The notes below the pieces were generated by a model. That model searched no databases and was not told the origin of the DNA. It was given only the letters and a program-made list of their open reading frames with translations. 26,816 nucleotides of DNA from an uncultured Gammaproteobacteria bacterium. Lineage in GTDB: Bacteria > Patescibacteriota > Patescibacteriia > UBA2169. Positions within the stretch are counted from its first letter, which is position 1, and each line of letters begins with the position of its first letter. A program made the translations under genes and the position numbers. Location: contig CAZBWF010000001.1 of NCBI GenBank assembly GCA_964495675.1, forward strand, positions 3,114-29,929. Reading direction: 5' to 3'. This document shows, in pieces, positions 1 through 26,816 of this stretch.

Positions 1-285
1 GGGCGCGGCTGCGACCGCGTGTTGTTGTTGAGAGAGCCGCTCGCTCGCCGCCTCTTCGTAGGCGGCGTCCTCAGCCACTATTTTCTCGGCGGTAATTTCC
101 AAAACCTGGTTCCGGTGGACGAGAAGGCCCTGGTCAAAAAGGTGCACAATGCCCGCGGGCTTAATTTGGTACTGGTAGATTGACTGGCTCTCAATTTCAA
201 AAATCAAACTCCCAACCTTGCCGAGCGGCCGGCCGCTTTTGGTTTCAACCGGAAGGCCAATAAGTTGTTCATGTGTTAGTAACAT
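1..285 (-). CDS. PRC-barrel domain protein, partial (runs off the left edge)
   Basis: Not in the ORF track; hand-translated from ATG at 285: MLLTHEQLIGLPVETKSGRPLGKVGSLIFEIESQSIYQYQIKPAGIVHLFDQGLLVHRNQVLEITAEKIVAEDAA... The 'LIGLPVETKSGRPLGKV' pattern is the PRC-barrel signature. No stop before position 1. Confidence 0.8.
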   Translation of the reverse strand, partial: MLLTHEQLIGLPVETKSGRPLGKVGSLIFEIESQSIYQYQIKPAGIVHLFDQGLLVHRNQVLEITAEKIVAEDAAYEEAASERLSQQQHAVAAAP

Positions 286-311
286 ATGTGGTGCGTGGGA
301 CGCTGTGTACC

Positions 312-448
312 CCGCGAATCTACAAATCAGCCACGAATCTACAAATACTATTTTTGATATGCGTTGTTTTTAGAAACAGCTCGCTGAATGAGATGATAGT
401 GCTTCTGGTATTTGTAGATTTGTACTTGATTCGTTGATTCGCGGATAC
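312..448. repeat. Nested direct and inverted repeat element between yidC and the PRC-barrel gene
   Basis: CGAATCTACAAAT at 315-327 and 334-346 (direct, 19-bp period). AATCTACAAATAC 336-348 is the reverse complement of 408-420. CCGCGAATC 312-320 is the reverse complement of 436-444. CGAATC 334-339 is the reverse complement of 428-433. Confidence 0.8.
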
Positions 449-1183
449 TTATTGGCTGTGTGCGGTTATCGAACCGGTGTTGCCATGTTTCCGCAGCACC
501 ACTATCTGCTGGATAAGCGTTATGAGCGTGTTGGTTGCCCAGTAGAGCATGAGCCCGCCCGGGAGAGTCGCGCCGATGAGTACGGTCACCGCAGGCATGA
601 GGTAGAGCATTTGCTTGTTCATGATGCTCGCCATGCTTTCGTCCCGCGAGCCCGGCACCAGGGGCTGTTTGTTGTGGGTGAGCATCTTGGTTTGGATGAA
701 CTGGAGCGCGCCAGCCACAATGGCGAGCGGAATGTTTCTTCCCGAGAGGTCTGAAAAGCCGAGGAACAACGTATCGACCGCTTCCGGCTGGGGGACAAAC
801 GCATAAAGCTTGTCCAAACTGCCGTTTCCGAGCCCATCCCGCAGAACTTGGTAGATGGCGATGAGGAATGGGAACTGCACCAAAAGCGGAAGGCAGGATG
901 AGAATGGGCTCACCTTTTCTTTTTTGTAGAGCGACATCATCTCGCGGCCCATCTGCTCCTTGTTGTCTTTGTGCCTTTCTTTGAGCTCGTTCACCTTGGG
1001 CTGGAGATCCTGGAGCGCTTTTTGGGAGCGGAGCGATTTTGCCGAGAGCGGCAGGAGAATGATTTTTACGGCCACCGTGAGCCCGATAATGGCCCAGCCA
1101 AAATCATTGCCTGGAATGGCGTTGTGGAGCCACACCAGGAGGTTTAAGATCGGCTGGGTGAAGAGGAGTTCAAATGGATTCAT
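449..1183 (-). CDS. yidC: Membrane protein insertase YidC/Oxa1 (short form, no large periplasmic domain)
   Basis: 244 aa; 'GWAIIGLTVAVKIILLPL', 'LQPKVNELKERHK', 'SSCLPLLVQFPFLIAIY', 'GLMLYWATN' motifs; downstream of rpmH-rnpA-yidD. Confidence 0.96.
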   Translation of the reverse strand: MNPFELLFTQPILNLLVWLHNAIPGNDFGWAIIGLTVAVKIILLPLSAKSLRSQKALQDLQPKVNELKERHKDNKEQMGREMMSLYKKEKVSPFSSCLPLLVQFPFLIAIYQVLRDGLGNGSLDKLYAFVPQPEAVDTLFLGFSDLSGRNIPLAIVAGALQFIQTKMLTHNKQPLVPGSRDESMASIMNKQMLYLMPAVTVLIGATLPGGLMLYWATNTLITLIQQIVVLRKHGNTGSITAHSQ

Positions 1184-1421
1184 GGGATTTTATTGCCGGG
1201 TCAAACCCGCCTTCGTGCCACGGATGACAGCGGAGAATGCGTTGCGCGCCCATCCGCGCTCCTTTCACTACGCCGAATGCCCCAATCGCATCATGGGTGT
1301 ATTGGGAGCAGGTGGGTCGGTAGATGCACGCGCCATGCGGAAAGAAAAATCTTAGTACCCCGTGGTCCGGGGACAAGGTTTTTTGGTAGGCGCGGATGAG
1401 AATAAGGGCGGCTGATTTCAT
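1170..1421 (-). CDS. yidD: Membrane protein insertion efficiency factor YidD
   Basis: 83 aa; 'YQKTLSP', 'CIYRPTCSQY', 'RILRCHPWHEGGFDP'; lies between rnpA and yidC. Confidence 0.95.
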   Translation of the reverse strand: MKSAALILIRAYQKTLSPDHGVLRFFFPHGACIYRPTCSQYTHDAIGAFGVVKGARMGAQRILRCHPWHEGGFDPAIKSHESI

Positions 1422-1759
1422 ATAAGACGCGCTTTTTTAAATAGTTTTATGGTCAGCGCTCTCAAGTCCTCGTACGATACTGCTAACAGCCCTTTTTTAG
1501 TGAGCAGTATTCCATCATACCCTGCTTTTGCCTGCGGCAGGATGTCGCGTCGCACAATTTCCCGCAGGCGCCTTTTTAAGGTGTTGCGCTCCACGGCCTT
1601 TTTGGAAACCTTGAGCGACGCCACCACGCTAAACCGCGATATTGGCAGATTGTTTTTTGCGGCGCGCAAACCTAATTCGCCGGCGTACGCGGAGCGGCCC
1701 CGCTTAAAGACGCGCTCAATGTCAGCTCGTTTTGCGAGGCGGTTGGGTGCGGCGAGCAT
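1418..1759 (-). CDS. rnpA: Ribonuclease P protein component
   Basis: 113 aa basic protein; 'KVSKKAVERNTLKRRLREI' RNR-type motif; directly after rpmH; stop overlaps the yidD start (ATGA). Confidence 0.95.
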   Translation of the reverse strand: MLAAPNRLAKRADIERVFKRGRSAYAGELGLRAAKNNLPISRFSVVASLKVSKKAVERNTLKRRLREIVRRDILPQAKAGYDGILLTKKGLLAVSYEDLRALTIKLFKKARLI

Positions 1760-1771
1760 AGCGAAAAAATA

Positions 1772-1912
1772 TTAAACCGTCAGGCGCTTCCGCCCCTTTG
1801 CCGCTCGGCGCTTCAACACTTTGCGTCCGCCTTTGGTCGCTTTCCGCGCGCGGTAGCCGTGCGTCCGCGCCCGCTTCCGTTTCTTTGGCTGGTAGGTTCG
1901 TTTGGTAGACAT
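1772..1912 (-). CDS. rpmH: 50S ribosomal protein L34
   Basis: Missed by the ORF track; hand-translated [46 protein letters not shown] (46 aa). Confidence 0.97.
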
Positions 1913-1925
1913 AATCGGTAAAGAG

Positions 1926-1954
1926 TTTGTAACAGATACAGAGTATCACGTCAA
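1926..1954 (-). promoter_or_regulatory. Putative sigma70 promoter of the rpmH-rnpA-yidD-yidC operon
   Basis: Minus strand TTGACG-N17-TACAAA with TG upstream of the -10; the -10 is imperfect at its last base. Confidence 0.5.
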
Positions 1955-1980
1955 TGGCCAATAAACAAGTCCGCGCGATT

Positions 1981-2736
1981 TTATGACCGCACCCCAATGC
2001 CCCACAAAAATTCAAAAATCTGTTTTAAACTGAATGCCAGATCCGGGGAATGAATAATATACGCCACCCCTTCTTTGCGCGTTGAAATAAGCCCAATGTT
2101 GTTTCCGTAAATATAGATGCTGGCTTTGAGGTCCACATATTCCGGAAAGTAGCGGATTTGCCGGAGGTAGGGGGTTTGTTCGTTAAAGATGGGCTCGTTG
2201 TGGACGGTTTTTAATTTTACGCGCACCGAACGCGCATGTAGGCCTTTGGCTACGCGGCGCTTAACCCATTTTTTAATGTAGGTTGTATCGACGGTTTGGA
2301 GCGTGAGTTCGGAGGGGGAAAAATAAACGTATTCTTTTTTGGCTTTTTGGAGGATATCTTCATACACCTCGCGCGCGGCCAGCGGGCCTTGGAACAGGCG
2401 CACAAAAGGCGCTTCGGTTTTGTCCGCATAGAGCGCCAGAAAATCCGGGAGCAAATCCTTAAGCTCCTGCCGTTGCGCTTCAAATTTTTTGTAGAGTTCT
2501 TTTGGGGGAAGTGCGGCAAATGATTTTCGTTTGCCATGAAAAACCGTTTTGATAAGTCCGCGCTCTTCCAGCGCGCGCAGATTGTCGTACACCGCGGTGC
2601 GGCCGATTTTAAGGTCGCCGGCCAGCTCCTTTGCCGAGGACTCTCCGCGGCCAAGCGCGGCCAAGTACAGCCGGCTGCGCTGTTCGTCCAGCCCCGCAGC
2701 GGTAAGCCAGGAGATAAGATTAGTATTCATATTCAA
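1981..2736 (-). CDS. TrmB-family transcriptional regulator (N-terminal wHTH, C-terminal effector domain); start at 2736 or 2730
   Basis: 'SAKELAGDLKIGRTAVYDNLRALEERGLI' helix-turn-helix; C-terminal 'IYIYGNNIGLIS...AYIIHSPDLAFSLKQIFEFLW' typical of TrmB-like proteins. Confidence 0.85.
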   Translation of the reverse strand: MNMNTNLISWLTAAGLDEQRSRLYLAALGRGESSAKELAGDLKIGRTAVYDNLRALEERGLIKTVFHGKRKSFAALPPKELYKKFEAQRQELKDLLPDFLALYADKTEAPFVRLFQGPLAAREVYEDILQKAKKEYVYFSPSELTLQTVDTTYIKKWVKRRVAKGLHARSVRVKLKTVHNEPIFNEQTPYLRQIRYFPEYVDLKASIYIYGNNIGLISTRKEGVAYIIHSPDLAFSLKQIFEFLWGIGVRS

Positions 2737-2760
2737 TTATTTTTGACAAAAAGAGTAAAT

Positions 2761-2779
2761 AATATTAGCCAATATTAGC
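2761..2779. repeat. Tandem AATATTAGC repeat in the AT-rich divergent promoter region between trmB and ansA
   Basis: AATATTAGC at 2761-2769 and 2771-2779 (10-bp period). Confidence 0.5.
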
Positions 2780-2892
2780 AATTTATTTATAAAAAATAAA
2801 ATCCTTTCAAGAATACTTTACCGTATTTTGGTGATTTTGTACAGTGCTTAATAACAAATATAACAACGAACCTTAACAATAGGGAGGAAGGC

Positions 2893-3933
2893 ATGAGCTC
2901 AAAGCTGAAAGTATTGATTTTGGGACACGGAGGAACGATTGCCATGGTTCCGGGCAGTGATGGCACGCTCAAGCCCGCCAAAACCATCGAGGAGATTCTC
3001 AGGATTGTCCCGACACTGCAAGAGATGGCTGATGTGAGCTTCCGACAGCTCGAGAACAGAGATAGCACAAACATTAACCCGAGCCATTGGACTAAACTTG
3101 CCATGGAGATTGCCGGGATTGAGGGCGCATGTGATGGTGTTATGGTGACTCACGGCACAGACACCATGGCCTACACCGCGAGCGCTGTGGCCTTGGCCTT
3201 GGGGCCAGGGTTGCGGGTTCCAGTGGTGTTTACTGGCTCGCAACTGCCGCTGATTGAACACGGAACAGATGCCAGGTTTAATCTGGAAAATTCGATGAAG
3301 ACCATCATCGAGGCGCATCGCGTTGGCGCGGTTGAGGTTATGATTGTGTTTAGCCATTCCGTGCTCCGTGCGAGCCGTTCCATCAAGACAAGCGAAGCGC
3401 GGTTTGACGCCTTTGATTCTCCGGCATTTCCGCATCTGGCCGAGATTACGGCTGTGGGGGTATCGTTTATCCCCCAGGCATTCAAGAAGGGAGCAGGGGC
3501 GTGGGGCGCTGGTGAGATTCAGCCGCACTTCCAACGCGGCATTCTCTCGGTGGAGATTGTGCCCGGATTAGAGCCAGGCATTCTCATAGAGATGCTTGGT
3601 TCCGGGAAGTGCCAAGGGCTCTTATTGAAGTCGCTCGGATCTGGCAATGTTCCGTCTAAAGACGAATACTCGCTGATCCCGGTGATTGAGGCGGCCACGC
3701 GGAAATTCAAGGTGCCGGTGCTCGTCGCCACCAAGTTCGTGGGCGGCAATACGCACATGGACATCTACGAGCCCGGGAAATTGGCGCTGGAGGCGGGCGC
3801 TATTCCAACTGGTGATATGACCGATGTTATGGCGCAAGTGAAGTTCATGTGGGCTCTGGCACAGGGGCATCGTTCACCCGACGAATTGCGGAAAGTGATA
3901 ACCACAAGTTTCGTCGGCGAAATCACGGCATAA
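2893..3933 (+). CDS. ansA: L-asparaginase, type I (cytoplasmic)
   Basis: 346 aa; 'GGTI', 'DST', 'HGTDTM', 'VFTGSQ' catalytic motifs; 'KTSEARFDAFDS'; no signal peptide; GGAGG Shine-Dalgarno upstream. Confidence 0.92.
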   Translation: MSSKLKVLILGHGGTIAMVPGSDGTLKPAKTIEEILRIVPTLQEMADVSFRQLENRDSTNINPSHWTKLAMEIAGIEGACDGVMVTHGTDTMAYTASAVALALGPGLRVPVVFTGSQLPLIEHGTDARFNLENSMKTIIEAHRVGAVEVMIVFSHSVLRASRSIKTSEARFDAFDSPAFPHLAEITAVGVSFIPQAFKKGAGAWGAGEIQPHFQRGILSVEIVPGLEPGILIEMLGSGKCQGLLLKSLGSGNVPSKDEYSLIPVIEAATRKFKVPVLVATKFVGGNTHMDIYEPGKLALEAGAIPTGDMTDVMAQVKFMWALAQGHRSPDELRKVITTSFVGEITA

Positions 3934-3953
3934 CCGTTATCGTGCACAAACAA

Positions 3954-3998
3954 AAGAGGGTGTCCAGTTCGTGGACACCCTCTTCTTTATTTAATTTT
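3954..3998. terminator. Probable bidirectional intrinsic terminator between convergent ansA and gyrA
   Basis: 13-bp perfect stem AAGAGGGTGTCCA (3954-3966) / TGGACACCCTCTT (3972-3984), loop GTTCG; T-rich on the right, A-rich on the left. Confidence 0.88.
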
Positions 3999-3999
3999 A

Positions 4000-6504
4000 T
4001 TACACCAAGGCCACGCTGGAAACGCGGTCGCCCTCTTCCTTGAGACGCATGATACGCACGCCCTGCGTGGCGCGGCCCAACGTGGAAATGGATTTGAGCG
4101 TGGTGCGGATGGTTTGGCCTTTATCGGAAATGGCGATGATGTCGCCTTTCACATGGTCAACCGGTTCTTTGGGCGCGAGCATGGCCGCAACCAGCTTGCC
4201 GGTTTTGGGCGTTACCTGCAGGGTTTTGATGCCCGAGCCGCCGCGCGTCTGCACCTTATACTCGGAGAGCGCGCTCTTTTTGCCGTACCCCTTTTCGGAA
4301 ACAGCCAGGAAGAGGAAGTCGCTGGCCTGCTTGGGCTTGAGCACATCCATGCCCACCACTTCGTCCTCGCCTTTGAGGCGGATGCCGCGAACGCCGGAGG
4401 CGGCGCGCCCCATGGGCCGTATGCCTTTTTCACTGAAGCGGATGGCTTGGCCGCCGCGCGAGGCAAGCAGAACCTCGTCATCGCCGCCCGAGGAGCGGAC
4501 CCATTCCAGCGCGTCTCCGTTTTTGAGCTTGATGGCAATCAAGCCGGAGCGGCGCACATTGGCAAAATCCTCGATGGAAACCTTTTTAATCACGCCCTTG
4601 CGCGTCACCATTGCCAAGTATTTCCGGTCTTTGTCCAAATTATCCAACGAGAAGACGGCATTCACTTTTTCTTCGCCCGACACCTGCAAAAAGTTCACCA
4701 GCGAAGAGCCCTTGGCCGTGCGGCTTGCGGCCGGCACGTCGTAGCCCTTCAATTGGAACACGCGGCCGCGGTTGGTGAAGAAGAGGAGATTTGCGTGCGT
4801 GGTTGCGGTAAAGAACATTTCAACCGCGTCTTCTTCCTTGGTGGTAAGCCCGATGACGCCCTTGCCCCCGCGGCTTTGCGTGCGGAATGTGTCCGGCGGC
4901 AGGCGCTTAATGTAGCCGTCGCGCGTTATCACCACCACAATTGATTCATCCGGAATCAAATCCTCCTGCGAGAATGTGTCCACTGCGCCTGCCACAATCT
5001 TGGTGCGCCGCCGCGACCCGTACTTTGTTTTGAGTTCGGCAAGCTCGCCCTTGATGAGCGCGAGCATCTTCTTGGGGCTCGCAAGAATTTCTTCCAACCC
5101 CTTGATGAGTATGCGCTTTTCCTTGAGCTCATCCTCCAGGCGTTGCCGCTCCAAATTAGCAAGCTGGGAAAGGCGCATGTCCAGAATCGCGTTGGCCTGC
5201 GCTTCGGTGAATTTGAACTGCTTCACGAGGCCCGCGCGGGCCGCGTCCCGGTCTTTGGATTTTTTGATGAGGGCAATGACCTTGTCAATGATGTCAATGG
5301 CTTTCACGAGCCCTTCCAGAATGTGCGCCCGCTCCTTTGCCCGCGCCAAATCAAATTCGCTCCGGCGGCGCACTACCTCGCGCCGGTGCTTAAGAAATTC
5401 GCTCAAGCAATCTTTCAACGTCAGCACGCGCGGCTGAATGCCGTCCACCAACGAGAGCATGTTCACGTGGAACGTGGCCTGCAGCGCGGTGAGCTTGAAG
5501 AGTCGGTTCAGAATTTTCTGGGGGTAGGTGTCTTTTTTGAGCTCAATCACAATGCGCACGCCATCTTTGTCCGACTCATCCCGCAAATCGCGGATGCCCT
5601 CCACCTTTTTATCTTTCACCAGTTCCGCGATTTTGGCGATGAGATCCGCCTTGTTCGTCTGGTAGGGGACTTCAGTGACAATAATGCTGTGCCCCCCGCC
5701 TTTGGCCTCCACAATGTCGGTCACGCCGCGCATCACAATGCCGCCGCGGCCGTAAGCGTAGGCCTGCTCAATGTCCGCGCGATTATAGATGATGCCGCCG
5801 GTGGGGAAATCCGGCCCTTTGATGATTTTGGAGAGTTCTCCGACCGTGATATCCGGATTGTCAATCAGAGCGGCAATGCCGTCCACGAGTTCGCCTAGGT
5901 TGTGCGGCGGGACGTTGGTGGCCATGCCTACGGCAATGCCGAGCGTGCCGTTCAGAAGGAGGTTGGGAAGCTTGGAGGGCAGTACGCGCGGCTCCTCTTG
6001 AGTGCCGTCGTAGTTTGGCATAAAGTCCACGGTATCCTTTTCGATATCGTAGAGCATCTCCTCGGAAAGCCGCGAAAGCTTGGCTTCGGTGTACCGCATG
6101 GCCGCGGCGCCATCGCCATCCATGGACCCGAAGTTTCCCTGTCCCGCAATGAGCGGATCGCGCATGGAAAAATCCTGCGCCAGGCGGACGAGCGAATCAT
6201 ACACCGCCACGTCGCCGTGCGGGTGGTATTTGCCCAGCACCTCGCCAACCACGGTCGCGCTCTTGCGGAATTTTCCCCCTGCTTTCAGGCCCAAGGTCCA
6301 CATGGCATAGAGAATCCGGCGGTGCACCGGCTTTAAGCCGTCTCGGACATCCGGCAAGGCGCGCGAAACAATCACGGACATGGCGTAGTCAAGGTACGAC
6401 TGCTGCATTTCGTCCACAATGGGCCGTTCGATGATCCGGTCCGCGGCCCCATGCGCGGGCGGCGCGTTTTTCGGCGCTTCGGTTGTTGTTTTTTTGGTTG
6501 GCAT
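4000..6504 (-). CDS. gyrA: DNA gyrase subunit A
   Basis: 834 aa; '[16 protein letters not shown]', 'YHPHGD', catalytic 'AAMRYTE'; GyrA-box-like 'QSRGGKG' and six beta-pinwheel repeats favour GyrA over ParC. Confidence 0.97.
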
Positions 6505-6800
6505 TATCGCTCTATCGCATCTCCGAACACGCGCGCCCCGAGTGTTTCAATGTCCGGATGCTCCGGAAGTCCGGGCCGCGCATCTTCGTTTTTAAAAATG
6601 TTCACAATTGACCGTATGCGGCCAGACATGCTGGAGAACGATGCTGTGTTTGCCGTTTCCTCGGCTCGCTTGAGTGTCCGCGGCGCGAGCAGGAGCGCCC
6701 AGAGCGCCAGGACAACGAGCGCGGTTACAGCAACCGGAACCGCGAGCTTGCGGCGGCTGGCGCCGCGTTCGTGCGGCGCATGTTTTTTTACGCTATCCAT
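6504..6800 (-). CDS. Small single-pass membrane hypothetical protein
   Basis: 98 aa, basic N-terminus then hydrophobic '[21 protein letters not shown]'; stop overlaps the gyrA start (TAATG), which suggests translational coupling. Confidence 0.7.
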
Positions 6801-7384
6801 ATAATCTCCATGGTGTCTTGCGGCAGGTCTTTTTTGGAAATTTTTGCCCGCTCAACGGGTTGAGCCGCGCTCCCCATTTCCTTAAGGAATGATTCAATTT
6901 TATCATATTTTGTCTTGAGTTTGGGGTGGGCGAAGTGCATGGGAATGACCACGCGCGGCTCAAGCTCCGCCACGAGTTTTGCCGCGGCTTTCGCATTGAG
7001 CACGTCCCCGCCGCCCACAGGCACGAGGAGAATATCCGTGCCTTCGAAGCGCTCAACTTCGGGCGCGGAGAGTTCGCGGTTGAGGGAACCGAGGTGTGCC
7101 ACGGTCATGCCCTCGGCCGAGAGCATGGTAGCGGGCGGCTTGCCCGCGCAGTAAAAAAATACGCCCGAGGATTCGTACTCGCCGGGCCCGCTGATGACAA
7201 AGAGCCGCTCGTTTTCGCTTGCGCTCTCAATGTTGATTTCATCTTCAGGCGCTTCCAAAACCGCCACGCTGGCTTTCATGCGGCTCGCCGGGAGTTCGCT
7301 TTTGCGGTGGGGCGGGGAGAGCAGAATCGTGGCTCGGTCGGTTTGAATTTTGACTCCGGATAATCCGAGAAGCTCAAGGTGCAT
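6788..7384 (-). CDS. Metallo-beta-lactamase-fold protein (degenerate metal motif); own start proposed at 7384
   Basis: MHLELLGLSGVKIQ..., 'GPGEYE', 'AHLGSL', 'DILLVPVGGG', 'EPRVVIPMHF' match a common MBL-fold family. It forms the C-terminal 198 aa of the 388-aa track ORF. Confidence 0.8.
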   Translation of the reverse strand: MHLELLGLSGVKIQTDRATILLSPPHRKSELPASRMKASVAVLEAPEDEINIESASENERLFVISGPGEYESSGVFFYCAGKPPATMLSAEGMTVAHLGSLNRELSAPEVERFEGTDILLVPVGGGDVLNAKAAAKLVAELEPRVVIPMHFAHPKLKTKYDKIESFLKEMGSAAQPVERAKISKKDLPQDTMEIIWIA

Positions 7385-7954
7385 ACGGGGAGGTAAGCAA
7401 TAAAAAAGTGCTCTGCCAAGCACTTGTATACTACCATTTTTTAGCCAAAAGTAAAGTCCGGCATCATCCAATGTCAGGGGCTCTCGGCTCATTTTTTGAA
7501 CTGCTTTCGAGCCGCTCAAATCCGGCTGTGGCAAGGTCAATGCGCTGTGCACTTTTTTCAGGAACTCGGCGGAATCAACGTGTTTTTTTACACCATTTTT
7601 CGGCGCGCTTGCTTGCGCCACCCCAAATGCGGATTTGATGTTCGACCAGAGTCCGCCCGGCGCACTGGGCGGGTTTTGCGCTTCATCGGGAGCACCCTCG
7701 GTTTTAATGTGTTTTTCAATACTGCTTCGCAATCCATATCCGCTCTTGCCGCCCTTTTCTATGGCAATGCCGCGCTCCTCGGCCCGCCTGATGGCTCCTG
7801 CCACCACCTCCTTGAGTTTTTGCTCGTTCGTAATGGTTCGTTTTGAGTACCCCGTAATTTCTTTGCCGAAGAGCTTTTTGGCTTGGTCGGTTGAAATGCC
7901 CGTTTTGTCGGCAAATCCTTTTATGAGATCTTCGTGGTGCAGGTTGAGCGGCAT
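7385..7954 (-). CDS. Hypothetical protein; reading frame runs without a stop into the MBL-fold gene (true 3' end uncertain)
   Basis: MPLNLHHEDLIKGFADK... hydrophilic Lys/Ala-rich sequence with a promoter-like motif just upstream. No in-frame stop before 6788; see findings. Confidence 0.55.
7402..7436 (-). promoter_or_regulatory. Extended -10-like motif plus terminator-like hairpin inside the 388-aa ORF
   Basis: Minus strand TGgTAGTAT (7436-7428), then stem AAGTGCT/AGCACTT (7406-7425) followed by TTTT, just upstream of ATG 7384. Confidence 0.45.
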
Positions 7955-7963
7955 AGTCCTGGT

Positions 7964-7972
7964 ATTGTACCA
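7964..7972 (-). promoter_or_regulatory. Extended -10 element for the 7954 gene (near-leaderless)
   Basis: Minus strand TGgTACAAT ending 9 nt before the ATG at 7954. Confidence 0.6.
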
Positions 7973-7985
7973 TTCGCGCCTCGAC

Positions 7986-8014
7986 TTGCAAAAATACTCC
8001 TTTTTATATATACT
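7986..8014 (+). promoter_or_regulatory. sigma70-type promoter of rpsA-ftsH
   Basis: TTGCAA (7986-7991)-N17-TATACT (8009-8014). Confidence 0.7.
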
Positions 8015-8048
8015 AAGGCCTGCTTTATCATTAACTTAATCATTAAGT

Positions 8049-9254
8049 ATGTCAGTACGCGATTCAGTTCCGGGCGAGGTTTCTGAAGAGTCCGCTCAAA
8101 AGCGCGGAGGAGGCCCGGCTATTATTGAACTTCCGCATGCAAGCCGCGAAATGGCTGCTCTGCTTGCTCATGAATCTTCAAGCCCGGGCACCTCTCCGCG
8201 CGTGGGCGATTTGGTAACCGGCACGGTTGCGAATATTTCAAAAAACGGGGTGGTTATTGATATCGGCGGCCGGCTCACGGGCTTGGTTCGGGGCAAGGAG
8301 CTCGAGGACGAGTCAGGCCAGTATTCGCGGCTCGCGCTGGGCGCAACCGTTGAGGCCACCATCGTGGAAGCCGAAAACGAGCAGGGCATGCTCGAACTCT
8401 CGGTCCGGCAGGCCGGCCACCGCAAGGCGTGGGGCTACCTTGAGGAGCTCGCCGCCTCCGGCGAGACCGTGGGCGCGAAAATCATTGACGCCAACAAGGG
8501 CGGGCTCATGGTGAAGGTTGGAAACGTCGAGGGGTTCTTGCCGGTTTCCCAGCTCACGGTGGAGCACTATCCGCGCGTGGAGGGCGGAGATAAAAACCGC
8601 ATTCTCGAACGACTCAAGACGTTCATCGGCGAAACATTCCAAGTGAAGGTGATTACGGTTAAGGAGAGCGAGGAGAAGCTCATTGTTTCCGAAAAGCTCG
8701 CATGGGAAAAAGAGCAGAACAAGCTGCTCGCGCAGTACGGCGTGGGCGATGCTGTGGAAGGCGTGGTCACGGGCGTGGTCGATTTTGGCGCGTTCGTGGA
8801 ATTCGGAGACGGACTCGAGGGGCTCGTGCATATTTCCGAACTCGCTTGGCAGCGCATCGAAAATCCGCGCGATATTATTAAGGTCGGGGAACGCGTTTCC
8901 GCAAAAATCATCGCCATCGAAGATGGCCGCGTTTCGCTCTCGGTGAAGCGCCTCTCGCCCGACCCATGGAAGCAGGTGGCTGAAAAGTATGCCGCGGGGC
9001 AGGTGGTTTCCGGAACCGTGCTCAAGCTTTCTCCTTATGGCGCGTTCGTGGAGCTTGATCCTGACATCCATGGCTTGGCGCACGTTTCCGAGCTTGGCGC
9101 AGGTTCGGGCGTTCGGCCGAGCGATATGCTGAAACCCGGCGACGTTCGCCAATTTAAGATTCTTTCGCTCGAGCCGGCCGCTCACCGCTTGGGATTGGCG
9201 CTTGCTGACGAGAGTGCGCCGAGCACGTCGACGCCGGATGAGGCCGCGAGCTAA
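8049..9254 (+). CDS. rpsA: 30S ribosomal protein S1 (four S1 domains)
   Basis: 401 aa; S1 repeats 'GDLVTGTV', 'ANKGGLMV..EGFLPVSQL', 'VVDFGAFVEF..GLEGLVHISEL', 'PYGAFVEL..IHGLAHVSEL'. Confidence 0.9.
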   Translation: MSVRDSVPGEVSEESAQKRGGGPAIIELPHASREMAALLAHESSSPGTSPRVGDLVTGTVANISKNGVVIDIGGRLTGLVRGKELEDESGQYSRLALGATVEATIVEAENEQGMLELSVRQAGHRKAWGYLEELAASGETVGAKIIDANKGGLMVKVGNVEGFLPVSQLTVEHYPRVEGGDKNRILERLKTFIGETFQVKVITVKESEEKLIVSEKLAWEKEQNKLLAQYGVGDAVEGVVTGVVDFGAFVEFGDGLEGLVHISELAWQRIENPRDIIKVGERVSAKIIAIEDGRVSLSVKRLSPDPWKQVAEKYAAGQVVSGTVLKLSPYGAFVELDPDIHGLAHVSELGAGSGVRPSDMLKPGDVRQFKILSLEPAAHRLGLALADESAPSTSTPDEAAS

Positions 9255-9260
9255 CCGCAT

Positions 9261-11075
9261 ATGCGAGGATTGTTCAAAAATTTTGCCATTTTTCTCTTGG
9301 CGTTCATGGTGATTGCCGGGCTCCTCTCCGCGGCTTCTTCTCCGTGGCAAGAGGAGGAATCCATTCTGTTCAGCGGCCGCGTTGCCAAAGTTGCCGAGGG
9401 CGACGTGTCCTCAATAACGGTTTCGGGCGACGAGCTTGCGGTGGTGCTCAAGGACGGGTCGGAGGTGCTGTCGCACAAAGAATCCGGCGGGACGCTCGCA
9501 GATCTCCTGAAGGCATACGGCCTTTCCGAGGAAGCGCTCCGGAGCGTGAACATTGAGGCGGAGAAGCACTCGGGCGCTGCGGTATGGTTTGCCACACTTG
9601 CCCCGTTTCTCGTGCCGCTCCTCCTTATTATTGTTTTTATTTGGTTCATGATGCGCCCGGCTCAGGGAGCCAATAACCGCGCCATGCTGTTTGGGAGCAG
9701 CCCCGCGCGCGAAGAGGGCTCAGCGCGCCAGCGCAAAAAAACCACCTTTGCCGACGTGGCAGGCAACACCGAGGCCAAACAGGAGCTCGAGGAGATTATT
9801 GAGTTCTTGCGCCAGCCGCAGAAATTTTTGAAGCTCGGGGCCCGCATTCCCAAAGGAGTTCTGCTTGTCGGGCCTCCGGGCACTGGCAAAACCCTTCTGG
9901 CCCGAGCTGTTGCCGGAGAGGCGAATGCCCCGTTTTTTCACATGTCGGGCTCTGAATTTGTGGAGATGTTCGTGGGCGTGGGCGCTTCGCGCGTGCGCGA
10001 TTTGTTCCGCCGCGCCAAGAAGAGCGCGCCCTCTATTGTATTTATTGACGAGCTGGATGCGGTCGGCCGCCAGCGCGGCGCGGGCTTGGGCGGCTCGCAC
10101 GATGAGCGCGAGCAGACGCTCAATCAAATTCTCGTTGAAATGGACGGCTTTGACACGGACACCAATGTAATCGTAACCGCCGCGACTAACCGGCCGGATG
10201 TTTTAGATCCGGCGCTGTTGCGTCCGGGCAGGTTTGACCGCCGCGTTGCCATTGATTTGCCGGACATTGCCGAGCGCGAAGCCATCCTAACGCTGCACGC
10301 CAAGGGCAAGCCCATGGGTCCTGACGTCAACATCCGCAAGGTTGCGGAGCGCACTCCGGGATTTTCGGGGGCCGACCTCTTTAACCTTATCAACGAGGCC
10401 GCCATTCTCACGGCGCGGCGGAACAAGCAGAGTATCAATCAAGGGGAAATTTTCGAGAGCATTGAAAAAGTGATGCTCGGGCCTGAACGCCGCTCGCTCG
10501 TGATGAGCGAGCGCGAAAAGAAAATTACGGCGTACCACGAGGCAGGGCATGCGGTTGTGGCCCACGTGCTCCCGGATGCGGACCCAGTGCAGAAGGTCTC
10601 CGTTATCGCGCGGGTCGGGGCCGGCGGCTATACCATAAAGCTCCCAACCGAGGATAAGCGCTTCCACAGCAAATCCGATTTTGTGGCGGATCTTGCCGTG
10701 CTCCTGGCGGGCCACGCGATTGAAGAGATGGTGTTTTCGGATGTGACCACCGGGGCTTCGAGCGATCTCCGGCGCGCCACGTCGCTCGCGCGGAGCATTG
10801 TCACCGAGTTCGGCATGAGCGAAAAACTGGGCCCCCGCACGTTCGGCGATTCCGGGGAAATGGTGTTCCTCGGGCGCGATCTCGCCATTCAGCGCGACTA
10901 CAGCGAAAAGGTGGCGCAGTCCATTGACGAAGAGATTTCCAGATTTCTTGGAGAGGCGTCCCGCACAGCCGTGAAAGTCATTAAGGAAAATATGGAGCGC
11001 GTCGAAAAACTTGTGGCGGTTTTGCTTGAAAAGGAAACCGTGGAGGCAGAAGAGTTTGCGGCGCTCATGGCATAG
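9261..11075 (+). CDS. ftsH: ATP-dependent zinc metalloprotease FtsH
   Basis: 604 aa; two N-terminal TM segments, Walker A GPPGTGKT, Walker [12 protein letters not shown] '[20 protein letters not shown]', zinc motif HEAGH. Confidence 0.97.
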
Positions 11076-11090
11076 ACAAATTGGGGCTTG

Positions 11091-11123
11091 CCCCTCCCCT
11101 CGCGAGGGGAGGGGTTTTTGTTT
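11091..11123 (+). terminator. Intrinsic terminator after ftsH
   Basis: CCCCTCCCCT-CGCG-AGGGGAGGGG (11091-11114) followed by TTTTTGTTT. Confidence 0.88.
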
Positions 11124-11134
11124 CTGGCAAAAAG

Positions 11135-11143
11135 TGGTATAAT
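11135..11143 (+). promoter_or_regulatory. Extended -10 element
   Basis: TGgTATAAT, 13 nt upstream of ATG 11157. Confidence 0.7.
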
Positions 11144-11156
11144 TAAAACAACCTGT

Positions 11157-12149
11157 ATGCCAGAACAACTGTACCGACCCCTGCTCCGCGGGGCGCTTAC
11201 CGCCGTCATCCGGCACCCTTTCTTATGGGTGCTCGGATTTATTGCCGCATTTTTGGGAACCGGCGGAGAGTATGAGTTTCTGCTCAACCTTTACCGCAGT
11301 ACGAGCGAAACGGGGCTGGGGGCGGATTTGGGGATTGCCTCGCTCCTTGGGGTGGTGAGCGAGAATGCGCTTTCCGGCCTCTCGAGCATTGTCGGGTTTT
11401 TTTCCGTCCAGGGCGCTCTCGTGCTCCTTGTTCTCCTTGTTATTGCGGCGATAATGATTGCCATTGTGGTTTCGGCCCAGGGCGGCCTCGTGTGGGCCGC
11501 GGCCCGCGTTATTGAGGACGAACGGGAGACGTTTTTCACCTCGTTCACGCAGGGCTTTTCCCAACTTTGGTCTCTTTTTTTCATTATCGTGGTGACTCGA
11601 TTTTTGGCCTTTTTTGTGTTTTCGGTTGTTGGCCTGCCCCTCCTCGCCGTGCTCATGCAGATTGATGCCCTGTCGGCAACGCAGTCCGTGCTCCTTGTGC
11701 TGTACGTGGTTGGCGCCCCGCTCTTTATACTCTTTTCTCTGATAGGAAAATATGCCACCGCCTTTCGGATGGTTGAGGGCAGAGGCACGCTCGAATCGGT
11801 AAGCCGCGGCATGCGCCTCTTTGCCGAGAACTGGCTCGTATCTGTTGAGATGGCGCTCGTGCTCTTTGTGGCGGTAGTTGCCAGCGGCGTGGCGTTTGTG
11901 CTCGCCATGCTCTTTGTGGCCATCCCGTTTGTCATTGCGGGCTTGGTGCTGGGCTCGGTTTCGGCCATAGGACTTCAGGCCGTGGTGGTTCTGGGAGTGG
12001 CAGTGGTGCTCTTTGCTCTCCTCGTGTTCGGAAGCGTCCTTACCGCTTTTCAGCTCACCGCATGGACCGCGCTTTTCCTCAAGATACGGAGCGGGGCCCA
12101 TCTTTCCAAGCTTATGCGGAGCATTGCTTCTCTTGCCGGCCGCGGCTAA
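11157..12149 (+). CDS. Multi-pass membrane hypothetical protein (about 330 aa; start moved from 11088)
   Basis: MPEQLYRPLLRGALTAVIRHPFLWVLGFIA...; about 6-7 hydrophobic segments. The track start at 11088 lies inside the ftsH terminator and upstream of the promoter. Confidence 0.8.
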   Translation: MPEQLYRPLLRGALTAVIRHPFLWVLGFIAAFLGTGGEYEFLLNLYRSTSETGLGADLGIASLLGVVSENALSGLSSIVGFFSVQGALVLLVLLVIAAIMIAIVVSAQGGLVWAAARVIEDERETFFTSFTQGFSQLWSLFFIIVVTRFLAFFVFSVVGLPLLAVLMQIDALSATQSVLLVLYVVGAPLFILFSLIGKYATAFRMVEGRGTLESVSRGMRLFAENWLVSVEMALVLFVAVVASGVAFVLAMLFVAIPFVIAGLVLGSVSAIGLQAVVVLGVAVVLFALLVFGSVLTAFQLTAWTALFLKIRSGAHLSKLMRSIASLAGRG

Positions 12150-12214
12150 GGTTAGGAGAACCTTGGGGATATGCTGTGGAACGTGAAGGCGTTCTTTTTT
12201 TGGACCGCGTGCGG

Positions 12215-12220
12215 TACAAT
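12215..12220 (+). promoter_or_regulatory. -10-like element 8 nt before the dnaN ATG (possible leaderless mRNA)
   Basis: TACAAT-TACCGCCT-ATG; no convincing -35 and no Shine-Dalgarno. Confidence 0.5.
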
Positions 12221-12228
12221 TACCGCCT

Positions 12229-13323
12229 ATGAAACTATCGTGCACGCAAGAAAATCTGGCCGCCGGCCTTGCCTTGGTGGGGCCGGTTGCCGCTCGCGGC
12301 GGGACGTTGCCTATCTTGGGCAACATTCTCCTTGAGGCGCGGGAGGGGGCGCTGACGCTCTCCGCAACCAACCTCGAGATTGGCGTCACGGCGCACGTCC
12401 GCGGGAAAATCGAGCAGGAGGGGACGTTTACGGTTCTCGGCCGGCTTTTTCACGATTACGTTAATTTGCTTCCGAAAGAAAACGTTGCTCTCGCGCTTGC
12501 GGGCGAGCATCTCTCTATTCGCGCCGGCAACCAACAGACGAAAATCCACGGGCTCTCGGCCGAGGAGTTCCCGGTGATTCCGCGCATTGAGGGCGCTTCC
12601 GCAACCGCGCTCGACGCGGCCGAAATGCACGAAGCGCTCTCCCAAGTGCTGTTTGCTGTTGCCGCAAGCGACGCGCGGCCAGAACTCTCGGGCGTGCTGC
12701 TCCGTTTTTCCGCGGATGCCCTTACGGTGGTTGGCACGGATTCCTACCGCCTGGCCGAGCGTACCGTGCCGCTCAAATCCGGCTCAAACGAACCGCGGGA
12801 TGCCATTGTCCCCCTCCGAACCATGCAGGAGCTTGCGCGCATCTTGGGCGCTGTTTCCGGCGAGCTCTCGATTGCTGCGAGCGAGAATCAGATTCTGTTT
12901 TCAGTTGAGGAGGCGGAGCTCGTTTCGCGCGTTATTGTGGGCACGTTCCCGGACTACCGCCAAATTATTCCCACCGCGAGCAAGACCACAGTAACGCTCG
13001 GGAAAGAGCCGCTCTCGCGCGCCATAAAATCCGCGTCGCTTTTTTGCCGCCAGGGTTTGAACCACGTGTCGCTCCAGTTTTCATCGGACAGAATTTTGGT
13101 TTCGGCCTCTTCATCCCAGGCCGGAGAAAACATGATCGAGGTTCCGGCGAACATTCAGGGGGCGGACGTGGACATTGTGTTCGATTACCGCTTTTTACTC
13201 GACGGCCTTGCCGCGATTCCAGGCTCGGATGTGGTCATTGCACTCAACACCAGCGCAAACCCGGGCGTGCTCACGCCACAAGAGAACGGGTACCTGTATT
13301 TGGTGATGCCCATAAAGCAGTAA
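12229..13323 (+). CDS. dnaN: DNA polymerase III beta sliding clamp
   Basis: 364 aa; 'LPILGNILL', 'ATNLEIG', 'RPELSGV', 'VGTDSYRLAE', 'FPDYRQIIP', C-terminal 'YLVMPI'. Confidence 0.97.
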   Translation: MKLSCTQENLAAGLALVGPVAARGGTLPILGNILLEAREGALTLSATNLEIGVTAHVRGKIEQEGTFTVLGRLFHDYVNLLPKENVALALAGEHLSIRAGNQQTKIHGLSAEEFPVIPRIEGASATALDAAEMHEALSQVLFAVAASDARPELSGVLLRFSADALTVVGTDSYRLAERTVPLKSGSNEPRDAIVPLRTMQELARILGAVSGELSIAASENQILFSVEEAELVSRVIVGTFPDYRQIIPTASKTTVTLGKEPLSRAIKSASLFCRQGLNHVSLQFSSDRILVSASSSQAGENMIEVPANIQGADVDIVFDYRFLLDGLAAIPGSDVVIALNTSANPGVLTPQENGYLYLVMPIKQ

Positions 13324-13328
13324 ACGAA

Positions 13329-13619
13329 ATGTGGCAGCCCCTTTCATCGCTCATCCCGAAAGCGATACAAAAAGCCGGCATCGAAAAATCCGTGAGCGAT
13401 GCCATGGTGTGCGAGGAGTTTGATAGAATCGCGCGCCGCCTTTTGGGCGGCGCCGCAGAACATTGCCACGCCGTGTATTTAAAGAACCGCACCCTATGGG
13501 TTGCGGTTCTTTCGAATGCGGTTTCAAATGAATTAAAACTTTCGGAGCGCGATATCCTCAAGGCCTTGGCCGAGGAGTTTGGGGCGGACAAGGTGGTGGG
13601 CGTACGGTTTATGATGTAG
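13329..13619 (+). CDS. DUF721 / DciA-like protein (96 aa; start moved from 13044)
   Basis: MWQPLSSLIPKAIQKAGIEK...AVYLKNRTLWVAVLSNAVSNELKLSERDILKAL...VRF fits the DUF721 pattern; ATG 5 nt after the dnaN stop. Confidence 0.78.
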   Translation: MWQPLSSLIPKAIQKAGIEKSVSDAMVCEEFDRIARRLLGGAAEHCHAVYLKNRTLWVAVLSNAVSNELKLSERDILKALAEEFGADKVVGVRFMM

Positions 13620-16221
13620 GAAGAAACAGGTTGAAATTCACCTCCACAATGGTCACGTTTTCAATGTCGTCGGCGGCTTGGGCGCGGAGCGTGTAAAAGC
13701 CGTTGGTGAGGCCCGCGGGGTTATAGGAGAACGAATACGGCGCCTCGCGGCTTGAGCCCAAAAAGTTGTCGTTGAGGTAGTAGTCAACCCTAGTTATGCC
13801 CCGCGGCGCAACTGCTTCAACTCGAAATTCAAGCGGCGTGCTCGTGATTGTTCCCCCTTCGGACGGCCCAGTAATGGTAATGCTCGGCAGGTTTTCGGGC
13901 GCGTGGAGGTTGTCGTATTCAGTGGGGATTTCGCCCTCGTCCGCCCCCCAGTCGTTTTCCCCCATCCACCTTTCTACTGCCGCTTCCCATTTGGGGTACA
14001 TAGGGTCGCGGTCGCCCGCATCCGGCTCCGGGCCGCGGGGGTCTTCGGGGTCAACGTAGTGGAGGATGTTGTGCCCCGTGCGGAAGATTTTTTCTTCGAT
14101 GAACGATTGCGGCGTGTGTTCGGTGGCGAGCAGTCCGGAGGCGCGGTCAATTTTGATGGGTGTTCCGCCCTCAAGGTCACCTCGTAAAATTCGCTTTTCT
14201 GGATATTCGATGGCCGGCTTAGTGAACTCGCGCACCTCTTTTCCTTCGAGTGCCGCGCGCATGAAGCGGTTCCAGATGGGCGCGGCCACCACCGAGCCGT
14301 CTGCTCCGCGCCGCATTGCTTTCCCGAAATCGTTGTTGCCAACCCACACGCCGGCCGCAAGCGTTGGCGTGTAGCCCATGGTCCAGGCATCGCGGTAGTC
14401 GTTCGTGGTGCCGGTTTTTGCCGCAACCGGCCGGCTCCCGAGCGTCAGGTAGTTGTTGGCGCCGAACACCGGCGCGCGCGCCTCGTTGTCGGAGAGCACG
14501 TCCGTGAGGAGCCGCGCGATTTCCGGGTCGTACACTCGTTTTTCTTCCGGTGCTTTCCATTGCTCAAGCACGGCGCCGTCTGCGCTCTCCACTTTCAACA
14601 CGGATGCGTACGGCCGGTACACGCCCTCTGCCGCGAACATCGCATAGCCGGCAGTGTGATCCAGGAGGGTAACTTCGGCGCCGCCCAAGACGAGCGAGAG
14701 GCCGTAGCGGCTTGGATTTTCAAACGTGGTATAACCCGCCTCCTCGGCCCGCTTAATCACGTTGCCGGGCCCCGCCAGATAGAGCATTTTTACGGCCGGA
14801 ACGTTGAGCGAGCCGGCCAAAGCGCTGCGGACCGAAACCGGGCCCCCCTCTTTCAAGTCGTAGTTGTGCGGCATGTACTCATTGCCGTCTCCGCCAGCGC
14901 CGAAATTCGTTACCACATCCCAGAGCGTGGTGCGGTCCGTGTAGCCCTTCTCAAATCCGAGCGCGTACACAAAGGGTTTAAACGAAGAGCCGGGCTGGCG
15001 TTTCCCTTGGAGCGGAACATTAAAGTTGCCGTCAATATCCTCGTTGTAGTAGTCCCGCGAACCGACAAATGCCAGAATCTCGCCGGTTGCGGGGTCAATG
15101 GCAACGAGCGCGGCGTTCGACGCGTTGTACTGCTCCTGGTTCCGCTCGGCAAACTCATCAATCGCGGCTTCGGCGGCTTGCTGCATATCCCAGTCAAGCG
15201 TGGTAATCACCTTGAGTCCGCCCTGTTCAACCTCGCGCTCCCCATACTTTTCCGCCAGCCGCTCGCGCACCATAATCACAAAATGTTCGGCCGCATTCAA
15301 TTGGTTCGCGCGCTCGGAGAACACAAGCTCTTCGGCGCGGGCGCTTTCGGCCTCTTCGGGCGTAATGTGCTCTGCCTCCTCCAAGAGGCCGATGATGTGG
15401 TCCTTGCGGCCGAGGAGCTTGTCTTTATTCGAGCCGTAGGGCGAGTAGTAGGTGGTTGCGCGCGGCAGAGCGGCGAGCGCCGCGGCCTCGGCAATGGTAA
15501 GATCTTTTGCGGATTTGTTAAAGTAGAGTCGAGCTGCTGACTCAATGCCGTAGGCGTTTGAGCCGTACGGTATTTCGTTAAAGTAGAGCTGGAGGATTTG
15601 GTCTTTCGCGAACTTGCGCTCAATCTGGTAGGCGAGCACCAGTTCTTTCATTTTGCGCGAGAGCGCTTTTTCGTTGCTAAGGAGCGCGTTTTTAACGAGC
15701 TGCTGGGTGAGCGTTGAGCCGCCCTGTGCGGCGCTGAACGTGACGAGATCTGTCAGCGCGGCGCGCACAATGCCTTTCAAATCAAACCCCCCGTGGCCGT
15801 AGAAGTTTTTGTCTTCAACCAGAATGGTTCCCCACTTGAGGTAGTCGGGAATCTGCTCAAGCGGAATAATGGTGCGCCGCTCTGCGCCGTGCACTTCAAA
15901 GAGCAAGTGCTCCCCGGTGCGGTCGTAGATTTTGGTGGATTGCGCAACCGAACGGTCTATGATTTTGTCGGGCCGGGGCAGATCCCGCGAGTACCAGGCG
16001 AACAAGGTGAGCAGTATGAGAATGCCGAGGCCTGCGGCTATGAACGCATAGGGCAGGAGCGCTTGCGCGACACCGCGCACGCCCCGCCCGCGGAGCGAGC
16101 GCAGAAACGCTCCTGCGCCCCCCGCGCGCCCAAACGAAGGCCTGCGGACGGGGCCGGGGAATTTTTTGCCGCGGTGTTCGTCTTTCCACGATTTGCTGTA
16201 TTTGAGGTGGGGGATGGGCAT
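13609..16221 (-). CDS. Class A (bifunctional) penicillin-binding protein, PBP1A family, with C-terminal Ig-like domain; start moved from 16335
   Basis: Transglycosylase 'EDKNFY.H.G', 'QGGSTLTQQLVKN'; transpeptidase SxxK 'SSFK', 'SLN', 'KTGTT'; C-terminal beta-sandwich 'ITITGPSEGG...VDYYLND...PYSFSY'. TATAAT at 16250-16255 (minus) supports the MPIPHLK start. Confidence 0.93.
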   Translation of the reverse strand: MPIPHLKYSKSWKDEHRGKKFPGPVRRPSFGRAGGAGAFLRSLRGRGVRGVAQALLPYAFIAAGLGILILLTLFAWYSRDLPRPDKIIDRSVAQSTKIYDRTGEHLLFEVHGAERRTIIPLEQIPDYLKWGTILVEDKNFYGHGGFDLKGIVRAALTDLVTFSAAQGGSTLTQQLVKNALLSNEKALSRKMKELVLAYQIERKFAKDQILQLYFNEIPYGSNAYGIESAARLYFNKSAKDLTIAEAAALAALPRATTYYSPYGSNKDKLLGRKDHIIGLLEEAEHITPEEAESARAEELVFSERANQLNAAEHFVIMVRERLAEKYGEREVEQGGLKVITTLDWDMQQAAEAAIDEFAERNQEQYNASNAALVAIDPATGEILAFVGSRDYYNEDIDGNFNVPLQGKRQPGSSFKPFVYALGFEKGYTDRTTLWDVVTNFGAGGDGNEYMPHNYDLKEGGPVSVRSALAGSLNVPAVKMLYLAGPGNVIKRAEEAGYTTFENPSRYGLSLVLGGAEVTLLDHTAGYAMFAAEGVYRPYASVLKVESADGAVLEQWKAPEEKRVYDPEIARLLTDVLSDNEARAPVFGANNYLTLGSRPVAAKTGTTNDYRDAWTMGYTPTLAAGVWVGNNDFGKAMRRGADGSVVAAPIWNRFMRAALEGKEVREFTKPAIEYPEKRILRGDLEGGTPIKIDRASGLLATEHTPQSFIEEKIFRTGHNILHYVDPEDPRGPEPDAGDRDPMYPKWEAAVERWMGENDWGADEGEIPTEYDNLHAPENLPSITITGPSEGGTITSTPLEFRVEAVAPRGITRVDYYLNDNFLGSSREAPYSFSYNPAGLTNGFYTLRAQAADDIENVTIVEVNFNLFLPTS

Positions 16222-16249
16222 CTTGTCAGCTGGGTAAGAAGGTGGTTTA

Positions 16250-16255
16250 ATTATA
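16250..16255 (-). promoter_or_regulatory. -10 element for the PBP gene
   Basis: TATAAT on the minus strand, 28 nt upstream of ATG 16221. Confidence 0.55.
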
Positions 16256-16343
16256 ACTTCAAAAGGAAAGTTATTCAATTTGGTTGCCGAATATTTCGTG
16301 TACGCTATACTAGAGCAAAGAGCGGCATGTAGCAAACAATTCT

Positions 16344-17690
16344 ATGGCGCGAGAACGCGGGTCGCCCGGGTATCCGGAGGCCGAACAAGAACAACCAATT
16401 GCCGAAACCGAGCGGTCCATTGATCAGGAAATGGCCGAGCTCTACCTTGAGGTGATGCTTTCGGAATACCGAAAGTTCGACGAGGGGAACGATGGCATTG
16501 TCGGCATTGTCGATACGTCGCGTTTTGAGCCGGAATTTCTCGACCGGCTGACCAAGGACAGGGTTGAACAGGACCCCCCGGACGAGCTCGCGTTAAAGAT
16601 ACTGAAAATTTGTTCCCACCCGAGCGCGGCAAAGCGGGAGGCCGCCCTGCAGCAGGCGGCTTTTGTCGCTCTGCGCGATGCCGAAAGCGGCGTCCGGGTT
16701 CCGCAGGTGTACTACGCCGACCAGGTGCAGATAACTCACGAATCCATCCGTGAAAATTTAAGATCCCAGGGCGTGCGGTTGAGCCCTGAACATGCGGTTG
16801 GCATGGTGATGATGGATGTGGCCGAGGGGGAAGATTTTGCTACCTATCTTTATAAAGAAATCGCCACAATGCATCCTAAGTTGCGGGATCTCGGGCAAAT
16901 GATTCAAGAGGGAGGATCCGTGCAAATCAGCGAGCTCATTGACCGGGTGTCCCAGGCGCTTGATTTTCATACTCCAAAGAACCAGTTTGACGATTTTCAG
17001 CAGAGGAGGATTGCAAATGAAAACCAAAAGCGGATTGTTGATTTTTTGTACGAGAATGGGTTTGTGCTGAATGAGGATTTTTTGCAAGCGCTACGGCGCG
17101 GCATTACGGCGCTGAACAAGGCCGGCATACGCCACAACGATCTGCACGAGCGGAACATTATGGGAGTCGTTGATGCGGAGGGCGCCATCGCCTCGCCGAC
17201 TATTATTGATTACGGGCGCTCGACCAAAAGCGGCGCGTTCGAGCAGGGAAAGGCCGAAGGTGCGCTCGACGACATGTACGTATACCACGCCTACAAGCGG
17301 CTGACCATTCCAAGAGAAGAGCGAAAAAAGAAGCAGGACTTAGGCGTACTGCAAGGCGCCGAGCATATGCTCGGCGGCCCTAACCGCGAGGCGTACGAAG
17401 CGTTGCGGCACGCAGTCGCGGACGAGGCGCGCGGCACGTCAGTTGATGCCATTGTTGAGCTGGTTGACGGGTTTGTCGTGGAAACGGGGCGCGTTAAACA
17501 GTATGCTGATGCCGAGCGGTACTGGCGGCTCGCGTGTTCCATTTTCCACGAGCTCGCGGAAGAGCACCCCGCGCTCGCGGGGGCGTTCTCCGCGCACTTG
17601 GAGCAGCAGCTTAAAGAAAACAGGTTTATAAAGGCCTCGTTGCCTGCCCAGCGCATTGTGCGCTCGACCATGCGGCTGATCGCTGGTTAG
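16344..17690 (+). CDS. Atypical protein-kinase-like fold protein (RIO/Bud32/Kdo-kinase-like motifs), function unknown
   Basis: 448 aa; 'DEGNDGIV' Gly-loop, 'ALKIL' Lys, 'AKREA' Glu, 'HNDLHERNIM' catalytic loop, 'IIDYG' metal-binding motif. Confidence 0.75.
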   Translation: MARERGSPGYPEAEQEQPIAETERSIDQEMAELYLEVMLSEYRKFDEGNDGIVGIVDTSRFEPEFLDRLTKDRVEQDPPDELALKILKICSHPSAAKREAALQQAAFVALRDAESGVRVPQVYYADQVQITHESIRENLRSQGVRLSPEHAVGMVMMDVAEGEDFATYLYKEIATMHPKLRDLGQMIQEGGSVQISELIDRVSQALDFHTPKNQFDDFQQRRIANENQKRIVDFLYENGFVLNEDFLQALRRGITALNKAGIRHNDLHERNIMGVVDAEGAIASPTIIDYGRSTKSGAFEQGKAEGALDDMYVYHAYKRLTIPREERKKKQDLGVLQGAEHMLGGPNREAYEALRHAVADEARGTSVDAIVELVDGFVVETGRVKQYADAERYWRLACSIFHELAEEHPALAGAFSAHLEQQLKENRFIKASLPAQRIVRSTMRLIAG

Positions 17691-17695
17691 AATAT

Positions 17696-17732
17696 AAAAA
17701 AACAGACCCGTCCGCTGAATTGAGGACGGGTC
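17696..17732 (-). terminator. Intrinsic terminator of the 63-aa gene
   Basis: Stem GACCCGTCC (17705-17713)/GGACGGGTC (17724-17732), 10-nt loop, followed on the minus strand by TGTTTTTTT. Confidence 0.78.
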
Positions 17733-17922
17733 ATGACGCGAGCTCGTCGAGCGTTGACTCGACGAGCTGTTTCGATACTCGGAAATCGAACGCTTCGAGC
17801 GGTATGGAGCGCTCAACCCCGCCCTTTTTGAGCTTGAGGGCGTTGCCGGCGATCTCCGCTTCAAAGCCGCGCTTGCGCGCGATTTCGAGTATCAGATTGA
17901 TTTTGGACTGGGGTAAATTCAT
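17731..17922 (-). CDS. Small hypothetical protein (63 aa; start moved from 18021), possible HicA/dsRBD-like fold
   Basis: MNLPQSKINLILEIARKRGFEAEIAGNALKLKKGGVERSIPLEAFDFRVSKQLVESTLDELAS*; has a GGAG SD 5 nt upstream, a consensus promoter and its own terminator. Confidence 0.75.
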   Translation of the reverse strand: MNLPQSKINLILEIARKRGFEAEIAGNALKLKKGGVERSIPLEAFDFRVSKQLVESTLDELAS

Positions 17923-17982
17923 TGGGGCTCCATCCGTAGGGGGAGTTATTTGAATGCACCAATCAGAATGAGCAGAATATAA

Positions 17983-18011
17983 ATTATAGCATATCATATT
18001 TTTTTTGTCAA
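17983..18011 (-). promoter_or_regulatory. Consensus sigma70 promoter of the 63-aa gene
   Basis: TTGACA (18011-18006)-N17-TATAAT (17988-17983) with extended TG (TGcTATAAT). Confidence 0.88.
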
Positions 18012-18080
18012 GATGGTGCATTGATTATAGTATGAATAGGCAAGGTTTTCTGCTACACTAAAGTAGCGCTGTGTACAGGT

Positions 18081-19274
18081 ATGGCGAAAAAAACGAATAA
18101 AAATTTTAATCTTCTCGACCGCGGCGTTTCGGACGTTGTGGTGCGCCAAGGATTGGAAAAACTTCTCGCAAGCGGCAAAAAGCTCCGCGTGTATTTTGGC
18201 ATTGACCCCACCTCGCCCAACATCCACCTCGGCAATGCGGTGCCGTTGCGCAAACTCCGCGATTTTCAAAACGCGGGGCACGAGTGCATTCTGCTCGTGG
18301 GCAGTTTCACGGCCCGCATCGGCGACACGTCCGACAAGGATGCCATGCGGCGCCCTTTGGAGCCCAAAGAGATTGCGGCGAATTTTAAGACATACAAGGC
18401 GCAGGCCGCAAAGATTTTAACTATCAAAAAAATCAAAGTCCTCTACAACGACGCGTGGCTCTCGCGCCTCACGTTTGCGGACGTGGCGCGCCTCGCCTCG
18501 GAATTTACGGTTCAGCAGATGGTTGAGCGCGACATGTTCGAGAAGCGGCTCAAAGACGGCAAGCCCATTGGTTTGCACGAATTTTTATATCCCCTGATGC
18601 AGGGGTACGACTCGGTGCACATGGGCGTTGACGTTGAAATCGGCGGCAATGACCAGCTCTTCAACATGCTCGCGGGCCGAACGCTTTTGCGCACGCTCAA
18701 AGGCAAGGAAAAGCACGTGGTGACCACTCCTCTCTTGGAGGGGCTGGACGGCCGAAAGATGTCCAAGTCCTACGGCAACACCGTCAACATTACGGATGAC
18801 CCGGCTGACATGTACGGCAAAATCATGTCAATCGCGGACGAGCTCATTATCACATACTTTGAACTGTGCACGGACGTGCCGTCGAGCGAGATTCACGACA
18901 TCGCCGCAGTGCTCAAGCAGGGCGCCAAGGCGCGGGACGCCAAGGCGCGGCTCGCGTTTGAAATCGTCAAGCTCTACCACGGCCAGCGGGCCGCGGAAGA
19001 GGCGGAGGAGGAGTTCGAGAAGGTGTTCCGCAGAGGCGAAAGGCCGGAGGAGATTAACGTCGTGAAGGTGCGCGGCGCAAAGCACCAAGCGCGCGATTTG
19101 CTTGTGCACCTCGGCATGGCATCATCCAAGTCCGAAGCCGGGCGGCTCATTCAGCAGGGGGGCGTAAAGATTGACGACAAGGTTGTGCGGGACTGGAAAT
19201 GGAGCGTCAGCCCGAAATCCGGCATGGTGGTGCAGGTTGGAAAAAGAAAATTTGTCAAAATAGAAACCACATAA
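18081..19274 (+). CDS. tyrS: Tyrosine--tRNA ligase
   Basis: 397 aa; 'GIDPTSPNIHLGN' (HIGH), 'YPLMQGYD', 'GGNDQLFN', KMSKS, C-terminal S4-like domain. Confidence 0.97.
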   Translation: MAKKTNKNFNLLDRGVSDVVVRQGLEKLLASGKKLRVYFGIDPTSPNIHLGNAVPLRKLRDFQNAGHECILLVGSFTARIGDTSDKDAMRRPLEPKEIAANFKTYKAQAAKILTIKKIKVLYNDAWLSRLTFADVARLASEFTVQQMVERDMFEKRLKDGKPIGLHEFLYPLMQGYDSVHMGVDVEIGGNDQLFNMLAGRTLLRTLKGKEKHVVTTPLLEGLDGRKMSKSYGNTVNITDDPADMYGKIMSIADELIITYFELCTDVPSSEIHDIAAVLKQGAKARDAKARLAFEIVKLYHGQRAAEEAEEEFEKVFRRGERPEEINVVKVRGAKHQARDLLVHLGMASSKSEAGRLIQQGGVKIDDKVVRDWKWSVSPKSGMVVQVGKRKFVKIETT

Positions 19275-19276
19275 CT

Positions 19277-19651
19277 ATGGACATCCAAGACCAGAACAAT
19301 TTTGGAGAGGCAAGTACCCCTGCCGGAAAACCGTGGATGATTATTATAATCGCCGCCGCGCTCGTTGTTATTGCCGGCTCCGCAGCGTGGTGGTATGTGG
19401 CAAGCCGCGAGGAGGCGGTTGCGCTACCGGAAGCGCAGGAGGAACCGGCGCAGTCGGTTGGCGGGCTTGAGCTTTCGCCGGACGCGGCTACTCCGAGCAG
19501 TACTGCCGCGCCGCTTGTAGTTCCGGAAAAAGTTACCACTGATGCGGAAATCGAAGCACTGCTCAAACAGCTTGAGGCCGATGAGGCGGCTGATGATTTT
19601 GACGATGCCGGAGCTGCCGGCTCCTCGGACAGCGATTTGCAATCGTTTTAA
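19277..19651 (+). CDS. Single-pass membrane hypothetical protein with acidic low-complexity tail (124 aa; start moved from 19199)
   Basis: MDIQDQNN..., TM 'WMIIIIAAALVVIAGSAAWWYV', Pro/Ala linker, acidic end 'IEALLKQLEADEAADDFDD'; ATG 2 nt after the tyrS stop. Confidence 0.75.
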   Translation: MDIQDQNNFGEASTPAGKPWMIIIIAAALVVIAGSAAWWYVASREEAVALPEAQEEPAQSVGGLELSPDAATPSSTAAPLVVPEKVTTDAEIEALLKQLEADEAADDFDDAGAAGSSDSDLQSF

Positions 19652-19660
19652 CAAAAAGAT

Positions 19661-21895
19661 ATGTACTTCAAATTTGGCTTATTGTGCGTAGCGCTTCTTG
19701 CCTCCGTCTCCTTGGCGCAAGCCGCAACGCCGGAGGAGCAAATAAACGAAATCAAGCGCCAGGCGGACCGGACGTGCGTGCGGCTCCAGCCCAGAGTGAA
19801 TTCCGCGCTTTTCAGCTTGTCGAGCGCCAACGAACTCACGAGCATTTCCCGAGAGCGAGCCGAGCTCAAAACCGATATTGCGAGCACAACCGATAGCGTG
19901 AAAGCGCGGCTCGACAGCTGGTGCGCAACCATGCGCACCAGCCCCCCGGCCACGCTGGAGGCGGTTTCCGCGCTCGCTGACCAGCTGAATGAAATAAAGG
20001 TCGAAGAGAATTTTCTGCCGACATTCGGGTTGCTTGAGTCATTTGATGCCATACTTGGCGATTTTGTCGAGCTGAAATCAGCTGTTGGCGATGCCACTTC
20101 CGGCGGAATTGTGAAAGATAAAAACGATTTTGCCGGCGGCGTTGCCGGGGCAGCGGCGGATGCCGCCGTCGAGGCGCGCATCAATCAGGCCGTTTCGGAT
20201 GCGCAGACGAAATTGGGCGAAGCGCAATCCGCGCTTCCGCCTGATGAGCTTTTCCGGCAGGCCCCGGCGCAATCCGCGGCGGCCTCGGCAGAAACGCAGA
20301 GGACCATTGACTCCAAAATAAAAGCAGTCAAAAGCGCGGTTGCGGCAGGCAGGGCGCACGTTAAAAAAGCGCGCGCTGATTTGGACGCAAAGCTTGAACG
20401 CGCCGCGCTCGAGAGCGTTTCCCCATCAGGCAAGAGCGCGGCGTATCAAGCGGCGTATGCCGCGGCCCGCGAACGCGTTGCCCAAGCCAAGCGGGGCGCT
20501 ATTCGGAGCGTTGAGTCGAGAATCCGGGGCTTGGGGCGGCTTAAGGGGCTCGTGGAGCAGGCGTCTCTTTTGAGCGAGGGAACGCGCGGTGACTTAGTGG
20601 CGGATGCGAGCTATCGCCTGGGCGTCCTCACCTCCATCAAGAGTGCGCTTGAGGCCGCCGGTGCTGACACCCGCTACTCCGCGATTACGGCCCAAGAGCG
20701 CCGCGTTGCAGAGCTGAAGCTTGATGTGATTGTTCCAGCCATCAATGACATGCTTGAATGGGAGGACGCGCTCGAAATTTTGAACGGCCAAACCACCGCG
20801 AACGCGTCTTTGGAATCCGGGCTTCGTGATTTTGTCGCCATTATGCAAAACGAGCAAAAAAAAGCCGCGATTGCCGCCGCGCTTGGGGCAGCGCGCATGG
20901 CGCCGTTGACGCAGCAGCTTGCGGCCATAAATCTGAACCAATTTAATGATCAGCTGATTGTGACCCAAGCGCAGGCCGTGTTTAACCCCACAGACGCAGA
21001 AGGGAGCGCGGGAAAAACCATGATTACCTCGGGCTCCTCGGCAGAAAGGGACGCCATACTCGTGCATGAGCTCACGCGGCTCATTGATGACTTTCAAAAA
21101 ACCCTTGGCCCGGAGCGAAAAAAGGTGGAGCGCGCGCGCAAGGACTGGCTCGCCTTGGTTAAGGAGGCCGCATCGAGCGGAAAAATTACGGACCTTGCGC
21201 CGTTTGTGGACGATATCCGCGCCCAGAAGATTTTTGACGAGTTTAATGAGCGGCGCGAAACGTTCTACGCGCAGGCGGGCCGGCTGGTGGGGCTCCGGAA
21301 GGGCGCCATTGCAAAAAACGCGGAACGCATAGCCGCCCGTACCGCCATTCCGCAAGCGGCGCGCATTGGCAACAATCTGGCGGATTTCACCTCGGCAGTG
21401 GTCAGCCAGCTGGACGCGCACGAAACAGCCATGCGCGCGACCGCGGACTACCTTGCGCTCCGCGAAAAGGTTCGCGACATCACCACACTCGGCGTCAACA
21501 CGGTGTTTATTCCGGCACAGCGGCTGTATCTTGACGCGGACAAATTTTTCACGCGGCAGGCCGTTCTCCGCGTCATCAGCGGCGCGCTCATCACTCGCGC
21601 GCAGGCCCTACCCGGTTCGCACGCTTCCCGCGATACCTTGGTGCAGCAGGCGCAGGCCGTTGATACCAGAATTTCCAACGTCGGAACACAACTCTCCGCG
21701 GCGCTGACTGGGCCATTGAACCAGGCGCTCGCGCTTCGCGCGAGCGCGCAAACCGCCGCAGATGTTACTGCGGCCGAGGAGCAGCTTGACGCCGCGGCCG
21801 CGGCCATTGGCGCCGCGCGGAAAGAGCTCGGCACCCTGCGGCGGGATGTTTCGAGCTTGCTCCGGAGCATACAGCAAGCCGAGAAAACGCCGTAG
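19661..21895 (+). CDS. Large secreted Ala-rich alpha-helical protein of unknown function
   Basis: 744 aa; signal peptide MYFKFGLLCVALLASVSLAQA with AQA cleavage site; amphipathic helical composition; no recognisable catalytic motif. Confidence 0.8.
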   Translation: MYFKFGLLCVALLASVSLAQAATPEEQINEIKRQADRTCVRLQPRVNSALFSLSSANELTSISRERAELKTDIASTTDSVKARLDSWCATMRTSPPATLEAVSALADQLNEIKVEENFLPTFGLLESFDAILGDFVELKSAVGDATSGGIVKDKNDFAGGVAGAAADAAVEARINQAVSDAQTKLGEAQSALPPDELFRQAPAQSAAASAETQRTIDSKIKAVKSAVAAGRAHVKKARADLDAKLERAALESVSPSGKSAAYQAAYAAARERVAQAKRGAIRSVESRIRGLGRLKGLVEQASLLSEGTRGDLVADASYRLGVLTSIKSALEAAGADTRYSAITAQERRVAELKLDVIVPAINDMLEWEDALEILNGQTTANASLESGLRDFVAIMQNEQKKAAIAAALGAARMAPLTQQLAAINLNQFNDQLIVTQAQAVFNPTDAEGSAGKTMITSGSSAERDAILVHELTRLIDDFQKTLGPERKKVERARKDWLALVKEAASSGKITDLAPFVDDIRAQKIFDEFNERRETFYAQAGRLVGLRKGAIAKNAERIAARTAIPQAARIGNNLADFTSAVVSQLDAHETAMRATADYLALREKVRDITTLGVNTVFIPAQRLYLDADKFFTRQAVLRVISGALITRAQALPGSHASRDTLVQQAQAVDTRISNVGTQLSAALTGPLNQALALRASAQTAADVTAAEEQLDAAAAAIGAARKELGTLRRDVSSLLRSIQQAEKTP

Positions 21896-21898
21896 CGC

Positions 21899-22840
21899 CT
21901 ACAGCGCGCTCGCGCCTTCGCGGTAAAACGCCGCCGCGTCCTCGGGCGCGACGGAGTTGATGATGATGCCCGAGCCGATTTCAATCCCTGCCCAGAACTG
22001 GCCGCGGGGCGTTACTTTAATGTACAGGTGCTGGTCCTCCTCCTCTACCACCTGATGAAAGTAATAGTTGTAGGAGAGCCCCATGGTGCTGATGCGGCCG
22101 AGCACGTGTTTGAGGATTGTGGCGATGGAACGGCGCTCGGCGGCCGTGAGCGCGCTGACGTTGTCCGCCAAGCGCTTGGGCATAATCCAGCACTCATAGT
22201 TGTGCATGGAGGCGTACGGCGCGAAGCAGGCCGCGTGGCGATTTTCCCAGATCGCGCGCGGGCCTTTCATTTCTTTTTTGAGAATGTCGAGATAGGGATG
22301 CGTGCCGCGCTTCAGGCGGTACTCGAGCGTCTTCTGCAGTTTGTCGGCAATGTGGGGCGGCACGAAGCTGGTTGCGAATATTTGGGAATGGGCGTGCCGA
22401 ATGGAGGCGCCGGCCCGGCCCCCGTCGTTTTTAAAGACGAGGATGTAGTTGATGTCCTTAATTTTTTGTATGGCTCGGGTTCTTTCGGCGTAGACCTCAA
22501 GGAGCTCGGCAATGTGGCGCACCGGCAGCTCATCGAGCCCTTGGTTCGGGTCCGGGGTCTCAATGACCACCTCCTGCGTGCCGTAGGCCTTTGGGTTATC
22601 GAGAGTTACGGCCGGAAATTTGTTGCGGACGACCTTTATGCGCCAGGCCCGTTCCCCACCCACCGTGAGGAGCGCTTTTTCCCTTTCTACATTCTTGGGG
22701 TGAAAAATAGATTCCTCCGGATTCTCGTAGGGCTCCACCTGGTGGGGCACTTCCAACTCGTGCGGCCGCCTTCCGCGCCGAGGCGCTATGATAACGTAGT
22801 GGTCCTGCAGGTAATCTTTCCGCAGTTCGGGTTTACGCAT
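21899..22840 (-). CDS. GalT-like (HIT superfamily) sugar-1-phosphate nucleotidyltransferase, 313 aa; start moved from 23074
   Basis: 'ELRKDYLQDHYVIIAPRRGRRP', 'VVRNKFPA', 'EVVIETPD', 'FKNDGGRAGASIRHAHSQIFA' (HxHxQ). Substrate not certain, so no galT symbol given. Confidence 0.88.
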   Translation of the reverse strand: MRKPELRKDYLQDHYVIIAPRRGRRPHELEVPHQVEPYENPEESIFHPKNVEREKALLTVGGERAWRIKVVRNKFPAVTLDNPKAYGTQEVVIETPDPNQGLDELPVRHIAELLEVYAERTRAIQKIKDINYILVFKNDGGRAGASIRHAHSQIFATSFVPPHIADKLQKTLEYRLKRGTHPYLDILKKEMKGPRAIWENRHAACFAPYASMHNYECWIMPKRLADNVSALTAAERRSIATILKHVLGRISTMGLSYNYYFHQVVEEEDQHLYIKVTPRGQFWAGIEIGSGIIINSVAPEDAAAFYREGASAL

Positions 22841-23963
22841 GGCGGTTGCTTTTAATGACGTTATGGTATGCTGTTTCGTATTCCTCCACCATGCGTTCGG
22901 GCGAAAAATGCTTCTCAACATGCGCCCTGCACGCGCGCCGCATGGCTTGGTAGTCCGCTTCCGGCATGGCGTACAATTTTTTGACGCTTGCCGCCATCTC
23001 GCGCTCATTTCTGACGATGAAGCCGGTGACGCCGTTTTTAATAACTTCCGGCACCGAGCCGCGCTTGAACGCAAGTACCGGCGTGCCGCATGCCATTGCT
23101 TCTATCATCACGAGTCCAAATGGTTCATCCCATTGAATGGGGAAGAGGAGGGCCTTGGCTTTTTTGAGGAATGCAAAGCGGCGATTGCCCGCGAGCATGC
23201 CAAGATCAATTGCGTCCCCCTTCGCAACGGCCTGCCCATCCGTTTCGTTTCCGCTCCTGCCAGCCATTTTGAGCGGCAGATTTGCTTTTTGCGCTACCCG
23301 CACGGCAACGTCAAGACCCTTTTCCGGCGCGTACCGTCCCAAAAACGCAAGGTAGTTTTCCGGGCGTTCGCCGAACGGTATGGCGCGAACGTTAATGCCG
23401 TGGTGAATGACTGCCACCCAGTTCAATCGCGCGCGTTTTTTTTGGTTATGCGAGATGGCAATGTACCGGTGCTGGGCAAACCGCTCGGTTCGCCACCGCT
23501 CAATGCTTCCGGCCGGACGAATCGGGTCGTGCACCGTATAGAGCGTGGGGCTGCCGGTTGCTTCTTCAAAATAGTGCGCGAAGTCGTTGTGATACGAGTG
23601 GATAAGGTCAAGTTCTCCCCGTACTGCCATGCGGTAGGCGCGCGCGGTCAGATCCAGCTCGTATTCGCGCTTGCTCGAGTAGAGGAGCGCGAGCGAGCGT
23701 TCCGGCTCGCGCGGCGGCTGGTTTTTTGCCTGAGAGAGTTTTTGCTCGATGAACCGATCTTCGCCGGAAACGAGCCGCGCGTCAGTGCGCGTGCCAGGGG
23801 CGGCAAAAAGCGTTACGCGGTGGCCGCGCCGAGCGAGCCCGTCCGCGAGCGAAATGGCGAGTTCTCGGGGCGCAAAAATCCGATTCCCGAACCGCTTGGC
23901 TGACATGTACACCGAGGGAACCAGGATGCCGATGGCAAATTTGTTACGGCGTTTTTGTCCCAT
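22833..23963 (-). CDS. GT4 glycosyltransferase (resembles the AviGT4-like subgroup)
   Basis: 376 aa; 'FLGRYAPEKGLDVAVRVA', 'EPFGLVMIEAMACGTPV'. Confidence 0.9.
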   Translation of the reverse strand: MGQKRRNKFAIGILVPSVYMSAKRFGNRIFAPRELAISLADGLARRGHRVTLFAAPGTRTDARLVSGEDRFIEQKLSQAKNQPPREPERSLALLYSSKREYELDLTARAYRMAVRGELDLIHSYHNDFAHYFEEATGSPTLYTVHDPIRPAGSIERWRTERFAQHRYIAISHNQKKRARLNWVAVIHHGINVRAIPFGERPENYLAFLGRYAPEKGLDVAVRVAQKANLPLKMAGRSGNETDGQAVAKGDAIDLGMLAGNRRFAFLKKAKALLFPIQWDEPFGLVMIEAMACGTPVLAFKRGSVPEVIKNGVTGFIVRNEREMAASVKKLYAMPEADYQAMRRACRAHVEKHFSPERMVEEYETAYHNVIKSNRHA

Positions 23964-25158
23964 TGGTTTTTACTCCATTGCCGTTTATGCTCCGCGTATA
24001 TATGGCAATAAATTTATCAGAAATAATCTGCCAGGTAAACTTTTCTTCAACAATCCGCCGCGCCTGCTCTCCCATTGTTTTGTTTCGTTCCGCATCATTG
24101 AAGAGCATGTTGACTTTTTCGGCGATGTCCGTGGCGTTGCGCGGTTTTACAAAGAGTCCGTTGACGCCGTCTTTGACCGCGAGCGGTATGCCCCCCTTGC
24201 GGGTGACCACCACCGGCGCCTGGTACACCATGGCTTCGAGGATGACGAGCCCGAGCGGTTCATCCCACACCGAGGGCGCAATGAGCACGTCGGCCCGGGC
24301 GTAGAGCTTTTTGAGCCGCTCGGCGCCGCTCTGGCCGATGTACCCCAGCATATGGACATTCTGCAACCCGAGAGAGCGCTTGAGGGAGCGCAGTTTTTTC
24401 ATTTCAGGCCCATCCCCGATAATCAGCACCTCGCCTTGGATTTTTGCGGCGGCGCGGACAATGTATTCGACTCCCTTTTCCGGCGTGAGCCGGCCCACAA
24501 AGAGCGCAACCTTTTTTTCGGCCAAGCCGTATCGATTGTCTATGGATTTTGTGCGCTGTTTTTTTCGGTGGTCCTCGATGTTGATGCCGCCCGGAATGAT
24601 ATTGGTTTTGCGGGAAAGCTCGTAGAGCGATTGGCCCTCGAACATATCAAGAAACCACCGGCGGGTGTGGCCTGATACAGCCGTAATGCGCTTGGCATCG
24701 CGGACCGAGTGCACGGTCATATTATAAAACCGGCGGTCGTCCTTGAGATGCTTGAGATCGCTGCCGTGGGTGGTGGCAATGTAGTTAATGTTCGTGAGGT
24801 CGTGAATATAACGGGCGAGCATGGAGAGGAGCCCCAGGTGGTGGTAGTGGATGATGTCGGGCTTGAATTGCTCAACGGCGCGGGTCGTGGTTGCGAGGTA
24901 CGCGCGGTAGAGCTTGGTTATTTCAGTGGTCGTAAGGTCGCGGTAGAGCTTTGAGCCCTTGAGCTCCGGGTGGCCGATGAACACCGGAAGCGGAAAGGGC
25001 GGCTTAACATAAAATTGCCGAACTTTGGCAATCTGCCTCCGTTCGGGCGCAACCAGAGCCACGGTGTGTTTTTTTGCCACTTGGGCCATAAGGTTCCGGA
25101 GGAACGTTCCGGACCCCGAGCCCCATAAGGGAAAATCGTAGAGATAGAGTATTTTCAT
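23944..25158 (-). CDS. GT4 glycosyltransferase (404 aa; start moved from 25251)
   Basis: MKILYLYDF..., 'PDIIHYHH', 'TTHGSDL', 'FVGRLTPEKG', 'EPLGLVILEAM'; ATG overlaps the upstream stop (ATGA). Confidence 0.9.
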   Translation of the reverse strand: MKILYLYDFPLWGSGSGTFLRNLMAQVAKKHTVALVAPERRQIAKVRQFYVKPPFPLPVFIGHPELKGSKLYRDLTTTEITKLYRAYLATTTRAVEQFKPDIIHYHHLGLLSMLARYIHDLTNINYIATTHGSDLKHLKDDRRFYNMTVHSVRDAKRITAVSGHTRRWFLDMFEGQSLYELSRKTNIIPGGINIEDHRKKQRTKSIDNRYGLAEKKVALFVGRLTPEKGVEYIVRAAAKIQGEVLIIGDGPEMKKLRSLKRSLGLQNVHMLGYIGQSGAERLKKLYARADVLIAPSVWDEPLGLVILEAMVYQAPVVVTRKGGIPLAVKDGVNGLFVKPRNATDIAEKVNMLFNDAERNKTMGEQARRIVEEKFTWQIISDKFIAIYTRSINGNGVKTNGTKTP

Positions 25159-26156
25159 ACGTGTTGTACCATCTCCATGGCGGCTTTCGCCTCCCGTGGC
25201 TCGGCCGGTTCCTTGGTAAGAAAGTAAATCACGGTTCGCAGGGATGTCCACGCTTGGTATAGTTTGATGCGCTCCCAGGCCGCGCCGTCGAGCGCTACGT
25301 TTCTGGCGGCGGCGTAATGGGCGAGAAACGTTTTTTGGAGCGAGCGCACCTCGTCTTTTGTCCGCCAGCCCGCTGCCATAAAGGTGAGCTGGGTAAGGAA
25401 GTTTCCCACGTCGCGCGCCCAGTCCGCGAGGCAGATATCCGTGAAATCAATGCCCGAAACGCCGCCGTCTCGCTCCGCAACAATCACGTTCTCTGGATGA
25501 AAGTCGCCATGGATGAGGCACAACCGGTCAAGCGTTGCAAGCGTGCGCTCCTCGCGCTCGGCAAGCTCCGCAAAGTGGTGCTCCACATCAGGCCGGAATT
25601 CTGGAAAGAGCCGGCTGATTTTGGCAAGGAAATATTCTGGGCCTGGAATAACGGTTTTGATTCTGCTCGACTCGGGGTTAAAGTTTTCCACCGCATCAGT
25701 TGGGATTGCGTGGAGTTCCGCGAGCCACTCGGCCGCGCCGCGGATGTACTCGGCAATTGTATCTCCGCCCTTTCGAATGTAGTGGAGCAGTGTTCGTCCG
25801 GCAATGCCGCGGTACAGGAAGGCCGCAAGCGAGCGGTCGAAAAAGAGCGGTTCTGGCACAAAGAGCGCTCCTGTTTTGAATCCATGTTCAGTAATGAAGC
25901 GCAATGCGCGGTACGCGTTTTCGCGGCTTTCGTTCGAGTGCGCAGAACAAAAAATCGGCTTGTCACCGAACGCGGGCGCGTCGTAGCGAATTACGACGTG
26001 GTAGAAATCTACATCTATGTTACGTTTTATCGGTGTTGCTGTCAATCCCGAAAAAGTATATTCCCCCGCAAAGAGCGGCGCGTGGAGAGCAAGGTAGGAC
26101 GCGACAAACGCCGGATCAAACAGCTGCTCAATGGGGTGTTTTTTCCATGGTCGCAT
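25155..26156 (-). CDS. APH/choline-kinase-like small-molecule phosphotransferase
   Basis: 333 aa; 'AEWLAELH', Brenner-type 'LIHGDFHPENVIV', metal-binding 'IDFTD'. Confidence 0.85.
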   Translation of the reverse strand: MRPWKKHPIEQLFDPAFVASYLALHAPLFAGEYTFSGLTATPIKRNIDVDFYHVVIRYDAPAFGDKPIFCSAHSNESRENAYRALRFITEHGFKTGALFVPEPLFFDRSLAAFLYRGIAGRTLLHYIRKGGDTIAEYIRGAAEWLAELHAIPTDAVENFNPESSRIKTVIPGPEYFLAKISRLFPEFRPDVEHHFAELAEREERTLATLDRLCLIHGDFHPENVIVAERDGGVSGIDFTDICLADWARDVGNFLTQLTFMAAGWRTKDEVRSLQKTFLAHYAAARNVALDGAAWERIKLYQAWTSLRTVIYFLTKEPAEPREAKAAMEMVQHV

Positions 26157-26157
26157 A

Positions 26158-26811
26158 TTACGCGTTTGCGCTTTTGTGTATTCGCATCGCCCTCCGGTAG
26201 AGCGTCAGATATTTTTTTGCGGGAATCTCCCAGGAGTGCGACTGCTGCATGCCCCGCTTGACGAGCCGCCGCCACGCGTCCGCATGCCGGTACACCTCAA
26301 GCGCGCGGGTAAGAGCAATTAAAAATTCCGGGGCGCCGTACTTGGTGAATACGAATCCGTTGCCCCTGCCGGTTCTGGGGTTGTAGTCCGTTACCGTGTC
26401 CGCCAGCCCGCCCACGGCGTGCACCACCGGCACGGAGCCGTACCGCAAGCTGATGAGCTGGCCCAATCCGCACGGCTCAAATCGCGATGGCATGAGGAAC
26501 ATGTCTGAACCCGCGTAAATCTCCGCGGCCGTGGTGGTATCAAACGCCAGGTGCGCCCCGACTTTTTCGGGGTAGCGCCTTACGAGCTGTTTGAAAAAAT
26601 TCTCATACTGCTTGCTTCCGGTTCCGGCAATGACGAGCTGGATATCCTGCGCCAGGAGCGTGTCCGCTATCTCCATGAGCAAGTCGAACCCTTTCTGCTC
26701 GGTAATGCGCGTGACCATGCCGAGGACGGGGACATCGCGGTTTTGCGGCAAGCCGAATGTTTTTTGGAGGCTTGTTTTGTTCGTGCTCTTTTTGTCGAGT
26801 GTGCGAGCGTC
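26158..26811 (-). CDS. glgA: Glycogen/starch synthase (GT5), C-terminal half; 5' part outside the window, in-frame TAA at 26812-26814
   Basis: Frame extends upstream of the track start: DARTLDKKSTNKTSLQKTFGLPQNRDVPVLGMVTRITEQKG...; 'FLMPSRFEPCGLGQLISLRYG.VPVVHAVGGLADTV' is the GT5 signature. Confidence 0.88.
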   Translation of the reverse strand, partial: DARTLDKKSTNKTSLQKTFGLPQNRDVPVLGMVTRITEQKGFDLLMEIADTLLAQDIQLVIAGTGSKQYENFFKQLVRRYPEKVGAHLAFDTTTAAEIYAGSDMFLMPSRFEPCGLGQLISLRYGSVPVVHAVGGLADTVTDYNPRTGRGNGFVFTKYGAPEFLIALTRALEVYRHADAWRRLVKRGMQQSHSWEIPAKKYLTLYRRAMRIHKSANA

Positions 26812-26816
26812 TTAGC

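Follow-up and report, generated by a model that had tools for sequence, protein, structure and literature searches.

A five-gene cluster of Patescibacteria as a possible clade-specific version of an alpha-glucan storage module

Several described systems resemble parts of the locus considered here. The classical glycogen operon (glgC-glgA-glgB, with glgP/glgX) is built around a glycogen synthase, and the GlgE pathway includes the kinase Mak/Pep2. The enzymology of the Thermosynechococcus glucosylsucrose synthase TeGSS, the product of tll1591, has been reported (PMC9909042); the adjacent gene, tll1590, encodes a sucrose-phosphate synthase (SPS). The pairing of a GalT with an APH-fold kinase that acts at the anomeric position has a precedent in the bifidobacterial GNB/LNB pathway, which comprises NahK, GalT2 and GalE (bioRxiv 10.64898/2026.09.13.751320). 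Finally, Arabidopsis At5g18200 (PDB 1Z84/2H39), an ADP-glucose phosphorylase, belongs to the class I GalT group of the HIT superfamily.

The window, that is, the whole stretch of 26,816 nucleotides that was analysed, comes from an ultra-small host, a Parcubacteria-type Patescibacterium. The five genes of interest all lie on the minus strand, a point absent from the initial annotation, so that the unit runs from 26816 to 21899 in the following order:

26158..26811, minus strand: C-terminal part of glgA, GT5 glycogen synthase (217 codons; NCBIfam GlgA models)
25155..26156, minus strand: APH-fold (eukaryotic-like) small-molecule kinase (333 aa; Pfam APH)
23944..25158, minus strand: GT4a, retaining GT-B glycosyltransferase (404 aa, ATG at 25158; Pfam)
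22833..23963, minus strand: GT4b, retaining GT-B glucosyltransferase (376 aa; Pfam and PDB 7fg9)
21899..22840, minus strand: GalT-like HIT-superfamily nucleotidyltransferase or phosphorylase (313 aa, ATG at 22840; GalP_UDP_transf)

Recomputed gene coordinates reproduce exactly the junctions of the five co-oriented genes given in the initial annotation (+1, -4, -20 and -8 nt from glgA to the GalT-like gene), and co-orientation and overlaps bear out its proposal of one coupled unit. The overlaps imply co-transcription and probably translational coupling, while recurrence in at least eight related genomes places the arrangement beyond chance. Frames are intact in all four complete genes, and the identical four, with lengths equal to those in the window, are called in the public contig JACQLX010000024.1. 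The domain assignments also stood for all five families when compared with Pfam and NCBIfam, except that glgA is truncated by the window end, leaving a C-terminal fragment that carries an in-frame TAA.

We give an even chance to the reading in which the five-gene locus represents one clade's own version of a storage module for alpha-glucan (glycogen) that is conserved in Patescibacteria. It draws on the family-level identities, the co-orientation and overlaps, the deep conservation of GlgA with the kinase, the GalT-like protein and GT4b, the intact catalytic motifs of the kinase and the GalT-like protein, and the existence of GH57-kinase gene fusions; from these we infer the substrates and reaction directions of the module. 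Non-conservation of the gene set had been fixed beforehand as the refuting test, and the set turned out to be conserved and tied to alpha-glucan genes across Patescibacteria. A GT5 GlgA is encoded upstream of the kinase in 67 of the 67 species-level loci with enough upstream DNA to be informative, directly so in 7/67 and with an intervening GH57 gene in 60/67. The order seen in the window, GlgA-KIN-(KIN2-GT4c or GT4a)-GT4b-GalTL, recurs in L002, L003/L011, L006-L010 and public contigs. In the clade of the window the GT4 genes fill the slot that in most other lineages belongs to GH57, to a PHP phosphoesterase and to a further GlgA. The GalT-like gene comes right behind GlgA in each of the six neighbourhood types observed, one of which is outside the shared synteny block: the two genes, the first for a GT5 GlgA, are immediate neighbours in L086-L089, in L092, where the kinase is absent, and in L093, beyond the origin-proximal block. 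L094 has the order GT4b-GlgA-APH-GalTL, with an 8-nt overlap between the kinase and GalT-like genes. The GalT-like gene is nevertheless found within the downstream flank of only 6/46 kinase-centred loci, so that the kinase is coupled more loosely to the GalT-like protein than to GlgA.

Alternatively, the module may mainly mobilize stored or scavenged alpha-glucan, a reading that we consider unlikely. GH57 and GH100/GDE-type hydrolases would free glucose or maltose, the kinase would be the equivalent of a glucokinase or maltokinase returning the sugar to glycolysis, and the GalT-like enzyme would operate downhill, phosphorolysing NDP-glucose to recover Glc-1-P and nucleoside diphosphate; such an activity, if real, would fit a nucleotide-auxotrophic symbiont. 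This would be consistent with the GH57 gene directly upstream of the kinase in most loci, with the two GH57-kinase fusion proteins, P0242 and P0276, whose sequences have diverged considerably, and with the GH100/GDE_C-like hydrolases of several clusters. Likewise, phosphorylase is the activity described for the characterized homologue At5g18200, and phosphorolysis is the favourable direction as estimated from textbook free energies. However, the clusters in the clade of the window, devoid of GH57, GDE and PHP, have kept the kinase, GlgA and the GalT-like protein. Furthermore, the GH57 proteins give their best, albeit weak, scores with branching-enzyme models, and branching frees no sugar; the GalT-like gene always follows a synthase gene and never a hydrolase gene; and some genomes (L086, L088 and L094) already have a ROK glucokinase-like gene near the cluster, which also counts against the storage reading.

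Judged by its sequence, the GalT-like protein is nearest among solved relatives to At5g18200 (PDB 1z84, E 2.5e-35, full length), E. coli GalT being matched at E 2.8e-19; it is thus nearer to ADP-glucose phosphorylase than to an exchanger of sugar-1-phosphates and UDP-sugars, a point on which the initial annotation is not supported. The family, at 56-69% identity across Patescibacteria, comprises 1397 clusters. The catalytic motif H149-A-H151-S-Q153 is retained in the window protein, which has neither CxxC zinc motif. The zinc site has been termed essential in class I GalTs, and its loss counts against the storage reading. The first CxxC is, however, missing throughout the clade, in which identity remains at 65-69%, a sign of purifying selection acting on what may be a remodelled working protein.

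The glgA fragment matches the NCBIfam GlgA model NF001898 with 278 bits (model positions 267-476) and TIGR02095 with 259 bits, and shares 66% identity with the complete GlgA of L003. Its in-frame TAA, at 26812-26814, takes the place of a Tyr conserved in the aligned L002 and L003 proteins and likewise counts, for the window, against the glycogen-module reading. Recoding is unlikely, since all three stop codons serve as ordinary stops in neighbouring genes. It might accordingly be proposed that the locus is decaying, with glgA a pseudogene, the GalT-like protein inactivated by loss of its zinc sites and the cassette a relic, but this we regard as very improbable. The window ends within 3-5 nt of the TAA, and public assemblies stop ~160 nt away, at 26651, making an end-of-contig error plausible; the intact frames of the complete genes, the conserved HxHxQ motif and the clade-wide nature of the first CxxC loss also speak against decay.

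The kinase matches only APH in Pfam (75.9 bits). Its motifs H216-G-D218-x-H-x-E-N223 and I-D237-F-T-D are invariant among the 21 homologues compared, and relatives are encoded in 268 GTDB species; it apparently represents a separate APH-fold family that is almost confined to Patescibacteria. The suggestion that it corresponds to the maltokinase Mak/Pep2 finds no support: the family profile reaches no Mak structure at E<=1, Foldseek with the AlphaFold2 model (pLDDT 93.4) returned only generic APH-fold matches (TM 0.5-0.65), with no Mak among the top 50, and a Pfam search did not detect the N-terminal cap domain of Mak. Nor did the profile match any NahK structure at E<=1. That sequence, profile and Foldseek comparisons yielded no close characterized relative counts against the storage reading.

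The NahK comparison bears on another scenario, in which a Leloir-like salvage route would convert a scavenged sugar, for example galactose, into a UDP-sugar for the GT4s, the released Glc-1-P passing to glycogen. The partnership of APH-fold NahK with GalT in bifidobacteria may hint at such a route, as may the kinase-GalT-like gene overlap in L094 and, as a possible source of UDP-glucose, a gene that sister genomes carry ~7 kb upstream, for an NTP_transferase scoring above the GalU cut-off (364 bits versus 326.8). Some short GH57 enzymes, moreover, are alpha-galactosidases. The NCBIfam galT models do match the GalT-like protein (PRK11720, 97 bits; TIGR00209, 85.2 bits against a cut-off of 102.1), but both below their curated cut-offs, and ADP-glucose phosphorylase is a closer relative than either the E. 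coli or the human GalT. Since, in addition, the kinase profile falls short of NahK, GalE and glycan phosphorylase genes are absent from all annotated neighbourhoods, and L092 and L093 have the GalT-like gene without the kinase, we consider this scenario quite improbable.

Of the two GT4 proteins, GT4b, matched by both Glyco_transf_4 and Glycos_transf_1, is by sequence a member of the subfamily of TeGSS and UDP-glucose:tetrahydrobiopterin glucosyltransferase (PDB 7fg9, TeGSS: E 4e-49, 170 bits, residues 33-371 against 24-343). GT4a (Glycos_transf_1, 132 bits; Glyco_transf_4, 57 bits) occurs only in the window's own clade (the window, L008, L009 and a partial copy in L006). Its best curated family is BshA (133.7 bits, below the cut-off of 273.7), the glgA_Coryne/GlgM type giving 123.7 bits (cut-off 302.4), and its PDB matches include BshA (2jjm/5d00), SPS (6kih) and GlgM (6tvp). 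As neither protein attains the curated cut-offs of GlgM, TreT, sucrose-phosphate synthase or BshA, membership of the GT4 types named in the initial annotation, which make maltose-1-phosphate, sucrose or trehalose, is not upheld.

The BshA matches raise the possibility that the GT4s, conceivably with the kinase, serve the synthesis of a cell-surface glycan or of a small glycoside (a bacillithiol-like GlcNAc-malate, for example), the adjacency to glgA reflecting inherited gene order alone and no common pathway. GT4c of the sister genomes exceeds the BshA equivalog cut-off (467 bits), hinting at a small-molecule product unconnected with glycogen, the best PDB matches of the clade-limited GT4a are BshA structures, and relatives of GT4b use small soluble acceptors. 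In addition, the origin-proximal block contains unrelated housekeeping genes (yebC, ruvC, tyrS, a PBP gene, dciA and dnaN), and Patescibacteria generally preserve the order of genes around the replication origin, so that adjacency by itself is weak evidence. Contrary to this explanation, which appears quite unlikely to us, the GT4b, GlgA, APH kinase and GalT-like families reappear in L094 in another order, GT4b homologues adjoin GlgA in L094, L057, L072, L085, L067 and L038, directly upstream of the GlgA gene in several distant lineages, the genes overlap, and GT4a is under the BshA cut-off.

If the genes do form a storage module, the steps may proceed, as first proposed, from the kinase through the GalT-like enzyme and the GT4s to GlgA. 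The kinase, with ATP as donor, would phosphorylate free glucose or maltose derived from glucan, most likely at the anomeric position, as do the APH-fold sugar kinases Mak, NahK and AmgK, and would feed the GalT-like step. Through a covalent His151-NMP intermediate, the GalT-like enzyme would interconvert NDP-glucose and glucose-1-phosphate for GlgA, the likeliest reaction, by analogy with At5g18200, being ADP-glucose + Pi <-> Glc-1-P + ADP. From textbook free energies, formation of ADP-glucose from ADP and Glc-1-P is estimated to be ~10 kJ/mol uphill and would require high Glc-1-P; the reaction could run in this direction if GlgA, which would polymerize NDP-glucose into alpha-1,4-glucan, draws off the product. 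GT4b, and probably also GT4a, would use UDP-glucose, which in sister genomes could come from the GalU encoded upstream, to make a short soluble alpha-glucoside serving as a primer for GlgA or as a compatible solute.

No description of the cluster was found in the literature, in agreement with the initial annotation, which did not recognize the combination as a described pathway. Conserved across Patescibacteria, the cluster places genes for an uncharacterized kinase and a GalT-like enzyme beside that for a glycogen synthase. With the classical glycogen operon it shares a GT5 ADP-glucose-type GlgA as anchor gene and, in most related lineages, GlgA followed by GH57 with glucan hydrolase-like genes nearby; in contrast, genes for GlgC, GH13 GlgB and GT35 GlgP are absent from the annotated neighbourhoods, and the Patescibacterial cluster has the APH-fold kinase, the GalT-like HIT enzyme, GT4s and often a PHP phosphoesterase. 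Mak/Pep2 resembles the kinase in its APH-like fold, ATP dependence and association with alpha-glucan genes, but there is no sequence-level relationship, and TreS and GlgE genes are absent from the annotated neighbourhoods. Like the GNB/LNB and Leloir pathways, the cluster encodes an APH-fold sugar kinase together with a GalT-family nucleotidyltransferase; however, the window protein is class I-like, in contrast to GalT2 of bifidobacteria, which belongs to class II, and the Patescibacterial partners are GlgA and GH57 in place of GalE or a disaccharide phosphorylase. At5g18200, for which no role beside a glycogen synthase was found in the literature, keeps both CxxC motifs, as do most Patescibacterial homologues but not the window protein; it is the best solved full-length relative and shares the AGAS-x-x-H-x-H-S-Q nucleophile and the C-terminal E-I-G-[ST]-G-x-x-I-N-x-V-x-P-E motifs. 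The tll1590-tll1591 pair differs in that a sucrose-phosphate phosphatase gene is absent from the Patescibacterial cluster, GT4a is slightly nearer to BshA than to SPS without attaining any curated cut-off, and the acceptor-site residues Trp10 and Tyr18 of TeGSS lie beyond the region aligned with GT4b. Yet in both cases two GT4 genes are adjacent and in the same order, GT4a matching the C-terminal domain of tll1590 (E 1e-21) and GT4b being a full-length homologue of tll1591.

The cluster at 21899-26816 is a glycogen gene cluster in which the synthase has non-canonical partners. Its five genes lie co-oriented on the minus strand in an operon-like packing, with junctions exactly as the initial annotation had stated them, and the family labels proposed there are upheld by Pfam and NCBIfam. 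In the direction of reading, the genes are:

26158-26811, minus strand, C-terminal fragment of glgA (217 codons); junction to the kinase gene, +1 nt
25155-26156, minus strand, APH-fold kinase (333 aa); junction to GT4a, -4 nt
23944-25158, minus strand, GT4 glycosyltransferase GT4a (404 aa); junction to GT4b, -20 nt
22833-23963, minus strand, GT4 glycosyltransferase GT4b (376 aa); junction to the GalT-like gene, -8 nt
21899-22840, minus strand, GalT-like protein of the HIT superfamily (313 aa); final gene of the set

The locus is chromosomal, and the remaining genes of the window are housekeeping genes (yidC, rnpA, a TrmB-family regulator, asparaginase, gyrA, an S1-domain protein, ftsH, dnaN, dciA, a class A PBP and tyrS). 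The regulator gene (1981-2736, minus strand) belongs to the sugar-responsive TrmB family, a member of which is also encoded near the glycogen cluster in three related loci (L005, L072 and L085); it may control the cluster. Within 11088-13323, dnaN (12229-13323) is preceded by a membrane-like ORF and not by dnaA, which adjoins dnaN in L088, L092 and L094. The plus-strand ORF 19661-21895 codes for 744 aa; the protein is rich in alanine, begins with a signal-peptide-like N-terminus and gave no match in Pfam or NCBIfam. The ORF converges on the GalT-like gene, 3 nt separating the two stop codons, and a 737-aa variant of its product is encoded on contig L091.

A glycogen synthase gene is present, as initially annotated, and belongs to the GT5 family (glgA), but the window holds its C-terminal fragment only, and an in-frame TAA interrupts it; both features had been overlooked. 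The fragment matches the GlgA models NF001898 (278 bits, model positions 267-476) and TIGR02095 (259 bits) over the nucleotide-sugar-binding C-terminal domain, and stays under the full-length cut-offs because only 217 residues fall inside the window. In sister genomes, the full-length protein has 489-490 aa and includes the Glyco_transf_5 domain. The TAA, at 26812-26814, stands 3-5 nt from the window end, at a position where relatives keep a conserved Tyr, and two identical public contigs break at window position 26651, about 160 nt from it. Stop-codon recoding was ruled out, since TAA, TGA and TAG each terminate neighbouring genes at homologous C-termini; the TAA is thus either a contig-end error or the mark of a pseudogene. 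Decay of the locus as a whole appears very improbable; the other four genes are complete and are found, with equal lengths, on public contig JACQLX010000024.1 (assembly GCA_016203865.1).

The survey of cassette conservation that had been proposed as a check showed that GlgA is associated with the kinase, with the GalT-like protein and with GT4b, and that all three associations are kept across lineages, the kinases of which are only about 35-57% identical. Among 80 species-level kinase loci mapped by tblastn, a GT5 GlgA gene lies upstream of the kinase gene in all 67 that have enough upstream DNA, directly in 7 and via one GH57 gene in 60. The usual layout is yebC-ruvC-glgA-GH57-kinase-(PHP phosphoesterase)-(GH100/GDE_C-like hydrolase)-(GT4b)-second glgA, where the second GlgA gene is found no more than 6 kb away in 27 of 46 loci. 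A PHP-family phosphoesterase gene follows the kinase gene in 43 of 76 loci (e.g. L005 11140-12006 and L086 4882-5751) and is missing together with it in L092, so that the two may form a kinase-phosphatase pair; the window clade lacks the phosphoesterase gene. The closest relatives of the window by kinase (45-57% identity; L002, L003/L011, L004 and L006-L010) share one cluster variant, glgA-kinase-[second APH-like gene plus BshA-like GT4, or GT4a]-GT4b (one or two copies)-GalT-like.

The GalT-like gene (GalTL) follows a GT5 GlgA gene directly or one small gene away in the inspected neighbourhoods, except in L094, where the kinase gene is interposed. Four arrangements were seen outside the window clade:

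L086-L089: GlgA-GH57-GH57-kinase-PHP-x-GlgA2-GalTL
L092: GlgA-GH57-GH57-GlgA2-GalTL, with kinase and PHP missing together
L093: GlgA-(small gene)-GalTL, in an unrelated genomic context
L094: GT4b-GlgA-APH kinase-GalTL, with an 8-nt overlap between kinase and GalTL

Since the pair persists in L093 in an unrelated context, the association of GlgA with the GalT-like protein is more than inherited origin-proximal synteny. L094 also carries weight, because four families of the window recur there in another order; the GT4 of L094 and GT4b of the window share 35% identity.

A profile search further retrieved two mutually well-diverged proteins, P0242 (735 aa) and P0276 (753 aa), in which an N-terminal GH57 part is fused to a C-terminal kinase of this family. 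They merge two genes that adjoin each other in most Patescibacterial clusters. The GH57 part has HxxQP, GQVEL, LPEMA and TDGE stretches, which we take to be the GH57 catalytic motifs. If the fusions are real, P0242 (L095 207-2414) being known from one 3.3-kb contig alone, they would tie the kinase to alpha-glucan enzymology. The module might be mainly catabolic or serve salvage, with the kinase acting after GH57 and the GalT-like enzyme running downhill; we consider this unlikely, and GH57 is absent from the cluster in the window-type variant. None of glgC, pgm, glgP, glgB and glgE was found in the annotated neighbourhoods (8-10 kb either side of each gene).

The kinase matches Pfam APH (75.9 bits) and no other Pfam domain. 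Its catalytic loop is that of APH enzymes: H216-G-D218-x-H220-x-E-N223, the metal-binding D237 (IDFTD) and the N-lobe K44 are invariant in 21 homologues. The predicted structure is two-lobed (pLDDT 93.4) and resembles PsiK, Rv3168, APH(9), 3csv and ethanolamine kinase in the PDB with TM scores of 0.5-0.65, which is the level of a generic fold and therefore gives no clue to the substrate. Neither single-sequence nor profile search returned a sugar kinase among the PDB matches. The initial annotation had noted that APH-fold enzymes include the maltokinase Pep2/Mak. The family profile reached no Mak chain at E<=1 and did not reach NahK, no Mak chain was among the top 50 structural matches, and no TreS or GlgE gene lies within 8-10 kb in the annotated neighbourhoods; the N-terminal cap domain of Mak is likewise missing, Pfam matching APH alone. 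Judged by its sequence, the kinase is a separate, uncharacterised APH-fold family outside Mak/Pep2. The possibility that it supplies a missing glucokinase loses ground because some lineages have ROK glucokinase-like genes close to the cluster. An NCBI entry identical to it is labelled 'Parcubacteria group bacterium', which makes the host a Patescibacterium (CPR). The labels of its homologues are almost only Patescibacteria, Parcubacteria or Falkowbacteria; where GTDB titles give 'uncultured Gammaproteobacteria', we regard this as a label chosen by the submitters. Relatives are encoded by 268 GTDB species representatives, and when 1.84 billion representative proteins were screened with the profile, 121 scored E<=1e-30 and 2656 scored E<=0.001. 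In sister genomes, a second APH-like gene directly follows that of the kinase (L003 11002-11934, L002 10990-11916). The L003 protein has HGM in place of HGD in its catalytic loop and is therefore probably a pseudokinase; the related L094 gene keeps HGD.

An alignment with Arabidopsis At5g18200, which has been described as an ADP-glucose phosphorylase, covers the whole GalT-like protein (E 2.5e-35); the E values for E. coli GalT and the human enzyme are 2.8e-19 and 4e-12, respectively. H149-A-H151-S-Q153 is invariant across 20 homologues and aligns with the H-S-H-S-Q nucleophile motif of At5g18200. The zinc motifs, in contrast, are absent (residues ~42-50 and ~180-186): the window protein has E-S-I-F-H-P for C-V-F-C-P and T-H-P-Y-L-D for T-C-V-Y-C-D. 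Replacement of the first CxxC by S-IFHP or S-VFHP extends throughout the window clade, whereas both CxxC motifs survive in most other homologues from Patescibacteria. The zinc site is reported to be essential in class I GalTs. The clade is nevertheless still 65-69% identical, for which reason we regard the protein, with some doubt, as remodelled yet functional. At 56-69% identity, the family is far better conserved than that of the kinase; it comprises 1397 clusters at E<=1e-10. Kinship with GalT might also point to a Leloir-like salvage of another hexose; this seems decidedly unlikely, and the scores against the GalT equivalogs lie under their cut-offs (TIGR00209, 85.2 versus 102.1 bits; PRK11720, 97.4 versus 448 bits).

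Both GT4a and GT4b, members of the retaining GT4 family, match Glyco_transf_4 and Glycos_transf_1, the two-domain layout of the GT-B fold, and both have the E-x7-E motif (E-PLGLVIL-E and E-PFGLVMI-E, respectively). GT4a is a generic GT4 nearest to BshA, the SPS tll1590 and GlgM, under every curated cut-off (BshA, 133.7 versus 273.7 bits; glgA_Coryne, i.e. GlgM, 123.7 versus 302.4 bits). GT4b likewise stays under the NCBIfam cut-offs for these families (BshA, 71.1 bits; TreT, 23.6 versus 775 bits; SPS domain, 32.7 versus 576 bits). Its best characterised match is TeGSS of Thermosynechococcus, a UDP-glucose:sucrose alpha-1,2-glucosyltransferase (PMC9909042) and a full-length homologue (170 bits, residues 33-371), followed by UDP-glucose:tetrahydrobiopterin glucosyltransferase. 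Alignment with GT4b does not extend to the first 23 residues of TeGSS, where Trp10 and Tyr18 of the acceptor site lie (PMC9909042). A bona fide GalU gene lies about 7 kb upstream in sister genomes. The additional GT4 of these genomes (L003 11931-13055, with counterparts in L002, L006, L007 and L010) scores as a BshA equivalog (467 bits versus the cut-off of 273.7), which would imply a product of the GlcNAc-malate type; to our knowledge, this group of bacteria is not known for bacillithiol production. That the GT4 enzymes make an unrelated small glycoside or a surface glycan is nonetheless quite unlikely in our estimation.

How the proteins might work together can be sketched as follows. GlgA would polymerise the glucan, and the GalT-like enzyme, acting through a His151-NMP intermediate, would interconvert NDP-glucose and Glc-1-P beside it. 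The kinase would phosphorylate a free sugar derived from the glucan, with C1 as the most likely site in view of the analogy with Mak, NahK and AmgK, which are sugar kinases of the APH fold. From UDP-glucose, the GT4 enzymes would make a short soluble alpha-glucoside serving as primer or compatible solute. It is tempting to speculate that the cell thereby makes glycogen independently of GlgC, at one ATP per glucose: the anomeric kinase would yield a 1-phosphate (of glucose or maltose), an ADP-glucose phosphorylase of the HIT family running in reverse would use Glc-1-P to recharge the ADP that GlgA sets free, GlgA would polymerise, and the TeGSS-like GT4s of the clade would prime. Formation of ADP-glucose from ADP and Glc-1-P is uphill by roughly 10 kJ/mol, as estimated from textbook free energies. 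This GlgC-free route remains doubtful because the uphill step demands a high level of Glc-1-P, which the anomeric kinase could supply. If true, it would be a new pathway.

Carbon storage has hardly been studied in Patescibacteria, a very large and for the most part uncultured group with tiny genomes. The module suggests either that glucose is activated more cheaply or that sugar phosphates and nucleotides are recovered in a salvage loop, and either would suit energy-poor, nucleotide-dependent symbionts. A functional assignment would extend to the hundreds of members of the kinase family and to the more than 1000 sequence clusters of the GalT-like family. The initial annotation did not recognise the combination as a described pathway, and our literature searches agree: the papers covered gave no account of the cluster or of the kinase family, and none of a bacterial glycogen synthase that has a GalT-like enzyme as its partner; one match to 'ADP-glucose phosphorylase' proved to be a misnamed GlgC. 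A glycogen synthase is linked here to two enzymes that lie outside every textbook glycogen pathway, and for the pairing of an anomeric kinase with a GalT-type enzyme the NahK-GalT couple offers a precedent (bioRxiv 10.64898/2026.09.13.751320).

Follow-up and report, generated by a model that had tools for sequence, protein, structure and literature searches.

The last gene of a glycosyltransferase operon from the Patescibacteria encodes a GalT-like HIT nucleotidyltransferase (P0002, 313 aa) in which the catalytic motif is intact and most ligands of both structural metal sites have been lost. The leading reading, to which we give a probability of roughly 55%, is that this protein is an active nucleotidyltransferase of the type of Arabidopsis At5g18200, that it would serve the glycosyltransferases encoded just upstream of it, and that its structural metal sites have been dismantled. 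Its activity, its nucleotide, the direction of its reaction and its lack of bound metal are what we infer; what is new is that both metal sites have been lost and that the operon occurs in a variant with GT4 enzymes. A literature search found no paper on the subject, and a 2024 review of prokaryotic alpha-glucan enzymes mentions neither GalT nor ADP-glucose phosphorylase nor the Patescibacteria.

The gene, its family and its predicted fold

The window, that is, the whole stretch of DNA that was analysed (26,816 nt), reaches the end of a contig of 29.9 kb. It belongs to a genome of 0.77 Mb in 115 contigs that is 91% complete, and absences in this genome are read against that figure. Its assignment to the Patescibacteria follows from the names under which homologues are deposited. 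The open reading frame at 21899..22840, proposed in the original prediction, is real: it runs along the minus strand, specifies a 313-aa protein, and is supported by homology, profile matches and a structural model. Its ATG overlaps the stop codon of the upstream GT4 gene (GT4b) by 8 nt, and the stop of the convergent gene is 3 nt from its own stop. A promoter and terminator scan gave sites no more numerous than in shuffled sequence.

The catalytic HAHSQ reported earlier was likewise recovered, at 22382..22396 (read 22396-22382 on the minus strand), and comprises H149, the nucleophile H151 and Q153. These three residues are invariant in 122 aligned homologues, and the alignments indicate that the catalytic and near-invariant residues of the family are all retained in the window protein. 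A chance occurrence of the motif is ruled out by full-length homology to At5g18200 (E 2.5e-35).

That match is also the best among solved structures by sequence, followed by Pyrobaculum GalT (2.8e-26), E. coli GalT (2.8e-19) and human GALT (4e-12). Of the Pfam models, PF01087 (GalP_UDP_transf) scores 52.6 against a cut-off of 22.1, with weaker matches to DUF4931, DUF4921 and HIT, while PF02744 falls below its cut-off (17.8 vs 29.2), as do both NCBIfam GalT models (TIGR00209, 85.2 vs 102.1; NF008724, 97.4 vs 448). An AlphaFold (AF2) model built from 122 homologues has a mean pLDDT of 96 and a pTM of 0.93. A Foldseek search with this model places 1z84 and 2h39 on top (TM 0.85-0.87) and E. coli GalT next, and values of 0.82-0.87 to 1z84, 2h39 and 1hxp support a two-HIT-domain fold. 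Judged by sequence and predicted fold, the window protein is a member of the GalT branch of the HIT superfamily (class I GalT), and At5g18200 (EC 2.7.7.36) is its closest characterised relative.

At5g18200 catalyzes the reversible conversion of ADP-glucose and phosphate to ADP and glucose-1-phosphate. It shares with the window protein the HxHxQ motif with its nucleophilic histidine, the two-HIT-domain architecture (PDB 1Z84, 2H39) and a similar C-terminal G-x-E-I-G-x-G-x-x-I-N segment; however, the two are about 29% identical, and the window gene, unlike its Arabidopsis relative, lies in a glycosyltransferase operon. What At5g18200 does in the plant is, according to PMC11066809, still not known. 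E. coli GalT (1HXP) resembles the window protein in fold (TMq 0.82-0.85) and in its ping-pong histidine motif, but the sequence alignment between them spans residues 84-254 only. Among the homologues there is also an 871-aa protein (P0178) with two tandem GalT-like units.

Loss of the metal sites

In E. coli GalT, zinc is bound by Cys52, Cys55, His115 and His164, and there is an Fe site as well (PMC5081055). Human GALT (5IN3) has no active-site zinc site, the corresponding residues being Asn72, Cys75, Ser135 and His184, with hydrogen bonds instead; although it lacks site 1 it is active, and the second site is the only one at which it binds zinc (PMC5081055). Ligand positions in the window protein were mapped from alignments to At5g18200 and E. 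coli GalT, together with the published ligands (PMC5081055), and the At5g18200 numbers were counted from the alignment.

At site 1, the first CxxC is replaced by S44-I-F-H47 (22700..22711, read 22711-22700 on the minus strand). Further on, E-T-P-D-P98 (22547..22561, read 22561-22547) stands where the family has ETPDH, with P98 aligning with the third site-1 ligand, E. coli His115 (At5g18200 His133); E. coli His164 aligns with H149, which is retained. At site 2, also on the minus strand, the second CxxC is replaced by H181-P-Y-L184 (22289..22300, read 22300-22289), L224 (22169..22171) takes the position of the histidine in the family's PKRH (At5g18200 His255), and the fourth position is retained as H271 (22028..22030; At5g18200 His310). 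At5g18200 has Cys or His at all eight columns (C63, C66, H133 and H184; C216, C219, H255 and H310), whereas the window protein reads S, H, P, H and H, L, L, H, and the two Cys2His2 sites are absent. Four of four cysteines and two of four canonical histidines are gone; the histidines that remain are H149 and H47 at site 1 and H181 and H271 at site 2.

Both CxxC replacements, SIFH and HPYL, had been correctly called from the sequence alone, and at site 2 the loss goes beyond what had been described, since the third ligand (L224) is missing as well. Another position that had been taken for a ligand, the histidine of 'GxHEV', was misassigned: the residue in question, Q89, aligns with Ser106 of E. 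coli GalT, and all close relatives have Gln there, even the ones in which CxxC is intact, so that this position does not belong to the ligands. The broader statement that zinc ligands are lacking holds for all four cysteines and two canonical histidines, but two histidines remain at each former site. A reduced metal site is consequently possible, and we infer from the ligand columns that the protein is likely, rather than certainly, metal-free. Human GALT provides the precedent for an active family member without the active-site zinc site, although it keeps the second-site zinc, whereas in the window protein most ligands are gone from both sites. The place of the lost metal sites was probably taken by hydrogen bonds and hydrophobic packing, as is the case for human GALT at site 1.

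A tally of the ligand columns over 242 full-length homologues puts this loss in context. Site 1 is C-C-H-H in 171 of the 242 and S-H-P-H in 29, and these 29 proteins are exactly the clade of the window protein, in which the pattern is 100% conserved at 56-69% identity. In the tree, the clade has support of 100/99, and its sister comprises homologues in which both sites are kept (from genomes G267 and G205). Site 2 is C-C-H-H in 187 of 242, and the window protein is the sole case of H-L-L-H; its clade mates are mostly E-C-H-H or C-C-H-H, and L184 and L224 replace residues (Cys and His, respectively) that are 97% conserved in close relatives. Loss of metal sites recurs in glycosyltransferase-linked clades of the tree and extends to both sites in another homologue (G175), while a large clade without an adjacent glgA is uniformly C-C-H-H at both. 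On this comparison of sequences, the loss is real, derived and partly fixed by lineage.

The operon and its variants

On the minus strand, the gene order is glgA, an APH-fold kinase gene, GT4a, GT4b and the GalT-like gene, and the junctions overlap or abut. Of glgA (26158..26816; GT5, ADP-glucose type, by profile match), the contig end leaves the 3' part. It is followed by the kinase (25155..26156, 333 aa) and by GT4a (23944..25158), a BshA/GlgM-like GT4 glycosyltransferase that probably starts with the ATG at 25158, which overlaps the stop codon of the kinase gene; its longest open reading frame begins at 25251. GT4b (22833..23963, 376 aa) is the direct upstream partner of the GalT-like gene; like the kinase, it was assigned from Pfam and NCBIfam, and among solved structures it is closest to that of the UDP-glucose-dependent glucosylsucrose synthase TeGSS (7FG9, E 4e-49). 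When the kinase was compared by sequence with solved structures, sugar kinases were unmatched; its same-position copies at related loci (L058-L063) are 44-54% identical to it. The glgA frame (window 26752-26816) contains a TAA in frame at 26814-26812, with two bases left before the contig end; this is most likely an assembly-end artefact, and no other contig of the genome yielded the N-terminal half of glgA.

Five full loci of the S-H-P-H clade have the order GlgA1, APH kinase, two or three GT4 enzymes and the GalT-like protein, followed by a convergent tyrS. In sister lineages, the order is GH15, GlgA1, GH57, GH57-UVR, APH kinase, PHP, GlgA2 and GalT-like. This operon, a GlgC-less alpha-glucan operon of the Patescibacteria, is like that of the window in having GlgA1, the APH-fold kinase, a terminal GalT-like gene, a convergent tyrS and no GlgC; it differs in that GH57 and a second GlgA lie upstream of the GalT-like gene, where the window has GT4b, and the GalT-like protein lacks metal site 1 in the window's clade. 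By comparison of these gene orders, GT4 genes took the place of GH57, PHP and GlgA2 in the clade. GH57 was not found in the window's own genome or in five other genomes of the clade, six in total. The description of the gene as lying next to glgA thus stands insofar as both belong to one operon, but the direct neighbor in this clade is a GT4 gene.

Two genes, encoding 150 and 744 aa (the larger product without a Pfam match), occupy window positions 19199-21895 between tyrS and the GalT-like gene. Since the convergent tyrS follows within about 0.5 kb of the GalT-like gene in L058-L063, this pair looks like an insertion. In addition, the metagenome-assembled genome records behind L058-L060, L064 and L065 are titled 'uncultured Gammaproteobacteria' or 'Methanosarcinales' while their protein source names give Patescibacteria, and the titles look mislabelled.

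Within the window's own genome, at 91% completeness, GlgC, GalK, GlgP, GH13 and GH77 were not found, nor were GH15, PHP and a second glgA. Present are GalU, a short RmlA-like enzyme, ManC and one PGM/PMM. A check for galK, galE and glgC had been suggested; galK and glgC are among the absences just listed, and galE is represented only by a GalE-like fragment at a contig end (143 bits over half of the model), in addition to other SDRs. The features of a Leloir GalT equivalog are wanting on the side of the NCBIfam cut-off, of galK/galE partners and of a structural zinc site near the active site, although the last is not general in the family, as human GALT shows.

Linkage to glycosyltransferases across the phylum

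An even sample of 301 Patescibacteria genomes was surveyed, with a threshold of E<=1e-20 for GalT-like proteins; the tallies of GalT-like and GalU-like proteins include one unpublished genome (G154), on which none of the individual statements depends. GalT-like proteins occur in 136 of the 301 genomes, GlgA in 61, GlgP-like proteins in 22 and GalU-like proteins in 210, and GlgC was found in none (0/301). In the 29 genomes that have both GlgA and a GalT-like protein, the two are directly adjacent or fused in 15, and in four more, the window's own genome included, they are no more than 6 kb apart. In one genome (G081, L043:6921-9404), GlgA (GT5) and the GalT-like unit form a single protein of 827 aa, and in another protein (P0129, 631 aa), a GT4b-like enzyme is fused to a GalT-like unit. 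In G030, a stop codon lies between the GlgA and GalT-like genes, which are thus two separate genes; in G062, the homologue is encoded directly downstream of GT4 genes.

It should be noted that the two genes are not associated at the level of whole genomes: 29 of 61 GlgA-positive genomes have a GalT-like protein, as against 136 of 301 overall, and such an association was rejected. About half of the GlgA-positive genomes have no GalT-like protein at E<=1e-20, and some glgA clusters have none or only a very divergent copy. As there is no genome-level enrichment, only the physical linkage carries weight. The survey undercounts linked copies, since G005 was scored negative at this threshold despite a divergent GalT-like reading frame (269 aa, 25% identity, L071:9283-10092) directly after GlgA2. 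The presence of GalU was rejected as a discriminator, since 210 of the 301 genomes have it, including most of the GlgA-positive ones. Complementarity between GlgP and GalT-like proteins was also rejected as evidence: GlgP-like proteins occur in 2 of 29 GlgA-positive genomes with a GalT-like protein and in 12 of 32 without, but about three lineages (f9, f30 and f67) account for this pattern.

Several other arrangements were seen in the course of the survey. APH-fold kinases recur in Pfam-annotated glgA clusters of Patescibacteria (L069:10162-11931, L078:7086-8670 and L038:11236-13166), one form being a 589-aa double-kinase protein, and in two of these three clusters a phosphatase adjoins the kinase (PHP in G267, His_Phos_1 in G187), which suggests a phosphorylation cycle on a substrate. 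In G205 (L042:9204-13898), a close homologue with both metal sites closes a run of GH130 (mannoside phosphorylase), GT4 and GT4 genes, another case in which an enzyme that produces a sugar-1-phosphate lies upstream of glycosyltransferases and a HIT enzyme.

Possible roles of the enzyme

Given the physical linkage and the two independent fusions, the substrate of the enzyme is postulated to be the sugar donor that its partner glycosyltransferase uses. In this model, an active class I, GalT-branch HIT nucleotidyltransferase of the ADP-glucose-phosphorylase (At5g18200) type would work through a covalent NMP-His151 intermediate, interconverting a hexose-1-phosphate (most likely glucose-1-phosphate) and an NDP with NDP-hexose and phosphate or, alternatively, exchanging a hexose-1-phosphate on an NDP-hexose. 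The sugar donor of its partners, which would be GT4b, GT4a and GlgA, could then be supplied or recycled without a pyrophosphorylase that consumes NTP. Coupled to a glycosyltransferase, such a phosphorylase would give a net transfer from glucose-1-phosphate with catalytic ADP. In thermodynamic terms this equals the glucan-phosphorylase reaction, so that both directions are conceivable.

The original prediction had gone further, in proposing that the enzyme may supply or recycle ADP-glucose in place of GlgC. That At5g18200 is the closest relative, that the scores fall below the GalT cut-offs, that neither GlgC nor galK was found, and that the gene is linked to GlgA and GT4 genes all speak for the supply of ADP-glucose. 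However, GalU is present in this genome, as in 210 of 301, so UDP-glucose is available and a replacement of GlgC is not forced. With GalU present, UDP-glucose chemistry may also operate, including a Leloir-like exchange fed by the kinase of the operon. If the leading reading holds, GlgC and the window enzyme would be alike in supplying the NDP-glucose donor of GlgA, but they have unrelated folds and chemistry, and GlgC uses ATP and releases PPi. A more specific version, a metal-independent HIT NDP-glucose phosphorylase that runs in the synthetic direction and is coupled, in some species by fusion, to GT-B glycosyltransferases, is put forward tentatively, with the odds against it.

The exchange chemistry could also belong to a salvage pathway. 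Here the APH-fold kinase would make a hexose-1-phosphate, which the GalT-like enzyme would swap onto the UDP-glucose made by GalU, yielding a UDP-hexose for the GT4 enzymes, in parallel with GalK plus GalT or with bifidobacterial NahK plus GalT2. The conservation of the kinase in the operon and in other Patescibacterial GlgA clusters would fit such a pathway, as would GalU, the partial GalE-like gene at a contig end, the resemblance of GT4b to UDP-glucose glucosyltransferases that act on small molecules or oligosaccharides, and one distant homologue that adjoins a GH2 enzyme. Nevertheless, we consider salvage improbable: both NCBIfam cut-offs for GalT are missed, At5g18200 is closer than any GalT, the kinase matches no solved sugar kinase by sequence, and fusion or adjacency to GlgA, a glucose polymerase, is better explained by a glucose donor.

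The same components could, somewhat less plausibly than in salvage, serve breakdown. Phosphorolysis of NDP-glucose would pull the glycosyltransferase backwards, and the pair of glycosyltransferase and HIT enzyme would be a two-step stand-in for glucan phosphorylase. McCoy et al. are said to have reported in 2006 that the At5g18200 equilibrium favors phosphorolysis of ADP-glucose, and the absence of GlgP, GH13, GH57 and GH77 from the genome as recovered, as well as the scarcity of GlgP-like proteins where GlgA and a GalT-like protein occur together, would be in keeping with this. However, the GlgP pattern comes from the three or so lineages named above and is hence not independent, the reversal of GT5 and GT4 enzymes is unfavorable, and the net thermodynamics are the same as for synthesis, so that direction would hinge on metabolite levels. 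Finally, it is very improbable that the protein is a decaying or non-catalytic relic whose metal sites were lost under relaxed selection: although three site-2 ligands are gone in this protein alone and 12 positions deviate from the 90% consensus of close relatives, the reading frame is intact and translationally coupled, the catalytic and near-invariant residues are retained in a confident model, the S-H-P-H pattern is held throughout the 29 proteins of the clade, and human GALT functions although site 1 is missing (PMC5081055).

Implications

With respect to the family, the GalT-like proteins form a natural series for the replacement of zinc sites, from both sites intact through the loss of site 1 to the loss of both. 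The window protein is an extreme case in this series, which is relevant to the debate on what zinc does in GalT enzymes, human GALT included.

With respect to the organisms, ADP-glucose-type glycogen synthases are present in a fifth of the surveyed genomes, yet GlgC was found in none of the 301, and the source of the glucosyl donor is consequently a question that lends itself to direct tests. The obvious candidate for its supply is a HIT phosphorylase, repeatedly found next to a glycosyltransferase and in two cases fused to one. If synthesis by a metal-independent phosphorylase were true, these ultra-small bacteria would make their glucans and glucosides out of sugar-1-phosphates and would need ADP or UDP in no more than catalytic amounts, and the enzyme would be an ATP-sparing replacement for pyrophosphorylases of the GlgC type.
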